Shown one piece after another: positions 1 to 64,000 of a DNA stretch of 64,000 nt (position 1 is its first letter; the number at the start of each line of letters is the position of its first letter). The notes beneath the pieces were generated by a model that was given only the letters and a program-made list of their open reading frames with translations, ran no database searches and was not told where the DNA came from. Source of the DNA: Candidatus Micrarchaeota archaeon (GTDB lineage Archaea; Micrarchaeota; Micrarchaeia; Norongarragalinales; Norongarragalinaceae). Location: assembly GCA_016207165.1 (NCBI GenBank), contig JACQQD010000009.1, positions 64,001-128,000 of the forward strand. Direction: 5' to 3'. Both the position numbers and the translations under genes were made by a program.

Positions 1-385
1 AATCCGGTTTTTGTTCTTCAATGGCTTTCGCCGCGCGCTCGGCGTTGATGCCTTTCCCGTCTTGGATGTGGAGCGCTTGGGTGCCCTCCGGGTTGTAAAT
101 GCGGCAGGCCTGGTACAGCCGTTCCCCGAACTCGCCGTTGACCAAGCACAGTGTTTTGGTTTCAGGAACCAGGTTGGCCACGGCCGCTTCATTGGCCAGG
201 GTGCCTGAACCGGTGATGCAATACGCTTGGGCTGCGTCGGGGGCTTTGAAAACCTGTTCCAATTTTTGCGTGCAGTCCAAAAACGTGGCGCGAAAATCCG
301 GGGATCGGTGCGAGATCATGGGTTTCTGCATGCCTTCCAAAACAGAATCGTTGACGGGGACGGGTCCTGGGACAAACCATTTCAC
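1..385 (-). CDS. Class V PLP aminotransferase (alanine-glyoxylate/serine-pyruvate family), 3' end runs off the window
   Basis: Not in the ORF track; translated by hand from GTG at 385: MKWFVPGPVPVNDSVLEGMQKPMISHRSPDF...ITGSGTLANEAAVANL...LVNGEFGERL. GGTGGT RBS at 391-396. Confidence 0.85.
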   Translation of the reverse strand, partial: MKWFVPGPVPVNDSVLEGMQKPMISHRSPDFRATFLDCTQKLEQVFKAPDAAQAYCITGSGTLANEAAVANLVPETKTLCLVNGEFGERLYQACRIYNPEGTQALHIQDGKGINAERAAKAIEEQKPD

Positions 386-513
386 GAAAAACCACCTGGA
401 AACGTTTTGGGGGTATGGGTGGTTTCGAGGTATTTAAGCGTGCTCCACTTTTGGCCAATTGTTTAGGCATTTTTTCGATAGTTTTATTAGTTTTTGGAGT
501 GTTTACTTCATTG

Positions 514-966
514 ATGGAATTCAGGTTGGATGAAAAGGACCGGGCGATTTTGTCGGAATTGCGGCGGGACGGATCGCTTTCGGAGAAGAAGCTGGCCCAA
601 AAGACCGGCATTGCCATGACCACCGTTCACCACCGGTTGGTTCGTTTGAAGCGCGAGGGCGTCATCACGCAGTATACCGTTCGATTGAATTTCGCGAAAA
701 TCGGCCAGCCCATCACCGCGTACGTGTTGGTCAAGGCCGCGCCGCAGGCGGACCAAAAAAAATTGATGGAGTACTTGGCGAAGCTACCGAACATTTTCGA
801 GGTGGCCATGGTCACCGGGGAGTTTGATTTGTTGTGCAAGGCGCGCGTGTCGAGCATGGAGGCGCTGAATTCCTTGATCGTACGGCATTTGCGTAAGCAG
901 AAGGCCGTCAACGAAACGCGGACCATGATTTCGTATGAAACCGTCGAGCTTTCCGGCATGGGCTGA
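514..966 (+). CDS. Lrp/AsnC family transcriptional regulator
   Basis: LDEKDRAILSELRRDG...HTH...VTGEFDLLCK RAM domain. Start moved to ATG 514. Divergent from the aminotransferase. Confidence 0.9.
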   Translation: MEFRLDEKDRAILSELRRDGSLSEKKLAQKTGIAMTTVHHRLVRLKREGVITQYTVRLNFAKIGQPITAYVLVKAAPQADQKKLMEYLAKLPNIFEVAMVTGEFDLLCKARVSSMEALNSLIVRHLRKQKAVNETRTMISYETVELSGMG

Positions 967-974
967 ACGGTTCT

Positions 975-2528
975 TTACGTGAGCAGCGTTTGCCTGAAGT
1001 TTTCGGGGTCAACTGGTTCAAAGCGGGCGAAGAAGTGGTCAAACCCGTTGTTTTCGAAGTTTCCGGTGATGCGCACGCCGCTTGAAAGCTCTTTTCGGCG
1101 TTTGGAAAAGTCGGCGAAGCACGCGGCCGTGTACAGCATGTGCTCGGAGGCGTAGGTGAGGCGGGGGATGGCCAACCGCAGGAAATCGTTTTTGGCGGGG
1201 GCCAGGCGTTTTCCATTCCCATCTTTTTTGGCGTACATGACGTCGCCGATTTCGACGCCTCGGATGCCGTATTTGGCAAATAACGCGAGGCTGAGCGTCC
1301 AGCCGCGGTATTGGTCTTCCGGCACGCCGTCAAGGAATTCGCGGGCGTCCACGTACACGGCGTGGCCGCCGCAGGGGTGAACCAAGGGCACGCCGGCGGC
1401 ATGCAGCAGTCGGTGGAGGTACTGGACTTGGCCGACGCGCTGGCGGAGGTAGTCTTCTTGCGTGGTTTCGCGTAGTCCTTGGGCGGTGATTTCCAAGTCG
1501 CGTCCGGCCAGGCCTCCGTAGCTGATGAATCCGTCGCGCATGATGGTCAGGGTCTTGGCGTGGTAGGCGACTTTGTCGCCCGCGAAACCGTTGCGGATCA
1601 AGATCGCGCCGCCGATGTTGGCTTTCGCGTCTTTTTTGGCCGAAAACGTGGCGCCGTCGACGTAGGAGAACATGTCGCGGACGATGTCACGGATGGTTTT
1701 CTGGTTTTGTCCGGGTTCTTTTTGTTGGATGAAGTACGCGTTTTCGGCGAACCGGCACGCGTCGAAAAACAGGGGCACGTGGTTTGCGTCGCAGATTTGC
1801 CGCGTGGCCTGGATGTTCTCCAGGGAGACGGGTTGGCCGCCACTGGTGTTGTTGGTGATCGTCAGGAAAACCGCTCCCACGCCGCCTTGGGCGATGCGTT
1901 CTTTGAGGCGGTTTGGCTCCAAGTTGCCTTTGAAGGGTGCGTCGTGGTCCAGGGGTTTTTCGTAGGCTTCGCAGTACAAGTTTTCCGGGGCGTGGCCGGT
2001 GATGTTTGTAACCCAGCCGTGCGTGGTGTCAAAGGCGGTGTTGAACACGATTTTCTGGTTTTCCTTGACGATTCCGGCTTTTTTGAGCGCTTCCAAGAAC
2101 GTGCTTTCCGCGGACCGGCCTTGGTGCGCCGGAAGGATGGTGAACTCGTTTCCGCAGACTTCCTTAAAGGCGTTTTCAAATTCCAAAAAGCTCTTCGAGC
2201 CCGCGTACCATTCCGTGGCCTGCATCAAGGCGGCCCACTGCTTGTCGCTCATGCTTCCGGTTCCGGAATCCGTGAGAAAGTCCACGAGCACGCCCGTGTT
2301 TTCTCCGACGTGGAAAACGTTGTACCCCGCGTTCTTGAGTGCGTCCAAGCGTTGTTCGGTGCTCATGGCGGTTCCGGCCACGTGCTGGGTGGACTTGATT
2401 AAAAACGGCTGTGCTTCGGCTTGCGGCATGAGGGATTGAATGGCGTTCGTGGTTTCTTCCAGGCTTTGCGAACCGTTTTCAAGTTTTTCCAGTTCCAGTT
2501 GGATGATTTTTGAAAGGGCCTGGTTCAT
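975..2528 (-). CDS. tnaA: Tryptophanase-like beta-eliminating lyase
   Basis: DFLTDSGT, HQGRSAE, DACRFAENAYFI, SAKKD (PLP Lys), LRLAIPR. EIG and the C-terminal HF favour TnaA over tyrosine phenol-lyase. Confidence 0.8.
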   Translation of the reverse strand: MNQALSKIIQLELEKLENGSQSLEETTNAIQSLMPQAEAQPFLIKSTQHVAGTAMSTEQRLDALKNAGYNVFHVGENTGVLVDFLTDSGTGSMSDKQWAALMQATEWYAGSKSFLEFENAFKEVCGNEFTILPAHQGRSAESTFLEALKKAGIVKENQKIVFNTAFDTTHGWVTNITGHAPENLYCEAYEKPLDHDAPFKGNLEPNRLKERIAQGGVGAVFLTITNNTSGGQPVSLENIQATRQICDANHVPLFFDACRFAENAYFIQQKEPGQNQKTIRDIVRDMFSYVDGATFSAKKDAKANIGGAILIRNGFAGDKVAYHAKTLTIMRDGFISYGGLAGRDLEITAQGLRETTQEDYLRQRVGQVQYLHRLLHAAGVPLVHPCGGHAVYVDAREFLDGVPEDQYRGWTLSLALFAKYGIRGVEIGDVMYAKKDGNGKRLAPAKNDFLRLAIPRLTYASEHMLYTAACFADFSKRRKELSSGVRITGNFENNGFDHFFARFEPVDPENFRQTLLT

Positions 2529-2537
2529 GGTCTTTCC

Positions 2538-2897
2538 TCAATCGATGACGCCGCCGCCTTCCTCGTGCCGTACGATGAGTTGGAGTAAATTGTTGGCCAT
2601 GTCGAATCCTTGCGCTTTGCACGTCAAAACGCTCAGGGCAATTGGTTCCCCGCGTTTCTGGGCCAACGAAATCTGTTCGCTCGTTACATGATGGATTTCT
2701 TGGCGGCCAGGAACCAATACGTATATTGACTTAGGCAACTTGGTTTCGTGGGGCCGGCGCCGGATATCCCTCACGAACATGCCGTCTGATGGTTTGAAGC
2801 CGACGTTTGGCCCGTTGGTGGGCCTCCAATCTTCTGAAGGCGTCCAATTACGGAGTTTCGCGTGTTCGACAAGACGTTGAATGTTTTCGTTGATCAT
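2538..2897 (-). CDS. Hypothetical protein
   Basis: 119-aa ORF filling the gap directly upstream of tnaA; no recognised motif. Confidence 0.6.
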   Translation of the reverse strand: MINENIQRLVEHAKLRNWTPSEDWRPTNGPNVGFKPSDGMFVRDIRRRPHETKLPKSIYVLVPGRQEIHHVTSEQISLAQKRGEPIALSVLTCKAQGFDMANNLLQLIVRHEEGGGVID

Positions 2898-2929
2898 GGT
2901 GTCCTTGGGGTACTTTGGGCGCCCAGATA

Positions 2930-3811
2930 TTAAACCCTTGATTTGTTTTGTCCCTGCCGCGTCAACACGACGACTCCAAACCCGATGAGGGCGGCGCCGG
3001 CCAATTGAATGGCGGTCATGGATTCGCCGAGAAACGCCATGGCGATGAGGGCGGTGGAGATGCCGGCGGTGAAGTTGGCCAGCGAGGAAATCGAGGGGCC
3101 TTCCGCGTCAATGGCGCGGAACAAAAACAGGATGGCCAACGCGGTGGTTAGGCTTGAACCCACGACTTCCAGCCAAACCGGTTGCAGGGTGTGCAATTGG
3201 TTAGGCGCCAACACGACGACGAGGCCCAGCACGAACAAGGCGCTGAAGAAAAAACGGGCGTAGCTGACGGAGTCCGGCTTCGTGTGGTCCATGATTTTCT
3301 TGCTGTACGCGTTGTTGAACGCCAGACACAAAACGGCTCCGAACACCGAAGCGTCTCCGATGTTGACAGTGGAAAAGTCTTGCCGGAAGGCAAGCAATGC
3401 CGCGCCGGCGGTCATGACAACCAAAATGGCGTAGAAATGCTTGGGCAGGGATTCCTTGACGAGGGCTTTGGAGAACACGACGGTGAACACCGGAATGAGG
3501 GCCAACAGAAAGCCGAGGTTGGTGGCGGTGGTGTGGACGAGGCCGAACATGATGAACAAGTACCCCAAACCCGATGACGTGATGCCGTTGACGGCCAATT
3601 CTTTGGGGTATTTTCGGATGGCGTCCACGGTTTTTTGGTTGAGGAAGAACGGCGTTAACGCCAAAACGGCGACGAGGTTGCTGGCCAAAGCAAACCAGTA
3701 AATGTTGGCTCCGGCGTCCACCGCGATCTTGGTCAGGATGACGGAGGCGCCGGTCAGTATGGAGAACGCGGCGAGGTTTTTCACGGCGTCGGGTTTCATG
3801 GAAGCGTTCAC
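2930..3811 (-). CDS. DMT/EamA family transporter
   Basis: About 10 hydrophobic segments in two repeats; C-terminal FLGE...QLAGAALI motif. Confidence 0.9.
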   Translation of the reverse strand: MNASMKPDAVKNLAAFSILTGASVILTKIAVDAGANIYWFALASNLVAVLALTPFFLNQKTVDAIRKYPKELAVNGITSSGLGYLFIMFGLVHTTATNLGFLLALIPVFTVVFSKALVKESLPKHFYAILVVMTAGAALLAFRQDFSTVNIGDASVFGAVLCLAFNNAYSKKIMDHTKPDSVSYARFFFSALFVLGLVVVLAPNQLHTLQPVWLEVVGSSLTTALAILFLFRAIDAEGPSISSLANFTAGISTALIAMAFLGESMTAIQLAGAALIGFGVVVLTRQGQNKSRV

Positions 3812-3864
3812 GGCAAACCGGCTTTTATAGGCGTTTGGGCAATAGCTTGTCCGAGTGATTTTTT

Positions 3865-4419
3865 GTGTCTTTAGAAAAAACCATTGCGCGCATTGACGGG
3901 GAATTGTCGGAAAAGGAAAAGCGCCAGGACGTCGTTTTGGCGGATTCGCGGGTCGTGATTCGAAACTGCGCGAAAGCGATCCGGCACCTTCATACGGGCG
4001 ACATGGCGGAGGCCAAGAAAGTCGTCAAGGCGTTGGACGCCGACGTGGCGGCTTTGAAAAAAGTGGCCCAGGACTTTGAGCACATTGCTTCCAGCGCGTA
4101 CCAGGAGTACGTGGAAATCAAGTGCCTGCTTTCGTTGTTGGAGAAAAAAGAGCTTCCGACTCCTGGTGACCTCAAGGTGGATGACCAGAGTTATTTGGCG
4201 GGGTTGGCGGACTGCGTGGGAGAGCTTCGGCGGTCGCTTCAATTGGCGCTGAAGGCCGGAAAGAAAAAAGACGCGGATTACTTGTTTGGAAAAATGAATT
4301 ACATTTACGACCATTTGATGTTGCTGAAGTACTCCAGTTCCCTGGTGGGGCCCTTGAAGCGGAAGCAGGACATGATTCGAAGCCAAGTCGAACAAGCGCG
4401 AAGCGAGCTCTTGCGATAG
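3865..4419 (+). CDS. Translin family (archaeal C3PO-like) RNase
   Basis: QEYVE and YLAGLADCVGELRR motifs, LKRKQD near the C-terminus, all-helical. Confidence 0.85.
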   Translation: MSLEKTIARIDGELSEKEKRQDVVLADSRVVIRNCAKAIRHLHTGDMAEAKKVVKALDADVAALKKVAQDFEHIASSAYQEYVEIKCLLSLLEKKELPTPGDLKVDDQSYLAGLADCVGELRRSLQLALKAGKKKDADYLFGKMNYIYDHLMLLKYSSSLVGPLKRKQDMIRSQVEQARSELLR

Positions 4420-4548
4420 GAATTTGATTCGCGCGCAAGTCGGGGGTTCGGGGAAGCGTAGGACTATAGGGGGCGGAGCCCCCTGTGGTCCGGCAACGAC
4501 ATGATTCGAAGCCAAGTCGAACAAGCGCGAAGCGAGCTTTTGCGTTAG
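4369..4548 (+). repeat. 51-bp direct repeat of the translin gene 3' end (4369-4419 / 4498-4548) around a 78-bp hairpin-containing insert
   Basis: 49/51 identical; hairpin at 4461-4491. Confidence 0.95.
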
Positions 4549-4557
4549 TTGCCGCGT

Positions 4558-4764
4558 TTACTCTTGGTTGAACGTTTTTTCGTCCGGCGTTTCCGTGTTG
4601 GACTGAATTTGATTGGCTGGTTTCACGGTTTTTTCTTGTTTCGCGTCTTCGCTTTGGTTTTCGTCGTGCCCGACTTCGGCCTGGAATTGGATGGTGGAGT
4701 AGATGCCGACGATTAGAAGTCCGATTAAAATGATGACGCCGGCGGTGGCCAGGTTCAGTTTCAT
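4558..4764 (-). CDS. Small membrane-anchored protein
   Basis: N-terminal hydrophobic helix followed by a polar tail; 68 aa. Confidence 0.65.
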   Translation of the reverse strand: MKLNLATAGVIILIGLLIVGIYSTIQFQAEVGHDENQSEDAKQEKTVKPANQIQSNTETPDEKTFNQE

Positions 4765-4806
4765 GAATAAAACGCACCTCTGGTTTTCATAGCTTTTTTT
4801 GGGGTT

Positions 4807-5409
4807 TTATGGTTTTCGGGCCTCGAACACGACGAGGTGCTCGAAGAAGAAATCCGCTTTTGCGACTTCTTGTACGGTCAAGCCTTTTTTTTCCAGGGCT
4901 TTTTGCGTGATTTCGTTGCCGGATTGGCCGTCGGTCGCCGAAACGGAGCTGTTCAGGATGTATGCCGCACCGTCTTGGGCCAAGTGCTTGTCGAATTGGT
5001 CCAAAAAGGGATTGATCAGGCGGCGTCCGTCCGCTCCGCCGTCCAATGCTTTGTTGAGGGGTTCCCCAAGTTTCTCCGCTTCAGCGGTGGGTAAGTACGG
5101 AGGATTGAAGAACAGGGTTTCAAAGTTGCCGCGGATGTTGGAGAACAGGTCGGTCAACACGGTCTCAAAGGGCTGGTGTAACTGGTTTTGCGCCACGTTT
5201 TTTTTCACGGCTTCCAGCGCCAACGGGTTTTGGTCGGCGAAGGTGACGCGAATGATGGGGCGCGTCATGGCGTAAAGGCCCACGATGCCGCTGCCGCAGC
5301 ACATGTCCAGCACCCGGCCTTGGGCGTTTTTAGCGGCGGTTTCGGCCAACAAGTGCGAGTCTTCTCGGGGCGCGTAGACGTGGGGTGGCGTGTGGATGGT
5401 GAGGGGCAT
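4807..5409 (-). CDS. HemK2/Mtq2-type N5-glutamine methyltransferase
   Basis: VYAPREDS, VLDMCCGSG, FNPPY and ALDGGADG motifs. Confidence 0.88.
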   Translation of the reverse strand: MPLTIHTPPHVYAPREDSHLLAETAAKNAQGRVLDMCCGSGIVGLYAMTRPIIRVTFADQNPLALEAVKKNVAQNQLHQPFETVLTDLFSNIRGNFETLFFNPPYLPTAEAEKLGEPLNKALDGGADGRRLINPFLDQFDKHLAQDGAAYILNSSVSATDGQSGNEITQKALEKKGLTVQEVAKADFFFEHLVVFEARKP

Positions 5410-5429
5410 GACGCGGGATATCCCTGTTT

Positions 5430-7496
5430 TTAGGTGCGTTGTTGGCGGGCGACTTCGTCGAGGTGCTCTTTTCGGAGCATGAAGGCTACGGCCACCAGGA
5501 CCAGCATGAGGATGATGACGGCGATCAAGAGCCCGCTGAGGCTGAACAGCCGGCTCTCGGCGTTCAGCGGCACTTGGACGGTTTGGCTTTGCACGCCTTC
5601 CTGGGATTGGGCTTGGACCGTCAGCGGGGCGGCGGCCAGGGCCGTGAACGTCACGGTTTGCTGTTCGCCGGGTTCAAGCTGTGAAATGGTTTGGATGCTT
5701 CCGCCGGAGTTCACGTTGACTTGGTTTAACGTCTTCAATCCGTTGTTGTAGACCACGACGGTGTACGTCACGTCGTTTCCGTTGCGGTTGACGGTGGTGA
5801 CGGCCACGTCCAAGTGGGAGGGGGCTTCGCGGATTTGAAGCACGGTGGCGATTCTCGTTTTTTCGCCTTCATCGCTTTCCGCCGTGATTTGGATTTGGCG
5901 TTGCTGGGTGGACTGGTCTACGGGTATGTTGAAGGCGATGTCAAATGGCGCGGTTTTGCCGGGCACGATGTGCTTTTGTTCCGCGGATTGCGTCACCCAA
6001 TTTTCCGGCAATCCGTCCACGCGGACGCGGACGTTCGTCTGGGTTTTGGCGTGGGCGTTGGTCACGGCCACGCGTTCCGGTTCCGTAATGCCTGCGTAGA
6101 CGTCGTATACTTCGGGTTTGATTTCCAAAAAGCTTTTGCCGGGTTGCAGGCTCGAGGAAACGACCATGTACGCGTTCAAGGATTTTCTCACGCGGCCGTC
6201 GCTGACGGTGACGTCCAATTTGTGTTCGCCCAGTTGCGCTTGTTTGGTGCTGCCCACGGCAAGGGTGACGGCCTTGATTTGGCTGGGCGAGAGGGTGAAC
6301 GAGGGGGCGTCGACGCGGAAGTCAAATTCGGCGGGAGGATTGGCGGTCACGGTGTACGTGCGCGCGATGGTGCCGGTGTTTCGGACCGTGAACGCGATTG
6401 GGCTTTGCTCGCCGCGCGTGATGGGGTAGGATTCGTTGGCAAACACGGTGAAGTCGCGTTGCGCGTCCACGACGAAGCACAGGGGTTGCTCGAAAACGAC
6501 GTAATCCTGGTAGCGGCCGCGGAGAATCACGTGGTACTCGTCTAGCACCGTGGTGGACGGCGGATTGAGGATCCATTTGAGTTCTTGGTAGTCGCCGGGC
6601 GCGATGTCCAGGGCTTGGGTGTCCAAGTGCGACGCGTCGCGGGAGTACTGGTTGCCGACGAGTTCGAATTCAAAGGGGCCTTGGACTTCCCCGTCGTTGC
6701 GCAACCGGAACGTGTGCGTGGTTTCTTGTTCGTGTTTGACCAGTAGGCAACTGGAAGGCGTGTCCTGGAGTTGGAGTTTTAAAAGGTCGGAAAAGACGAA
6801 GACTTGGCGTTTGACCAAAAACGAGTGTTCGCAGCAACCCGAACCGTCAAACGCGTTGATGACGAACAACACTTCGTACGTGTTTCGGGGGGTGCCAGCC
6901 GGAATGTTGACTTTGGCTGTCACCGTTTTTTCGCCTTGCGCGGGAACATCGATGTCCACGTAGTCAAAGTCCGTGGACTTTTCCAGGGGGCTGATGACTT
7001 TGAGGCGGGCAAATCCGCGTTCGTTTTGGTGGTTGCGGATGGAGACTTCAAAGGAAACGGTTTGTCCGGGTCTGGCCGACGAGTTGCCTTCGGGAAACAC
7101 GCGGACGCCAAACGCCTTGGTTTCCAGCGGGTCGGCGGTCCGCACGTCGAGGCTGAAATTCAGGACGTCGCAGGCCACGCTGTCGGACGTCACGGTCACG
7201 GGGATGGAGTGGTTGCCGGTCTTGTCGGCGTCTACAACCAGAGTCAGGGTCCGGGTTTCCGATGGCGTGAGAACGGCTTGCGAGGAGGGCTGGAATGTGC
7301 AGGTGAGGCCTTGCGGACAGGTGCCGGACAATTGAACGAGTTGGGGCTGGAGGCCTTCGTTGAAAAGCGTAATGGGGTACGCGGCTTGGAGTCCTTGCGT
7401 GGTTTGCGCCGAAAGCGTGGTGGACACGTCTAAAAAGTTGCACGACGCCGATACGAGCGGCAAAAGCAATAGCACCAGCCAGTAGCGGGCGTACAT
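5430..7496 (-). CDS. Surface protein with tandem Ig-like (NEW3/CARDB-like) domains and a C-terminal TM anchor
   Basis: Signal peptide, repeated 'vrNxG' beta-sandwich motifs, C-terminal TM helix. Start set at ATG 7496 from the TTTAAA box near 7519-7524. Confidence 0.75.
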   Translation of the reverse strand: MYARYWLVLLLLPLVSASCNFLDVSTTLSAQTTQGLQAAYPITLFNEGLQPQLVQLSGTCPQGLTCTFQPSSQAVLTPSETRTLTLVVDADKTGNHSIPVTVTSDSVACDVLNFSLDVRTADPLETKAFGVRVFPEGNSSARPGQTVSFEVSIRNHQNERGFARLKVISPLEKSTDFDYVDIDVPAQGEKTVTAKVNIPAGTPRNTYEVLFVINAFDGSGCCEHSFLVKRQVFVFSDLLKLQLQDTPSSCLLVKHEQETTHTFRLRNDGEVQGPFEFELVGNQYSRDASHLDTQALDIAPGDYQELKWILNPPSTTVLDEYHVILRGRYQDYVVFEQPLCFVVDAQRDFTVFANESYPITRGEQSPIAFTVRNTGTIARTYTVTANPPAEFDFRVDAPSFTLSPSQIKAVTLAVGSTKQAQLGEHKLDVTVSDGRVRKSLNAYMVVSSSLQPGKSFLEIKPEVYDVYAGITEPERVAVTNAHAKTQTNVRVRVDGLPENWVTQSAEQKHIVPGKTAPFDIAFNIPVDQSTQQRQIQITAESDEGEKTRIATVLQIREAPSHLDVAVTTVNRNGNDVTYTVVVYNNGLKTLNQVNVNSGGSIQTISQLEPGEQQTVTFTALAAAPLTVQAQSQEGVQSQTVQVPLNAESRLFSLSGLLIAVIILMLVLVAVAFMLRKEHLDEVARQQRT

Positions 7497-7614
7497 GGAT
7501 TCCATGTGCTTTTTTGGCTTTAAATAGACCACTGAATCGGGGTTGCATTTGAGCTGAAAAACGCGGGAACGGGGGGAATATGGGGGTGTGTGTCGCGTTG
7601 GCCCCAATCGGCTG

Positions 7615-8742
7615 TTACTTGTTGGCGGGCCAGCGTCCGCGCACTTCCATGGCCGCCTGAACGCGTTCTTGCGCGATTTGAAGCGCGATGGCTCGCGAGT
7701 ACTTCTTTTCGTCTCGGCGGCGTTGGAGCACCGTTTTGGTGTTGGTCGTGATCTTGCGTTTGACGACGTCGAACATTTGTTCGGGAGTCATGTGTTCCGT
7801 TTCGCACCAGGATGAGATCACGCCGCCGGCGTTGGCCAGAAAGTCAGGCAAGACGATGAGGCCTTTCTTTTCGAGTTCCTCCTCGATTTTGGGGGCGATG
7901 GGCAGGTTGGCGCCCTGCGAGATGACTTTGGCTTTGACTTTGGCTTTGTTGGCGTCGGTAACCACGTCGGGCCGAGCTCCGGGCACCAAGACGTCGCATT
8001 GGACTTCGAACAAGGCTTTGGCGTCCAATTTTTGGCCGTCTTTGTAGTTCGTGACTTTCCCGGTTTCCATCTTGACTTTTTCAAGTTGGTCCACGTCCAA
8101 TCCTTTGGGGTTGTATATGGTGCCGGACGAGTCGGAAACCGCCACGGTCTTGACGCCGTGGTCGCGGAAGAATCGAGCCGTAAACACGCCGACGTTGCCG
8201 AATCCTTCAATGGCGCAGGTGGCGCCTTGCGGCTGCATTTTCAATTCGTCCATGGCGCAAAGTGCGGAGTGCACTACGCCAAAACCGGTGGAACCCAGTT
8301 CGTGGGGCAGTCCTTGGATGGCGGAGGGTTTTCCGGTGACTACGCGGTAGTCTCCTGCTTCATCCATCATCCACGCCATCTCTTTTTCCGTGACGTTCAT
8401 GTCTGGTCCGCCGATGTAGACGTCGGGCAGTACGATTCTGAGTTTTTCCATGAAGGCGCGCATGAAGGCTTGCTTGTCGACTTTTTTTGGGTCTGCTTTG
8501 ATGCCGGATTTGCCGCCGCCAAATGGAATGTCGGCCAACGCGTTTTTCCACGTCATGGCTCTGGCCAATCGGCAGACTTCTTGCGTGGAAATGTCGGGGA
8601 CCATGCGGATGCCGCCTTTGGCGACTCCGCGGGCCGTGTTGTCGATGCAGGCCACGCCTTCCATGCCGGTTTTGGGGTCGTAGACGTTGATGACGTATTC
8701 AGGGCCCCATTGATCGGGCGTGATTTCGGGGGTAGACAACAT
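7615..8742 (-). CDS. gdhA: Glutamate dehydrogenase (Glu/Leu/Phe/Val family)
   Basis: KGGIR, MTWKNA, GGGKSG, GFGNVG, PDFLANAGGV. GAGGTG RBS before ATG 8742. Confidence 0.85.
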   Translation of the reverse strand: MLSTPEITPDQWGPEYVINVYDPKTGMEGVACIDNTARGVAKGGIRMVPDISTQEVCRLARAMTWKNALADIPFGGGKSGIKADPKKVDKQAFMRAFMEKLRIVLPDVYIGGPDMNVTEKEMAWMMDEAGDYRVVTGKPSAIQGLPHELGSTGFGVVHSALCAMDELKMQPQGATCAIEGFGNVGVFTARFFRDHGVKTVAVSDSSGTIYNPKGLDVDQLEKVKMETGKVTNYKDGQKLDAKALFEVQCDVLVPGARPDVVTDANKAKVKAKVISQGANLPIAPKIEEELEKKGLIVLPDFLANAGGVISSWCETEHMTPEQMFDVVKRKITTNTKTVLQRRRDEKKYSRAIALQIAQERVQAAMEVRGRWPANK

Positions 8743-8906
8743 GGCGTTTCGGCACCTCAAATGCTTTTTTTTTGTTTTTGTTGGCTGCTTCGCATTAAAA
8801 GAGTTGGGTTGATTTTCTTTCTTCCCTTTCTTCGTGCGGCGCTTACCGCTTTATCGGGAAAACTTATTTAAGGATTGATTTGTTCGACAATGCGCGTTGG
8901 CGCTGC

Positions 8907-9377
8907 TTACCTCCGGTGTCGTTCGATGAATTCGGGGTTGAGCGCCAGGGGTTCCCGGGCTCTTGATTGCAATAGGATGTCTTGCTGTTTGAGCGGGTGC
9001 ACCCAGTTTCTCCGGAATGAGTCGTAGCCTGTGGGGGCCAGTTCGCCCATTTGTTCACCCACGGCGTCTTGCAGTTCAGTAAGCGTGAATTGCCGCTCGT
9101 GTTCGCCGCGTGCCATGGCATGCATTCTCTGAAGCAGAAGCGTCAAAGCGATTTTGGCGCGGACTTCTTTTTCATGGAGTTCCTCGAGGATTCGCGGTTG
9201 AACTCCTGGAATGCGGTGGTCCCACTCCGCAAGAAGTGCGCCGAGATGAGGGATGAGCCGTTGGGTCCGTTCATCCATTTTTGGCTTGGCGGATTTTTTC
9301 CCGGCTTGAAGTCCTCCCAAGTTGGTCGTCTCGCGGTTTCGGACCGTTCGCCTGTAATTGGGTCCTCGCGTGGCCAT
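8907..9377 (-). CDS. Hypothetical protein, possible C-terminal winged helix
   Basis: 156-aa ORF starting 10 nt after the glyA stop, same strand. Confidence 0.6.
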   Translation of the reverse strand: MATRGPNYRRTVRNRETTNLGGLQAGKKSAKPKMDERTQRLIPHLGALLAEWDHRIPGVQPRILEELHEKEVRAKIALTLLLQRMHAMARGEHERQFTLTELQDAVGEQMGELAPTGYDSFRRNWVHPLKQQDILLQSRAREPLALNPEFIERHRR

Positions 9378-9387
9378 ATGCTTGTTT

Positions 9388-10632
9388 TCACAAGTCCTCG
9401 TACAAGGGAAACTGTTTGCACAAGTAAAGCACGCCGCGTTTGACGGCTTCCAGTTCAGACGGTTTGTCCCAGCCTCGGATGGCGCGGGCCATTAATTGGC
9501 CGACTTCCTGCATTTCCGACTCTTTCATGCCGCGGGTGGTCAGAACCGGCGTGCCGAGGCGGATGCCGGATGGGTCAAAGGGTTTTCTTGGGTCAAAGGG
9601 AATGGTGTTGGCGTTCACCGTGATGTGGGCTTGGTCCAACGCGGTTTCCGCTTGCTTGCCGGTGACGTTCAGGGGACGCAAGTCGGCGAGAAGCAGGTGG
9701 TTGTCGGTTCCGCCGGTTACAAGCCGGATGCCTTCCGCACTCAAGGATTCGCCCAAGGCTTTGGCGTTCTTGACGATTTGCCGGGCGTAGTCTTTGAACT
9801 CGGGTTTAAGCGCTTCCGCAAAGGCCACGGCTTTTCCGGCGATGATGTGTTCATGGGGTCCGCCTTGCATTCCGGGAAAAACGGCTTTGTCGATGGGTTT
9901 GGCAAATTGTTCCTTGCACATGATCATGGCCCCCCGCGGTCCGCGAAGGGTCTTGTGTGTGGTGGTTGTCACCACGTCGGTGAAGGGAAACGGTGACGGG
10001 TGAACTCCGCCTACAACCAGGCCGGCGATGTGGGAAATGTCGGCCATGGAAATGGCGCCCACGCTTTGAGCGATTTCGGCGAAGCGCTTGAAGTCGATTC
10101 GTCTTGGATACGCGGTGGCGCCGGAAACAATCATTTTCGGCTTTTCAGTTTTAGCCTGTTTTTCGATGGCGTCGTAATCTAAAAGCTCCGTGTCTTTTTG
10201 TACGCCGTATTGCACGAACTGGTATGCTTTTCCGGAAAAATTGACGGCGTGCCCGTGCGTGAGGTGGCCGCCTTCGCTTAGCGACATGCCCATGATTTTG
10301 TCGCCCAATTGCAGTAACGCGAAATAGACTTCCAGGTTGGCTGGCGAACCGGAGTAGGGCTGGACGTTGACGTGTTCCGCGCCAAACAGTTTTTTGGCGC
10401 GTTCAATGGCCAAGTCTTCCATTTGGTCGATGACTTCGTTCCCGCCGTAGTATCTTTTGTGGGGGTATCCCTCGGAGTATTTGTTGTTCAGGACGGAGCC
10501 CATGGCTTCCAGAACGGATGGAGACACCATATTTTCCGAGGGGATCATCTCGAATACGGTCTGCTGGCGCTTGATTTCGGATTGGATGATTTGCGCGACC
10601 TTGGAGTCGGTCTTCTGGACGTGTTCAAGCAT
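9388..10632 (-). CDS. glyA: Serine hydroxymethyltransferase (THF-type)
   Basis: [40 protein letters not shown]. Confidence 0.97.
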
Positions 10633-10690
10633 TCGAAAAAACCACCTTGTGTTGGCTTTGCGGCGTGAAATCTTTTAAGGCTTATGTACG

Positions 10691-13600
10691 TCACCGTGCA
10701 AACAACGTGCTTCCAACCAGGATGCCGTTGGCCCAGTACGTTCCCGTCGGGCCGTCCGGCAGAATGTCGTAGGTGGCCCCGGTTTCATAGGACTCCACAC
10801 GGATTCGGGTCACTCGTCCATGGTCGACGTCGTCGCCAATTTTCAGTTCATCCACGTTGCGTCCGTCGGAAAGGGGATGCCCTTGTGATATCCGCGCTTG
10901 CCGTCCATCATCCAAGACGAGGTGAACGATTTTTTGTCCAGGTTGCGTGCTTCGGCTCGTGGCCTTCAAAACGACGCCCACGGTTTTCTTTCCTTCCGCG
11001 TTCGTGGTGTACACGGCATCTCCTTGGCGTAGTTGCTCGACGGGCACCGGGCCTTTCGGCGTGTCGATGCGCGTTCCTTTGGCCAGGCAAATCGGGCAAT
11101 TCAATGCACTTGCCGTTTTTTCGTTGATGGTGGCCGTTTGGCTGGCCACCGTTCCCTTCACCAAATACGTTCCCCCGCCTTGGTTTTGCGTGCCGGAAAT
11201 TTTTTCGTGCGTGGAAAAGTCAAATCCGTTGCCGTTGCTTGTCATTCCAATGGCGCGCAAGCGCTTGTATTCCCTGTAGACCTCCAGTTTTTGGTCGTCC
11301 GTAAGCGTCTGGACGCCGGCCAGATTCAGGTGGCGTAAAATGACGGCGTATTCAACGGCGTCTTCGGGCGCTGAAACGTATTCTTGGGCGTGCTGTTTTT
11401 CCAGGTCCAAGCTCCCTATGGGGTAGTAATCGCGGTCGCAAAAGTCAACGCTTCCAGTCAGCGCCGCCTTGACGGAATACCTGGACTCCGCCAAGTCTCC
11501 GGGAGACGGATTTGGGGTGCATACTGGAGCAACCGGGCAGCCGTTGGCATCGGTTTGGCCATTGGGGTAAGTGAGGGTTCCCCCGATGCAGCCGGGCATG
11601 GCGACGGTCGGGCACACCGGCGCGCCCATGGTGCAGGTTGCTCCCGCGGAGCCGTCGTAGTAAATCATGTAGCCTTTGCCGGGCTCCAATGGCGTAGAGG
11701 GGTCGACGTTTTGGAATTGCGCGGATTGGCTGGGCAAGCCCAGAGCGGTGCGCACGAAGATGGATGGAGTTGTAGCCGGTGGAGGAGTTGGTGAAGGGGT
11801 CGCGCTCGGTGAGACCGTGGGTGCACCCGCGAGGCAACATTGGTAGGCTTGCAGTTGTCCGGAGCCGCAGGCGGCGGCCGCGACGCCGTCTGGATCAGAA
11901 ACCAACCAATTGGTTGGACACTGGCCTTGGAGCCGGCATTCGCCGTTCTGCGTGGTGCAGGCGTTGGGGGTGGGACTTGGCGTGGTGGCGGTTCCGGTGG
12001 GTAGGCTAAGTTTGTGGAGTTTTCCGGTGCTAGTCCACGTGCTGGTCAATAAGTTGTATTGGCCGGGGACGCTGGCGTAGCCCACGGAGCCGGGAGCCAA
12101 GACCCAGGATCCGACGCCTTCCGGTGTCGGGTACGCGGCGGCCAAAACCGTCATGTCGGACAAGCGCACGCCCGTCCAGCCGCTTTGGGAACCCAGCACG
12201 TAGGCGATGTCGTTGTTGGCGTCGACCACAGCGGAAAGGGCGTTTGGGACGCTGGCCGAGGCGACTAAGGTAAAGTCGTTGGCGCGTCGTTTATTCAATG
12301 CCCCGTTGTGCACGTAGTAGACGACGCCTCCGGATTGGTCGTTGACGGCGCCGACGGGGCTGCCGATGGGGCTGTTGGTTTGGCTGGCGGTTTGCAGGGT
12401 GGCCACGTTGATTTTTCGTGCGGTTTTGTCCGCCAGGATCGTCGAACCCGTATATATGTTGACGGTGTCGGTGACGGCGCCGATGAGGAGGTTGTCGGGA
12501 ATTCCGGATTGCTGGGCGACAATGTTCAACGTGACGGGATCCATTTTCACGAGTTGTTGGTCGCTGGTTTCCGCGTACAAGTTGGGCCCGATGGACAACG
12601 CGTTCTTGATGGCGGTGCTGGGATATTCTTTCGTGGATTGCTGGGTCAAGTCCGACGCCCGGTAGCGGGTAATCTTGGTGGAATACGTTCCTCCGAATCC
12701 GCCGAAGTTGCTGGCGGGGGTGGTGACTTGCCAGTAGTAGACGTTGCCGCTTTGCTCGTGGTAGTACAGGAATCCGTAGGGGCCGCCGTCCGTTGGGATG
12801 GCGACTTGGTTCTGGATTTGCAGGGTGTCCAACCGGATTTTCAGGATTTTAGTCACGACGGGGTAGACGGTTCCTTCTTGAAGCGTGCCATAGGCGTATA
12901 CGCCGTCGGAGTCCACGGCTAATTGTGTGATGTCGGCTTGGGGTGGGGTGAGTTCCAAGGTTTGAGTGATGGTGAACGCGTTGGGCGTCGGGGTTGGTGT
13001 AGGAGTTGGGCTTGAACTTGCTGTTGGCGTAGCGCATTGGTATTGATAGCACGGGCACGGAGCGGAGGCGCAAGATGGACACAATGGTTGGTTGCGTTGC
13101 TGGCAGGTTTGCCCGCTTTGGCATTGCGTGAGTCCATCGGGGCAGAGGAATGTGTTTGGCGTCGGAGTGGGCGTTGCGGTCGGTGTAACGTAGGCCGGGC
13201 AATTTCCTCGGATGGCGTTGAACGTGGCGGGTTGCGGCGGGCCTGCGATGAAGGTGTAGCCGGTTCTTAGAATGGGGGCATAGGTTTGGGCGGGTTTGTC
13301 TTCCCACGTCAGGCTGCAGGCTTGTTCTCCGTACACGAGGTATCCGACGGGGTACTGAAGCGAAGGCAATTGGTTTTGGTTCAGGGGCGAGAGTTCACCG
13401 AGGCCCTGGATGTATTCGAGGAACAAGTATTTGCCGAAGGGGTCCCGGCATGAGGTGGACAATAGCGCGCCGTCGCCCAAGGGTCCGATGGCGGTAAAGC
13501 CGGCGGGTATGTTGACCGTCTTTTTGGGGATTGGAGGCGGGCACTCGCCGGGAACGTACGGAATGGCGTCCGCGAGGCGGGCTTCGCAGGCGTTGGAGAA

Positions 13601-15496
13601 TTGCTGGGTTTCCTGGTAGCATACCGGCGCGTATTGACCTTGGCAGTTAAGGTTGGCGCACGCGCCCGTGCTCCACGGCGTGGCGCCGGGTGTTTTTTCG
13701 GCTTCGCAGGCGTTTATATACGTTACAAAGTCAAATCCGCAGACCAATGGGCCTTCGGTGCCGCATGCACAGTTTTCTCCTTGGCACGTTTCTCCGCCGA
13801 CGTTGACCGTCACGCACTTTTTGATGAGGTCCACGGACGTCAGCCGTAGCGTGATGCCAGTGCTTTTGGCCAGGTTGTCGTTTTCCTTGGAGTACTTGCC
13901 TAACATGTAGGTGCAGGCCGCGGAGTACGTGCTGCAGGCGATGGCTTTGCTGCGCTGTCCGGTTTGCGGGTCCAAGGTGTCGCTGGTGCTTTCGACTTGG
14001 AACACGGCGCGCTCCAAGGCGATGTCTTTGAGGGAGTAGTTGTAGATGACTTCGCCAAGGCCTCCGGGATTGAATTCCAGGCCTTCGTTCAGGCACACTT
14101 TTCTCGGCGTGCCGCCGGTGGGCGGCTTGAGGGGTGGATCAATGGGTTTGGGCAAGTCCAGGGTGACTGCGTTGCTTCCGGATTGCAGGGTGACGTCTTT
14201 GGAAACGGAGGGCTCGCCCACTACCGACGTGGCACTGACCAGCACGCTTACCAGACTCAGGTCGGTGAATCGCGCGATGCCGCTTTCGTCGGCCACTTGC
14301 GTGCGGTAGTCGATGGTTTGGTCGAATACTTTCTTGAGCACGGCCACGCGGGCTTGGGCGGCGGGGGTCGCGTCGTTGTTTCGCACGGTCACAGTCAAGT
14401 CCGCCAATTGGGTGCCGGCGGGAAGGGCTTCCAACGTCAAGGTGACGTCGTTTCCGGGTTCGAATTGGGCCGCCTTATCATTGAAGCCGTCTTTGGAGGC
14501 CAGCACGCCGTACGTTTTTCCTTTTTCCAGGGTCGCCTCGATGCGCCCGGATCCTTCCGTTAATTGGTCGAGGATGGCGGGGCTGGCAAAGACTTGGATG
14601 CGTGCCCCGGAAACGGGTTGGCCGTCTTGGTTTACCACGTTGATGCGGCTTGTGCCGGTGTTGGGTCCGGTTGTCGCGGTCAAGAGTACTTCCGTTGTCA
14701 CTTCGGCGGCGTTAATCGAAACGCCTTGGATGTCGCTTGGAACAAACCCTTGCTTTCGGGCTTGAAGGGACACCGTTGAACCTTGCTTGACGCCGAATTG
14801 GAGGGTGCCGTCGCTCTCCGTGGAGCCTTGCGCCAGAAACGTTCCGGTGGCGCCGTCGTACAGCGTCACCACGGCGTTTCCGATGGGTTGGCTGGTGGTT
14901 TTGTCTTTGACGGTGACGTTCAGGCGGGCGTCCGCCACGTAATGCGTTGGCCTTGGAGTTGGAGTACTTTCACTGCCTCCGGTTGGCGTGGGCGTGGGGC
15001 TGCCGGACCCGCCTCCGGGAATGGTGGGCTGGGGTTTGGGGGTGGGAAGCGGCGGTATTTTGGGCGGGTTGGCAAAATCCAGTTTCCTGGGGTCCGGTTT
15101 TTCCTTGAGCTTGATTTGTTTGCCGTCGGGGTCTTGCGGGTCGTAGTGGCCGATGGCGTCGTCGTAGCCGTTGCGCGTGACTTTGTACGTGTAGCGTTGG
15201 TTGGGGTCGACTCCGGGAAACATCGCTTTGCCGTTTTCGTCCGTCACGGCTTCCCCGATTTTGTTGCCGTTCTCGTCGAAGAGTTCCACCAACGCGCCGG
15301 CCAAGGGGTTGCCGTTCTCGTCGGTAATCGTCAACGTCAGGCTCTGGGTGGACTTGTAGTACAAGTAGCCTCCGAAGAGAAGGACGAGCAGTATGATGAC
15401 TCCCGACAGGATGGTGACGGCTTTTTTTTCGTCCATGTCTTGGACGACGTCATCCAGTTTCTCGGTCAAATCCTTCCAAATGTCCGACAAGCTCAA
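10691..15496 (-). CDS. 1601-aa membrane-anchored surface protein: carboxypeptidase-regulatory-like repeats, two Kazal-like domains, beta-propeller-like region, C-terminal Hint domain
   Basis: N-terminal TM; repeated 'D..G.P..GA.V.l' motifs; VCG.D.VTY.N.C Kazal pattern; Pro/Thr linkers; C-terminal CLAKGTRIDTP...SQGHPL...TYWANGILV. Confidence 0.85.
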   Translation of the reverse strand: MSLSDIWKDLTEKLDDVVQDMDEKKAVTILSGVIILLVLLFGGYLYYKSTQSLTLTITDENGNPLAGALVELFDENGNKIGEAVTDENGKAMFPGVDPNQRYTYKVTRNGYDDAIGHYDPQDPDGKQIKLKEKPDPRKLDFANPPKIPPLPTPKPQPTIPGGGSGSPTPTPTGGSESTPTPRPTHYVADARLNVTVKDKTTSQPIGNAVVTLYDGATGTFLAQGSTESDGTLQFGVKQGSTVSLQARKQGFVPSDIQGVSINAAEVTTEVLLTATTGPNTGTSRINVVNQDGQPVSGARIQVFASPAILDQLTEGSGRIEATLEKGKTYGVLASKDGFNDKAAQFEPGNDVTLTLEALPAGTQLADLTVTVRNNDATPAAQARVAVLKKVFDQTIDYRTQVADESGIARFTDLSLVSVLVSATSVVGEPSVSKDVTLQSGSNAVTLDLPKPIDPPLKPPTGGTPRKVCLNEGLEFNPGGLGEVIYNYSLKDIALERAVFQVESTSDTLDPQTGQRSKAIACSTYSAACTYMLGKYSKENDNLAKSTGITLRLTSVDLIKKCVTVNVGGETCQGENCACGTEGPLVCGFDFVTYINACEAEKTPGATPWSTGACANLNCQGQYAPVCYQETQQFSNACEARLADAIPYVPGECPPPIPKKTVNIPAGFTAIGPLGDGALLSTSCRDPFGKYLFLEYIQGLGELSPLNQNQLPSLQYPVGYLVYGEQACSLTWEDKPAQTYAPILRTGYTFIAGPPQPATFNAIRGNCPAYVTPTATPTPTPNTFLCPDGLTQCQSGQTCQQRNQPLCPSCASAPCPCYQYQCATPTASSSPTPTPTPTPNAFTITQTLELTPPQADITQLAVDSDGVYAYGTLQEGTVYPVVTKILKIRLDTLQIQNQVAIPTDGGPYGFLYYHEQSGNVYYWQVTTPASNFGGFGGTYSTKITRYRASDLTQQSTKEYPSTAIKNALSIGPNLYAETSDQQLVKMDPVTLNIVAQQSGIPDNLLIGAVTDTVNIYTGSTILADKTARKINVATLQTASQTNSPIGSPVGAVNDQSGGVVYYVHNGALNKRRANDFTLVASASVPNALSAVVDANNDIAYVLGSQSGWTGVRLSDMTVLAAAYPTPEGVGSWVLAPGSVGYASVPGQYNLLTSTWTSTGKLHKLSLPTGTATTPSPTPNACTTQNGECRLQGQCPTNWLVSDPDGVAAAACGSGQLQAYQCCLAGAPTVSPSATPSPTPPPATTPSIFVRTALGLPSQSAQFQNVDPSTPLEPGKGYMIYYDGSAGATCTMGAPVCPTVAMPGCIGGTLTYPNGQTDANGCPVAPVCTPNPSPGDLAESRYSVKAALTGSVDFCDRDYYPIGSLDLEKQHAQEYVSAPEDAVEYAVILRHLNLAGVQTLTDDQKLEVYREYKRLRAIGMTSNGNGFDFSTHEKISGTQNQGGGTYLVKGTVASQTATINEKTASALNCPICLAKGTRIDTPKGPVPVEQLRQGDAVYTTNAEGKKTVGVVLKATSRSTQPGQKIVHLVLDDGRQARISQGHPLSDGRNVDELKIGDDVDHGRVTRIRVESYETGATYDILPDGPTGTYWANGILVGSTLFAR

Positions 15497-15612
15497 GGAA
15501 TGTCTCTACCCCGTTTGAGGTTTTACCACGGTTTACGCGTTAAAAACGGTTTTGATTTCCTGGATTTCACTGGAAACGTTTATTTTACCTGGAATTGATT
15601 GATTTGCTTTGC

Positions 15613-16203
15613 ATGGCTGAAGAAAGCGATTTTGTTAGAAGAGCCAAGAAAGCACACGGCCTGACCTCACAAAGTCCCCCCGGTTTTCCCGATCTCCGGC
15701 TTGCGCGCATTGCCGCCGCGCACCACAAACCTGAAGCTTCCGTTGAACCTCGAACATTGCAGGAAGGCACGCTTGCGGGAATGAAGGAAGCCCTCGATTC
15801 CGTGCGTCACCGCAAAATGGTTCCACACTGGAGAGATGAACTTAAAAAAGCGGGTTTTGACTCTGCACACAATGAGGCGTTGGCGGAATTTCTGGCGCAC
15901 GCCTCCCACCGCGGAAATAGTGCAGCCGCCAAAAATTTGCTTTACGCCTTGATGCGGTTGGAGACCTTGGAGGCGTGGGAGGACCACCTCCAGTTTTTGG
16001 AAGGCATGGCCAGCGACCGGGACTTCGTGCGCGCGGTCATGGATCACGTCAAGACGCAGAATTGGCCGGATTACACGGATTCGGAGACGCCGGATGGACG
16101 GGTGCGCGAGCATTTGGGCGACTTCAAGAACGCGTTGGAAAGGCTGCGCATGCCGCCTAAATGGAGGCCAGAAAAAAAGGCGTCACGCCGGAGAGGCTCG
16201 TGA
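15613..16203 (+). CDS. Hypothetical helical protein
   Basis: ORF fills the gap and overlaps the convergent HAD gene by 47 nt. Start taken at ATG 15613. Confidence 0.6.
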   Translation: MAEESDFVRRAKKAHGLTSQSPPGFPDLRLARIAAAHHKPEASVEPRTLQEGTLAGMKEALDSVRHRKMVPHWRDELKKAGFDSAHNEALAEFLAHASHRGNSAAAKNLLYALMRLETLEAWEDHLQFLEGMASDRDFVRAVMDHVKTQNWPDYTDSETPDGRVREHLGDFKNALERLRMPPKWRPEKKASRRRGS

Positions 16204-16804
16204 CGAAGGCATCGGCTTTCCTTTTTTCTTGTTGGATGCGCCGGTTTTCCACCATGACGACTTTCATTCCGGCCTTTTTCGCTCCAAGCAATCCGGCGTT
16301 GGAGTCCTCAATGACCACGCATTCCTTGGCGGGCACGCGAAGTTTTTCGGCCGCCTTGAGGAAAATGTCTGGCGACGGCTTTCCGTGCCGCACTTGGTCG
16401 CCGCCCACCACGGCGTCAAAAGCGTTTTCCAAACCGATTTTCGGCAACAGCAATTCCAGAAGCCACGTGTTGGTGGAGGAAGCCAAGGCCAGGGGGTAGC
16501 CGGATTTTTTTAGCGACAGAACCAATTCGGTGGCGCCGGGTAGGCTTCTCGCGGTCTTCAGGATGACGTCCAAGTATATTTCGTCGCGTTCCAGGTTGAG
16601 GGCCTCGATTTGCTTGGCCGATACGGTGATGCCGGCTTTTTCGTGGACGCGCCGGATGTTTTCCCTTGCGGGAATGCCGGTGACTTCCTGCGGAGTTTCG
16701 TCAAACGGAATTTTGTGCCGCCGCATGAGTTCGGAAAAAGATTCAAAGTGCTGGGGTTCGGAGTCCAGAATCACGCCGTCAAAGTCGAAGATGACGGCCT
16801 TCAA
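16157..16804 (-). CDS. HAD family phosphatase (subfamily IA)
   Basis: FDFDGV, ALASS, KPSPDIF, IEDS..G. TTGA start/stop overlap with folK. Confidence 0.92.
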   Translation of the reverse strand: MKAVIFDFDGVILDSEPQHFESFSELMRRHKIPFDETPQEVTGIPARENIRRVHEKAGITVSAKQIEALNLERDEIYLDVILKTARSLPGATELVLSLKKSGYPLALASSTNTWLLELLLPKIGLENAFDAVVGGDQVRHGKPSPDIFLKAAEKLRVPAKECVVIEDSNAGLLGAKKAGMKVVMVENRRIQQEKRKADAFVTSLSGVTPFFLASI

Positions 16805-17658
16805 TCCAACCGCCTTAGGATTTGGTCCACGGCAAAGGCGATGTCTTGGGCTTCCGCCACCTGGACGCGGAGCTTCGAGACGAGTTGGCGGAGTTGCTTG
16901 ACGGTTCCAATGAGAAGCACGTCGGACTTCTCGATTTTATTGGAGATGCAGTCCTTGTGCACGGCCGCGTCGCCTCCCAAAGCCAGCATTTCCTGTTTGA
17001 GGATGTTGGCCATGGTCGCGCGCACGTTTTCCAGTCGAATGACCAACGAAATGGTTTTTTGCGCCATGGACTTGACGGAATACGTGTCCTGTACCCCGAT
17101 GTCGCGCATGCGTTTTTCGGCGTGTCCGATGGACGGAATTGTTTCCAGGGTGGCGTGGACTGCCGGGAGTTTGGAATCCATTTTCTTCACGGATTTTTTT
17201 TCTTGTTCGGGTAATTCGTCCCAGAGTTGTTGCACGGTTTTCTTCAGGACGGGGTGCAAGAGATGGGGTGCCACGTCTTTTAACGGCGCCAGGACGAACG
17301 CCCTCTCCGCGATTTTTGGGTGCGGGACGATGAATCCGTCCTGGTTGCCGACGAACGCGTCGTAGAACAAAAAGTCGATGTCAATGTTTCTTGGACCGTT
17401 TTTGGATTGCTTTTTTTTGCCGAGTCTTTTTTCCACGCTTTGGATGGCGGCCACCACTTCCTTGACGGGTTTCTCGGTGTAGGCTTTCACCACGGCGTTG
17501 AGGAACTCAGGTTGGTCCGCGTTGTATTTGGGTTTCGTTTCGTAGATGGGGGAACCGTTCACGTTGGCAAAATCCTGTCCCAGGGCGTGGACGGCGCGTT
17601 GGAGGTTTTGTTCGCGGTTGCCGACGTTGGAGCCCAAACCCAAGTAAACGTAAGCCAT
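16801..17658 (-). CDS. folK: HPPK (FolK) fused to a C-terminal domain resembling the FolP N-terminal extension
   Basis: YLGLGSN, GPRNIDIDFL, VPHP...RAFVLAPL; extra roughly 115 aa containing ANILKQEMLALGGDAA. Confidence 0.92.
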   Translation of the reverse strand: MAYVYLGLGSNVGNREQNLQRAVHALGQDFANVNGSPIYETKPKYNADQPEFLNAVVKAYTEKPVKEVVAAIQSVEKRLGKKKQSKNGPRNIDIDFLFYDAFVGNQDGFIVPHPKIAERAFVLAPLKDVAPHLLHPVLKKTVQQLWDELPEQEKKSVKKMDSKLPAVHATLETIPSIGHAEKRMRDIGVQDTYSVKSMAQKTISLVIRLENVRATMANILKQEMLALGGDAAVHKDCISNKIEKSDVLLIGTVKQLRQLVSKLRVQVAEAQDIAFAVDQILRRLD

Positions 17659-17736
17659 GTGAGGTTTGTGCACGCCAACGTTTTTCTGGGCTTTGCCCCT
17701 CGTAGGTGCCGGGCGGTCTCCTTCTTTTTCGGGCGT

Positions 17737-18897
17737 TTAGAGGCCCTTGGGCTTCTTCTTTTTGATGCGCGTGAAAAGGGCGTATCCGCCAGCGGTCAAT
17801 AGAATGACTAACCCGATGATCCAGGCGCTGCCTTCAAAGGCGGCCGTCACCAAACCCGTGAGTCCGCCGGGTGCCGGAGTGGCCGTGGCTTGAATGGTTG
17901 GAGCAGGCAATGCGGCCTGCGCGGGTGCTGGAGTTGCGGTGGCCTGCGCTGTTGGCGAAGGTGCGACTGGAGCCGGAGTGGCTGTCGTGCTTCTGGACGA
18001 GGGCGGCAGGCCCCCCGTTCCGCCTCCGCTGCTGGTAGTTGTGCCTGCGGCAGGAGCAGTTGGGCTGGGGCTTGCGGAAGGCGAGGGAGTGGGCGTCGCG
18101 CCTCCAGGGGGCGCTGGCGGGGAGCCGACGACGCCGTACGGCGTTCCGGCGGCGATGGTGAACGTGACGCGGTTGTTGGCAATATCCAGGGTGAACGGCG
18201 TGATTTGAACCCACTTTGTGCCGTCAAACCTCATGGGGACAATAGCGCTTTCGTCGATGCCCGCGTCGTTGTAGCAGAGCGTGACTTGGGTTGCAGCTCC
18301 GGTGACCGAGATTTCGTAGCCGCCCAAAAACGTGTTCCCGGCCCCGATTCCCACGGTTCCCGGAAGCGCGCTGCTGTTAAGCGCAGTGACGTTGTTGATG
18401 GTTACCGCTGTAGGCGTCGAAACGTTGATGTTCATGTCCAGGCAAGTGCCTGAGACGTGGATGGGCGAGTCGGGAAGGGCCAACAGGTGCACGTCACTGA
18501 GCGAGCCGTTGACGGTGACGTTTTGTTGAGCCGGAAACGCAAAACTCAAGTCCAGTTGCGTGATGGCGCTGGATTCAAATGATGCGGTCTGGCTGGCTTG
18601 GACCCGTCCGATGAAAAACGTGACGGTTTGGCCTTGCTGCAATTCGTCGCCTTGGACCAATAGTTTGGTTTGGCTCGATGACGGTCCGCCGTACGTTCCG
18701 GCTTGTTCGCTTTGCACGCTTCCAGCGTTTTGGGCGTTAACCATTGCGGACACCAGGGTGCCGACAGGAATGCCGACGCCGTTTGCGGTCGCGTTACCAA
18801 AAAACAGGTGCGGCAATTGGGGCGCCGCACCCACCGGCAACGCGAAGACCAGCGCCAATGCCGTCAACGCCAGAAAAGCGTGTTTCAACACCATCAT
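17737..18897 (-). CDS. Secreted/surface protein with a Pro/Ala/Thr linker, C-terminal TM and basic tail
   Basis: Signal peptide, PQLPHLFFG N-domain, TM followed by KKKKPK. Confidence 0.8.
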   Translation of the reverse strand: MMVLKHAFLALTALALVFALPVGAAPQLPHLFFGNATANGVGIPVGTLVSAMVNAQNAGSVQSEQAGTYGGPSSSQTKLLVQGDELQQGQTVTFFIGRVQASQTASFESSAITQLDLSFAFPAQQNVTVNGSLSDVHLLALPDSPIHVSGTCLDMNINVSTPTAVTINNVTALNSSALPGTVGIGAGNTFLGGYEISVTGAATQVTLCYNDAGIDESAIVPMRFDGTKWVQITPFTLDIANNRVTFTIAAGTPYGVVGSPPAPPGGATPTPSPSASPSPTAPAAGTTTSSGGGTGGLPPSSRSTTATPAPVAPSPTAQATATPAPAQAALPAPTIQATATPAPGGLTGLVTAAFEGSAWIIGLVILLTAGGYALFTRIKKKKPKGL

Positions 18898-18974
18898 GTC
18901 AGTTTTGCACCAAAATTTCCTGTTTTTTAAAAATTAAAAGGGTGCCGGACACGAAGCGTGCCCGGCTTCCATTT

Positions 18975-20528
18975 TCAATCGTCCTGGCCCACGAACAGCG
19001 GCGTGGTCGTCTGGCCTGGCAGGGTGTCGTCGTTCTGCAGGAACGTCCAGTACCCGCCGAAGTTGTAGACGCTTTGCTCGCAGCTGTTGTCCGGTGAGGC
19101 GCCGGATTCCTCAATGTTCGGAATCCAGCTGAACCCGTTCTGGCTGAAATACCACGAGCCCCAGTCGGTGGAGTAACTGAGGTACTGTTGAGGACTGACG
19201 ACCAACTCCAACGCGCGGTTTCCGCTGGCATCGTAGACGACCGGGTTGAAGGTTTGCCCAATGCACGTGTTCCCTTGGACGTAAATGTAGGACAGGCGGC
19301 AGTTTCCAGGAGAGTATTCTTCTTCGCAGTAATACTCTTCGGGGTACTCCCAGTAGTCCGACAGTTCCAACGTGGGCCCAACCAGGCTCCAGCCTTCGGC
19401 CAATGGTTTGCTGGGAGGCGAGGTCACGCCGCGGTCGATGACCAACCCGAGTTGGTTGCGGGCCGTGGAGTGGAAGTAGTATCCCTCCAACGGCTCCATG
19501 GATCCGTCGGTGACCAGTTGCCAGGCTTGGGATGCGCTGTCAAAGGATAGTACGGCGTCAACGCTTTCCGCCATGAAGACTTGGTCTTGTTCCAAGGCGA
19601 TGGGGCTGGAGCGCAGAGTCCAGCCCTGTTCCAATGGTACGGTCAAGTCCGTGATGGTGACGGTGAGGCTGGTTTCCGCTTGGTTTCCTTCGCGGTCCGC
19701 CACGGTGACGGGCAGTTCAAATTCGCCCAATGCGATTTTCTGGGACAAAAAGAAGCCCATGTCGTCGTAGCTGATGACTTCATAGTCAAGCAGGCCCGAG
19801 ATGTCCGTCAGCGGACAGTACCAGAATGAATATTGAGGGTCTCTGTCTCCGCCGTAGAACTCACGGATTTCGTAATTTGCTAAATAGCTCTGCCATTGCT
19901 CTTCATTGAAGCTTTCCACGTCCGATATGCGGGCGAACATGGCGTTCAGAACCGTGCTTAGGTTCAAGGTTACCGAGTTGATGCCTGATTCCTCGTCGAA
20001 AGTCTCAATGTTGATGTACGTGCACTTGGGGTCGTAAAAGTATGCGCCATCGGCTCCGTAGTCTTCCAAGTCCAAAAAGCTGTGATCCAGTTCAGCGCTT
20101 TCGATGGTGGGAGCCTCGTTGTCGACGAGGATGAATACGGAAGAGGCGGTTTCCACGGCTTCGCCGGGGCCCTCTATGGTTTCAAACGTTGAATTGACTT
20201 GAAGGACGACGTCAAAAAAGTTGCCGCTTTCAAAGGCGTTGGTGTCCCACGTGGCCAGGGTGCTTTCTTCAATTTGCTCGGTTCCGCCTCCAAGGCGTGT
20301 GCAGCCATCGAAGTTGTCCCGTTCCCCGGATGGGCACACGAACACGTCGAACAGGAAGCTGGTCAGGGGGTCTTCGCCGTTGTAAAGCGCGGAGCCTTGC
20401 ACGTTGACGGTGCCGCTGACGGTGTCCTCAGTTCCAGGAGACGTGATGCTGGCGAAGCTGGGCCCTTGAGCCGAAACGAAAACTGCGGCAAACAACAGTA
20501 GCGCAAATCCGAACGACAATGCCTTCAT
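18975..20528 (-). CDS. Acidic secreted Ig-like protein
   Basis: Signal peptide, VDNEAPTI motif, two L.xGW.L motifs, strongly Asp/Glu-rich. Confidence 0.78.
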   Translation of the reverse strand: MKALSFGFALLLFAAVFVSAQGPSFASITSPGTEDTVSGTVNVQGSALYNGEDPLTSFLFDVFVCPSGERDNFDGCTRLGGGTEQIEESTLATWDTNAFESGNFFDVVLQVNSTFETIEGPGEAVETASSVFILVDNEAPTIESAELDHSFLDLEDYGADGAYFYDPKCTYINIETFDEESGINSVTLNLSTVLNAMFARISDVESFNEEQWQSYLANYEIREFYGGDRDPQYSFWYCPLTDISGLLDYEVISYDDMGFFLSQKIALGEFELPVTVADREGNQAETSLTVTITDLTVPLEQGWTLRSSPIALEQDQVFMAESVDAVLSFDSASQAWQLVTDGSMEPLEGYYFHSTARNQLGLVIDRGVTSPPSKPLAEGWSLVGPTLELSDYWEYPEEYYCEEEYSPGNCRLSYIYVQGNTCIGQTFNPVVYDASGNRALELVVSPQQYLSYSTDWGSWYFSQNGFSWIPNIEESGASPDNSCEQSVYNFGGYWTFLQNDDTLPGQTTTPLFVGQDD

Positions 20529-20695
20529 GAACACTCCCCCACCCGCCGTATTGAGACGAAGTCTTTAAACGGCGTAAGCCAATGCACGACCCGTCAGCTA
20601 TATCTGTTTCTATATAAACACTATAGTTATTTTTTTAACAAATGGGACTGCGGTGTGTGTGAAACAAAAGCCACTGGTTTCCATCGGCAACTCGG

Positions 20696-21859
20696 TTACC
20701 GCTGGATTTGAACGGATGCTTGGGCTGTGTTTTTGAGTGCCGAGGGCTTGACCGCCCGTACGGTCACGCGTTTGGCTCCGAGTTTTTTGACGGCGTCGGC
20801 GACCGCTTCGCCCAGAGATTCCAGGAGGTTGAAGTGTCGGCTTTCCGCGGCGTTTTTCGCGGCTGAAACGATGGCGCGGTAGTCCAACGTTTTTTTCAAG
20901 TCGTCGGTCTTCACGGCTTTTTTGAGGTCCAAGAACGCGTGCACGTCTACGACGACGTCTTGGACCGATTTTTTTTCCCACGCGAGCACTCCGACGTGGG
21001 CTTTAACCCGCAGGTTTTCCACGCGGATGCCGTCCTCAGGTGAATCCGCTTGGATGGCCCACGCCACGTCCACGGCTTTTTGGCAGGCCGCCACGTCGTG
21101 AACGCGCAACACGTTCGCCCCGTTCAAGACGCATGCCGTGACCGCGGCCAGCGTGCCTTCCAGGCGGTTGGACGCCTTTTCTCCCGTGATTTTGCCGATG
21201 AAGCTTTTGCGGGACACGCCGATGCACACGGGGTAACCGAATTGAAATTGCTTCAAGTTGGCAAGCAATTCCAGGTTGTGCTCCAAGGTTTTCCCAAACC
21301 CGATGCCGGGGTCAATCAGGATGCTTTGGATGCCGTTTTTTTTGGCTTGGCGGGCTTGCATCAATAGAAATGCCTTGACTTCTTCCACCACGTCTTGGTA
21401 TTTCGGGTTTTCCTGCATGGTCTGCGGCGTGCCTTGCATGTGCATGATGACGGCCCCGGCTTTCGCGTCCGATACCGCGTCCATCATTTCCGGGTTCGTC
21501 AGTCCCGTGACGTCGTTCACCATGTGCGCCCCGGCGTGCAAGGCGGCTTTTGCGACGTCGGGCTTGTACGTGTCCACGGAAATCATGGCTTGTGTTTCTT
21601 GGGCGAGTCGTTCAATCACGGGTAGGATGCGTTTTTTCTCTTCGGCCATGGAGACGGCTTTCGCGCCGGGCCGGGTGCTTTCGCCGCCGACGTCGATGAT
21701 GGCGGCGCCTTCCTGGATCATTTGTTTGGCGTGCTTTACGGCCGCTTCAAGGTCCTTGAATTTGCCGCCGTCGGAAAAACTGTCGGGCGTGACGTTCAAA
21801 ATCCCCATGAGCTTCGGGCGGGAGAGGTCAAGCACTTTGTTTTTGGCGTGAAATTTCAT
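20696..21859 (-). CDS. folP: Dihydropteroate synthase fused to a C-terminal dihydroneopterin aldolase (FolP-FolB)
   Basis: LNVTPDSFSDGG, GGESTRPG, DPGIGFGK, SRK, RVHDV; tail with HVGV..WEK, TLDY, LLESL and AVKP as in FolB. Confidence 0.95.
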   Translation of the reverse strand: MKFHAKNKVLDLSRPKLMGILNVTPDSFSDGGKFKDLEAAVKHAKQMIQEGAAIIDVGGESTRPGAKAVSMAEEKKRILPVIERLAQETQAMISVDTYKPDVAKAALHAGAHMVNDVTGLTNPEMMDAVSDAKAGAVIMHMQGTPQTMQENPKYQDVVEEVKAFLLMQARQAKKNGIQSILIDPGIGFGKTLEHNLELLANLKQFQFGYPVCIGVSRKSFIGKITGEKASNRLEGTLAAVTACVLNGANVLRVHDVAACQKAVDVAWAIQADSPEDGIRVENLRVKAHVGVLAWEKKSVQDVVVDVHAFLDLKKAVKTDDLKKTLDYRAIVSAAKNAAESRHFNLLESLGEAVADAVKKLGAKRVTVRAVKPSALKNTAQASVQIQR

Positions 21860-22637
21860 TTTGAACGAACTCCTGGAATGCGTGTTGAAGCGTTTGCGTG
21901 GTTTTCCCTGCCCTGATTTTTTTCCCGTCTACTTTGGTTAGGGAAACGACTTGTTTGAGGGTGGAGGTGAGAAACGCTTCATCGGCTCCAAAGAGTTGTT
22001 CTTTGGATAGGGATTCTTGGCGGACGTCGAACCCGTTTTGTTTGGCCAATTCGATGACGGCGTGGCGCGTGATGCCTTCCAGAACGCCGTCTTTCGGCGT
22101 GGTGATCGTGTTGCCGTGGATGCAAAAGAGGTTGCTGGTGGTTCCTTCCAACACGTTTCCTTTTTGGGTGAAGATGGCTTCGTCGCATCCCGCTTTTTTG
22201 GCTTGCTTTCTCGCCAGCACTGACGTGAGGCAGTTGAGGGTCTTGGCTTTGGCGACATCGCGGTGGAACGGCACGGTCACCGCGGAAAACGTTTTCGGGA
22301 TTTGGCCGAGGGGTTTGGCCATCACGATGAGGCTTGGCGTTGCCGTTCCCCAGTCGCTTTGGCTTCCGGCGGTCAAGACCACGCGGAGGGCGGCTTGACT
22401 GAGGCGGTTGGCTTGAATGGTTTTTTGAATGGCGTTTTGGAGGTCTTTTTTTTCGGGTGCCGGCAACTGGATTTCGCGGGCGGACTGTTGTAAGCGTTCG
22501 ATGTGCTCGTCCATCTTGAAGGCGGTGCCTTGGTAGACGCGGAGGGTCTCGTACACGCCGTACCCGTACAAAAGGCCTTCGTCAAATACGTTGATGTGAG
22601 CGTCTTGAACCATCTGCCCACTGACGAAAACCAGCAT
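21828..22637 (-). CDS. pabC: Class IV aminotransferase, likely 4-amino-4-deoxychorismate lyase
   Basis: LLYGYGVYETLR, EGTTSNLF, LEGITR; lies between pabB and folP. Confidence 0.75.
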   Translation of the reverse strand: MLVFVSGQMVQDAHINVFDEGLLYGYGVYETLRVYQGTAFKMDEHIERLQQSAREIQLPAPEKKDLQNAIQKTIQANRLSQAALRVVLTAGSQSDWGTATPSLIVMAKPLGQIPKTFSAVTVPFHRDVAKAKTLNCLTSVLARKQAKKAGCDEAIFTQKGNVLEGTTSNLFCIHGNTITTPKDGVLEGITRHAVIELAKQNGFDVRQESLSKEQLFGADEAFLTSTLKQVVSLTKVDGKKIRAGKTTQTLQHAFQEFVQNEISRQKQSA

Positions 22638-22685
22638 GAATTGTTGGGTGGCGTGCCCGATTAAAAGCTGTTCTTGTCCGAGTCG

Positions 22686-22952
22686 TTAATTTTTTTGAAG
22701 TCTTTTAATGGCTTCAAAAACCTCTTTTTCAGCCATTCTGGCAATTTTGAAATACCCGGTTCCGTACGGTTCAAGCGGCGTATGTTCTACGTGGTAACCT
22801 TTTTCCATGAGGCTGGTCATGATGTTTTGCAAGTCAAATTGTTTGCCGCCGCGTATTTCCTCGTATTTGACGCAGTAGTACGGTCCCTCCACCCAAACGT
22901 GTCGTATGTTGGCATGCGGGCACAGCTTCCTTTCAAGTATTTTGTGCGGCAT
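22686..22952 (-). CDS. Hypothetical protein
   Basis: 88-aa ORF between pabB and pabC; more AT-rich than its neighbours. Confidence 0.55.
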   Translation of the reverse strand: MPHKILERKLCPHANIRHVWVEGPYYCVKYEEIRGGKQFDLQNIMTSLMEKGYHVEHTPLEPYGTGYFKIARMAEKEVFEAIKRLQKN

Positions 22953-22997
22953 TTGATCAGTCTACTTCACGATGACGGCGGACTTAACTCTTCTTTT

Positions 22998-24368
22998 CTA
23001 GCGCAGAGCCAGCTTCATGGCTTCCGCTTTGTCCAAGCTTTCTTGGTACTCTTTTTCCGGTACGGAGTCCGCCACGATGCCGCCCCCGGCGTGAAAATAC
23101 GCGGTTTGCTTTCCGTTTTCGTCTTTCTTAAAATACAGCGTGCGGATGAGGATGTTAAACGCCGCGTCGCCGTTCCAACCGATGAATCCCAATGAACCGG
23201 TGTAGGGCCCGCGGGCAACGGGTTCGACTTCCCTGAGGATTTGCATGGTTCTGACTTTGGGGCAGCCCGTGATGGTTCCTCCGGGAAACAAGGCGGAAAG
23301 CGCGTCAAAGGCGGTGGCGTCTTTTTTGAGGGTGCCTTGGATTTGGCTGACCAGATGCATGACGTGGGAATAGCGTTCCACGGTGAAGCCTTCTTGAACC
23401 AAAACGGTGCCGGTGAGGCTGATTTTTCCGACGTCGTTGCGTTCCAAGTCGACCAGCATGGCGTGTTCCGCGTTTTCTTTCGCGTTTTGTTTGAGTTCCA
23501 GTTCCAGTTGCTGGTCTTTGGCCTTGGTTTTGCCTCGTGGGCGAGTGCCGGCGATGGGTCGCGTAGTGACGGTTTGGCCGTTGATGGAGAACAAGAGTTC
23601 CGGGGACGCGGAGGCGATGGTCGTTTCTGGCGTGGTGAAGTAGGCGGCGTAGGGGGAGGGATTGATTTGGTTTAGTTTGATGAACACGTCGAATGGGTTC
23701 TTGGTGGTTTCCGCTTGGAAGCGTTGAGACAAATTGGCTTGAAAGGTTTCTCCGGTCTTGATTTTTTCTTTTATGGCGTTGACGGCGGCGAGGTATTGTT
23801 TTTGGGTGAAGTTGGACGCGATGTTTCCGGTTTTGCCTTTACGGGTTCTGGTTTTCGGTTTCCGGTTTTTTGGATTGATTTCTTGGAGTAGTTTCAGGCT
23901 TTTTTCTTGATCGCCGAATGAGAGCACTTTTTTTTTCTGGTGGTCAAAGGCCAGGCCGTGGTCGAAGAACAAAAAGTGCAGCCATGGCAGGTGGAGGTCG
24001 TCGGTTTTGGGTTTTGGGGCGTCTTCCAAATAATGCAGTGCCTCGTAGGACGGGTAGCCGACCATGCCGCCTTGGAAGGGCGGGCCGTGTTCGGACCACG
24101 TTTTGTTTTTGCGGTGGATTTCGTAGAGTTCTTTCAGGATTTCAAGGGGTTTTCTTGGGTCGGGTTTGCCGTTGACCCAACACGTGGCGCCGCGGGCCTT
24201 GAATTCGAGGAAGGGGTTGACGCAGAGGTACGACCAGCGGGCCGGGGGTTCAAGCGAACTTGACGGATGGGTCGTTACGTTCGTTTGTGGGGGGGAGTAA
24301 AGAAGGACGGCGTTTTCCGGGTTGAGGGCTGCAAACGCGTCCAGGGGGTTGAACCAAAAAGGGGGCAT
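22998..24368 (-). CDS. pabB: Aminodeoxychorismate synthase component I (chorismate-binding)
   Basis: NPSPYA, SASPE, PIAGT, EHAMLVDLERND, FPGGTITGCPK, NILIRT; folate-gene context. Start ATG 24368. Confidence 0.8.
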   Translation of the reverse strand: MPPFWFNPLDAFAALNPENAVLLYSPPQTNVTTHPSSSLEPPARWSYLCVNPFLEFKARGATCWVNGKPDPRKPLEILKELYEIHRKNKTWSEHGPPFQGGMVGYPSYEALHYLEDAPKPKTDDLHLPWLHFLFFDHGLAFDHQKKKVLSFGDQEKSLKLLQEINPKNRKPKTRTRKGKTGNIASNFTQKQYLAAVNAIKEKIKTGETFQANLSQRFQAETTKNPFDVFIKLNQINPSPYAAYFTTPETTIASASPELLFSINGQTVTTRPIAGTRPRGKTKAKDQQLELELKQNAKENAEHAMLVDLERNDVGKISLTGTVLVQEGFTVERYSHVMHLVSQIQGTLKKDATAFDALSALFPGGTITGCPKVRTMQILREVEPVARGPYTGSLGFIGWNGDAAFNILIRTLYFKKDENGKQTAYFHAGGGIVADSVPEKEYQESLDKAEAMKLALR

Positions 24369-24373
24369 TGCGT

Positions 24374-25957
24374 CTATCCGTATTTTTCCTTGACTTGCCT
24401 GATTTTCTCGTCGATTTTCTTCTCGGATTCGATGCGTTCCAAGCCGGTTTGGTTGCGGTGCACGAACTTCATGTATTTGGTCAGGCGGGGCTGGGCTTTG
24501 GCGGCTTCGTCGGCCATGGCTACCGCAACGCGTCGGTAGTCGGGGTGGCCTTGGGGCATGGAGCGTAGTTCCACGAGGTGGTAAAGCGCCCGCAGGTTCA
24601 ATGTGAAGTACCACTGGAGTCGAAACGCCATGGGCACGACGTACTGGGCCTGTCCGGGTTGGTCTTTGAATTCGTTGTACGCGTTTTGGGCCGAAAGCAG
24701 GGGGGCGGTGAATTGTTCTTTCAGGTCCGCGTCCACGATTTCAGGCGGCAGGTCAAAGCCGTGGTTGGTGGTCAAAAGCTGGCGGTGTTGGGTGAGCATG
24801 CGGTGCCTCTGCAAGTCGCGGTACGCGCCGTAGTTGGCTTGTATTGAAAATGTGTAGTTGGCGTGTTCAAAGGCTCGGCCGGGTTTGTGGCGGCGGTTCT
24901 GGCGGTGGGCGCAATACGCGTCAAGGACGTGCTGTTTTTGGTCGGGCGTCATTTTGGAAACGGTTTGCTTGAGCGTGGCCAAGTCGGCGTGGCTGGATTC
25001 GTATAATATGGCGGCCACGATTTTGTCTTCCGCCTTTTCGTCGTATTCCACTAGGATGACTTCCCTGTTTTGGGTGGAAGAAGGCGTGGCGATGGCTTGG
25101 AGTTGCGCCTGGGTTTGCTGGAAGAAGGCCTGCGTGGCTTTTCCGTGCTTGTCGTTGGCTCGCTTGACGAACGACGGAACTACTTTTTCGAGTTCGGCGT
25201 GCATGGCGGCGGCCGTGTCGCGGGCTTCCTGGAGCGGGGAGGCATACATTTTCAAGAGCAGGTATTCAAAGGCGCGTCCGTTGCCGAAAAGCCCCACGTT
25301 GGTTTGCGTGGCCGCCGGCAGCAAGCCCCGGAGGATGTCGCAGACTTTGGCGCGGGTAGCGCTTTGGTAGGCGCGGTCAGAGGAATCGGTTTGAGGGAAT
25401 TTTTCCTGGACGTATTTGGTGACGGGGTCCATCAAGGTGGTGTACGCGTCAAAGAGTGCGTCGCAGGTTTTCTCGTAGAGCGCGGAGTCGGTTTCCATCA
25501 GCAGCGGTTCGCGGTAGTAGGCGTATTTCCCGTTTTTTTTCTGGTTGAAGTAGACGTACCGCGTGCTTTTCTCTAAGGGGCTCAACCCGATTCGTCCGTC
25601 TTCCAGGATTTTGGTGACCACGTTGGACGTATTCTCGATGGCGATGTGGGCTCCGCCGAGTTCCGCCACCGAATCGTCGCCGAATCCGACCAGGACGCGG
25701 TCGTAGAATTGTTCGGCTTTTTGGATGGCCACCGTCTCGTCTTTTGTTGGCGCGGAAACGATTTGGTCAAATGCCATGTCTTGGTCCTGGATGAATTCGT
25801 CCAAGAGCACGCGGCGCAGGCTCTTGGTGGTGCGGCTGTACCTGGAAAACAAGGCGCCTTTGACGACTTCCGGGAGGTTGCGCAGGGCGAAGACGTCTTG
25901 GTCTAAGTTGGTAAAATAGGGCTTGAGGATGGCTTGCTCTTTGTCGTTGAACTCCAT
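24374..25957 (-). CDS. thyX: FAD-dependent thymidylate synthase (long two-domain form)
   Basis: FGDDSVAE, LEKSTRY, DLQRHR, ELRS..QGH..YR. Confidence 0.9.
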   Translation of the reverse strand: MEFNDKEQAILKPYFTNLDQDVFALRNLPEVVKGALFSRYSRTTKSLRRVLLDEFIQDQDMAFDQIVSAPTKDETVAIQKAEQFYDRVLVGFGDDSVAELGGAHIAIENTSNVVTKILEDGRIGLSPLEKSTRYVYFNQKKNGKYAYYREPLLMETDSALYEKTCDALFDAYTTLMDPVTKYVQEKFPQTDSSDRAYQSATRAKVCDILRGLLPAATQTNVGLFGNGRAFEYLLLKMYASPLQEARDTAAAMHAELEKVVPSFVKRANDKHGKATQAFFQQTQAQLQAIATPSSTQNREVILVEYDEKAEDKIVAAILYESSHADLATLKQTVSKMTPDQKQHVLDAYCAHRQNRRHKPGRAFEHANYTFSIQANYGAYRDLQRHRMLTQHRQLLTTNHGFDLPPEIVDADLKEQFTAPLLSAQNAYNEFKDQPGQAQYVVPMAFRLQWYFTLNLRALYHLVELRSMPQGHPDYRRVAVAMADEAAKAQPRLTKYMKFVHRNQTGLERIESEKKIDEKIRQVKEKYG

Positions 25958-25996
25958 GAGCAAAGTTTGTTAAGCGGCCGGTCAAACTTTAATCTT

Positions 25997-27214
25997 ATGC
26001 ATGTCCGCGAAGCGCGCCGGTGGCTGGAGGACTTGGCGCAGCCGGATTCGTGGCATTTGTCGCGCATGGAGCACTTGGTCAAGGACTCGGGCTTGGATTT
26101 GAATCGCTTTGAGTCCGTGTCCGTGGCCGGCACCAACGGCAAGGGCTCCACGTCGGCGTTCATTGCTTTCATTTGCAGGGCCGCAGGGCTGAAAACGGGT
26201 TGGTACACGTCCCCTCATTTGTTGGATGTGCGGGAACGCATTTGGGTGGACGGCCGGTTCATTTCCGAGAAGGAGTTCGCGGCCGTGGCGTCTTGGGCCC
26301 AGCCGTTGGTGGAAAAGCACCACGCCAGTTACTTTGAGGCCCTCACGTTGATGGCGTTCAAGCATTTCTTGGATCAAGGCGTGAAAATCGCCGTGCTGGA
26401 GGCGGGTTTGGGCGGCCGCTTGGATGCCACGGCGGTGGCCAAAGCCCAAACCAGCGTGGTGACGAACATCGCGTTGGAGCACAAGCTGCGTTTGGGCAAC
26501 AGTTTGACGAAGATCGCGTATGAAAAAGCCGGCATCATCCAGCCAAATGCCGTGGTTTTTACCGCCGCAAAGGGCGAGGCTTTTGACGTACTTGGAAAGG
26601 CCGCCGCGGAAAAAAAGGCGACGCTTTCCAAGGTGCCGCCGTTGCCGGTGGTGCAATCCACGCCGCTCGGCGTGCGGCTTGGGGCCAAAACGGTTCATTT
26701 GGGTTTGGATGGGTTGTTCCAAGCTGAGAATGCGGCGTTGGCCGTCGCCGTAGCCGGGGCGCTTAAGCGAAAAGGCTTCAGCATTTCCGTTGAGGCCGTG
26801 GCGTCGGGTCTAACATACGCGGTGATTCCCGGAAGGATGCAACGCATTGGCCGGTTCGTGGTGGATGGCGCGCACAACCCCGCGGCCATGGATGCGTTGG
26901 TTTCTTCCTTGCTTTCGCTGTATCCCGGAAAGCGTTGGCACGTCGTGTTCGGGGTTTTGGACGACAAGGATTACCCGGAGATGGTCCAGACGCTCTGCCG
27001 CCTGCCGTTGGACTCCGTCATGGTCGTCACTCCGAATTCGCCGCGGGGCTTGGATGCCGACACTCTTCTACCGTTTTTTTCCGAGCGCAAGGTTGACGCA
27101 GGCTTGGGTTCCGTGGACGCGTTGCCGGGGTTGTCCGGCGACGTGCTGGTGTGCGGTTCCTTGGTGTTGGCTGGCGAGGCCCTGGAAAAACTTGGAAAGC
27201 GCGTGGTGGCTTAG
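25997..27214 (+). CDS. folC: Folylpolyglutamate/dihydrofolate synthase
   Basis: VAGTNGKGST, YTSPHL, EAGLGGRLDAT, PGR, DGAHNP. Divergent from thyX. Confidence 0.95.
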   Translation: MHVREARRWLEDLAQPDSWHLSRMEHLVKDSGLDLNRFESVSVAGTNGKGSTSAFIAFICRAAGLKTGWYTSPHLLDVRERIWVDGRFISEKEFAAVASWAQPLVEKHHASYFEALTLMAFKHFLDQGVKIAVLEAGLGGRLDATAVAKAQTSVVTNIALEHKLRLGNSLTKIAYEKAGIIQPNAVVFTAAKGEAFDVLGKAAAEKKATLSKVPPLPVVQSTPLGVRLGAKTVHLGLDGLFQAENAALAVAVAGALKRKGFSISVEAVASGLTYAVIPGRMQRIGRFVVDGAHNPAAMDALVSSLLSLYPGKRWHVVFGVLDDKDYPEMVQTLCRLPLDSVMVVTPNSPRGLDADTLLPFFSERKVDAGLGSVDALPGLSGDVLVCGSLVLAGEALEKLGKRVVA

Positions 27215-29076
27215 CGTTTCTTGCGCGGGGTTTTGCCGCCGTATTTTTGGTTGAGTTTTTCGTAGGTTTTCTCGCTGATTTTTCCTTCTAAAAGGCGTTG
27301 TTCCAACAAATCGATGCGCTGTGTCTTGCTTAATGGTTGGGGTTTCTGGGTGTAGGCGACCAGAAAGCCGACTAGAACCACCAGGACGATGACGAGTACC
27401 GCGCCTAGGAACGCGTTGGGCGTGAAGCCGGCGTTCTGAACCGTGATTTGAACCGATCCGTCGGGGGCGCTGGTTGGAAGGTCTTGGGGCGCGGAGTCGT
27501 TCTCGCGGACGTGCAATTGGTTGAGGTTGGTTTGCAGTTCTTCGGCAAGTACCTTGAGTTTGATGGCGTTGACGACGTGGGTGACGTCGTCGAGGCGTTC
27601 GGCTTCCTGGACGCTGTACAGGGCGTGGGCGTAATAGAGTTGGCCCCAGGCGGTTTCCTGGAATTGGCTCAGGTCGTCGCGTTTCGGCAAAAGAGGGTTC
27701 AGCGGCAGTTCTCCGCGGGTGGCAATGAGGCCGCGGGCTTTGGAGAACGCGATGGCAAAGGAGGCGTCAAAGGAGGCCGTCAAGTAGTCGCCTTGATCCA
27801 AGGCGATTTGCGCGGTGTCCAAGTGGAAGATGGATTCGGAGTCCAAGGGGTTTTGGCTGACGGTCTGGTTGGCTTGCGCGACCCGCGTTTCCGCGTAGGT
27901 TTTCCAGGCGTTGGGGTTCACGGCGCTGCCTCCAAGTTCCGTGGCGGCTTGGTTCATTTCCTTTGCGGCGTCAAACCAGTTCTGCGCGGCGGCTAAGTCT
28001 TCGGTTAGCGACAACGCGTTTTCCGCCAGCGCCGAGCGCTCGCGGATGTCCTGCACGCGTTGTTGTGCCCAGTACCAGCGAAGCCGGGCGCCGGCGAGCC
28101 ACTCCAGGTTCTGGTTGGTGGGCGCGGCAAACCGGTACGCGTTCATCTGGTTTTCCAGTTGGTCCACGCGGGCCAAAAGGTCTTGTTTGGATAGGTTAGA
28201 CAAGCCGAAGGCTTGTGCCTGGATGTTGGTGATGAAGGCTTCGTTGGCGGCGGAGTAGTAGTATCCGTTGGAAATCAGGGTGTTGGACGTGTTGAGGCCT
28301 TGGCGGAGCACGTGGGCGATGATGGTGTCGGGTTGCACGGCTTGGAGGTTGGCCTGCATTTTCCGGACTTGGTCTTCGGCCAGCGCCTTGAGCGTGTCCA
28401 CTTCGCTTGTTTGCGCGTCCGCCACCGAGTAGAGGTTCAGGGGAGGCTCGAGGCGGGGGGTGACGTTGATGCGTTCTCCGTTGGGGGTGAAGGTGTACTC
28501 GATGGATTCCTCGAAGCTCTTGGATTCCACGACTTGCATGCTCCACTGGTTTTCCGCGTATTGGGCGAGGTCCACGCCGTTTTGAATGCTTTGCCCCAAT
28601 GGAATCAAGACCAGCTTGATGCCGGTTTTCTGGGAGGCTTGGACTTTCTCTAGGATGCCTCCGACTTGTCCGATGGCGCCCGTGGATTCAATGGTTCCCG
28701 TAGCCGTCATGTCGGTGCGTGGTTTTTTTCCGGTGAATTCCGCGTAGGCCAAGAGGGCGAGGGCGTGGCCTCCGGAGGGGCCGTCGACGACTTCCGTGTT
28801 GGCGATGATTTTGAAGAACACGTCGTATTTTTTGAGGTCGACTCCGGCTTTTTGGGCGGCTTGTTGTGCCGCGACTTTCGCCGAGTTCTGGGTTTCCACG
28901 GAGATGAAGGGTTCCACGTCGACAAAAACGCCGCCGGAACCGGGTTGGACGCGGGCTTCAATGGTGGTCACGATGCCTTGGCCGTCGGTGGTCACCGCGG
29001 GCACGGCCATGCTGGTCAGGCCTGACGCCAGCGTGGACAGCACCAGGAGCAATGCCGCAAGAAAACGGTAGTTCAT
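27211..29076 (-). CDS. Secreted/membrane S16 (Lon-like C-domain) serine protease
   Basis: Signal peptide, VDGPSGG (Ser) and VGGILEK (Lys) dyad, C-terminal TM and SHOCT-like tail. Confidence 0.88.
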   Translation of the reverse strand: MNYRFLAALLLVLSTLASGLTSMAVPAVTTDGQGIVTTIEARVQPGSGGVFVDVEPFISVETQNSAKVAAQQAAQKAGVDLKKYDVFFKIIANTEVVDGPSGGHALALLAYAEFTGKKPRTDMTATGTIESTGAIGQVGGILEKVQASQKTGIKLVLIPLGQSIQNGVDLAQYAENQWSMQVVESKSFEESIEYTFTPNGERINVTPRLEPPLNLYSVADAQTSEVDTLKALAEDQVRKMQANLQAVQPDTIIAHVLRQGLNTSNTLISNGYYYSAANEAFITNIQAQAFGLSNLSKQDLLARVDQLENQMNAYRFAAPTNQNLEWLAGARLRWYWAQQRVQDIRERSALAENALSLTEDLAAAQNWFDAAKEMNQAATELGGSAVNPNAWKTYAETRVAQANQTVSQNPLDSESIFHLDTAQIALDQGDYLTASFDASFAIAFSKARGLIATRGELPLNPLLPKRDDLSQFQETAWGQLYYAHALYSVQEAERLDDVTHVVNAIKLKVLAEELQTNLNQLHVRENDSAPQDLPTSAPDGSVQITVQNAGFTPNAFLGAVLVIVLVVLVGFLVAYTQKPQPLSKTQRIDLLEQRLLEGKISEKTYEKLNQKYGGKTPRKKR

Positions 29077-29162
29077 TGGAACTTCACGTAACGCAGGGCC
29101 TCCTCAAAAACGTTGCGCTGAACCTCGTATGCATGGAGCATGCTTTGTTTCAGGGGGCCGGT

Positions 29163-29426
29163 TTATTTGCCCAGGGCTTTTTTGAGTCCGCGGTAATCGG
29201 ATTCGTGCATGGCCACGGACACGCTTTCCTTGTTGCCGAACAAGTCGTAGTACGAGATTTGCACTTGGACTTTGTTCAGAGCCAAGTCCCCGGTTTTTTC
29301 CACGCTGATGACGTACGTGGTCTTGATGCGGACGGTTCGGCCGGCTTGGATGGTCAACACGTCGTCCGACACGCTGACGGACCCCGTGCCTTTGTCGGTG
29401 AACACCGTGTATTGCGCCGCCTTCAT
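29163..29426 (-). CDS. Small hypothetical protein (PH-like beta/alpha pattern)
   Basis: 87-aa ORF with typical codon usage; TTTAAA about 25 nt upstream. Confidence 0.65.
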   Translation of the reverse strand: MKAAQYTVFTDKGTGSVSVSDDVLTIQAGRTVRIKTTYVISVEKTGDLALNKVQVQISYYDLFGNKESVSVAMHESDYRGLKKALGK

Positions 29427-29494
29427 ACCACGATCTTGGGGTGGCACGTTTTTAAAGATTCCTCGCCCAAGAATACCTTGTAAAACCTTATTGT

Positions 29495-32347
29495 GTGATG
29501 GCCATGCAACCCCAAGAAATTTCTCCCGGTATCTTCGAATTTGCGGCGGAAGGCAAAATGAATGTGCCCGTTCGGCTGGTGGCCCAGCCCCACATGCTTT
29601 CGCACGTCATGTCCGACCGGACGTTGAGCCAAGCCAAGAACGTGGCCACGCTTCCCGGACTCTTGGAGGCGTCGTTTGTCATGCCGGACGCCCACGAAGG
29701 CTACGGGTTTCCCATCGGCGGCGTGGCCGCTTTTGACGCGGAAGAGGGCGTTGTTTCTCCTGGCGGAATTGGTTATGACGTGAATTGCTTGGATCCGGGC
29801 AGCCGAATTTTGACGGAGTTTGGCTCCGTGAAAACGATTGGGTCACTTGAATCAACGTTTGCCGATACCGATGTCTCGGGCGCGTATTCACTTTCGCTTC
29901 AAAAACAGGGCGGACGTCTTGCATCTTTGGATGGCTCAGCGCTCACTTCCCAAGCGTTGTTGGCGGTGATGAAGAAACCGGCTGACAAGAAAATGTTGAA
30001 AGTCACAACGAAAACGGGCAAAGAACTCATTTGCTCGGAGGACCATCCTTTGCGATTGGGTACTTCTCTTAAACCGGCTGGACAACTGCGCGTCGGTGAT
30101 TCGCTTTCAGTCAAGTACTTTGAAGGCGTCGACCACGAGCCGATTGAGAAGGAAGAACATACCGCGCTACTGGCCAGGATTCTCGGATACTTCTTTGGCG
30201 ACGGGACGTTGTGCTTTTGCGGAAAAAAACTGCGTGCCGCGGCCTACGGTAAAAAGGAAGACATGGATCAGTTGGCCGAGGACATTTCACGTCTGGGTTT
30301 TCATCCTCGAGTGATTACTCGCACGAGAAATCACGTGATTTCAAGCCGATACGGCGTGAAGACGTTTACCGGAACCACCAGTGAAGTCTACGTGTCTCAA
30401 AACGCGTTTTGCGAAATGCTTAGAATTGCGGGAATGCCGGTCGGAAACAAGTCGTTCTCAGAATATTACGTTCCGCAATGGATCATGGATTCGCCGCGCT
30501 GGATTCAACGGCTTTTCCTGTCTGGATTTTTTGGCGCCGAACTTTCCTCACCCCGAACGCACACAAAAACCGGTTTTGACATGCCTGTTTTAAGCATGAA
30601 CAAAAATGAACTGTACAAAGCCAATGCACGATTTTTTCTCATTCAGGTCATGCGGTTGTTGGAAGGCTTTGGCGTGCAAACAAGCAAGATTTCCGAACGG
30701 TTCGAAGACAACAACCGGAAAGGACCCGTTATCCGGTTGCGTCTGCTGATTTCCGGTGATGAGCAAAACCTAATCACTTTGTGGACGAAAGTTGGCTTCT
30801 CGTATAACCATGAGAAACAACAATTAGCAGAAATTGCCTGCCGGTACATCCTCTTAAAGCGAACGGCGAACAGGCAACGTGTTCAAGCCAATGCCCAAAT
30901 CCAATCGTACAAATGCAAAGGATTAACGTTGGGTGAGATTCAGAAGAGTCTGTCACCATCCGGCTTAACTTCTGGATTTGTTGAGAAGTGCTTCCAGAAA
31001 AACACGCCCAAGCGAATTCCACTTGATTTCATTTCATTTGAGGACTTCAAACGCCGCGCATTTCTTGAGTTATCCGCTTTCGGCGCGTTGCAGGACCCGG
31101 TAGAATCCATTCAAGAAATTCTTTACCAGGGAGACGTTTACGACATCACCGTTGCAAAAACACATAATTTCATTGCCAACGGCATCTTCGTGTCCAATTG
31201 CGGCGTTCGCCTGCTTCGCACCAATTTGGCGTTCGACGAAGTCAGACCCGAGTTGGGTGCCTTGACGGATGCCTTGTTCCGAAACGTCCCGGCTGGGGTG
31301 GGAACCTTAAGCAAGGTGCGTTTCACGCCCAAGGAATTAGAGGATTTTGCGGTGCACGGCCTGGATCACGCCATTGATCAGGGCTTTGGCGTGGCGGAAG
31401 ACAAGGCGCACTGCGAGGAAAACGGCGTTTTTCGGGAAGCGGATTATTCCAAGGTGTCGGATTTGGCCAAGAAACGCGGGGCCCCGCAGTTGGGGACCTT
31501 GGGCTCCGGCAACCACTTCCTGGAAATCCAGCGTGTCGAAAAAGTTTTTGACGCCGAGAAAGCCAGGGCCTTCGGTTTGGAGCAAGGCCAAGTCACCGTC
31601 ATGATTCACTCCGGTTCGCGGGGCTTCGGCCACCAGATTTGCGACGATAACATCCGCGTCATGCTTCGCGCCGCAGAGAAGTACGGCATTTTTTTGCCGG
31701 ACCGCGAATTGTGTTGCGCGCCGCTTTCATCCCCGGAGGCGCAAGACTATCTGGGGGCCATGCGGTGTGCCGGCAATTACGCGTTCTGCAACCGCCAGTT
31801 CATGACGCATTGGGTGCGTGAAACGCTTTCCGAGGTATTCCGCAAAGACTGGAGGGACTTGGGCGTGGAACTGGTGTACGACGTGTGCCACAACATCGCC
31901 AAATTCGAAAAGCACGACGTCCAAGGCCAGATGCGGGAGGTCTGCGTACACCGCAAAGGCGCCACGCGCGCGTTCTGGAAGGGCCGCTCCGAAATTCCGT
32001 CGGCCTACCGGGCCGTGGGCCAGCCCGTCATCATTCCGGGATCCATGAACACGTCGTCGTACGTGTTGGGTGGCTTGCCGGGCGCGTCCAAGACTTTCGG
32101 CTCGTCTTGCCACGGCGCCGGTCGGAGAATGTCTCGGCATGCCGCCATTGAACGATTCGATAGCCGCCAAATCGAGGCGGAAATGAAGGCCAAAGGGCAA
32201 TTCATCCGCGCCACCAAACCCAGGCTTTTAAGCGAAGAAGCCGGTGGAGCCTACAAGGACGTCGACGACGTCGTGGGCGCGGTTCAGAACGCCAGCATTT
32301 CAAACATCGTCGCCAAAATGGTTCCGCTTGGAATTGTCAAGGGTTAG
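29495..32347 (+). CDS. rtcB: RNA 3'-phosphate/5'-OH ligase RtcB with an intein
   Basis: MPDAHEGYGFPIG, GYDVN/CG, GSGNHF, HSGSRG, HN, HRKGA, HGAGR. Confidence 0.96.
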   Translation: MMAMQPQEISPGIFEFAAEGKMNVPVRLVAQPHMLSHVMSDRTLSQAKNVATLPGLLEASFVMPDAHEGYGFPIGGVAAFDAEEGVVSPGGIGYDVNCLDPGSRILTEFGSVKTIGSLESTFADTDVSGAYSLSLQKQGGRLASLDGSALTSQALLAVMKKPADKKMLKVTTKTGKELICSEDHPLRLGTSLKPAGQLRVGDSLSVKYFEGVDHEPIEKEEHTALLARILGYFFGDGTLCFCGKKLRAAAYGKKEDMDQLAEDISRLGFHPRVITRTRNHVISSRYGVKTFTGTTSEVYVSQNAFCEMLRIAGMPVGNKSFSEYYVPQWIMDSPRWIQRLFLSGFFGAELSSPRTHTKTGFDMPVLSMNKNELYKANARFFLIQVMRLLEGFGVQTSKISERFEDNNRKGPVIRLRLLISGDEQNLITLWTKVGFSYNHEKQQLAEIACRYILLKRTANRQRVQANAQIQSYKCKGLTLGEIQKSLSPSGLTSGFVEKCFQKNTPKRIPLDFISFEDFKRRAFLELSAFGALQDPVESIQEILYQGDVYDITVAKTHNFIANGIFVSNCGVRLLRTNLAFDEVRPELGALTDALFRNVPAGVGTLSKVRFTPKELEDFAVHGLDHAIDQGFGVAEDKAHCEENGVFREADYSKVSDLAKKRGAPQLGTLGSGNHFLEIQRVEKVFDAEKARAFGLEQGQVTVMIHSGSRGFGHQICDDNIRVMLRAAEKYGIFLPDRELCCAPLSSPEAQDYLGAMRCAGNYAFCNRQFMTHWVRETLSEVFRKDWRDLGVELVYDVCHNIAKFEKHDVQGQMREVCVHRKGATRAFWKGRSEIPSAYRAVGQPVIIPGSMNTSSYVLGGLPGASKTFGSSCHGAGRRMSRHAAIERFDSRQIEAEMKAKGQFIRATKPRLLSEEAGGAYKDVDDVVGAVQNASISNIVAKMVPLGIVKG
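29786..31198 (+). mobile_element. 471-aa intein with a LAGLIDADG homing endonuclease
   Basis: Begins CLDPGS, block B CSEDHP, LGYFFGDG and LSGFFGAE motifs, ends VYDITV..HNFIANGIFVSN before extein Cys. Visibly more AT-rich than the exteins. Confidence 0.93.
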
Positions 32348-32398
32348 GAGTAAAACGGACTTACCGACCAAAGATCAAGTCGGCCGCTGGGTTGTGGC

Positions 32399-32743
32399 TT
32401 ATTGTCCCGGCAACGGCAGGCATTCGTAGACTTCGACTTGGCAGCCTTCCGCCCAACCCAGGTGCGGGTGGCCTTCCAAGAGTTTTTTGGCTTCGTCCAT
32501 GTTCTCGGCTTGAAGGACCGAGTAGCCCACGACGTCTTTTTGGCTGGGGCCGGACCCGTCTTTTTGTATGGCTTGCCCGTTTCCCAGCGGTGTTCCCATG
32601 TCAACCAAGTGGTCGCCGCATTTTCCAGCCCAATCCATGCAGGCCTTCATGCCTTCGGCTTGTTTTTCCGGGGGCGTATTTTGCGCTTGCGCTGCCGCCT
32701 CGGCGTTCATGTAGTACAATACTACAAATTTTGTCATGTTCAT
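32399..32743 (-). CDS. YciI-like (DGPF-type) dimeric alpha-beta barrel protein
   Basis: KFVVLY...W...GTPL...GYSVLQAENMDEA..L..HPHL...VEVYE pattern. Confidence 0.75.
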   Translation of the reverse strand: MNMTKFVVLYYMNAEAAAQAQNTPPEKQAEGMKACMDWAGKCGDHLVDMGTPLGNGQAIQKDGSGPSQKDVVGYSVLQAENMDEAKKLLEGHPHLGWAEGCQVEVYECLPLPGQ

Positions 32744-32868
32744 GCACCTCGTCTGCTGTCATGCCCTGAATGCCATTTAACCGTTGGGGCGCCGCGCCTG
32801 TCGAGCTACCATTTTTTTTGCCTCGCGGCCCGTGGCGTTTTTATAGCGGGACGGCGTTGGTTTTGGTT

Positions 32869-33228
32869 ATGGTGGACGTCTGGGGCCGCAACCGGCACTT
32901 GATGGTGGAATTAGCCAAAGTCGGCATGGCGTTGCGCAACGCCACTACGCCGGACCAAAAACAGGGGATGGAGGACCTCATGGTGTACCTTGCCTTGGAG
33001 TTGGAGAAGCGCGCGCGGTTTTCGCATTACTTTGACGCGGAAACCAATAAAGGCAAGCCGGTGAGTTGGTGGACGCGGGCGGCGCTCCAGTTTAAAATCG
33101 GCCACAAGGTGGCGCGGGAGATGCGGGCCGGACGCGCGGACGAGCACTGGATCAAGCAGCGCGTCGAATTCTGGTTGGAAAAAGCCATGCATTACTACGT
33201 CAACGGCAAGATTCCGGTCTTTGATTAG
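32869..33228 (+). CDS. Hypothetical protein
   Basis: ATG 32869 with TTTATA about 25 nt upstream; convergent 4-nt overlap with nadD. Confidence 0.6.
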   Translation: MVDVWGRNRHLMVELAKVGMALRNATTPDQKQGMEDLMVYLALELEKRARFSHYFDAETNKGKPVSWWTRAALQFKIGHKVAREMRAGRADEHWIKQRVEFWLEKAMHYYVNGKIPVFD

Positions 33229-33803
33229 CCGTACAACTTGTTCTTGCGAATGTATTGGCTTACAGCATTGGGTAGCCTTGCCTTGGCGTTTTCCATTTTG
33301 GATTCGTGGATCCATTGCCGTATTTGGGTGCTGGACGCATCCACGCCGCTTGCATCCGCCATGATTTGAATGTGAGAAAATCCGCGCAGTGCCTTGGCTT
33401 TGATGGGGTAGCCCGGCCGTGAAACCACGGCAAAACGCGCGCGTTGGGCCAAGGCTGCAGAGTCCTTCCACCGCGGAAAGTCTGAAAGCAGGTCGGCGCC
33501 GATGACCCACGTGAACGCGTGTTCGGAGTGCGAGTCGGAAAGTTCCTTGAGCGTATCCGTGGTGTACGACGTGCCGCCGCGGCGGATTTCCACGTCGCTG
33601 ACTTTCGCGTTTGGAATGGAGGCTACGGCCAGCTTCGCCATGGCGAGTCGGTGTTGGGGGTTGACGTAGGGCTTTTCTTTTTTGTTGGGGTCGTTGGCCA
33701 CCACCAGCCACACTTCGTCAAACCGCTTGGACAAACGCGTTGCGACGTGGACGTGGCCCATGTGCGGCGGGTTGAACGTGCCACCCAATAGGGCGATGTG
33801 CAT
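33225..33803 (-). CDS. nadD: Nicotinate-nucleotide adenylyltransferase (bacterial NadD type)
   Basis: GGTFNPPHMGH, SYTTDTL, IGAD, W, SSTQIR, YIRKNKLY. Confidence 0.93.
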   Translation of the reverse strand: MHIALLGGTFNPPHMGHVHVATRLSKRFDEVWLVVANDPNKKEKPYVNPQHRLAMAKLAVASIPNAKVSDVEIRRGGTSYTTDTLKELSDSHSEHAFTWVIGADLLSDFPRWKDSAALAQRARFAVVSRPGYPIKAKALRGFSHIQIMADASGVDASSTQIRQWIHESKMENAKARLPNAVSQYIRKNKLYG

Positions 33804-33825
33804 GAGCGGTTTTTGCCGGTAAAGC

Positions 33826-33831
33826 TTTAAA
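33826..33831 (-). promoter_or_regulatory. Archaeal TATA box of leaderless nadD
   Basis: TTTAAA about 23 nt upstream of ATG 33803; no RBS. Confidence 0.6.
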
Positions 33832-33871
33832 CCGCTTCGAAAGGCGGTCGAAGGGGCGTGGGGGCTTGGCG

Positions 33872-34011
33872 TCACTGGACGATGTGGTCCAGGGGTTGCA
33901 TGCGGTAGTTTTCGCTTGGTCGCCCCGGGGAACCCAGGTTCCCCTGGCCCGCCCTGGGCCTCGCCCCTCCTATTGGACGATGTGGTCCAGGGGTTGCATG
34001 CGGTAGTTTTC
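33872..34011 (-). repeat. 42-bp direct repeat of the lrp gene 3' end (33970-34011 / 33872-33913) around a 56-bp hairpin insert
   Basis: 38 bp identical; CAA TAG versus CAG TGA at the end. Confidence 0.95.
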
Positions 34012-34449
34012 TTTGATGACGTTGAGAACGACTTGCGTGTTGGAGCGCTCCACGTTGTCCAGTTTCAGGATTCTCTTGACGATGCGCGACAAGTCGCCTC
34101 GGTGCTTTACTCGGACAATGACCAGCGAATCCGCATCCCCGGTCACGTCGTAGACGGAAACGACTTCCGGAATCTTGGCGATTTCCTTCTGCACGCTCAA
34201 AAGCGCGCCCTTGTGGATGGTCACGCGAATGATGCCCATCAAGTCGTATCCCAGCGCCGGGTAATTCAAGTCCACGCCGAATCCCTGGATGATGCCTTTT
34301 TCTTCCAAGTGCTTGATGTGCTGGATGACGCTGGCCGGCGAGACCCCCAGCGTTGAGGCGATGGATCGGAAGGACTGGCGGCTGTTGGCCTTTAGTTCCA
34401 CCAGGATGCGTTCATCCAGCGGTCTTTTCTCATTCAGTTTTGCCTTCAT
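33970..34449 (-). CDS. Lrp/AsnC family regulator, divergent from glnA
   Basis: LDERILVELKANSRQS HTH and VYDVTGDAD RAM domain. Confidence 0.92.
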   Translation of the reverse strand: MKAKLNEKRPLDERILVELKANSRQSFRSIASTLGVSPASVIQHIKHLEEKGIIQGFGVDLNYPALGYDLMGIIRVTIHKGALLSVQKEIAKIPEVVSVYDVTGDADSLVIVRVKHRGDLSRIVKRILKLDNVERSNTQVVLNVIKENYRMQPLDHIVQ

Positions 34450-34585
34450 TTTAGTCCAAAACTAATACATTTGTTCGTTCTTTATAACCTTTTGTAAACG
34501 TTTGTTCTTTTTTCAACCTGAACGTTTTTATAGGTTTTCGGCATCCAAAGTGCATTCAATTGCCAATGGTGGGTGGTTTTGTTAT

Positions 34586-36025
34586 ATGAGCAAACAGGTG
34601 TTCGTGGAAGTGCCTAAACCGCAGGCGGGAATCGACGTCTTGTCCCGCATGAAGGAAGAACGCATTTCGTGGGTGGACTTGCAGTTCGTGGACCTGGTTG
34701 GCGCGCTTCAGCACATCAGCGTTCCGGCGCACACCCTGGACGAAAAAGACTTTGAAATCGGTGTCGGGAAGCTGGACGGCTCGTCGATCAAGGGTTTCAA
34801 GGAAATTTTTGAATCCGACATGCTTCTGTTGCCCATTGCCGAGACGTACCGCAAGATTCCGTGGGAACAGGATACGGCTAGAATTTTTTGTGGCGTCAAG
34901 GAAGTCTCCGGCTCCCGTTTTTCCAAGGACTCGCGGCATACGGCCGAGAACGCGGAAAAAGTGTTGGCTCAGAACGGGTTTGACACCAGTTACTGGGGTC
35001 CGGAAGCCGAGTTTTTCGTTTTCGACGAGGTGCACTACGACACGACGAACCCCCATCGGGGCCAAGGCTATTCCGTGGGCTCCATTGAGGCCGCGTGGAA
35101 TCCCACCGGAAAAGGGTACCCCATTGGGTTCAAGGGCGGCTATTACCCGGTGCCGCCGGCGGACACGTTGCAGGACCTCCGCCGCCGCATTTCCGACTCC
35201 CTGCAGAATGATTTCGGCATCCGGGTGGAAGCACACCACCACGAGGTCGCCACGGCCGGCCAATGCGAGATCAACATGCGGTTTGACAAGCTCACCTGCA
35301 TGGCCGACAATTTGTTGACGTTCAAGTACGTGGTGAAAAACCTGGCATACCAATCCGGCAAGATTGCCACGTTCATGCCCAAACCCATGTTCGGCGACAA
35401 CGGAAGTGGGATGCACACCAACCAAAGCATGTGGAACGCCGGCAGGAACCAATTCTACGACGCCAACGAGACGTACGCGCAATTGTCGCAGAACGCCATT
35501 TACTACATCGGCGGCCTCGTCGAGCACGGCCGCTCGCTGGCGGCGTTCTGCAATCCCACGACGAACTCGTACCGGAGACTGGTTCCCGGATACGAGGCGC
35601 CCGTGTACTTGGCGTACTCCAAGAGCAACCGGTCGGCATGCATCCGCATTCCGTACTACTTCTCCAACGAAGTCTCCAAACGCTTGGAGTACCGGGCCCC
35701 CGACCCCACGGCCAACCCGTATCTGGCGTTTGCGGCACTGGCGGCCGCGGGCTTGGACGGCATTAAGAAGAAAATCATGCCTCCCGCGCCTGTGGACGCC
35801 AACATTTACCACATGACGGTGGCGGAGCGCCGCCAGCACGGCATCAAGGAACTGCCTGGCGCCTTATTGGAGTCGCTGCACGAATTGGAGTCGGACCGCG
35901 ACTTTTTGAAGCCGATTTTCGCGGACGACTTGGTGGATTCGTACTTGACGCTCAAGTACGCGGAAGCCAACGCCGTTGGAACCCGGCCGCACCCGTATGA
36001 GTTTGACTTGTACTTGAACTCGTAA
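34586..36025 (+). CDS. glnA: Glutamine synthetase type I
   Basis: DGSSI, GPEAEFF, HHHEVA, TFMPKP..GDNGSGMH, NSYRRLVPGYEAP, NRSACIRIP, EYR.PDP. Confidence 0.97.
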   Translation: MSKQVFVEVPKPQAGIDVLSRMKEERISWVDLQFVDLVGALQHISVPAHTLDEKDFEIGVGKLDGSSIKGFKEIFESDMLLLPIAETYRKIPWEQDTARIFCGVKEVSGSRFSKDSRHTAENAEKVLAQNGFDTSYWGPEAEFFVFDEVHYDTTNPHRGQGYSVGSIEAAWNPTGKGYPIGFKGGYYPVPPADTLQDLRRRISDSLQNDFGIRVEAHHHEVATAGQCEINMRFDKLTCMADNLLTFKYVVKNLAYQSGKIATFMPKPMFGDNGSGMHTNQSMWNAGRNQFYDANETYAQLSQNAIYYIGGLVEHGRSLAAFCNPTTNSYRRLVPGYEAPVYLAYSKSNRSACIRIPYYFSNEVSKRLEYRAPDPTANPYLAFAALAAAGLDGIKKKIMPPAPVDANIYHMTVAERRQHGIKELPGALLESLHELESDRDFLKPIFADDLVDSYLTLKYAEANAVGTRPHPYEFDLYLNS

Positions 36026-36187
36026 GCCCCGGGGGAAAGCGTTCCCCCTGGCGCTTACTCCGCCTCGCCCCCTTCGGTTGGGCGTGGCGGATTCAAGGCG
36101 GCCGTGAACGCTTTAAACCGCAACACCCAAAGGAAGGCAATTCGGGCCGGTTCTGCGAAAGCGGGCCGGCTCGTTTATTTCTTATTT
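36022..36187 (+). other. Structured intergenic region with three hairpins; the last is followed by a T-rich run (terminator-like)
   Basis: Stems at 36022-36058, 36059-36091 (cTTCGg loop) and 36143-36173 (GAAA loop, G-T pairs), then TTTATTTCTTATTT. Confidence 0.65.
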
Positions 36188-36213
36188 GCAGAGACGAATC
36201 GTTTCCGCGTGAA

Positions 36214-36927
36214 TTATAGGACCGACGGCAAGTCGAGTTTGTGACGGTTTTGCTCCATGCGGTCCAGAACTTTTTTCACTTTTTCTTCCCCGAATTTTTG
36301 GAGGGCTTCGTTGGGCTTCGTGTCAAGAAGCTGGAGGATGGCGTCCAATTCTTGGTACGTCATTTCCAGTTCGTGTTCGTCGGTTTGGTCCGGCCACAAG
36401 CCGGCGGAGGGCGGTTTGTCGATAAAGTATTTTGGGATTCCGGCGTTTTTGGCCATTTGCCAGACTTGCGTTTTGTAAAGCGACCCAATGGGCAAAACGT
36501 CCACGCCGCCGTCGCCAAATTTCGTGAAGTAGCCCACGGAAAGCTCGCTTTTGTTTCCGGTGCCCACCACCAAGGCGTTGTGTTGTCGGGCTTTGGAGTA
36601 CAAGAAATTCATGCGGGTGCGGGCCATGATGTTACCCTTGTCCACCGGGTCAATGGCCTGAGATGCGTTCATGACGGCGTCGGCGGCGGCCCGAATGGAG
36701 GCGGCTTGGTAGTGTACGCCCAAGGATTGGGCAAACGCATTGGTTTGCTTCGTGTCGTCGGGGTGGTCCACGTAAGGCAGAAAGTAGGCGTACACGTTTT
36801 TGGGGCCGAGGGCCTGCGCGCACAGCCACACGGTCAACGCCGAGTCGATGCCGCCGGAGATGCCGACCACGGCATTGGTTTTTCCGGATTTTTCAAAAAA
36901 GCGTTTCAGTTTTTCAACAAGCGGCAT
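36214..36927 (-). CDS. nadE: NH3-dependent NAD+ synthetase
   Basis: GISGGIDS, GNIMARTR, GYFTKFGDG, PSAGLW..QTDE; no glutaminase domain. Confidence 0.95.
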   Translation of the reverse strand: MPLVEKLKRFFEKSGKTNAVVGISGGIDSALTVWLCAQALGPKNVYAYFLPYVDHPDDTKQTNAFAQSLGVHYQAASIRAAADAVMNASQAIDPVDKGNIMARTRMNFLYSKARQHNALVVGTGNKSELSVGYFTKFGDGGVDVLPIGSLYKTQVWQMAKNAGIPKYFIDKPPSAGLWPDQTDEHELEMTYQELDAILQLLDTKPNEALQKFGEEKVKKVLDRMEQNRHKLDLPSVL

Positions 36928-36928
36928 G

Positions 36929-37747
36929 TCAGGGCACCAGGTCCAGGGAAAAGTCCAGGGTTTTGGCGTGTTTGGTCAATGCCCCCATGGAAATATAATC
37001 CGGTTGCAGGACGGCGTAGTCCGCCAGGTTTTGTTTCTGGATGGCGCCGGAGACCTCGATTTTTACGTCCGGTGCATTTTGCCTCAGCCACCTGATAGCG
37101 GTTGCGGCGTCTTCAAGGATAAAATTGTCCAACATGATCAGGTCGGGTTTGGCTGTTGCCGCGTTTTTGACTTGGTCGACGCTTTCGCACTCGATTTCCA
37201 CGAATTTCCCGGTTTTTTTTCCGGCCGCCACCGCGTCGGCGGGGGAAGCAAAAAAGCGTAGGTGGTTTTCTTTGATTAGCACGGCTTCTTCCAGGTGGAG
37301 GCGGTGCGGCCAGATGCCCGCGATGTGCGCGGCTTTCTTGTCAAACGCGCCGAATCCCGGCATGGTTTTTCGCGTCAAAGCCATTTTTGTGTGGTCGTTC
37401 ACCACGTCCTGCATCCCTTTGCAGGCGGTGGCCACGCCGGACATGCGACCCAATACGTTGAGCGCCGTTCGCTCGACGCGCAAAATGTCGCGGTTGTTTC
37501 CGTGAATCTCTAGCACGGGTTGGTTGGATTCAAGGTGCGTGCCGTCTTGGGCCAGATTTTTTGCGTTCAGGCCGACGTGCTCGAAAAGAAATTGGGCTTC
37601 CTCCAAGCCGGCCAACACGCCTGGCTCTCGGGCGACGATGACCGCTTTGGCCGTTCTTTCAGGGGTGGCGTTGGACGTGACGTCGTTTTGGTAGTGGTCG
37701 TCTTGAAGAAAGCCGATGAGTTTTTTTTGGAGGTCTTGCGGCAACAT
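36929..37747 (-). CDS. nadC: Quinolinate phosphoribosyltransferase
   Basis: ERTALN, TRKT.PG, HR..L, IKENH, EIE, MLDN. Confidence 0.95.
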   Translation of the reverse strand: MLPQDLQKKLIGFLQDDHYQNDVTSNATPERTAKAVIVAREPGVLAGLEEAQFLFEHVGLNAKNLAQDGTHLESNQPVLEIHGNNRDILRVERTALNVLGRMSGVATACKGMQDVVNDHTKMALTRKTMPGFGAFDKKAAHIAGIWPHRLHLEEAVLIKENHLRFFASPADAVAAGKKTGKFVEIECESVDQVKNAATAKPDLIMLDNFILEDAATAIRWLRQNAPDVKIEVSGAIQKQNLADYAVLQPDYISMGALTKHAKTLDFSLDLVP

Positions 37748-37751
37748 GGTT

Positions 37752-38495
37752 TCAGCCTATTTGGATGCGCGCATCTTTCCGCTGGATGGCCCAGAGCGCG
37801 GAGTACGCCGCCAAGGCACTGGTCTTCGAGTTTTCGACCAAAGGCGTGTTTTCAAATGTGAACGCGTACTTGCCGGTTTCGCCTTCAATTCGGATGGTGT
37901 GCGTGTTTTTCGTGGTTTTCGGATCCGAAATGACGCGCACGCGCGTCTGGTCAAACCCGATGCCAGCCAGGCTCAACGTGGCGGCGACGTTGACGTTTTT
38001 CGGGAATTCTCGGCAGGCATCGCGCGCCGAACCGTCAAAGACCACGGTTTCTTTTTCGTCGCTTCGGTCCAGGCTTTGGGGGTTTTTGCGGGTTTCAAGG
38101 GTTACGGTTTGTGGCCGGCAGGCTTGTAGCACGTCCAATCCGCCGATGGCGCCGGACGGAATAAAGAGCATGTGCCCGCTTTTTTCCGCGGCGTCTATCA
38201 GGAGGTTCAGCACGTAGTCGTCGGTGAATGCACCAACGGACATGACCAGCACGTCGCTTTGACGCAAACCATGCGTGAGGTAGGGCACGACTTCCTGGGA
38301 TGCGGCTTCCACGACGAGGTCCACGTCCGTGATGTCCTCCATCCGCGTGACAAGTTTCACGTTCTTGAACTTTTTTTCTTGGACCGTTTTTTCGGCTTTG
38401 GCGCGGTCGGCGTCCCAAACCAAGAACGCGTGTTCGGGCAAGTGCTGGACGAGAAACGATCCGATGGCGCCCAAACCAATCAATCCGATGCGCAT
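37752..38495 (-). CDS. nadX: L-aspartate dehydrogenase
   Basis: GLGAIG, VEAAS, PSGAIGGLD, FPKNVNVA, KTSALA. Confidence 0.93.
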   Translation of the reverse strand: MRIGLIGLGAIGSFLVQHLPEHAFLVWDADRAKAEKTVQEKKFKNVKLVTRMEDITDVDLVVEAASQEVVPYLTHGLRQSDVLVMSVGAFTDDYVLNLLIDAAEKSGHMLFIPSGAIGGLDVLQACRPQTVTLETRKNPQSLDRSDEKETVVFDGSARDACREFPKNVNVAATLSLAGIGFDQTRVRVISDPKTTKNTHTIRIEGETGKYAFTFENTPLVENSKTSALAAYSALWAIQRKDARIQIG

Positions 38496-38504
38496 AGCCT
38501 GTTT

Positions 38505-39518
38505 TCACGACAATTCGAACATGCGGTCCAACGCCTTTTTGGCTTTACGCCGCACGGTTTCGTCCACGTCAATGACTTGGTCTTCCGACGGGTTCTTCAG
38601 CGCGGAAAGCACGTTGATGAGGTTGTTCTTTTTCATGTAGGGGCAGAGCGAGCAGGTTCCGACGATTTGCTTTTTTGGGAACTCGGCGCGCATGCGGTCG
38701 CCCAACCCGCATTCCGTGACCAGCATGAACGTGGACGCGTCGGAGGTCTTCACGTAGCGGATCATGTCGGAGGTGCCGCCCATGCCATCCACTTCGGAGA
38801 TGACTTCGGGCCGACATTCCGAGTGGGCCACGATTTTCACGCCCGGATAGGCTTTTCGAACGGCCTTGACGCTTTCCGCGTCAAACTCGTCGTGCACAAT
38901 GCATTTTCCGTGCCAGCCAATGATTTTCTTGTCTGTGAGCTTCGCGAGGTTTTGGGCCATGAATTGGTCCGGCAGGAAAATGATTTTTTCGTCAGGCAAG
39001 TGGTTGATGATTTTCAGGGCGTTGGCGGACGTGCAGCACACGTCGGCTTCGGCTTTGACGTCCGCGGAGGTGTTGACGTACATGACCACCGGCGCGCCGG
39101 GATGCTTTTTCTTGAGGTCGCGTACGTCTTGGGCGGTGATGGATTCGGAAAGAGAGCAACCGGCGTCGGGAGCGGGGAGCAGGACGGTCTTTTCGGGCGA
39201 CAAAATCTTGGCGGTTTCGGCCATGAAGCGGACCCCGCAGAAAACGATGGTGTCGGCGTTGGTTTCCGACGCTTTTTTGGAGAGTTCAAACGAGTCGCCG
39301 ACGAAATCCGAGATGCCGTAAATGATGTCTGGAGTTTGGTACGAGTGGCCCAAGACAATCGCGTTTCTTTGTTTTTTGAGTTGGTTGATTTCCAAGGTCA
39401 GTGGGGCGTAAAGCTGGCATTCCTGCATGGTCCAGCCTAGGTGGCGGAGTTTTCCGTAGAGGCGTTCGGCTTCCTCTTGAACGGCCGGCAACGCGTGGCT
39501 GAGGGCCGCGTGTTCCAT
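38505..39518 (-). CDS. nadA: Quinolinate synthase
   Basis: HSYQ, FCGVRFMAE, AGCSL, YVN, CIVH, HSEC, CPYMK. Confidence 0.95.
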   Translation of the reverse strand: MEHAALSHALPAVQEEAERLYGKLRHLGWTMQECQLYAPLTLEINQLKKQRNAIVLGHSYQTPDIIYGISDFVGDSFELSKKASETNADTIVFCGVRFMAETAKILSPEKTVLLPAPDAGCSLSESITAQDVRDLKKKHPGAPVVMYVNTSADVKAEADVCCTSANALKIINHLPDEKIIFLPDQFMAQNLAKLTDKKIIGWHGKCIVHDEFDAESVKAVRKAYPGVKIVAHSECRPEVISEVDGMGGTSDMIRYVKTSDASTFMLVTECGLGDRMRAEFPKKQIVGTCSLCPYMKKNNLINVLSALKNPSEDQVIDVDETVRRKAKKALDRMFELS

Positions 39519-39630
39519 ACGCTAAAACCATTTTGTTCTTCATTTATAGCCGTATGGATGCTCGTCAAACAACGGGCTTGCCGGGTTGCGGAATATAGCC
39601 TTTTTATCCATCCGTTGCGCCTGTTTCTCA

Positions 39631-41442
39631 ATGGCGGTGAAGTTTTCCCCGAATAAGTTGTCATCGGTTGCCGAACAGATTCCTTGGAGCCGCGAGTCGC
39701 GGTTCTTCGGTTCCGCAACCGACGTGCACCGTTTTCGGCTGATTCCATCCGAGATTGACCCCAATCCCGAGTATCATTTGCAGGAAATTCTCCGTCAGTT
39801 TTCCGTTTGGCATCGGGTTCCCTTGAGCGCCCCCAAGGCCATGGAGCCACCGCGCGAGGTTCTCCAGCGCATTCAAGGAAAAATCAAGGCGGCGTTTCGG
39901 GTCATGCACCAAGCCCACGAGGGTCAGACGCGGCAGGCTTCCGGAGAACCGTATTGGACGCATCCCGTGCATACCGCGATTTGGGCGGCGCAAACCGCCA
40001 TGTCGTGGGAAGCCGTGTGCGCGGCGTTGCTTCACGACACCGTGGAGGATGGAAAAGTCAAATTGTCCGACATTCAACGGCAATTCGGCGACAACGTGGC
40101 TTACCTTGTTTACCGGTTGTCCAACTTTCGTTTCCGCAACGGCAAAGTCGTGAACGCTTGGAGCGACGATTACCACGCGGAACCCACCGAAAAAGACGTT
40201 CTCTTGGAAAAAAAGCATAAACTGGGGTTGGCGGCCCGAAAGCGCATGACGTTTCTCCGTGGACGCAATTATTCGGCGCGTTGGGAGCCCGTGGAAGTCC
40301 AAAACATGTTGAAGCGCTTTGAGCGGCAGGGCTACGCGCCGGAGTTTCTCAATCCCTTGGACATTCAAGCCATGATGATCAAGGGTTTGGACGTCGTCCA
40401 CAACGAGAACACGCAGTCGGGGTTGCCGGAGGAAAAAAGGCGGCGGTACGTGGAAAAACAGCAGGCGCTGGCGTTGGTGCACTTTTTGGAGGCGTTCAGC
40501 CCGGCGTACTTGGACTCGATTCCGTCGGAGCGGGCCGCACAATACCGCCAACCCGCCAACACGCAGGGGCCGTTTGGGTTTTACACGCGGCTGGCGGGAA
40601 GAAAGAAGCTGAATTTGGAGCGCCTTTCCCGTTTGCCGCCGGCGCACGCGCCCACCATCAACGTGCACGACAACGAGGATGGTTCGTACGACGTGCTTTT
40701 TCCGTATGCGGGGTTCGGTGGCGACAAGGCCGTCAATGACCAATTGTTTCTGGAACTCGTCAAGCAAATCCACCGGCGGCTGAATCCAGAAGGGGAAGTC
40801 ATTCACGATGAAAGCTTTTTGCCGCAGGGTTTTCCCCGTTTCCACGCCTTCCGCGTGCGTTTGGGAAACTTGGCTTTTGCGGATCTTGAAAGCGCGTTGC
40901 GGCACACGTACTTGAAGTATGCCGGGACGGCGTTTGAAACGGATGCCCACCAAGCCGATGCGGCCGGACTCTTTGCGGCGTACGAAGACCCAATGAAAAA
41001 AAGGGTGAGCATTTTCATTCCTGGAAGCGAATTTACGTTCGGAATCCGACCTGACCCGCACGAACATCCGGTTGAGTCGTTGGACCAGCTTCCCCACGCG
41101 ATTCGCGCGTTTTACCGGCACCGACACCCGGAGTTGGCGCAAGGCATTCACGTTGATGTCCCGGTTTCGCATCCATTCAATTCCACCATTTCCTTGCCCG
41201 TCAAATCGCCGCTGGACACCGTCGAGGGCTTGGAGCACCACTTGAAGCAGTTGGGTCACTACCTGGAGAACCTGAAGTTGCCGGATGCGGCGCCGGTTCC
41301 GCCAACGGACGAGGACCCCGATTCGGTTGATGCAAATGTTCGCGTCTCAAAGAAGTTCAAGCGGTACCGTTTTCAACGAAAAGGACCCAAGGGCAAAAGC
41401 GCGCCGCATGACCCATTCCAGCGTCCCAGAGACAAGGACTGA
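39631..41442 (+). CDS. HD-domain protein with a RelA/SpoT-Mesh1-like hydrolase N-domain and an uncharacterised C-terminal region
   Basis: AHEGQTRQASGEPYWTHP, AALLHDTVED, FGDNVAYLV, IKGLDVVHN. Confidence 0.8.
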   Translation: MAVKFSPNKLSSVAEQIPWSRESRFFGSATDVHRFRLIPSEIDPNPEYHLQEILRQFSVWHRVPLSAPKAMEPPREVLQRIQGKIKAAFRVMHQAHEGQTRQASGEPYWTHPVHTAIWAAQTAMSWEAVCAALLHDTVEDGKVKLSDIQRQFGDNVAYLVYRLSNFRFRNGKVVNAWSDDYHAEPTEKDVLLEKKHKLGLAARKRMTFLRGRNYSARWEPVEVQNMLKRFERQGYAPEFLNPLDIQAMMIKGLDVVHNENTQSGLPEEKRRRYVEKQQALALVHFLEAFSPAYLDSIPSERAAQYRQPANTQGPFGFYTRLAGRKKLNLERLSRLPPAHAPTINVHDNEDGSYDVLFPYAGFGGDKAVNDQLFLELVKQIHRRLNPEGEVIHDESFLPQGFPRFHAFRVRLGNLAFADLESALRHTYLKYAGTAFETDAHQADAAGLFAAYEDPMKKRVSIFIPGSEFTFGIRPDPHEHPVESLDQLPHAIRAFYRHRHPELAQGIHVDVPVSHPFNSTISLPVKSPLDTVEGLEHHLKQLGHYLENLKLPDAAPVPPTDEDPDSVDANVRVSKKFKRYRFQRKGPKGKSAPHDPFQRPRDKD

Positions 41443-41447
41443 CTGGT

Positions 41448-42413
41448 TCAGGGTTTCTCTTTGAAGGTGACGTGGATGAGGCGGAGGCCGGCATGGCTGA
41501 CTTCCGCGTGCAGGGGGCTTCCGGCGGAGCGGCTTTCCTTTTCGACGTTTTCCGCGTGGGTTTGGACGGCGTGGATGAATCGCCGGAATTCCGTGTTTGC
41601 CACGCCCATCGGCAATTCGATGCTGACGACGTGGCCTTCTCGGGTTTTCGTCGTGGCCGTCATGGCCGGTACGGATTGGCTTTTCTCCCGGTCGTAGAAG
41701 TTCAGGCCTTGCATGCGGTCTTGGACGTTTTGGGCGGCGTCCTCTGGCGTGATGGGCAGCGGCCCGTAGTCCATGATGACCAGGCCCCCGCGTCCGGACA
41801 AGTTCGGCGAGTGGGGGCGGCCGCCCGGCACGATTTTCTTGACGCGCGCGCCCAGGACGTGGTGGTGTCCGAAAATCACGCTATCGGTTCCTTCATCCAG
41901 GTGGGCTTGGACTTCTTCGAGGGTGGCGGGTTTGCCGGATGGATCGGGTTTCAAATCCGCGGGCGTGCTGGCGGCCCATAAATGGGGGATTTTCTGTTGG
42001 ACCCGCATTTGGGCGACTTTCTTGATGATGAGGGCCCCAATGGTTTTTTTCTCGACGCCGTCCAACAAGGCGTGGGCGTCTAGTTCCCTTTGGATGGCTT
42101 CACGGAACTCCCTGGGCATCTTGGTGGAAAGGATGAAACATGCCTGGGTGTCGCCGTCGGGCTTGGTTTTCATGCGAATGTCTTCATACGACGGGTTTCG
42201 TGGAAGCTGGGCTTGATCGAATCGCGCGGTGGTCACCACGCCAATGAGTTTTCCCTTAAAGAACGCGCCGATTTGGAATTCGGGGTTGGCTTTCATGTGG
42301 CGTTGGATGGTTTTGTCGTCGATGACGAGGTGGTGGTCGGGCTTCCATTTTTGTTGGTGGAGTTCCAAGGCGGCGTGGATTTCTTCGGGTTTAATGGCTC
42401 GGACTTCCAGCAT
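41448..42413 (-). CDS. GNAT-like acyltransferase, last gene of the purN-B-A-C-E run
   Basis: VRAIKPEEI...GKLIG N-terminus, IGALII, H..LGARVKKIVPGGRP...IMDY; 6 nt after purE. Confidence 0.55.
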   Translation of the reverse strand: MLEVRAIKPEEIHAALELHQQKWKPDHHLVIDDKTIQRHMKANPEFQIGAFFKGKLIGVVTTARFDQAQLPRNPSYEDIRMKTKPDGDTQACFILSTKMPREFREAIQRELDAHALLDGVEKKTIGALIIKKVAQMRVQQKIPHLWAASTPADLKPDPSGKPATLEEVQAHLDEGTDSVIFGHHHVLGARVKKIVPGGRPHSPNLSGRGGLVIMDYGPLPITPEDAAQNVQDRMQGLNFYDREKSQSVPAMTATTKTREGHVVSIELPMGVANTEFRRFIHAVQTHAENVEKESRSAGSPLHAEVSHAGLRLIHVTFKEKP

Positions 42414-42419
42414 AGTTCG

Positions 42420-42881
42420 TTAAAGCCCTTGGTCGTCTTTTTTCAGCTTTTCGGCTTTCTTTTTGAGGTAGCCGGCGACTTTTTTCCGTAGGGCCAAGTC
42501 GTTCACGGCCAGGATTTTGGCGGCGTACACGGCCGCGTTTTCGGCTCCCAGGATCGTGCCGTGCGAAACGCCGGGCGGCATGCGAAGCGAAGACCACACG
42601 TCAACCGCTTCGGTGCCCGGTGGGCAGGTGATGACGGGCCAGAACGTGGCGCATGCCAGCATTCCGGATAAGGCGTTGGAGAGGCCTGCGACGGCGACAA
42701 AAACGGTGGGCTCTTTGGATTGGTTGGCCGTTTCGGCCAATTCCAAAACTTTTTTCGGGGTTCGGTGGGCGGAAGCAATCCGGTATTCAACGGATACGCC
42801 GAATTCTTTTGCCGCGGAGCCGATTTGTTGGGCGAACGGCAAGTCGCTTTTGGAGCCCATGGCGATGATGATCTTACCCAT
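42420..42881 (-). CDS. purE: AIR carboxylase PurE (class II-like)
   Basis: MGSKSD, SAHRTP, VAVAGLSNAL, PVITCPP, DVWSSLRMPPG. Confidence 0.93.
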   Translation of the reverse strand: MGKIIIAMGSKSDLPFAQQIGSAAKEFGVSVEYRIASAHRTPKKVLELAETANQSKEPTVFVAVAGLSNALSGMLACATFWPVITCPPGTEAVDVWSSLRMPPGVSHGTILGAENAAVYAAKILAVNDLALRKKVAGYLKKKAEKLKKDDQGL

Positions 42882-42887
42882 GTCCAA

Positions 42888-43793
42888 TCACCTGAATTTC
42901 TCTCCGGTCAACTGTTCGAACAATTCAATGTAGAGCCGGCTGGTTTCTTCAATCTTTTCTTTGGGAAGCGGGGGGATGTCTGGTTCCGCTTTTCCGGCTT
43001 TTCGGGCGGCGTACAAGGCTTCGTGGTACCCGGTTTCCCTGTAGTGGCTTCGAACAAACTCCTTGCTTTTCTCGACGTGGTTTCCTTTCTCAAATTCGGC
43101 GGCGTCCCAGAAGCGGTCCTCGTCGGCGGTGCCGAACGTGTCCACCACTATGAGTTCCCGGTTCTCGTCCAACGCGAACTCTTTTTTGCCGTCAACGTGG
43201 ATGAGTCCGCGTTTCTTGACGTGGTCGTTGATTTGCTCGTCGATGCGCAGCGTGGCTTCCCTCAGTTCATTCCACTGGTCGATGGATAACGCGGAAATTT
43301 TCATGGCTTCTTCTTTCGTCAGCGGCCGGTCGGTCTTCTCCAGTTTCGTGGTGACTTCAAAAAAGGGCTCCGGCAGCGTCTCGCCTTTTTTCACGGCGTG
43401 GCCCTCCGGGAAACCGATGTCCTCGGCTTTGACTTTTTCGTCCTGGAGGCGGTCGAAAAGCGAGCCGTAGGCGAAATAGCGGACGATGACTTCCAACGGA
43501 ATGAGGTAGTTGGTGGTTTTGGGAGTGATTTGGGAGTAGTCGTAAATCACGTTCACGCGCTTGACTTGCATCTGATTGGGGCCGGTGGTTTTGAGGTAAT
43601 GGCTTGGGATTTTGGCTTTCCGGCAGACGTCAAACCAGTACGCCGACGTGCGGCAGAGCGTTTCGCCTTTGAAGGGGATGTCAGAGGGAATGATTTTGTC
43701 GAACACGGACACTCGGTTGGAGAACTCAAATTCCAGGGTGTGCTCGTCGACTTCGTACACGTTTTTTACTTTTCCTTTGTGAAGCAGTTTCAC
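42888..43793 (-). CDS. purC: SAICAR synthetase
   Basis: GKVKNVY, RVSVFD, PLEVIVR, VDGKKEF, DEDRFW, KEFVR. Confidence 0.95.
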   Translation of the reverse strand: MKLLHKGKVKNVYEVDEHTLEFEFSNRVSVFDKIIPSDIPFKGETLCRTSAYWFDVCRKAKIPSHYLKTTGPNQMQVKRVNVIYDYSQITPKTTNYLIPLEVIVRYFAYGSLFDRLQDEKVKAEDIGFPEGHAVKKGETLPEPFFEVTTKLEKTDRPLTKEEAMKISALSIDQWNELREATLRIDEQINDHVKKRGLIHVDGKKEFALDENRELIVVDTFGTADEDRFWDAAEFEKGNHVEKSKEFVRSHYRETGYHEALYAARKAGKAEPDIPPLPKEKIEETSRLYIELFEQLTGEKFR

Positions 43794-45097
43794 GGCTCGG
43801 ATTCCCTCCGGACGATGATGTCTTCGCGGTTGGGTCCCACGGACACGGAAAGCACGGGCACGCCAGCGTGCTTTTCCATGAAGGCCACGTATTTTTTGGC
43901 TTGAAGGGGCAACGCGTCAAAGCCTTTTGATTTTCCTTCGCGGCACACGGCGTTCCAGTCGGCGTCCTTGAAGCCGCTCAGGGTCTCGTACACGGGTTTT
44001 GCTTTTTCCAAAACAGAGTGGCGGGTTGGAAAATAGTCGTAGGTTTTTCCGCCGGATTGGTAGGCGGTGCACACCGGCAATTCGTCTAAATCCGAGAGGA
44101 TGTCCAGTTTCGTCACGTGCATGCCGTCGTAGCCGTTGAGTCGGTTTCCCAACCGGATGATGGTTAAATCCAGCCACCCGACGCGCCGCGGCCTGCCTGT
44201 CACGGTTCCGAATTCCTTGCCTTTGTCGCGAAGCGTTTCCCCGGCGTTTCCCTGGATTTCCGTGGGAAACGGTCCGGCGCCCACGCGCGTGGTGTACGCC
44301 TTGACCACGGTTTCCACGCGCTTTATTTTCTTTGGGGAGACGCCGGTGGACGCCGACGCGTTGCCGGCAACGGGTTGCGAGGAGGTGACGTAGGGGTAGG
44401 TGCCGAAGTTGTTGTCCAGCATGACGCCTTGCGCGCCCTCGAACAAGACGTTTTTTCCGGCGTCAAGCGCGCCATCGACTTCCTGGGACGCGTCGCAAAG
44501 ATAGGGTTCCAGTTGTCTTCCAAGTTCCGCGTATTCCTGGAACGTTTTTTCTTTTGAGGGCAATTGTTGGACGTTGAAGATTTCCTTCAAGGTTTTGGCG
44601 TGAACCGGATAGGATTTGTCCAACGCGGCTTCAAGTTGGACGGGGTTGACCAGGTCCTCCATGCGGATGCCCCACCGCGCGGCCTTGGACTCGTAGACCG
44701 GTCCAATGCCTCTTCCCGTCGTACCGATTTTGTGGGACCCGCTTTCTCGGGCCGCGTCCCAGTACAAGTGCCAGGGCATGATGACGTGCGCCCGAAAGTC
44801 CACGCCCAACAGGCTGGGGCCGATGCTTAACCCCATTTTTTCAAGGGTGTCCAACTCCTTTTTCAGCACCTTGGGGTCCACGACCACGCCGGAGGCAATG
44901 AGGCTCCGTTTTTTTCGGATGACGCCGGAGGGCATGAGCTGCAGTTTGAAGACTTGGCCGCCGGCGTGCACGGTGTGTCCCGCGTTGTTGCCGCCCTGGT
45001 AGCGGACCACGACATCGTATTCCTTACAAAGGTAGTCGACGATTTTTCCTTTGCCTTCATCGCCCCACTGGGCGCCAATGATGACCGTGCTTTTCAT
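43790..45097 (-). CDS. purA: Adenylosuccinate synthetase
   Basis: QWGDEGKGK, GGNNAGHT, GTTGRGIGP, EGAQG, TRVGAGPFPTE, TGRPRR. Confidence 0.97.
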   Translation of the reverse strand: MKSTVIIGAQWGDEGKGKIVDYLCKEYDVVVRYQGGNNAGHTVHAGGQVFKLQLMPSGVIRKKRSLIASGVVVDPKVLKKELDTLEKMGLSIGPSLLGVDFRAHVIMPWHLYWDAARESGSHKIGTTGRGIGPVYESKAARWGIRMEDLVNPVQLEAALDKSYPVHAKTLKEIFNVQQLPSKEKTFQEYAELGRQLEPYLCDASQEVDGALDAGKNVLFEGAQGVMLDNNFGTYPYVTSSQPVAGNASASTGVSPKKIKRVETVVKAYTTRVGAGPFPTEIQGNAGETLRDKGKEFGTVTGRPRRVGWLDLTIIRLGNRLNGYDGMHVTKLDILSDLDELPVCTAYQSGGKTYDYFPTRHSVLEKAKPVYETLSGFKDADWNAVCREGKSKGFDALPLQAKKYVAFMEKHAGVPVLSVSVGPNREDIIVRRESEP

Positions 45098-45107
45098 GGG
45101 CGTCAAC

Positions 45108-46496
45108 CTAGAATTTCGCGTCGACCGTGGACTCCTTGTAGTCGGACAGCTTTTGTTTCAGCCTGGCGGCCAAGCGCTTCGCTTTTTTCGCGGACAAGCC
45201 GACGTGTTTTTTGATGTCCACGTGCGACACCCTCTTTCTGAGCGGATTGTCTTTTCCTTGAAGGACTTGTTCCCAGGCGGCCATGCTTTCCTCGCGGAGT
45301 TTTTCGTGGGCCACTTGCCGGGACGCGCCTTTTTTTACGTAGTCCATGAGGAGCACTTCCGTCAAGGCAAACGGCGCGTGCACGTCGAGGTGTTTTCGCA
45401 CGACGGCGTCGTTGACTTGCAGTCCGTTTAGAATACGGTGGGACAAAAGCAGCATTTCGTCAAGCGCAAGGAAATCCTGTTCCATCCAAATGCGGCGGTT
45501 GGCGGAATCATCCAGCGTCCGCTCCAATGCGTTGTTTGCCGCATTCTCCCACGCGATGATGGGTGAGGCTGCAACGAGGCGCGCAAGTGAACACATTCGT
45601 TCCGAAGCCATGGGGTTGCGTTTGAACGGCATGGCGCTGGAACCCACTTGCTTTTTGTCGAAGGGTTCCTGGAGTTCCTGCTGCATTTGCAGGAGTCGCA
45701 CGTCCAAACCGATTTTGTGGAGCGTCTGCGCCAATCCGGCCAGGCAATCGGCCAGGATCAAGTCTTGTTTGCGGGGATAGGTTTGCGTGGCCACGTCAAA
45801 GGCTTGCAATCCCAGTTTTTCCAGGAAATCGGATTCCAGTTTCTCGACTTTTTTTTCGTCTTTCAAGAGTTCAAGAAAGCTCGCCGACGTGCCGACGGCG
45901 CCTTTCAGGCCCTTCGATTGCAAAACCAAAAGCAGCCATTCCAGGGTTAAAAGGTCGGCAAGCAGGTCTTGGGCCCAGACGGCAAAGCGGTATCCGAGGG
46001 TCGTGGGTTCGGCGGCTTGCAAGTGCGTGTACGCCACGCACGGCGTGTCCGCGTACTTCTCGATGAGCCGGTGAAGGGCGAAAAGCGTGGAAGCCGTGCG
46101 TTGGGCCAAGAGTTGGATGGCTTGCTTTTGGCGGAGCACGTCGGCGTTGTCCTGGATGTCCATGGACGTGGCGCCTACATGCAGTTTTCCGCCGCCGGTT
46201 TTGCATTGGGATGCAAACGTTTTCAGTTCAGCGACCATGTCGTGGCGGATTTGTTTTTCCAATTCAAGGGCTTTTTCCACGTCAACGTCGGGTACGTGTT
46301 TTTCGATGTCTTGGTACTCGGCTTTGGTCACCATTCCGGCTTGCATTTGCGCGTATGCGAGGGCTTGCCAGGTCTTGCGCCACGTCAGGCGCTTGTGGTG
46401 TTCCGAGAAAATCGACCGCATGGCCTCCGAGCCATACCGCCACGAAAAGGGCGACAAATAGTCGTTAAACCCGAAGGAGGCCACGGTTTTTCCCAC
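45108..46496 (-). CDS. purB: Adenylosuccinate lyase
   Basis: RHD, HVGATS, THLQ.A.PTT.G, GSSAMPFKRNP. Confidence 0.95.
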   Translation of the reverse strand: MGKTVASFGFNDYLSPFSWRYGSEAMRSIFSEHHKRLTWRKTWQALAYAQMQAGMVTKAEYQDIEKHVPDVDVEKALELEKQIRHDMVAELKTFASQCKTGGGKLHVGATSMDIQDNADVLRQKQAIQLLAQRTASTLFALHRLIEKYADTPCVAYTHLQAAEPTTLGYRFAVWAQDLLADLLTLEWLLLVLQSKGLKGAVGTSASFLELLKDEKKVEKLESDFLEKLGLQAFDVATQTYPRKQDLILADCLAGLAQTLHKIGLDVRLLQMQQELQEPFDKKQVGSSAMPFKRNPMASERMCSLARLVAASPIIAWENAANNALERTLDDSANRRIWMEQDFLALDEMLLLSHRILNGLQVNDAVVRKHLDVHAPFALTEVLLMDYVKKGASRQVAHEKLREESMAAWEQVLQGKDNPLRKRVSHVDIKKHVGLSAKKAKRLAARLKQKLSDYKESTVDAKF

Positions 46497-46505
46497 CGTA
46501 TGCCA

Positions 46506-47231
46506 TCAATGGTTTTTTTGCTTATTAAAGCGTCCGTTGGTTGACGGACGCAGCGTGCCGTCGGCAATGCCTTTGAGGGTTTGCGGAAAAATGACGAAGT
46601 CGCCGGCTTTTTTGAGGCGTTCTTGGTGTTGGAGGGCGACTTTTTCGACTTGCGTTTTGTTTTGCGGGTCGAATCCTTTCGGGAGTTTCACGGCCACGGG
46701 ATTGGAGCGCATCAGAATGGGGCCCCCGTCAACTTCTTCAGACACCACGTGCGTGGTGGCGCGAAGCTGTTTTTCGCCGGCCAAAATCGCGTCGCGTACC
46801 GCGTGCGCGCCGGCGTATTTGCGTTTGCCGGTTTCGTTTGCAATGGATAAGTCGGCGGGGTGTACGTTGATGCCCAAAAACGCGTTGACCAACACCGTGG
46901 AGGCGATGGCCATGTACCCCGCAAAGGCCAGCACGTCGGGGTCGTGTCTCCGGAGTTTTCGGATGGTGATGCTGTCAAATTCGGCGCGAAGCGACAAGTC
47001 GGACTTCGGCTTGCCTTTTTTTTTGTAGAAGGCGACCAAATCGTTTTCCTCGCAGGGAATTTTGAACTTTTTGGCAAGCGCTTTGGCATTGGATTTTGGG
47101 TTGTCGGTGAAAATACAGACCACTTGATACGAGCGGCCGTTTTCTTCGCTTTCCAGAATGGATTTCGCCACCGACCCTTTGCCGCTCATGAGGATGGCCA
47201 CGCGCAGGGGTTTGGGAGGGGCTGGAGGCAT
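46506..47231 (-). CDS. purN: Phosphoribosylglycinamide formyltransferase (formyl-THF dependent)
   Basis: MSGKGS, AGYM, INVHP, THVV.EEVDGGPI. Confidence 0.82.
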   Translation of the reverse strand: MPPAPPKPLRVAILMSGKGSVAKSILESEENGRSYQVVCIFTDNPKSNAKALAKKFKIPCEENDLVAFYKKKGKPKSDLSLRAEFDSITIRKLRRHDPDVLAFAGYMAIASTVLVNAFLGINVHPADLSIANETGKRKYAGAHAVRDAILAGEKQLRATTHVVSEEVDGGPILMRSNPVAVKLPKGFDPQNKTQVEKVALQHQERLKKAGDFVIFPQTLKGIADGTLRPSTNGRFNKQKNH

Positions 47232-47268
47232 AAAGCCTAATATGGGTTTCGTGCATTAATGGCTTTTC

Positions 47269-48159
47269 ATGGCCGCCACGATTTTGAAGGGCAAACCCGT
47301 TGCCGAGAAGATCCGCGAGGACTTGGCGCAGAAAGCCGCGGAACTGGCCAAAAAAGTCGGCCGGCCGCCCGGCTTGGCCGCGATTTTAGTGGGTGAGGAC
47401 CCTGCGTCGCAGGTTTACGTGTCCATGAAGCACAAGGCTTGCCAGGAAGCCGGCTTTCATTCGGAACTCATTCAATTGGAGGAATCCATTCCGCAGGAGG
47501 AATTGCTCAAGAAAATACGGGAACTCAACCGCCAAACCACCGTGGACGGCATCCTGGTGCAACTGCCTTTGCCCAAGCACCTCAACGAGGAAGTAGTGCT
47601 TGAAGCGGTAGCGCCGGAAAAGGACGTGGATGGGTTCCACCCTCAAAACCAGGGAAAGCTTTTGCTGGGTTTGGAGGGTTTTGTGCCGGCCACGCCCAAG
47701 GGAGTGATGCGGATGCTGTCGGAAGCCGGCGTCGCGCTCAAAGGAAAGCACGCCGTGGTAGTGGGCCGGAGCAACATCGTGGGAAAGCCGTTGGCGCTTT
47801 TGTTGTTGCGGGAGGACGCGACGGTGACGATTTGCCACTCCAAGACCAAGAAACTGGAGGAAATCACGCGGCAAGCCGACGTCTTGGTGGCGGCGGTGGG
47901 CAAAGCCGGTCTGATCACTGAAAAGCACGTCAAGGACGGGGCCGTGGTCATCGATGTGGGCACCACCCGGGAAAAGGGAAGGCTTCGCGGGGACGTGGAC
48001 TTTGACTCCGTGGTAAAAATTGCCTCGTTGTTGACGCCGGTTCCTGGCGGAGTCGGGCCCATGACCATCGCATTGCTTTTAGAGAACACGTTTTGGGCGT
48101 ACCAAAAGCGGAATGGCTTGCAGGCTGGAACGAATGAGAATTCAATAAGGCAAGGATAA
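47269..48159 (+). CDS. folD: Methylene-THF dehydrogenase/cyclohydrolase
   Basis: YVSMK, GILVQLPLP, KDVDG, GRSNIVGKP, TPVPGGVGPMT. Confidence 0.97.
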   Translation: MAATILKGKPVAEKIREDLAQKAAELAKKVGRPPGLAAILVGEDPASQVYVSMKHKACQEAGFHSELIQLEESIPQEELLKKIRELNRQTTVDGILVQLPLPKHLNEEVVLEAVAPEKDVDGFHPQNQGKLLLGLEGFVPATPKGVMRMLSEAGVALKGKHAVVVGRSNIVGKPLALLLLREDATVTICHSKTKKLEEITRQADVLVAAVGKAGLITEKHVKDGAVVIDVGTTREKGRLRGDVDFDSVVKIASLLTPVPGGVGPMTIALLLENTFWAYQKRNGLQAGTNENSIRQG

Positions 48160-48175
48160 CGCAAGGCTACGAAGA

Positions 48176-48964
48176 ATGACCAAGTTGGTTTTTACGGTGG
48201 ATGTGGACCGCGATGTGGCGTGGCCCATAAACGGTTCGCATGTGGGCGGCTCAAAGCACCACTTCGAGCCGTCGTTTGAGTCTTCCCAGAAAGGCTTTTT
48301 CGCTCTCCTGGAGTTGGTCAACGAACTTTCGGTGCCTACCACTTTTTTTTTCGAGGCCGCCACGGCCAAACGCATTGGCCCCGTGTGGTTGGGCCACGAA
48401 GTGGCGTGCCACGGGTTTGACCACGAGGATTTCACCGGCAAAAAAACGGGCCGTCCATTGCCTGCGGTAAAGCGCCGCGTCATCCTTCAAAAGGCCAAGA
48501 CGGAGTTGGAGGAGTTGTTTGAAAGCCGGGTTTACGGGTTCCGGGCGCCGTACCTGCATTGGGACGTGGCGTTGTTGGAGATGCTTGGCCAGAACGGTTT
48601 CGCGTACGATTCCTCCGTCGTGGCCGGCGAGTTGGAAAAACCGCCGTTGCCGGAATTGTTTTTGCCGAGTTGGAGGGACCAAAACGCAAAGGCGTTGTCG
48701 GGATACTTGTGGCCGCTCATGGAGGGAAAAAGAGCGGTGGAGGACTACGTGTTGGCCGTGAAACAAGCGGTTTCCCAAAACGAGCCTTACGTGGTGTTGG
48801 CCACGCATTCCTGGCACACGCACGCCTCCGTCGAAAAAGGCGTTTTAAGCGAAGGCCAGGCCAACCGAAACGTGGGCCGCGTCCGCGAACTCTTGGACGC
48901 ATTTTTGGGCTTGGACGGCCTGGAATTCGTTTTGGGAAAGGAGGCCGTGCAGGCAAAGCTTTAA
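48176..48964 (+). CDS. Polysaccharide deacetylase (NodB homology) family protein
   Basis: FTVDVD, TFFF, HEVACHGFDH, GFRAPY, YDSS. Confidence 0.85.
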   Translation: MTKLVFTVDVDRDVAWPINGSHVGGSKHHFEPSFESSQKGFFALLELVNELSVPTTFFFEAATAKRIGPVWLGHEVACHGFDHEDFTGKKTGRPLPAVKRRVILQKAKTELEELFESRVYGFRAPYLHWDVALLEMLGQNGFAYDSSVVAGELEKPPLPELFLPSWRDQNAKALSGYLWPLMEGKRAVEDYVLAVKQAVSQNEPYVVLATHSWHTHASVEKGVLSEGQANRNVGRVRELLDAFLGLDGLEFVLGKEAVQAKL

Positions 48965-48994
48965 GCGGTTTTGCGACCAAATCGGCTATTGCGT

Positions 48995-50542
48995 ATGTTT
49001 GAAAAACAAATCGACGTCAAGCGGGCGCTCATCAGCGTTTACAACAAGGATGGCGTCGGCGAATTCGCCTCGTTTTTGCACGGCTTGGGCGTGCAAATCA
49101 TTTCCACGGGTGGAACCGCGGCACTCATCAAGAAGCACGGCGTGCCGGTGGTGGACGTATCCGATTACACGGGTTTTCCAGAAATGCTTTCCGGCCGCGT
49201 CAAGACGCTTCACCCCAAGGTGCACGCCGGCATACTGTACCGACGCCAGTTAAGCCAGGACGTTTCCGCCATTGAAAAGCACGGCGTGTCCGGCATTGAC
49301 TTGGTCGTCGTCAACTTGTATCCCTTCCAGGAAACCGTTTCCAAAAAAGGCGTGACGCGCGAGGACGTCATCGAGAACATCGACATCGGCGGCCCCGCGT
49401 TGCTTCGCGCTTCGGCCAAGAACTTTGAGCATGTGGCCGTGGTGTGCGACCCGAACGACTACTCGGCTTTGGAAAAGGAATTGTCGGAGTTCAATGGCCG
49501 CCTTTCGTTTGAAACCAGGGAAAAACTTATGGTCAAGGCCTTTGAGCACACGGCGGCGTATGACGCCGCGATTTGCACGCAATTCCAAAACGAGCAGGAC
49601 GTGGACTTCCCTTCGTCGGCCACTCGTCACCTCAGGAAAGTCGCCGACTTGCGTTACGGAGAGAACCCCCACCAGAAAGCCGCGCTTTACTCCTGGAAGA
49701 CGGGACTGGCCCAAGCGGAACTTTTGTCCGGAAAACCCATGTCGTACAATAATTGGCTTGACGCGTATTCCGCGTACCGCATCGCCCGGGAATTTGAGGA
49801 CCCGGTGGCGGTGGTAGTCAAGCACAACAACCCGTGCGGCGGGGCGCAGGACGAAAACCTCGCGTCGGCCTTGAAAAAAGCGTTGAAGGCGGATCCCGTT
49901 TCGGCATTCGGCGGCGTGTACGCCTTCAATGGCCGCGTGGACGCCGAAACCGCTGAAGTACTCAAGGACTGGTTCGTGGAAGTCATCGTGGCAAAAGACT
50001 TTGACCAAACCGCCTTGGAAATTTTAGTCCAGAAACCCAACCGCCGGCTCTTGGATGCGTCGAATGTCTGGGATGCGCCGCTTCCACGGGAACTGCGCTC
50101 CATTGGGGGCTCGATTTTGTTCCAGGAAACCGATGACCAGCTTTACCAGGAAGTTCGGACGGTGTCCAAACGGCTTCCCAGCGCTTCGGAAAAAGACGAC
50201 TTGGATTTCGCGTGGCGGTTCTGCAAGCACGCCAAATCCAACGCCATCGTTTTTGCGAAAGACCGCCAAATCGTGGGAGTGGGAGCCGGTCAGATGAGCC
50301 GAGTGGATTCGGTAAAAATCGCCGTAATGAAAGCCGGAGAGGCCAAACTGTCCCTGCAAGGCGCCGTGATGGCTTCCGACGCGTTTTTTCCTTTTCCCGA
50401 CGGCATCCAACTGGCGGCCAAGGCCGGCATCACGGCCGTCATGCACCCCGGTGGCTCGCTGAAGGACCAGAACGTCATTGCCGAAGCCGACAAACTGGGC
50501 CTGGCTATGGTGTTCACGGGAATGCGGCACTTCCGCCATTAA
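48995..50542 (+). CDS. purH: Bifunctional AICAR transformylase/IMP cyclohydrolase
   Basis: RALISV, GRVKTLHP, IDIGGP, LRYGENPHQ, KHNNPCG, SDAFFPF, RHFRH. Confidence 0.97.
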   Translation: MFEKQIDVKRALISVYNKDGVGEFASFLHGLGVQIISTGGTAALIKKHGVPVVDVSDYTGFPEMLSGRVKTLHPKVHAGILYRRQLSQDVSAIEKHGVSGIDLVVVNLYPFQETVSKKGVTREDVIENIDIGGPALLRASAKNFEHVAVVCDPNDYSALEKELSEFNGRLSFETREKLMVKAFEHTAAYDAAICTQFQNEQDVDFPSSATRHLRKVADLRYGENPHQKAALYSWKTGLAQAELLSGKPMSYNNWLDAYSAYRIAREFEDPVAVVVKHNNPCGGAQDENLASALKKALKADPVSAFGGVYAFNGRVDAETAEVLKDWFVEVIVAKDFDQTALEILVQKPNRRLLDASNVWDAPLPRELRSIGGSILFQETDDQLYQEVRTVSKRLPSASEKDDLDFAWRFCKHAKSNAIVFAKDRQIVGVGAGQMSRVDSVKIAVMKAGEAKLSLQGAVMASDAFFPFPDGIQLAAKAGITAVMHPGGSLKDQNVIAEADKLGLAMVFTGMRHFRH

Positions 50543-50624
50543 ACCGGTTTAGAGTTTCGTGGGTTTTCACGGATTGCTATAAAAGGGTTTGCCGCCTTAG
50601 ATACAACTGGGTGGGACGCCTTCC

Positions 50625-52043
50625 GTGTGCGGCATCGTAGGAGTCATCGGCCAGGACAACGTCGCCTTGGACATTTACCAGGGCCTATTGGCCGTTCAGC
50701 ACCGGGGCCAGGATTCCGCGGGAATCGCGTGTTTTGACAAGGTCCGAATTAATTTAAAAAAGGGTTTGGGACTGGTTTCCGAGGTTTTCACCGAGGACAA
50801 CCTCTCGCGTTTAAGTGGGAAAGCGGGTATCGGGCACGTGCGGTATGCCACCGCGGGAAGCACTCCTTTGTTGGACATGTCGCCGTTTGTCGTCGACATT
50901 CCGCACGCCATCGCTTTCGCGCATAACGGCAACACGGTCAATTACCTGGATTGGGAGCAGGTTTTTCGGGAGCGCATCCAGTCGTGCTGTGACTCCGAGA
51001 TTTTGTTGCACTTGTTTTCCGATAAGTTAAGCCAGGACAAGCACTTGGACGTGGCATCCGTTTTTGACGCGGTTTTGTCGTTCATGAAGGACGTCAACGG
51101 CTCGTACTCCATTGTCGCCGTGGTCGAACGACTCGGGCTTTTGGCTTTCCGGGACCCCCACGCCAACCGCCCTTTGGTCATGGGAAAGCGCGGCAACGAC
51201 GTGGCGTTTGCTTCCGAGTCCGCGGCACTGGATGCCATGGGCTTTGAGTTGGTGCGTGATTTGTTGCCCGGCGAAGCCGTGTTCGTGGAACCCGGAGGCA
51301 TCATTCACGAGAAAGTGCTTCTCCCCAAAGCGCCGAGGCACTGCATGTTTGAGTGGGTGTACTTTTCGCGTCCGGACTCCGTTTTGGAGGGTAAAAGCGT
51401 GTACGAAACCCGCATCGCTCTTGGAAAACAATTGGCCAAGGCCATTGAGCGAAGCGATGCGGACTTGGTCATGGCGGTTCCAGACACGTCGCGTCCGGCG
51501 GCCGCCGGATTGGCTGAAGAATTGGGCAAGCCTTTGGCGGAAGGCATGATCAAGAACCGCTACATTGGCCGGACGTTCATCATGCCGACTCAGGAAGGCC
51601 GCGAACGCGCCATGCGCGTGAAGCTCAACACCGTCAAAAGCGTGGTGAAAGGAAAGCACGTGTTGATGGTGGATGACTCCATTGTGCGGGGCACCACGGC
51701 CCGGCGCATCGTCAAACTCGTCAAGAAGGATGCCAAAACCCTGCATTTGGCGTCCACGTGTCCGCCCATCAAGTACCCTTGCTTTTACGGCATTGATTTT
51801 CCGATTCCATCGGAACTGGTGGCCGCCACGGAAAAAGACGAGGATGGCGTCCGAAAGAAGCTGGGCGCCGACGCGTTGACGTACCAGTCCCTGGACGGGC
51901 TGAAAAAAGCGTTGGGCGTGAAAGGACTTTGCACGGCGTGCCTGGATGGGGATTACCCCACGGAGATTCCGGTGGACGTGCGCAAGAAGTTGGAGGCTGT
52001 TCGCGCCAACGAGCGCAAAAAGGTGGGAAGCGCGTATGTCTAA
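50625..52043 (+). CDS. purF: Amidophosphoribosyltransferase
   Basis: N-terminal CG, QHRGQD, HVRY, HNG, DDSIVRGTT, Fe-S cysteines. TATAAAA at about 50578. Confidence 0.97.
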   Translation: MCGIVGVIGQDNVALDIYQGLLAVQHRGQDSAGIACFDKVRINLKKGLGLVSEVFTEDNLSRLSGKAGIGHVRYATAGSTPLLDMSPFVVDIPHAIAFAHNGNTVNYLDWEQVFRERIQSCCDSEILLHLFSDKLSQDKHLDVASVFDAVLSFMKDVNGSYSIVAVVERLGLLAFRDPHANRPLVMGKRGNDVAFASESAALDAMGFELVRDLLPGEAVFVEPGGIIHEKVLLPKAPRHCMFEWVYFSRPDSVLEGKSVYETRIALGKQLAKAIERSDADLVMAVPDTSRPAAAGLAEELGKPLAEGMIKNRYIGRTFIMPTQEGRERAMRVKLNTVKSVVKGKHVLMVDDSIVRGTTARRIVKLVKKDAKTLHLASTCPPIKYPCFYGIDFPIPSELVAATEKDEDGVRKKLGADALTYQSLDGLKKALGVKGLCTACLDGDYPTEIPVDVRKKLEAVRANERKKVGSAYV

Positions 52044-53403
52044 GGTACTGCTTGTGGCCGCCATCGGACGGGGCCACGCGTTGGCTAAAAAATTTCATCA
52101 AAGCGGGGTGGAAGTCTACAGCCTCATTCCGTTTGCCAATCCAGGCATCATTTCCTGTTCCAAAGAGCACCACGTGGTGGACATCACCAATGCACAGACC
52201 GTGGCCAAACACGCCGAACGCATCGACCCGGACTATGTGTGGGTGGCGGGCGACGAATCCATTGCCGCGGGGGTGGCGGACGCCGTTCAGGAAGTGGGTG
52301 TGCCAGCCATTGCTCCGCTTAAGACCGTGGCGAGGCTGGAAAGCGACAAGGCGTTTGCCCGCGAATTCATGAAAGAGTACGTGGGGCATGCCTGTCCGCG
52401 GTTTGAATGCTTTACCGACGCGGAGTCCGCCAAAAACCACATTGACGTCGTTCCATACGATTTCGTCATCAAACCCATGGGGTTGACCGGCGGAAAAGGC
52501 GTGAAAGTCTTGGGCAGCCAACTGAAAGACCGCGAGGAAGCCAAAGCGTACGCCGAGGAGGCCATCGCCGCCGACCGAATCGGAGGAATCGTGATTGAGG
52601 AAAAGCTGGAAGGCGAAGAATTTTCGCTTCAGTGCTTCGTGGACGGCGAGTCTTTTGCGGCCATGCCGTTGTGCCAGGACCACAAGCCCGCATATGACGG
52701 CGATTTGGGGCCCATGACGGGCGGCATGGGCACGTACACGTGCGAGGATGGACGGCTTCCCTTTGTCTCCGATGAGGAGTACGACGCGGCGTTAAACGTA
52801 GTTGAAAAAACGGTGTCCGGCGTGAAAGCAAAGACGGGCGAGGCCTTCAAAGGCGTTTTGTACGCGCAATTCATGTTGACGAGAAACGGGCCGTTTGTCA
52901 TCGAGTACAACGCGCGCCTTGGGGATCCGGAAGCCATGAACGTCTTGCCGCTGATGAAAACCAATTTCCATGACGTGTGCAAAGCCATCGTGGACGTGGA
53001 ACTCGAGCGCTTCAAAGTGGAATTCGAGCCGCAAGCCTCGGTGTGCAAGTACGTGGTGCCGGAAGGCTATCCGGAACGCAAAGACCAATTCGAGTTTTCC
53101 TTGGATGAATCCAAGCTTTCCGACGTGGAGTTGTTCTATTCCGGCGTGGAACAAAAAAACGGAAAACGCTTCACCACCGGCTCGCGGGGATTTGGCTTGA
53201 CCGCCCTGGGAGCCAACGTGGCTGAAGCGTACCAGAAGGCCGAGAACGCCTTAAGCCAATTGGACCTCAAGGGATTCCGCTACCGCAAAGACATTGCGTC
53301 CGAGGCAAGCATTGCGGCCAAGATCCAGCACATGGAATTGATTCGCGGAAGGCCGGCCACCGTGGTTCCAGCCCCTCCGGCGTCCACCATTGAGACGGTG
53401 TAA
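52036..53403 (+). CDS. purD: Phosphoribosylamine-glycine ligase
   Basis: LESDK.F, GGKGV, EEKLEGEE, QDHK, TGGMG, EYNARLGDPE. Start ATG 52036. Confidence 0.95.
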   Translation: MSKVLLVAAIGRGHALAKKFHQSGVEVYSLIPFANPGIISCSKEHHVVDITNAQTVAKHAERIDPDYVWVAGDESIAAGVADAVQEVGVPAIAPLKTVARLESDKAFAREFMKEYVGHACPRFECFTDAESAKNHIDVVPYDFVIKPMGLTGGKGVKVLGSQLKDREEAKAYAEEAIAADRIGGIVIEEKLEGEEFSLQCFVDGESFAAMPLCQDHKPAYDGDLGPMTGGMGTYTCEDGRLPFVSDEEYDAALNVVEKTVSGVKAKTGEAFKGVLYAQFMLTRNGPFVIEYNARLGDPEAMNVLPLMKTNFHDVCKAIVDVELERFKVEFEPQASVCKYVVPEGYPERKDQFEFSLDESKLSDVELFYSGVEQKNGKRFTTGSRGFGLTALGANVAEAYQKAENALSQLDLKGFRYRKDIASEASIAAKIQHMELIRGRPATVVPAPPASTIETV

Positions 53404-53416
53404 ACCGATTGGCCTT

Positions 53417-53812
53417 TCACGCTTGGGCGAAGTACTCCTTCATGGGCTCGAAATAGTGGTCCTTCCAACCCGCGTCGTAACTTTTCCCTTGGCCTTTGGG
53501 AATGTTCGTGTGGTCCAAAGTCACTTGGCATCCATTCGCCGTCTTTTTGATCGTGAAGACGAGCTGGGAGTCCGGCGCGTCGTCCGGAAACTCGGAGGTT
53601 CTCCACGTCTGAACGATTTTGTTTCCCGAAACCAGCTCTGTAAAGTTTCCCCAGATGTAGCCGTCCCACGCCGTCATCTTGCCGCCGACTTTCGCGTCGA
53701 TTTTCGCGGTGCCGCCCGTTGACTGGGTGTGGCCGTTGGACGTCATGTACGCGTCGTACCACTGTTTTGGCGAAACGCCTTCAAATTCAACGGTTTGGTG
53801 CACTTCATCCAT
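53417..53812 (-). CDS. SRPBCC/AHSA1-like protein
   Basis: VGG...WDG.I.G...ELV..KIVQTWR, L.HTNIP, GWKDHYF. Confidence 0.85.
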   Translation of the reverse strand: MDEVHQTVEFEGVSPKQWYDAYMTSNGHTQSTGGTAKIDAKVGGKMTAWDGYIWGNFTELVSGNKIVQTWRTSEFPDDAPDSQLVFTIKKTANGCQVTLDHTNIPKGQGKSYDAGWKDHYFEPMKEYFAQA

Positions 53813-54218
53813 TTTTTTCAGCCTCCGGTTTTTTCCGCCGTCTGGCGTTGACGTTGGTTTCAATCAAGTCCGCAAGCAGGTCAGGGGTGATGCGGCCGTG
53901 CGTCGTGGTTTCCAATGGCGCCAACGTGAGCCAAAGAAATGGGCCTTGTTCTTCCTTTTGTAAATCAACAAGGCCTCCGCTTTTGCCTATTTTCGCTTCA
54001 TAATCTGCCTTGAGGCGGCTTAAGTCAGCGTGAACTTGGTTGCGGTGGCTGACCGTGGAATGCTCTAGAAGCACTCGAACCGGCATGCCGGCTTGGGCGT
54101 TGGCTGATTTGATTAGTCCGTTTGAAGCGTGCTGGCTTAAGAGCCCAATGAGGTCCTCGCGAAAGTTGCTGATGCTGGTTCGCTCCGTCCTGCGGGCACG
54201 GTACGATTTTGGCCTCAT
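53805..54218 (-). CDS. Hypothetical protein
   Basis: 137-aa basic orphan; overlaps the SRPBCC start. Confidence 0.55.
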   Translation of the reverse strand: MRPKSYRARRTERTSISNFREDLIGLLSQHASNGLIKSANAQAGMPVRVLLEHSTVSHRNQVHADLSRLKADYEAKIGKSGGLVDLQKEEQGPFLWLTLAPLETTTHGRITPDLLADLIETNVNARRRKKPEAEKNG

Positions 54219-54262
54219 TTTTTTTGTTTCCTCAACTCAGTTTTTTCTTGTCTTGGTTGTTT

Positions 54263-54673
54263 TCAGATTTCACGCCTTAATTGGGTAAGAATCATAGTCC
54301 CGTCTGGATTGTCTTTTCCGGCCAGAATGTAGCCGATGCTGGCGCTTCGATGATACGTTGGCGTGTCCTCCGTTCTGACTGGGCAGACACCAAGCATTTG
54401 CCGGAGGCTTTGGCCCGTGGACGAGAGGTGTCGTATGGCTTTTCGATGCCGACTGAATGCGTTTTCGTGCGCGCTTTGAATGGCATGTACCGCATGTCCA
54501 AGACGCATCTGAATTTCATGTTCAGTAACCTTCTCGTCGTTCACCGGAACGTGCACGAACACACCCGTTTCTTCATTGCCCACGACGTGGGCGCTTAATC
54601 CTTGTTCGCGCACTTCCTGCGCTACTTCTTGCGCAAAATTTCTTGCAGTAAAAAGACGTCGTTCCATGGTCAT
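54263..54673 (-). CDS. Hypothetical protein
   Basis: 136-aa orphan; ATGA overlap with the purM stop. Confidence 0.55.
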   Translation of the reverse strand: MTMERRLFTARNFAQEVAQEVREQGLSAHVVGNEETGVFVHVPVNDEKVTEHEIQMRLGHAVHAIQSAHENAFSRHRKAIRHLSSTGQSLRQMLGVCPVRTEDTPTYHRSASIGYILAGKDNPDGTMILTQLRREI

Positions 54674-55704
54674 TCTTTTCCGTTGATGTGGACCGCGGGT
54701 GTCTTGGTGACGTGGCCAACGGTCTTGGCTTCCAGCTTGAATTTCTTGGCTTGTTTCAGCACGGCATCCGGTTCATCCGTTACCACGAGAAATCCGTTGC
54801 CCATGTTCCACGCCTTGTAGGCTTCCGATTCGGCAACGCCGCCCATTTCAATCAGGGTCTTCATGGCGTTGCAGGGCTCAAAAAGATCGGAAAGTTCTGC
54901 TCCAAGGCCGCCGGATGGCTTGAGTGCCCGCCCGAGTTTGCCGGGAATTCCTCCGCCGGTGACATGCGCCATGGCGGAGACGTGTGCCGCGGGTTGGCCG
55001 TCCACGCCGCCAAACAGGGACACGGCAAACCGCGTGTACAGCTTGGAGGGTGAAAGGATTTGTTCGGCGAGTTTGCGGTCTTCTTCGTGCCAGTTTTTTC
55101 CAAAGTGTTTTTCCATTATTTTGCGGGCCAAACTCAAGCCGTTCGAGCGGAAGCTGTCTTCTTTCAAGGCGACGATGGCGTGGCCGGCTTTCACGGCTTT
55201 CCCGGAAATGAGGCGCTCTTTTTTTGCAAACCAGGTGCAGGAGCTGGTCCAGTTCAAGCAAAAGGATCCGAATCCGCCGACTTTGGTTCCCAGTTCCGCG
55301 ATTTCGCCGTTGACCACGGCAACGCCGGCTTCAATGGCCGCCGCTTCCAGGCCTTGGGCCAACTGCAAAAGCGGTTTGGATTGGATTTGGTTGACGTCCA
55401 ACACGTTGGTGACGTAAAACGGCTCGCCGCCGCGCACCACGGCGTCGTCGCACACCATGGCCAGCAAGTCAAAGCCGAGGGTGTCGAATTTTCCGAGGCG
55501 TTCGGCGACTTCCGTTTTGGTTCCAACCCCATCGACGTTCTCGCCCATGACGCAGCCCACAGGAGGTTGAACGTAACGGAGGCCTGAAAAGTCGTCGAAA
55601 CCGGTTTGCACGCGGTTTTTCCACGTGCGTTTGGCGGCGGCATAGAAGGCTTTGGAGGCTTGGTCCCCCGCTTCCACGTTCACGCCGGCATCCGAGTATT
55701 TCAT
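54670..55704 (-). CDS. purM: AIR synthetase
   Basis: YSDAGV, DGVGTK, AMVCDD, GEIAE, RSNGLSL, HVTGGG, NMGNG. Confidence 0.92.
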   Translation of the reverse strand: MKYSDAGVNVEAGDQASKAFYAAAKRTWKNRVQTGFDDFSGLRYVQPPVGCVMGENVDGVGTKTEVAERLGKFDTLGFDLLAMVCDDAVVRGGEPFYVTNVLDVNQIQSKPLLQLAQGLEAAAIEAGVAVVNGEIAELGTKVGGFGSFCLNWTSSCTWFAKKERLISGKAVKAGHAIVALKEDSFRSNGLSLARKIMEKHFGKNWHEEDRKLAEQILSPSKLYTRFAVSLFGGVDGQPAAHVSAMAHVTGGGIPGKLGRALKPSGGLGAELSDLFEPCNAMKTLIEMGGVAESEAYKAWNMGNGFLVVTDEPDAVLKQAKKFKLEAKTVGHVTKTPAVHINGKE

Positions 55705-55763
55705 GCCAAATTCCTTAGTCGATTGGATATGTAAATAAAAAGCGTCCAAGGCAATATAAGCGC

Positions 55764-58679
55764 ATGGTGGCGCATCGCATTGAAGTGGCCTACCGGTTGG
55801 ATTCCCGCATCGCCCAGCGCACTGCTGGCTTGAAGGCGTTGGGTTTCAAGGTCGAAAACGTTCGGTTGGTGGACGTGTACACGCTTTCCCGCGACTTTTC
55901 GAGAAAGCAACTGGGGAAAATCGGCTCGATTCTGGCCAACCCCGTTTTTCAGGACTTCACCGTGGACAAGGCCACGCAAACGGATTTTGATTTTGCCGTT
56001 GAAGTCGGTTTTTTGCCGGGAGTGACGGACAACGTGGGCACTACCGCCCAGGAAATGATTGAGGACGCGTTGAAGGCCAAGTTCAAGCCCGGCGAAGCAG
56101 TGCACAGCTCGCAATTGTTCTTGTTTGACGGCGACTCCAAACAGGCCAAGGCTATTGGATTGGAGTTGGCCAATCCGCTCATCCAGCGCATCCACGCCAA
56201 GACGCGGCAAGGGTACGGTCAAGCGGGCATGGACGTGGTGGTGCCGAAAGTCAAACTCGACGAGTTGCTCAAAGCGGAACGCGTTGACTTGGAATTGGAT
56301 GACGAAGCCCTGGCGGAATTGGGCAAGAAAGGCATTTTAGACCCTAAAACAGGGGTGCGCCGCGGGCCCTTGGCGCTGGATTTGCCGTACTTGCATGCCA
56401 TCCGCGATTACTTTCTTAAACAGGGGCGCAAGCCCACGGACGTGGAACTGGAGTCCTTGGCTCAGACGTGGAGCGAGCACTGCAAGCACACCATTTTCGC
56501 GGCCGCCATGGACGACGACGTGCCAGAGGGGTTGTACAAGACGTACATTCAGGGGGCCACCCGCGCCGTGCGGAAAAAGAAGGGAAAAAACGATTTTTGC
56601 GTGTCGGTGTTTTCAGACAACTCCGGCGCCATTGTGTTTGACGAGGAATTTCTCGTCACGCACAAAGTGGAAACCCATAACTCTCCGTCTGCCCTGGATC
56701 CCTTTGGCGGGGCCATTACCGGCATCGTGGGCGTGAACCGGGACACCATTGGCTTTGGTTTGGGCGCCAAGCCGGCCATTAACGTCTACGGTTTTTGTTT
56801 TGGGAATCCGCAATCCAAGCCGCAGCTGTACCGGGGCAAGAACAAGGCCGACCCCGCCATTGCGCCGCGGCGCGTCATGGAAGGCGTGGTGCGGGGCGTG
56901 AACGCGGGAGGCAACCAATCCGGCATTCCCACGCCCCAAGGATTTTGTTATTTTGACGACCGGTACGCCGGAAAGCCGCTGGTGTTCGTTGGAACGGTGG
57001 GCGTCATGCCTTGCAAGATAAACGGCAGGAAGCTCTACGTGAAAAAAGCGGAGCCCGGCGATGTCATCGTCATGGTCGGCGGACGCGTTGGAAAAGACGG
57101 CATTCACGGCGCCACGTTTTCTTCCGAGGCAATGGATTTTGGCAGTCCGGCAACCTCGGTGCAGATTGGCGACCCCATCACCCAGAAAAAGCTTTCCGAT
57201 GCCTTGGTCAAGGAGGCTCGCGACTTGGGGTTGTACCACAGCATCACGGACAACGGAGCAGGCGGCTTATCGTGTTCGGTGGCGGAAATGGCCAAGGAAT
57301 GCAACGGGTGTTTCGTGGAATTGGACAAGGTGCCGTTGAAGTACCCCGGCATGGCTCCGTGGGAAATCTGGATTTCCGAGTCCCAGGAGCGGATGACGGT
57401 CGCGGTGCCACAAGAAAAACTCGAGGCGTTCATGGACTTGATGCAGCGGCGGGGCGTGGAGGCCACCGCCATTGGGTCGTTCACCAATTCCGGGCGGTGC
57501 GTGGTGGCGTACCACGGTGAAACCGTGATGGATGTTGGGTTAGGGTTTTTGCACGATGGATTGCCCAAAAAACACTTGCATTCCACGTTCAAGCCACTCA
57601 AGCACCCCGAGCCCAAGCCTTCAGCGAAAAAGGACTTCGGGAAAACGCTTTTGTCGATGCTCTCGCGCAAGAACATCGCGTCCACGGAATTTGTTTCAAC
57701 CCAGTACGACCACGCCGTTCAAGGAGGTCTTGTGGTTGGACCCCTCCAAGGAAAAGGCCGGGTACAGGGTCAGGCGAGTTTGACGAAAGTGGTGCTGGGC
57801 TCGAAAAAAGCGGTGGCGTTGTCCCAGGCCACTTACCCGCGGTACTCCGACATTGACGCATACCACATGGCCTGCGCGGGCATTGATTCGGCTATTCGGA
57901 ATTTGGTGGCGTTGGGCGCTGACCCCGAAAAAATCGCGTTGCTTGACAACTTCTGCTGGTGTTCGTCAAATGAACCGACTAGGCTTGGGCAACTCAAGCG
58001 CGCGGTGAAGGCCTGTTACGACGCGGCCACCGCGTTTGAAGCGCCGTTCATCTCCGGAAAGGACAGCATGTTCAACGATTTTTTGGGTTTTGACGGAAAA
58101 AACAATCCCGTGAAAATCTCGATTCCCCCGACTCTGCTTGTGTCCTCCATGGCGGTCGTGGATGACGCGGAAAAAGCGGTGACTTTGGACTCCAAAGTGG
58201 ATGGGGATACCGTGTACGTGGTGGGGCCCACGAAAAACGAGACGGGGGGTTCGGAGTACTTTGCGTGGCTGGGCTACTTGGGAAACCGGGTTCCAGAAGT
58301 GGATTTTGCCGCCAACAAGAAGCGTTATGAACGGTTCCATCAAGCCGTCCAAAAAGGCTTGGTCGCTTCGGCGTACCCCTTGGGCTTGGGGGGATTGGGC
58401 GTGGCGTTGGCCAAGACGGCCATCGCCGGAAAGTTGGGTTTGGACCTTGACGTCCAAACAGGCTTGAAACCCGACGAGTGGCTGTTCTCGGAGTCGCAAG
58501 GCCGTTTGCTGGTGACTTTGGACCCCAAAAACGTTGAAGCGTTTGAAAAGATCATGGGTTCCGACGCCGTGAAAATCGGGAAAGTCGGCGGCACGCGGTT
58601 GAGGGTCAACGACTGGCTGGACGTGGGCGTGGACGCGTTGGAGTCCGCGTACAAACAGGTGTTCTCCCATGGTGGATAA
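55764..58679 (+). CDS. purL: FGAM synthase PurL with a fused N-terminal PurS-like region
   Basis: PGVTDN, AQTWSEHCKH, KVETHNSPS, DGIHGAT, DNGAGG, SESQERM, ISGKDSM. Confidence 0.95.
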   Translation: MVAHRIEVAYRLDSRIAQRTAGLKALGFKVENVRLVDVYTLSRDFSRKQLGKIGSILANPVFQDFTVDKATQTDFDFAVEVGFLPGVTDNVGTTAQEMIEDALKAKFKPGEAVHSSQLFLFDGDSKQAKAIGLELANPLIQRIHAKTRQGYGQAGMDVVVPKVKLDELLKAERVDLELDDEALAELGKKGILDPKTGVRRGPLALDLPYLHAIRDYFLKQGRKPTDVELESLAQTWSEHCKHTIFAAAMDDDVPEGLYKTYIQGATRAVRKKKGKNDFCVSVFSDNSGAIVFDEEFLVTHKVETHNSPSALDPFGGAITGIVGVNRDTIGFGLGAKPAINVYGFCFGNPQSKPQLYRGKNKADPAIAPRRVMEGVVRGVNAGGNQSGIPTPQGFCYFDDRYAGKPLVFVGTVGVMPCKINGRKLYVKKAEPGDVIVMVGGRVGKDGIHGATFSSEAMDFGSPATSVQIGDPITQKKLSDALVKEARDLGLYHSITDNGAGGLSCSVAEMAKECNGCFVELDKVPLKYPGMAPWEIWISESQERMTVAVPQEKLEAFMDLMQRRGVEATAIGSFTNSGRCVVAYHGETVMDVGLGFLHDGLPKKHLHSTFKPLKHPEPKPSAKKDFGKTLLSMLSRKNIASTEFVSTQYDHAVQGGLVVGPLQGKGRVQGQASLTKVVLGSKKAVALSQATYPRYSDIDAYHMACAGIDSAIRNLVALGADPEKIALLDNFCWCSSNEPTRLGQLKRAVKACYDAATAFEAPFISGKDSMFNDFLGFDGKNNPVKISIPPTLLVSSMAVVDDAEKAVTLDSKVDGDTVYVVGPTKNETGGSEYFAWLGYLGNRVPEVDFAANKKRYERFHQAVQKGLVASAYPLGLGGLGVALAKTAIAGKLGLDLDVQTGLKPDEWLFSESQGRLLVTLDPKNVEAFEKIMGSDAVKIGKVGGTRLRVNDWLDVGVDALESAYKQVFSHGG

Positions 58680-59466
58680 GGCGCTGATTTTCAGCGGGTA
58701 CGGCGTGAACTCCGAAATGGAGTCCGCCGTTGCCCTCCAGCGCGCGGGAATGGCGTCGGACGTCGTGCACGTCAACGACGTGATTGCAAAGCGCGTCAAG
58801 CTCAACGATTACCGGATGCTGGTGTTGCCCGGCGGTTTCTCGTACGGCGACGACACGGGGTCCGGCAACGCGTACGCCTGGCGGCTGCGCAACAACGTGT
58901 GGGACGAACTGCTTGAGTTTCTCGACGGCGACAACCTGGTCTTGGGCATCTGCAACGGGTTTCAAATCCTTGTAAACTTGGGGTTGCTGCCGGCGTTTGG
59001 CAAGAAGCGCGAGCGGACCGCCGCGCTCATGCCCAATCAAAGCGGCGTGTTCCAGTGCCGTCCAGTAACCCTCAAACCCGCGTCCGAATCGTTCTGGACC
59101 CGCGGAATTGAGCGCGTGGATTGCCCGGTGGCGCACGGCGAAGGCAACTTCTATTGTTCTGCCGGGGATTTGAAGCGTTTGGAAGAAAAAAAGTTGGTGG
59201 CGTTCCGGTACGTCAAGCCGGACTTGACTTTGGCCAACCGCGAGTTTCCGTTCAACCCCAACGGCGCGCTTTCTGACATTGCCGGAATTTTGTCGGAGGA
59301 CCGAAAAGTCTTGGGTTTGATGCCGCACCCCGAGCGCGCCATGGAATCCATTCAGTTGCGCGACGGTTTTCTGCAAAAAGAGTTGGCGCGTCGCGCGGGA
59401 AAGCGCCTTTCCATGGAATCCCACAACCTGCAGTTGTTCCGCAACGCCGTGAACTACTTCAAGTAG
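58669..59466 (+). CDS. purQ: FGAM synthase glutaminase subunit
   Basis: PGGFSYGD, GICNGFQ, AHGEG, NPNG, MPHPER. Confidence 0.96.
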   Translation: MVDKALIFSGYGVNSEMESAVALQRAGMASDVVHVNDVIAKRVKLNDYRMLVLPGGFSYGDDTGSGNAYAWRLRNNVWDELLEFLDGDNLVLGICNGFQILVNLGLLPAFGKKRERTAALMPNQSGVFQCRPVTLKPASESFWTRGIERVDCPVAHGEGNFYCSAGDLKRLEEKKLVAFRYVKPDLTLANREFPFNPNGALSDIAGILSEDRKVLGLMPHPERAMESIQLRDGFLQKELARRAGKRLSMESHNLQLFRNAVNYFK

Positions 59467-59469
59467 GCG

Positions 59470-59982
59470 TCAGTCGCCGGGCCGGCCCACGCCGTGAAGT
59501 TCGACGCGGTGGCCGAGTTTTTCCAAGAACTCTTTCAACCAGGTGGCCGTGGCTTTAGCCAAGCCGGGGTCTTGAGGGAATTTTTTCGTCAATGCGTACT
59601 CGGATTCCCGTGCGGCTCGGTCCAGGATCAACGTTTCCAGTAGCGCGACGTTGCCCGCAATTTTTTGAGGGGACGCGGCGTTTTTTTGTTGTTCTTTGAG
59701 CCGTGAAACAATGTTTTCAGTTTCAATGCGGCTGTTGAGTGCATCCAGCGAGGGGTACCGCTTAGTGGTTTGGCTTGTTCTCTCGGTCGTGAACTGTTGG
59801 TGGGGTTCCAGTAACCCATTGATGGCCTCTTTTAGCACCTCGGCATTGGCTTCATCCAAGGCGTCCGCGCCGTGGCCGACTACTTTTACTTCGTAGTCAC
59901 CTGCTCTCCAAGAATTTCTGGACTGGCTTTGGGCTGGCTTGAGCCGTGCCAGTTCGTTGACTTCCACGTGAAAAAAAGCCAT
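59470..59982 (-). CDS. Hypothetical protein
   Basis: 170-aa orphan, 8 nt downstream of the ACT regulator. Confidence 0.55.
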   Translation of the reverse strand: MAFFHVEVNELARLKPAQSQSRNSWRAGDYEVKVVGHGADALDEANAEVLKEAINGLLEPHQQFTTERTSQTTKRYPSLDALNSRIETENIVSRLKEQQKNAASPQKIAGNVALLETLILDRAARESEYALTKKFPQDPGLAKATATWLKEFLEKLGHRVELHGVGRPGD

Positions 59983-59990
59983 TACTTTTT

Positions 59991-60659
59991 TTACTCCGGT
60001 TTGGACGTTCTTTTTTCAGGGTGGCACAATTCAAAAAGAACGCGGTACGCGTTCAGGACGTCTTTTTCTTCTACAAAGAGAAGCATTTCCGGCACGCAAC
60101 TCATCAACTCGTACATGTTGATGTGGTTTCGAGCCAGTTCCATGCAAAGCACGTACATGATGCCCGGCGTGGTCACGGCGTCCGGATGCAAATGCATGTT
60201 GATTTCCGCGAGGCCGCGTTGCACCTTCAAGACGTTTTTCCGGGGGATGAGGTCCAGCATTTTTTCCGCGTTTTTCTCGTCCACCAACAGCTTGATGGAT
60301 TCTTCGCCTTGCACGATGCGCAACGTCTCGCCCCGCTCGTACTGCACCAAGGAGAACAACTTGGGCAAGACTTTCTGGGTTTCCTCGCCTTTAGTCAGTG
60401 CGATGTTGACGATGTGGCTTTTCGTGGAAATGTTGGAGTGGCGGATGACGTTTCGGGCGTTGTCCTGCCACTGCGGCGTCTTGCTTTGCTTGGGGTAGCG
60501 GCGGATGGCGGAAATCAGGGCGTCCTCGTTGCCGGCGATGCCGTTTTTTTGGCAGTGCCGCGCCAGGGCCCGCATGTTGACTAAGCCCCGCGACAAGTCC
60601 AATTGGATGGAGGGGTCTGCGTCGATGAGCTTCCACACCGAATCCCTAATATTTGTCAT
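59991..60659 (-). CDS. Archaeal ACT-domain protein with an N-terminal HTH-like region (putative regulator)
   Basis: L.RGLVN.RALAR...ALISAIRRY; TPGI...LAR.HINM.E..SC..E ACT pattern. Divergent from leuA. Confidence 0.75.
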   Translation of the reverse strand: MTNIRDSVWKLIDADPSIQLDLSRGLVNMRALARHCQKNGIAGNEDALISAIRRYPKQSKTPQWQDNARNVIRHSNISTKSHIVNIALTKGEETQKVLPKLFSLVQYERGETLRIVQGEESIKLLVDEKNAEKMLDLIPRKNVLKVQRGLAEINMHLHPDAVTTPGIMYVLCMELARNHINMYELMSCVPEMLLFVEEKDVLNAYRVLFELCHPEKRTSKPE

Positions 60660-60745
60660 TTTGATGTCTAATGTGTCACTTATTTATATTTTTTGCCTTT
60701 TTTGTCACAATTTATAAATAGGGGTGGGCCGCCAGAAAAAAGGGT

Positions 60746-62344
60746 ATGGGCGTCAGCGTATCTTCGGTTCCAGTCCACGTTTTCGACACGACGCTTCGGG
60801 ACGGCGAGCAGTCGCCGGGCTGTTCCATGACCGCTGAAGAAAAGCTCATCATCGCCCGCCAATTGGTTCGGCTGAACGTGGACGTCATTGAAGCGGGGTT
60901 TCCCGTTGCCTCCAATGACGATTTTGATGCCGTCAAGCGCATTGCCGAGGAAATTCGGGTCCCCACAATAGCCGCGCTTTGCCGGGCCCAGCCCGAGGAC
61001 ATCACCCGCGGTGCCAAAGCCATTGAACCGGCGGCCAAGCCCCGCATCCACACGTTTATTGCCACGTCCGACATCCACCTCCAGCACAAGCTGAAGATGA
61101 CGAAACCCGAGGTGCTGGCACGCGTCAAGGAAATGGTGGGGCTGGCAAAAAGCCACGTTTCGGATGTGGAGTTTTCCTCCGAGGACGCGTCTCGAAGCGA
61201 TGTTTCATTTCTCAAGCAAGTCGTCCGCACCGCCGTGGACGCGGGGGCCACCACCATCAACTTGCCGGATACGGTGGGCTACGCGCAGCCGGCTGAATAC
61301 GGCGCCATGGTCCGGCAAATTGCGGACATGCCGGAATGTGCGGGGGTCACTATTTCGGTTCACTGCCACGACGACTTGGGCCTGGCCGTAGCCAATTCGC
61401 TTTCCGGAATTCAGAATGGAGCGCGGCAGGTGGAGTGTACCGTGAACGGCATTGGCGAGCGGGCCGGCAATGCATCCTTGGAAGAAGTCGTGATGAACCT
61501 CAAAACCCGGCCGCGCCTTTTTCATGCGCACACCAACGTGGTTTCCCAGGAGCTTTTCCGTACCAGCCGCCTCGTTGCGGAATTGACGGGTTCGCCCGTC
61601 CAGCGGAACAAAGCCATTGTGGGAGCCAACGCGTTTGCGCATGAGGCCGGCATCCACCAGCACGGGGTCCTTGCCAACCGCATGACGTACGAAATCATGG
61701 CGGCCGGGGACGTGGGATGGAAAGGCGAGGACTTGGTCATTGGCAAGCATTCGGGCAAGCATGCCATTCACGCGGTCTTGTCCGGCATCGGCATCGAATT
61801 GGCGCCGGACCAACTGCGGGAAGTCGTGGAGAAAGTCAAGGAGCTGGGTGACAAGCAAAAAGACGTAGGGTCCGATGACGTCATCGGCATTGCCGAGGAC
61901 GTCATGCAACGCGGACTGACGCCGGCGTTCTCGGTCCTGGATTACGTCGCCGTAACAGGCGACAAGGTGCCGGCCACGGCGACCATCAAGCTTTTCAAGG
62001 ATGGAACCGAAGTCACGACTACCGCGCACGGCATTGGCGTGGTGGACGCCACGTTTTCGGCGCTCACCAAAGTCCTGCCAATTCAGGCCCGGCTTCAGCG
62101 GTACTCCCTTGAGGCCATTACAGGCGGCTCCAACGCCCTGGCCGCGATTACGGTGGTCTTGGAGGACGAGTCGGGACGCAAATTCCGTTCAAGGGCGGTG
62201 CACGAGGACATCGTCTTGGCGTCGCTGAAAGCGTTGGTCAATGGATACAACAAAGTACTTGTGTCAGGTGAAAAAAATGGGCGAAACAGTGTTTCTCAAC
62301 GGCAAACCCTTCACCCCGCATCAAATGCCAGTCAGCGCGTTTGA
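60746..62344 (+). CDS. leuA: 2-isopropylmalate synthase
   Basis: DTTLRDGEQ, HCHDDLG, GERAGN, HEAGIHQHG, regulatory C-domain. Confidence 0.93.
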   Translation: MGVSVSSVPVHVFDTTLRDGEQSPGCSMTAEEKLIIARQLVRLNVDVIEAGFPVASNDDFDAVKRIAEEIRVPTIAALCRAQPEDITRGAKAIEPAAKPRIHTFIATSDIHLQHKLKMTKPEVLARVKEMVGLAKSHVSDVEFSSEDASRSDVSFLKQVVRTAVDAGATTINLPDTVGYAQPAEYGAMVRQIADMPECAGVTISVHCHDDLGLAVANSLSGIQNGARQVECTVNGIGERAGNASLEEVVMNLKTRPRLFHAHTNVVSQELFRTSRLVAELTGSPVQRNKAIVGANAFAHEAGIHQHGVLANRMTYEIMAAGDVGWKGEDLVIGKHSGKHAIHAVLSGIGIELAPDQLREVVEKVKELGDKQKDVGSDDVIGIAEDVMQRGLTPAFSVLDYVAVTGDKVPATATIKLFKDGTEVTTTAHGIGVVDATFSALTKVLPIQARLQRYSLEAITGGSNALAAITVVLEDESGRKFRSRAVHEDIVLASLKALVNGYNKVLVSGEKNGRNSVSQRQTLHPASNASQRV

Positions 62345-63176
62345 CCACGGGTTGTTGTACGGAGACGGAGTGTTTGAAGGCATCCGCTTCCAAGAAAAAG
62401 GGTTGCTTTTGTTGGATGAACACGTACAGCGCCTCTACGACTCGGCTCGCATGATCCAATTGCGCATAGCCCAGAACCCGGACGAAATGCGGCGCATGGT
62501 CATCGAAGCGGTTCGGCATTGCGGCATGGAAAACGGGTACGTGCGGTTGGTCGTCACCCGGGGAGTGGGGGATTTGGGCGTGAACCCAGCCAGTTGCGGG
62601 ACGCCGACGGTCATGATTTTGGTGTCCACCATTTCGCTTTACCCGGAGAAGTTCTACGAAGAAGGCCTTCGCGTCCACGTCTGCCAGACTAAAAAGCCTC
62701 CCTTGGATGTGCTTCCCTGCAACGCCAAGACGTGCAATTACCTGAACAACGGCTTGGCGGCCTTGGAGTTCACAAAAGAAGGATGCCAGGAGGGCTTGAT
62801 GCTGACAACGGAAGGCTTCGTGTCGGAAGCCACCGCGGACAACGTGTTCGGCATTCAGGGAAACGCGTTGTTCACGCCCAGTCTGGACACGAATTGTTTG
62901 CCGGGCATCACGCGCGCCAAAGTCATGGAGTTGGCCAAGGAAAAAGGATTCCAAGTCAGGGAAGGCAAGTACCTTCCAGACGAGTTCAGGGAGGCCGATG
63001 AAGTGTTTCTCACGGGCACCGGAGCGGGCATCATTGCGGTTACGACGCTTGGCGGCCAACGCATTGGAAACGGCAAGACCGGTAAAACGACGCGGGCGCT
63101 TCGCGACGCGTACGAATCAAAGTGCAGGCAATGGTTGACTTTCGTGGATGCGCATGAACGAAAACTTGTTCGATAA
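62277..63176 (+). CDS. ilvE: Branched-chain amino acid aminotransferase
   Basis: [39 protein letters not shown] before ATG 62277. Confidence 0.9.
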
Positions 63177-64000
63177 GGTCTGGAACGCGCACGCCGTACG
63201 ACAGCTGCCCAACGGCCAGACGCAGCTGTTCGTGGGATTGCACTTGATTCACGAAGTCACGTCCCCCCAGGCCTTTGCCATGCTGGAGGAGAGCAACCTG
63301 ACGGTTCGCCATCCGGAGTTGACGGTGGCGACCTGCGACCACATTGTTCCCACGGACTCCCAGCGAAGGCCCTTTTCGGACGCGTTGGCGGAAACCATGA
63401 TGGCCCGGCTGGAGCAAAACGTCAAAAAGCACGGCATCCGCTTTTTCGGACCGGAAAGCGGTAGGCAGGGAATAGTGCACGTGATCGGCCCGGAACTGGG
63501 CTTCACCCAGCCCGGAATGGTGATTTGTTGCGGCGACTCGCACACCTCGACGCACGGCGCGTTTGGCGGCATTGCCTTTGGCATCGGCACCACGCAGGTG
63601 CGCGATGTACTGGCCACGCAAACCATTGCGGTGACTAAGCCCAAAGTTCGGCAAATCCAAGTGGACGGAAAATTGGCCCAAGGGGTGTACGCCAAGGACG
63701 TGATTTTGGCCATCATCCGCAAACTAGGAGTTAACGGAGGCATCGGGTACGCGTACGAATACGCGGGGTCCACGGTTTCCGCCATGTCCATGGAAGCCCG
63801 AATGTCGATTTGCAACATGAGCATCGAAGCTGGCGCGCGCTGCGGTTACGTCAACCCCGACGAAACCACCGTTAACTACTTGCGGGGGCGGCTGTTTGCC
63901 CCGCCAAGCGATGCGTTTCAAGAAGCCGTAGTATTTTGGAAGACCATGGCATCGCCCGCCGACGCGGACTTTGACGACCGAGTTTCTTTGGACGCCTCCT
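63154..64000 (+). CDS. leuC: 3-isopropylmalate dehydratase large subunit (3' end runs off the window)
   Basis: Translated by hand: [13 protein letters not shown]...[12 protein letters not shown]...DHIVPT...GIVHVIGPE...[13 protein letters not shown]...CNMSIEAGA. Confidence 0.95.

Follow-up and report, generated by a model that had tools for sequence, protein, structure and literature searches.

The 78 nt that separate two copies of the end of a translin-family gene are, judging from related sequences in the same and other genomes, a copy of a small, non-coding mobile element whose family is specific to this lineage and which we call element E (positions 4420–4497 of the window, by which we mean the whole 64-kb stretch of DNA analysed, namely 64001–128000 of contig C9 in G000, a genome of 1.27 Mb in 12 contigs and 90% complete). 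Nearly every copy of E lies at the terminus of a gene and is followed by a duplicate, 17–107 nt long, of that same terminus. We are highly confident of this description, that is, of a family located at gene termini, each with a displaced terminus duplicate, whose copy at the translin gene is polymorphic.

The gene at this site encodes a protein with a match to the Pfam Translin family (PF01997; E 5.1e-8; 33.6 bits, cut-off 25.9), and its last 17 codons are present twice, as one 51-nt direct repeat with 96% identity and a spacing of 129 (Table 1). We recovered the repeat as initially annotated, including its two differences, CTC/CTT at 4410 and CGA/CGT at 4416, both of which are synonymous in the frame of the 3865–4419 open reading frame. 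Positions 4369–4409 are identical in both copies (41 nt) and precede a diverged terminal block at 4410–4419 (CTC TTG CGA TAG), so that both differences fall within the last 10 of the 51 nt, an identical prefix of such length having a probability of 0.035. In the empty allele described below, the translin stop codon lies only 9 nt from a convergent 68-aa open reading frame. At 29 translin loci from relatives, the gene end is not repeated in the 170 nt that follow it. A search of the 64-kb window with ARAGORN returned no tRNA gene, and the sole Rfam match scored 14.4 bits, against a gathering score of 44.2, and thus indicates no family. A gene on contig C8 ends in LLR*, as does translin; the element as the supplier of this shared C-terminus was ruled out for translin, whose ending ...ARSELLR* is native to the family, as relatives end in ...SE(M/L)LR.

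Table 1 Coordinates of the translin locus and of further copies of element E in the window.
Feature	Position	Strand	Basis
Translin-family gene, intact, ending in copy 1	3865–4419	+	184-aa open reading frame; Pfam PF01997
Copy 1, functional gene end	4369–4419	+	51-nt direct repeat
Element E leader, T-rich, motif TTTGATTCGCG	4420–4438	+	Motif recurs at other copies
Element E G-rich box	4439–4453	+	Best conserved block in alignment A1 of 22 copies
Element E hairpin: 14-nt arms, GGA loop, two T.G pairs on + strand	4461–4491	+	Pairing and covariation
Element E variable tail, from hairpin to copy 2	4492–4497	+	Tail of 0–7 nt among copies
Copy 2, displaced gene end; sequence equals the empty-site allele	4498–4548	+	Repeat and contig of sequencing run X4
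Convergent 68-aa open reading frame (context only)	4558–4764	-	List of open reading frames; no Pfam match
Second family member, displaced copy: 38 nt identical, then CAG TGA	33872–33913	-	Repeat comparison
Second family member, element E (G-box and hairpins)	33914–33969	-	Covariance model match C9:97914–97972
Second family member, functional end of minus-strand gene (...IVQ*, CAA TAG)	33970–34011	-	Repeat comparison
Solo element E with no detectable flanking repeat	36022–36075	-	Covariance model match, E-value 5.6e-7

Element E is approximately 55–80 nt long, contains no gene and consists of a T-rich leader, a G-rich box, a GC hairpin and a short tail. The leader motif TTTGATTCGCG follows the end of a gene or tRNA at many other copies in four genomes. 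The stretch at 4424–4442 had been taken for a degenerate third copy of the gene end, and the likeness is real (14 of 18 positions, 4425–4442), but this is the conserved leader of the element, which recurs beside unrelated genes and tRNAs and therefore is not a gene-end copy. An alignment of 22 E cores (A1) has the G-rich box, a linker and the GC hairpin as its common parts; as seen in this alignment and in the table of junctions, the two ends of the element are unlike, with the leader and G-box at one and the hairpin and tail at the other. The 5′ edge of E often bears a stop triplet of its own. The 7-bp inverted repeat CGGCAAC/GTTGCCG that brackets copy 2 of translin is present as annotated but was not seen on inspection of the junctions of the other copies and is not a feature of the family, and the translin site bears no sign of more than one insertion, although repeated arrival had been considered possible.

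The 14-bp stem with a GGA triloop is indeed present at the translin site, where it is 86% Watson-Crick complementary, the two remaining positions being T.G on the plus strand. Across copies, 9 of 13 pairs of the hairpin have changed on both sides and U.G recurs at one position in 8 sequences; the G.U/G.T pairs are strand-specific. The covariation score was reached by none of 500 column shuffles, which, because E copies are related to each other, is an indication and not a probability. Furthermore, the E copy at the end of a gene on contig C10 differs between G000 and G001, a genome of the same genus, at 4 of 52 nt, one of them a compensatory stem change, and synonymous sites of the flanking gene are saturated between the two genomes. 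This conservation and the covariation of the hairpin indicate that the sequence of E is itself under constraint.

When we searched the G000 genome by BLAST with positions 4369–4560, the translin spacer recurred on three other contigs with 97, 88 and 85% identity, and profile searches of the same genome found further, more diverged copies. A covariance model of E (R1) had 23 matches in G000, 20 in G001, 18 in G002 (also of the same genus) and 14 in one other relative, G009; 36 further relatives had 0–2 matches each. Among 151 genomes sampled across the phylum, just four contain E, G000 being one of them. Counts this high in so few genomes suggest that the family is a young, lineage-specific burst. 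The ~80-nt spacer had been proposed to be a miniature mobile element with no recombinase inside, and it does belong to a dispersed family of that description. Two element patterns gave no match in a viral contig collection, and none of the 81 repeat pairs 0.4–60 kb apart that we examined for a larger autonomous form ties E modules to a gene-bearing insert.

A scan of G000 for direct repeats 25–400 nt apart gave 89 pairs, of which we inspected the 36 with a repeat of at least 18 nt and a spacer of 40–180 nt. Together with other copies inspected at their junctions, this resulted in 21 repeat-flanked E sites, in agreement with the proposal of a miniature element at gene ends, where E is found many times in the genome. 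The aclB/aclA and thiI sites are among those recovered. Eight of the 21 are at tRNA genes (seven 3′ ends and one 5′ part), nine at protein-gene termini with differing repeats (six 3′ ends and three 5′ ends) and four at termini with identical repeats; a tRNA-Leu on contig C6 is a ninth tRNA site, with a degenerate duplicate. Protein genes are as frequent as tRNAs among the targets of E. Repeat boundaries lie 0–4 nt from stop codons or tRNA ends, and repeats at tRNA 3′ ends start in the T-arm/T-loop and end 1–4 nt past the discriminator base. Identical repeats extend over 41 nt at C12:63294, 43 nt at C3:43946, 38 nt at C9:97876 and 49 nt at locus L222. At the second site in the window and at C3:43946, only the last base(s) and the stop codon differ (CAA TAG versus CAG TGA), the stop codon coming from the 5′ edge of E.

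At all repeat-flanked sites checked for orientation, E has the same polarity, with the box facing the intact gene's terminus and the hairpin facing the displaced duplicate, so that the hairpin side meets the gene-internal boundary of the duplicate, after which comes the original flank. This polarity is independent of gene strand at the sites checked, and at gene 5′ ends E is antisense to the gene. Four solo copies in G000 have no repeat, three of which abut a tRNA end or its displaced copy with their hairpin side. In G001, G002 and G009 together, a flanking repeat scoring at least 12 accompanies 47 of 55 E hits, which do not represent 55 separate sites, as some loci were matched on both strands.

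The differences between the two copies of coding termini are overwhelmingly synonymous. Nine differing coding repeats in G000 have 41 nucleotide differences over 396 nt, resulting in 31 synonymous codons, 2 stop-to-stop changes and a single non-synonymous codon (Ala/Thr, C11:53669). Random placement of the differences gave a mean of 28.5 non-synonymous codons, with one or fewer in none of 20,000 simulations. A ratio of 31:1 is impossible for an unselected displaced copy, and we therefore infer that both copies have been shaped by protein-level selection. For translin, where two of two differences are synonymous, both ends had been proposed to have once been coding. The most striking G000 example is an 84-aa gene on contig C10, whose last 26 codons and stop are repeated after E with 16 of the 26 codons recoded and amino acids identical, including serine AGC versus TCT and the stop codon TGA versus TAG.

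Differences with third-base periodicity were also seen at many flanking repeats in G001, G002 and G009. We scored 17 sites from these relatives that had at least two differences and an unambiguous frame (an open stretch of 125 codons or more toward the gene), and 16 of these have an ortholog in G000. At these 16 sites, 79 codons differ synonymously between the copies and 14 are non-identical, 3 of the 14 lying outside the coding part; over the same residues, 236 in all, the functional copy and the G000 ortholog disagree at 54. At locus L210 of G002, recoding affects 25 of 35 codons and leaves every amino acid unchanged, although the G000 ortholog has a different residue at 9 of 34 positions. 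Sites left unscored were those at tRNAs, L192 (one difference, Arg/His), L213_276 (its displaced copy contains a stop codon), several whose frame was short or ambiguous, and two L216 sites with many non-synonymous differences, which resemble repeats within a repeat-rich protein or between paralogs. The synonymous bias is strong and not absolute, because some displaced copies are decaying, among them the tRNA ends at C6 (tRNA-Leu), L179 and L200, the L213_276 copy with its stop codon and a copy with a shifted frame downstream of L209.

Divergence between the copies forms a continuum from zero to saturation. Among the 39 repeats with at least two differences, seven have a long identical gene-internal block followed by a diverged terminal block (combined P 2e-4). 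Within single repeats of this type the switch is sharp, from 0% to 20–55% divergence; in L206, for instance, the first 68 nt are identical and 8 differences follow in 27. Other repeats diverge along their whole length, and a universal rule by which differences lie on the terminus side was rejected, as only these seven of the 39 repeats follow it.

The translin stretch is present in four DNA runs from one study (X1–X4), of which X1 may be the source sample. In X1–X3, contigs break at the repeat, yet every junction is covered with no mismatches (3400–4398, 4380–4471 and 4464–4721), the contig 4380–4471 including both copy-1-specific letters; the support for the junctions consists of contigs built with short words, not of single reads. 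The contigs of these three runs speak against a chimera. Run X4 contains a 276-nt contig in which 4302–4368 is joined to 4498–4706 with no mismatches, so that exactly 129 nt are missing and the letters are those of copy 2. This empty-site allele indicates that the translin insert is real and polymorphic in the sampled population. The X4 allele may be the ancestral state, or a crossover within the 41 identical nt may have removed the unit precisely. Its copy-2 letters fit the suggestion that the element arrived together with an allelic gene end, and they fit such a precise loss equally well.

Empty sites had been suggested as something to look for in relatives, and a further one was found at the C10 gene end, where G001 has the same E subtype as G000, with its own duplicate and a junction ~5 nt away, and G002 is empty. 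At the 3′ end of tRNA-Pro, the same E subtype with the same tail is present in G000, G001 and G002. One of 62 metagenome loci (L110), from a distant lineage, has a C10-type gene end duplicated around a 225-nt insert that contains an open reading frame for a 73-aa membrane protein, the copies differing by 10 synonymous and 3 conservative codons.

E contains no gene, and the three tyrosine recombinases that G000 encodes are all away from the translin insert. One is an integrase within an 11.7-kb island in tRNA-Met, flanked by a 13-nt att repeat, an arrangement which indicates that classical integration occurs in this genome; a solo E lies just outside the att repeat of this island. The other two, at C3:309–1529 and C5:32405–33694, are paralogs of ~400 aa, 60% identical to each other. 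As a tracker of E this ~400-aa family was rejected, since it is present in all four E-rich genomes but also in 16 of 37 E-poor genomes. Y1 transposase (PF01797), IS110 transposase, RVT_1 reverse transcriptase and Cas1 (PF01867) gave no match in G000, which is 90% complete, and the Cas12f/TnpB-type domain (PF07282) gave none in G000 or G001. The latter domain was rejected as a partner of E, as its absence from G000 and G001 and its presence in G002 and G009 point to no link.

We propose that the mobile unit is a cassette in which E is preceded by a replacement gene terminus, whose length ranges from a few bases and a stop codon to ~100 nt. Such a cassette would enter and leave through recombination within the gene-internal portion of the repeat, with an enzyme acting in trans, for which the ~400-aa tyrosine recombinases of G000 or host homologous recombination are candidates. 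With the cassette in, the gene would take its end from the cassette; with the cassette out, it would take the chromosomal one. Alternate use of the two ends would keep both under protein-level selection and thereby allow only synonymous drift, in some cases to saturation. The arrangement of e14 and phage 21 in icd is the simplest known scheme for protein-level selection on both copies. A miniature, non-coding, trans-mobilised version of that scheme, if it operates here, accounts for repeats with an identical inner and a diverged terminal block, for tRNA repeats that start in the T-loop, for the constant orientation of E, for empty sites that are precise and for the use of the same targets across species.

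Several observations do not sit easily with the cassette. A double-stranded circle of ~130 bp is physically awkward, more than 20 targets for one E family are unlike a sequence-specific integrase, and in strongly diverged repeats, L210 for example, no block of identity exceeds 12 nt. Moreover, the polarity of divergence is seen in seven of 39 repeats only, four copies are solo, some displaced copies are decaying, and repeats with no differences (43 nt on C3, 49 nt at L222) equally fit plain duplication at insertion. We hold the mechanism as a whole tentatively, at a little short of an even chance; the family description and the cassette mechanism, taken jointly as the best overall explanation, we consider about as likely to be right as wrong.

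The strongest competitor, which we nevertheless regard as unlikely, is plain transposition with a long and variable target-site duplication, in which staggered cuts 17–100 nt apart generate the repeats, differences arise later, and, in a compact genome, only insertions whose duplication spans the terminus survive. The perfectly identical repeats of 38–49 nt and the continuous range of divergence from zero to saturation agree with this model, and the stop triplet at the 5′ edge of E could make an insertion at a stop codon harmless. A neutral displaced copy should, however, gain mostly non-synonymous differences, and the observed synonymous to non-synonymous ratios are 31:1 in G000 and 79:14 in relatives. 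Nor does the model readily produce abrupt changes in divergence within a single repeat, a fixed orientation of E, or boundaries 0–4 nt from the stop codon or tRNA end, where selection would allow longer overhangs. The negative searches of G000 for Y1, IS110, Cas1 and RVT_1 also argue against it.

An intron-like behaviour of E, which we think has a small chance of being correct, would account for the protein-level constraint on both copies. One repeat unit would be cut from RNA together with the element, by bulge-helix-bulge-type splicing or similar, such that both copies are read and the spliced and unspliced RNAs encode the same product. The strand-specific G.U pairs of the hairpin and the many intron-bearing tRNA genes in G000 are compatible with this. 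Yet a scan for the bulge-helix-bulge motif identified no consistent motif at the junctions, as all 17 of 17 top hits (score 10) were palindromes internal to the repeats, at no fixed position. An apparent enrichment in the true register (22% versus 6% scoring at least 9) was discarded as an artefact of comparing identical sequences. Furthermore, E is antisense at gene 5′ ends, occurs by inspection in none of the 21 intron-bearing tRNA predictions in G000, and always leaves copy 1 with its own stop codon, which renders splicing unnecessary.

Slighter still is the chance of guide-like homing, in which E would be an RNA scaffold and the displaced copy a guide matching the native allele, with the functional copy recoded synonymously to evade self-targeting. 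Such a system would have the fixed scaffold-then-repeat polarity observed on either gene strand, a native-like copy 2 and recoding confined to synonymous sites. On the other hand, young copies, translin included, are identical over 30–41 nt next to the hairpin, the expected place of the seed; neither G000, with 23 copies, nor G001, with 20, contains a Cas12f/TnpB-type domain; and there was no Rfam match. The idea that assembly created the locus, by joining in series the gene ends of two strains, we consider hardly credible: the two translin differences do resemble strain SNPs and the support comes from short-word contigs and not single long reads, but the junctions were assembled independently in X1, X2 and X3, and the spacer, in the same arrangement, is scattered over dozens of sites in four genomes. 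Finally, the alternative raised at first annotation, a structured RNA that displays the gene end, may apply but drew no support from the searches, which returned no Rfam family and no Cas12f/TnpB-type domain in G000 or G001.

Returning to the cassette, if it does carry a recoded gene end, non-coding DNA of less than 100 nt could colonise a compact genome and leave its genes unbroken. In a bolder version, which we deem improbable, these would be 'terminus-swapping' cassettes, non-coding DNA parasites of ultrasmall archaea that bear a synonymously recoded gene end; toggling in and out, or read-out at the RNA level, would keep two differently coded versions of a protein or tRNA end alive over evolutionary time, and undescribed machinery, maybe guided by structure or homology, would act on the strand-specific hairpin. 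Divergence restricted to synonymous sites in a seemingly unused copy provides a natural test for hidden DNA or RNA rearrangements in uncultured DPANN archaea, and bears on the origin of inserts in archaeal genes and tRNAs and of att sites in protein genes. In practice, E-flanking repeats can mislead gene callers and assemblers, and paired recoded ends are ready markers of E gain and loss in populations.

Integrative elements use the part of tRNA genes from the T-loop to the 3′ end, and the proposed entry and exit of the cassette resemble theirs. CIMEs, non-autonomous att-flanked elements of Streptococcus, are mobilised by the integrase of an ICE and are similar to E in having att-type repeats at a gene 3′ end, no recombination genes of their own and mobilisation in trans, which for E is proposed; they are, however, kilobases long and deletion derivatives of one ICE at one site, whereas E is a dispersed hairpin family. 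REP/BIME sequences, palindromes derived from IS200/IS605 and MITEs are, like E, small, non-coding, multi-copy, hairpin-forming, intergenic and strand-asymmetric. REP and IS200-type elements do not duplicate their target and depend on Y1, whereas E mostly has long flanking repeats in a genome where we found no Y1. MITEs, which share with E its non-coding nature and high copy number (23 in G000), carry inverted repeats at their termini and make short duplications of constant length, in contrast to the unlike ends of E and its gene-end duplications of 17–107 nt. Casposon or CRISPR-type integration needs Cas1, for which G000 has no match.

The closest parallel is provided by e14 and phage 21 in the icd gene of Escherichia coli, where, as at E sites, a direct repeat corresponds to the gene end, the adjoining copy restores the gene, the copies differ mainly synonymously and precise loss leaves an intact gene. 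According to PMC13626634, when e14 excises, icdC takes the place of the icd end, with several synonymous and two conservative changes. The inserted element supplies its own version of the gene end, and after excision the chromosomal version serves again. The E-type insert differs in being 55–130 nt long, non-coding and devoid of an integrase, and in having more than 20 different targets per genome, gene 5′ ends included, with repeats of 17–107 nt. In Caldiarchaeum, transposed tRNA introns and tRNA fragments that integrating elements leave behind are likewise small elements and partial tRNA copies at archaeal tRNA loci and show heterogeneity within a population, as E does, but the insert described in PMC3293823 is a 1.8-kb recombinase-encoding element or a true intron, whereas E has no bulge-helix-bulge at its junctions and also targets protein genes. 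We found no published description of such elements in the literature searched, including PMC11782384, PMC6009581 and PMC3293823. None of the described types of mobile DNA thus appears to fit E; its nearest kinds seem to be att-type integration and small hairpin repeats, and there is a real chance that its mechanism is of a new kind.

The window holds a second repeat-flanked member of the hairpin element family, whose units are non-coding stretches of about 55-80 nt comprising a T-rich leader, a G-rich box, a GC hairpin and a short tail, as well as a solo member. In the repeat-flanked case the gene-end duplicate is identical over 38 nt and the copies differ at the final codon and stop only (CAA TAG versus CAG TGA), the stop codon at this locus coming from the edge of the element.

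Hairpin element members in the window and copies of an unlike repeat elsewhere in the genome (G000)
Feature	Position	Strand	Arrangement
Second repeat-flanked member	window 33872-34011	-	gene ending ...IVQ*, then element, then duplicate
Solo member	window ~36022-36075	-	no detectable flanking repeat
Palindromic repeat copies	C9:27414, 46793, 53700; C7:5927, 33178		outside window
Further palindromic repeat copies	C8:84129, 138340; C2:27097, 33876		outside window

The duplication of gene ends is not bound to a single hairpin family, since at L110:340-740, on a metagenome contig from a low-GC, distantly related lineage, the end of the small gene known from the C10 site is duplicated around a 225-nt insert carrying an ORF for a 73-aa membrane protein. 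The codon differences between these copies are 10 synonymous and 3 conservative.

Two other kinds of repetition were seen in G000. The palindromic repeats listed in the table form a separate family unlike the hairpin element, with units of ~100-124 nt, an internal palindrome and copies 92-98% identical. At C11:95444-96135, the peptide NGLPNMVGGC is shared by the C-termini of three tandem small ORFs, where the codons differ synonymously only; the ORFs are genuine paralogs, unassociated with the element.

Immediately 3' of the translin stop codon in the relative G009 (L012) lies a stretch resembling the leader and the beginning of the box, with neither a hairpin nor a gene-end duplicate beside it, possibly the remains of an insertion that has decayed at this same translin site. 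In the congeneric G002, at C32:1009-1729 (L226, L055), a TnpB-type gene ends ~270 nt upstream of the small gene that is unoccupied by the element at its 3' end there and filled in G000 and in G001, of the same genus.

The element also accompanies tRNA genes. Its tRNA-Pro copies in G000 (C8:6293-6405) and G002 (L212) contain an additional internal hairpin of ~40-50 nt at the same position, which the G001 copy lacks. Outside the window, an 11.7-kb island (G000 C1:152884-164770) encoding a 372-aa tyrosine integrase is integrated in an intron-bearing tRNA-Met gene, and a solo hairpin element adjoins its 13-nt att repeat (C1:164683), immediately outside. At G000 C6:20897-21150 and C8:8540-8800 are composites in which two copies of the element, opposite in orientation and with hairpin ends facing outward, lie between a tRNA gene and the displaced 3' end of the same tRNA, a layout like that of a transposon with inverted ends.

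Follow-up and report, generated by a model that had tools for sequence, protein, structure and literature searches.

A family of small hairpin elements at archaeal gene ends, flanked by a second readable copy of the gene end

A tiny hairpin element sits at the ends of about 30 essential and tRNA genes in the 1.27-Mb genome of a Candidatus Micrarchaeota archaeon, leaving the genes unbroken. At 21 of 30 element loci the gene end is present twice, as a working copy on one side of the element and a displaced copy on the other. The duplication follows a strict polarity, occupied and empty alleles of the same gene occur in different groundwater metagenomes, and related elements are spread across genera of the order. 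The two copies diverge like functional alleles, which points to recombination between lineages and not to one duplication followed by decay. We describe the family starting from the window, a 64,000-nt stretch of DNA comprising positions 64001-128000 of contig 9 (JACQQD010000009.1) in a genome assembly of 12 contigs and 90% completeness (GCA_016207165.1). The features of the window are listed in Table 1.

Table 1. Coordinates of gene ends, hairpin elements and their duplicated copies, counted from the first nucleotide of the window
Feature	Position	Strand	Remarks
Translin-family gene	3865..4419	+	ORF; Pfam Translin 5.1e-8
Translin working gene end, last 17 codons	4369-4419	+	repeat D8
Translin type-A hairpin element, 78-nt insert	4420..4497	+	co-directional with the translin gene
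Translin displaced gene end, 17 codons including stop	4498..4548	+	two differences, both synonymous
Degenerate second copy of the G-rich motif, inverted, just past the lrp displaced copy	33852..33861	+	inverted repeat I3
lrp displaced gene end, 13 codons + TGA	33872..33913	-	runs on into native downstream DNA
lrp type-B hairpin element, 56 nt	33914..33969	-	G-rich 5' arm, then long imperfect hairpin; co-directional with lrp
lrp working gene end, last 13 codons + TAG	33970..34011	-	adjoins the G-rich arm of the element
lrp/asnC-family regulator gene	33970..34449	-	ORF, 159 aa, intact
Type-B element right after glnA, opposite direction	36018..36078	-	hairpin 3' base adjoins the glnA stop codon

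The end of an Lrp/AsnC regulator gene (Pfam AsnC_trans_reg, 1.1e-16; HTH_24, 6.7e-12) is duplicated around a hairpin, with one stop codon exchanged for another. A repeat finder returned an exact direct repeat of 38 nt (33876-33913 and 33974-34011, spacing 98). In the gene frame each copy comprises 42 nt and encodes ENYRMQPLDHIVQ plus a stop, the gene copy ending in CAA TAG and the displaced copy in CAG TGA. The three base differences all lie within the last 6 nt and amount to one synonymous Gln codon and the stop, just as an initial annotation of the window had described. The whole unit spans 136 nt, and its element matches R1, the covariance model built for the type-B family, with 66.7 bits (E 1.7e-12, window 33914-33974). 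The same annotation had bounded the unit by a 12-bp inverted repeat; an inverted repeat is indeed present at 33852-33861 and 33959-33968, in the shorter form of 10 nt with 90% complementarity. Its outer arm, 33852-33861, is not matched by R1 and is possibly what remains of an older element.

Two simpler layouts were considered for the duplicated ends and rejected. Read-through, or in-frame extension of the gene into the second copy, fails on the 56-nt lrp insert, which puts the copy out of frame, and on the translin insert, which contains an in-frame stop. Simple tandem duplication fails on the repeat alone being present twice and the insert not. Orthologues of lrp in sister species are without the element and, at 73-76% amino-acid identity, too diverged to tell the native end. 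A scan with the Lrp protein returned an unrelated 38% match and nothing else in the genome contigs and one relative (74%) in the metagenome contigs, and neither scan brought up population-level alleles.

The translin locus shares the lrp architecture, as the initial annotation had claimed. Here a 51-nt repeat, 49/51 identical according to the repeat finder, surrounds a 78-nt insert that scores 80.3 bits against R2, a second model (window 4421-4497). The RNA of this type-A element folds at -35.5 kcal/mol (z -2.8) on the gene strand and at -23.8 on the opposite strand, 12 kcal/mol worse, and the RNA of type-B copies folds alike on both strands. Flank alignments at lrp and translin score 38-47, against maxima of 10-13 in shuffles. 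A third proposed site, 36026-36072, proved to be a family member and the top match of R1, with 74.6 bits, yet its flanks are not duplicated (score 8; the shuffles reach 11).

Repeats with the same layout are scattered through the genome. Exact 18-mers repeated within 600 nt form 33 pairs, about 20 of them 92-170 nt apart with related inserts in between, and a census with short-query blastn gave 29 clusters. The 21 duplicated loci comprise 20 of 28 census entries and one of two newly examined single sites; eight census entries are without duplication. Element copies are scattered singly over 10 of the 12 contigs, with no array seen. The inserts are 56-145 nt long and without a reading frame of their own, and the direct duplications range from 18 to 59 nt here, with those of relatives reaching 111 nt. 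One further insert, of 542 nt, carries two small genes resembling a hicA/hicB pair and lies at the 3' end of the fibrillarin gene with a 41-nt duplication and no hairpin element.

All copies share one structural plan. The core of 56-80 nt consists of a conserved G-rich 5' arm, which often supplies its own stop codon, followed by a hairpin of 13-17 bp whose stem covaries between copies; both subfamilies, A and B, follow the arm with a long imperfect hairpin. In the type-B consensus, nine of the 13 pairs show compensatory change and 94.3% of cells pair. None of 500 shuffles matched this signal, and it was lost when the pairing partners were slid. Within this genome R1 recovers 13 full copies and one partial copy, and the type-A model gives 18 matches, some of which overlap type-B copies. 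The unit is asymmetric, with the G-rich arm at one end and the hairpin at the other, and single elements are without terminal inverted repeats. Inverted element pairs occur at two tRNA loci only, with both hairpin ends pointing outward. The copies at UPF0147 and V-ATPase D are 100% identical over 56 nt, and the repeats that flank them are the most diverged. Rfam gave no match in the window at the gathering score, and a permissive search of 33700-34200 gave a single one with an E of 8.3. Searches of phage and plasmid collections returned no match to the lrp or translin locus.

The layout reaches beyond the 3' ends of protein genes, to which the initial annotation had confined it. Protein genes are targeted at the 3' end in the cases of Lrp, translin, TFB, ATP-citrate-lyase beta, UPF0147, Tyr/Trp-tRNA synthetase and two small reading frames. 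Targets at the 5' end are V-ATPase D, ThiI, a small glycyl-radical reading frame after nrdD, and one more. The nrdD case was considered as an intragenic insertion; nrdD naturally comprises two reading frames in this lineage, as seen in relatives, which rules this out. Among tRNA genes the 3' ends of tRNA-Ala (twice), tRNA-Pro, tRNA-Arg (twice), tRNA-Ser and one further tRNA are duplicated, together with the 5' end of tRNA-Glu. Duplications of tRNA 3' ends span 18-23 nt and have their start in the T-loop, the classical sublocation of integrase sites.

A single polarity rule holds at all named protein and tRNA loci in this genome. The working gene end lies on the side of the G-rich arm, and the displaced copy runs from the 3' base of the hairpin into the native flank. 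At 3' ends the gene whose working end lies on the arm side runs in the direction of the element, at 5' ends it lies on the opposite strand, and duplication is confined to one orientation of the element. A separate class, in which the 3' base of the hairpin adjoins the 3' end of a gene on the opposite strand, is without duplication; its members are glnA, tRNA-Trp and tRNA-Ala in this genome and three tRNA loci in relatives.

The two copies of a gene end differ almost exclusively at synonymous positions. Across 12 protein loci of this genome (11 with a hairpin element and the one with the 542-nt insert), 41 of 183 aligned codons differ, 35 of them synonymously, four by exchange of one stop for another, and two non-synonymously. 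At 30 loci of relatives we counted 110 synonymous and 44 non-synonymous codon differences, a synonymous share of 0.71. Because choosing the best open frame itself favours synonymy, the control applied the same rule to random changes; it gave a share of 0.28 (sd 0.03, maximum 0.36, 500 runs). If the displaced copy decayed freely and the working copy stayed constrained, about 1.5 non-synonymous changes per synonymous one would be expected, a figure we derive from the fraction of sites that are synonymous. The ratios found, 0.06 in this genome and 0.4 in the relatives, are those of orthologues under purifying selection.

Differences concentrate toward the terminus of the gene, with an identical inner block. 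The initial annotation had noted mismatches only near the stop, and this holds at lrp and translin but not in general. UPF0147 is the extreme case. Its copies differ in 17 of 27 codons, including a switch of serine codon family, without a single amino-acid change, and at 0.76 they are as little identical as UPF0147 is between genera (0.64-0.79). Both copies within one genome carry the amino acids of their lineage, V and R here, I and K in the relative G001. In the two genomes the codon classes form a mosaic between working and displaced copies, and against the empty allele of another relative, G002, each copy differs by 18 nt (hand count), again in a mosaic pattern. Reciprocal crossovers at varying points would yield the mosaic of codon classes, a reading that has to be set against the small numbers involved. 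At the other extreme are fully identical repeats, found at the locus C3 (43 nt), at the small reading frame linked to nrdD (41 nt) and at most tRNA loci (18-23 nt). The differences at C3, like those at lrp, are confined to the junction.

Separately assembled contigs place the lrp unit in real DNA. We compared positions 33000-35000 with contigs assembled from four groundwater metagenome runs. Short contigs from the probable source run (X1) and from a run of another sample (X4) span both lrp junctions, repeat to element and element to repeat, which upholds the structure at contig level. One contig of the probable source run (33941-34003) joins the element to the working copy. In that run the depth over the element is 101-168, compared with 19-26 in the flanks, and further contigs place a near-identical element (two differences in 53) between other flanks; from the raised depth and these contigs we conclude that the lrp element is multi-copy in the community. 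The ends of the genome contigs overlap by 141 nt, a length that we read as the final assembly word and that would exceed the 136-nt lrp unit.

A third run contains the empty site. Apart from exactly 98 missing nt (33875 to 33974), its 1361-nt contig (run X2, depth 7.8) shows no difference. The empty-site lrp allele that it represents carries the displaced-copy version of the gene end, with TGA. Occupied and empty alleles are identical over the 38 inner nt and over 541 nt of gene body. UPF0147 offers a second empty state: the element and a displaced copy of 27 codons are present in this genome and in G001. The tRNA gene found past the displaced copy in G001 lies 5 nt beyond UPF0147 in G002.

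The family extends to other genomes of the order, in line with the claim of a general mechanism as opposed to local slippage: the three sites of the window fit one structure model, and many further cases occur, in this genome and in 10 others. Across 68 genomes R1 makes 81 matches in 11, this one among them. The relatives contribute 27 and 11 matches in two sister species, 19 in another genus, and one or two each in five more genomes of the family and two of another family. Matches of the type-A model, with weaker scores, occur in 30 of the 68 genomes. We examined 52 of the 57 type-B matches of three relatives (G001, G002 and G009), setting aside five that were partial or interrupted. Flank duplication was significant at 42 of the 52 loci and absent from ten, and here, as in the present genome, further cases follow stop codons and carry duplicated gene ends. 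The displaced copy begins between -13 and +2 nt from the 3' end of the model, and the working copy ends from -11 to 182 nt ahead of its 5' end.

Polarity in the relatives could be assessed independently of gene annotation. We chose the coding frame from the pattern of differences alone, ignoring the flanks, and then asked on which side it stayed open for at least 50 codons. Of 17 loci, 13 had the open frame on the arm side alone, one on the hairpin side alone, one on both sides and two on neither. Comparison between genomes reveals both shared and separate histories. At the 5' end of V-ATPase D, this genome and G009 both carry an element, with boundaries that differ and copies that are unrelated (0.65); G001 and G002 have none there. 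The 5' end of one small gene carries elements in two genera (L094 of G001, L107 of G009) that are reciprocal nearest neighbours at 0.92 identity, and just 23 of 61 element copies have their nearest neighbour within their own genome. The pair of neighbours and the independent V-ATPase D copies together imply that some element lineages track a target across genera and that other targets were colonised independently.

The layout leaves the host genes in working order. At 3' ends, the stop of the working copy lies inside the 5' end of the element or a few bases ahead of it. At 5' ends, an upstream frame of 31-42 codons begins at the displaced start, passes through the element read as its reverse complement, and ends -11 to +11 nt from the real start; all nine cases, which come from four genomes, behave this way. 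Within that interval the other two phases have a stop in 6 of 18 cases, and a genome-wide control at the starts of long reading frames found one in 592 of 2175 phases (0.27). Inspection by eye shows the same behaviour in the nrdD-linked case, where the insert supplies a start codon along with a motif resembling a ribosome-binding site, and the frame ends 5 nt ahead of that start codon.

We lean, with modest confidence, toward the view that the insert is a mobile mini-element and that the resident and the carried gene end are two functional alleles joined by recombination within the repeat. The two versions of a gene end would come from different lineages, with the element travelling alongside the end that was functional in its previous host, much as prophages do that integrate into tRNA genes or icd. 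Entry would occur by a crossover inside the homologous segment, either as a Campbell-type insertion of a small element-plus-gene-end unit or as ordinary allelic recombination in which a larger fragment is exchanged and one of the crossovers falls in the displaced copy. Recombination or replication slippage between the copies would let the element exit and restore the working gene. Both ends would stay readable and diverge only synonymously because each is in use whenever its carrier is. Recombination would thus explain why the differences are synonymous only, why the inner block is identical, and how the polarity and the empty allele arise. The family and its structure, the polar duplication, the allele-like divergence, the presence/absence polymorphism and the spread across genera are demonstrated by the data; from them we infer the mobility of the element, within populations and among related species, as well as the crossover route and the direction of transfer.

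Several observations weigh against this view. No enzyme was seen to follow the family, the tyrosine recombinases of the 68 genomes not matching its distribution, and a free double-stranded circle of about 100 bp is physically awkward. Neither lrp nor translin needs a foreign allele; the lrp differences also fit a plain target duplication in which the 5' end of the element supplies the last base and the stop. Identical elements beside diverged repeats, as at UPF0147 and V-ATPase D, require gene conversion among copies or recent insertion. A distant donor would be no simple explanation for the lineage amino acids common to both UPF0147 copies, and the class without duplication, at convergent tRNA genes and glnA, is left unaccounted for. 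A possible complement is that a gene end is first colonised through a long staggered-cut duplication, which fits the young identical repeats, lrp included.

A bolder proposal, which we put forward tentatively and consider somewhat doubtful, is that the elements are protein-free 'gene-end cassettes'. Each lineage would specialise in a single essential gene, whose terminus it would carry as a private recoded copy, and would spread between species and genera by homology-dependent crossover at the 3' base of the hairpin, with both ends under selection since excision must restore the gene. The built-in stops or the translationally coupled upstream frame would keep the host gene expressed.

Other mechanisms could place a repeat on either side of an insert, and the divergence of the copies bears on most of them. 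It is unlikely that the family is a non-autonomous element moved by a transposase with very long and variable staggered cuts (18-111 nt), the target duplications then diverging in place. Such cuts would produce the many perfectly identical repeats (C3, the nrdD-linked frame, most tRNA loci), the precise 3' junction and, with the 5' end of the element supplying them, the junction-only differences at lrp and C3; the outward-facing inverted pairs at two tRNA loci also resemble an inverted-end transposon. But repeats diverging in place, with the displaced copy free to decay, should gather about 1.5 non-synonymous changes for each synonymous one, and we observed 2:35 and 44:110. Single elements moreover have no terminal inverted repeats, duplication is limited to one orientation, identical elements adjoin the most diverged repeats, and this genome shows no DDE_Tnp_1, Y1, TnpB-type, Cas1 or RT domain. 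Allele-like divergence is, on the other hand, what integrative elements produce, so that the loci might be scars of larger viruses or plasmids with a tyrosine integrase that brought a replacement gene end, internal deletion having left fused attachment-site arms as the hairpin. The T-loop start and 18-23 nt length of the tRNA duplications, the hicA/hicB-like insert at the fibrillarin gene and the three tyrosine recombinases of the genome agree with such an origin. We nevertheless regard it as rather improbable: some 30 different targets would all share one conserved 60-nt arm and have lost the interior, element copies are up to 100% identical between loci, the distribution of integrases does not follow the family, and self-comparison of the genome revealed no kilobase-scale element flanked by such repeats.

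Two explanations dispense with mobility. A functional hairpin of the host, such as a terminator, an RNA stabiliser or a protein-binding site, might stall replication or provoke breaks whose repair duplicates the gene end. Elements directly at gene ends in both orientations, their conserved structure and the better fold of type-A RNA on the gene strand suit this idea, which is nonetheless very unlikely. Repair would yield identical copies and not allele-like ones, presence/absence polymorphism takes the whole unit and not the repeat alone, orthologous genes of sister species do without the element, its distribution in the order is patchy and resembles a copy-number pattern, and Rfam offers no match. 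A mixture of strains could in principle have generated the layout as an assembly artefact, given that the genome was assembled from a metagenome and that the element is multi-copy in the community. We give this hardly any credence: separately built contigs of two runs span both junctions, the lrp unit is shorter than the contig-end overlaps, and independently assembled genomes of other species and genera have the same layout.

Strict polarity, together with a junction placed precisely at the 3' base of the hairpin, suggests a specific enzyme activity behind the element. Tyrosine recombinases occur in 33 of the 68 genomes of the order, with a distribution unrelated to element counts, and this genome encodes three. 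A domain search of this 90%-complete genome detected no RVT_1, Y1_Tnp, DDE_Tnp_1, Cas1 or TnpB-type domain. Guide-like pairing between insert and repeat was considered on the basis of the lrp element, which has a 10-nt segment complementary to its own repeat, and was rejected: over 52 loci the own repeat had a mean rank of 0.6 for both complementarity and sense similarity, with no enrichment. A diversity-generating retroelement was likewise rejected, there being no RVT_1 domain and mismatches lying at third codon positions with all bases involved. Cassette or attC arrays beside an integron integrase were not encountered; the copies are single and dispersed.

Elements of this kind matter for both the biology and the annotation of these archaea. 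Small-genome groundwater archaea are generally credited with few mobile elements. If the gene ends were joined by recombination between lineages, the element would be a miniature, enzyme-less counterpart of integrative elements and would directly mark the passage of DNA between species and genera of uncultured archaea. If the elements were instead protein-free cassettes, a target would be recognised through the carried copy of itself, with no enzyme encoded by the element, which could point to an unrecognised recombinase of host or viral origin acting on the hairpin. In practice, duplicated ends and coupled upstream frames disturb gene calling, and the repeats disturb start- and stop-codon annotation and strain-level assembly in these lineages.

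The closest parallels are prophages and integrative elements at gene ends. Phages 21 and e14 reportedly integrate into icd, carrying a replacement end. Like the loci described here, such elements have repeats made of a gene end, an intact gene and ends that differ mostly synonymously; excision restores the gene, and sites in tRNA genes start in the T-loop. The direct repeats with an intact gene, the allele-like divergence and the empty site were all found here. Unlike gene-end prophages, our inserts of 56-145 nt contain no gene or integrase and are smaller by two to three orders of magnitude, occur in about 30 copies per 1.3-Mb genome at about 30 targets, include 5' ends and share a common hairpin module. 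Cis-mobilisable elements (CIMEs) are flanked by attachment sites and lack recombination genes, but they are kilobases long and derive from one integrative element at one site. They are alike in being non-autonomous units between two attachment-like repeats, with excision and integration possible in trans, and unlike in length and in not forming a dispersed family.

Small palindromic elements share size and form with the present family and differ in what they leave behind. MITEs end in terminal inverted repeats and create short duplications of a fixed length; REPINs leave the target unduplicated and rely on a Y1 transposase. MITEs and REP/REPIN-type palindromic elements of prokaryotes, the subject of PMC11602168 and PMC10969869, are, like ours, small, non-coding, hairpin-forming, multi-copy, lineage-specific and located beside genes, and are presumably moved in trans. 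In contrast to MITEs, the elements described here have asymmetric ends and orientation-dependent duplications of 18-111 nt, and no DDE_Tnp_1, Y1_Tnp or TnpB-type domain was found in the genome; in contrast to REP/REPIN elements, duplications are present and no Y1_Tnp (RAYT) was found. Insertion sequences of the IS1634 group, autonomous DDE elements whose target duplications vary from tens to hundreds of bases, resemble our loci in their long direct repeats of variable length. They differ in encoding a DDE enzyme, the search of this genome for DDE_Tnp_1 having been negative, and in showing neither gene-end specificity nor allele-like divergence of the repeats.

Mitochondrial GC clusters and 'byp' elements are G+C-rich hairpins within coding sequence, tolerated in frame or by ribosome hopping. 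As here, short GC-rich hairpins are spread through a small genome and host genes stay expressible; in our family, however, a second gene end is present, and stops brought by the element or a coupled upstream frame take care of translation. A full-text literature search, which covered listings and abstracts, returned no description of such elements, consistent with the suggestion in the initial annotation that the system was undescribed. Set beside these known systems, a tiny hairpin element at gene ends accompanied by a second readable copy of the gene end appears to be an undescribed layout, and there is a real chance that the mechanism behind it is new.

Gene-end duplication in the genome that holds the window is not confined to the hairpin family, as the fibrillarin locus demonstrates. 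The 3' end of the fibrillarin gene is present twice, as 41-nt repeats whose two internal differences are both synonymous. The 542-nt insert between the copies lacks the hairpin element and holds two small genes that, by eye, look like a hicB/hicA toxin-antitoxin pair. At another duplication, on contig C12, a convincing protein or tRNA gene was sought in the surrounding stretch and not found; it may have an unannotated small RNA as its target.

Copies of the hairpin element also adjoin gene starts. At metagenome contig ends from another community member, a copy nearly identical to the lrp element (window 33914-33969, minus strand) adjoins sequence for the beginning of a glutamine amidotransferase resembling PabA, and in the relative G002 an element occupies the 5' end of this same gene (extracted locus L123).

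Other repeats occur in the window and beyond it. Family D13, whose 21-nt motif has a TATA-box-like core and recurs upstream of genes in the window, is probably a promoter element of the host archaeon. Self-comparison of the genome by blastn revealed, outside the window, two more dispersed families of ~95-100 nt, each with at least five copies at 86-100% identity and unrelated to the hairpin element.

Two features concern the wider lineage. In this lineage, with loci in the genome holding the window and in G001, G002 and G007, anaerobic ribonucleotide reductase (nrdD) is divided into one large and one small reading frame, the two overlapping or separated by a few bases; the small frame, of ~45-50 codons, bears the glycyl-radical motif. 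Tyrosine recombinases were not found in 35 of the 68 genomes of the order, so many of these genomes may lack an Xer-type chromosome resolvase, although genome incompleteness may account for part of the pattern.

Coordinates of the features (C, contigs of G000, the genome holding the window; L, extracted loci, with local positions)
Feature	Position	Extract
Fibrillarin locus	C7:21700-22500 (whole extract)	L067, repeats at 64-104 and 647-687
Duplication, no assigned target (18 nt exact)	C12:91732-91880	L030, 383-531
D13 motif (repeat finder)	window 33815-33835, 36101-36121, 48949-48969	
First ~95-100-nt family	C11:82350-82446, C6:70078-70177, C8:84129-84226, C8:138337-138435, C12:36005-36103	
Second ~95-100-nt family	C2:27069-27164, C9:46793-46894, C9:53700-53801, C12:35214-35379	
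nrdD	C12:61187-63580	
nrdD, relative G001		L136
nrdD, relative G002		L137
nrdD, relative G007		L138
Element pair	C6:20590-21524 (whole extract)	L031, pair at ~393-538
Element pair	C8:8644-8780	
Element pair	C1:164692-164849	

Hairpin elements themselves occur in pairs 3' of tRNA genes, arranged head to head with a reversed type B followed by a forward type A. At the paired-element locus of tRNA-Leu, the displaced copy of the gene's 3' end is degenerate. With both hairpin ends pointing outward, these pairs resemble a composite element.
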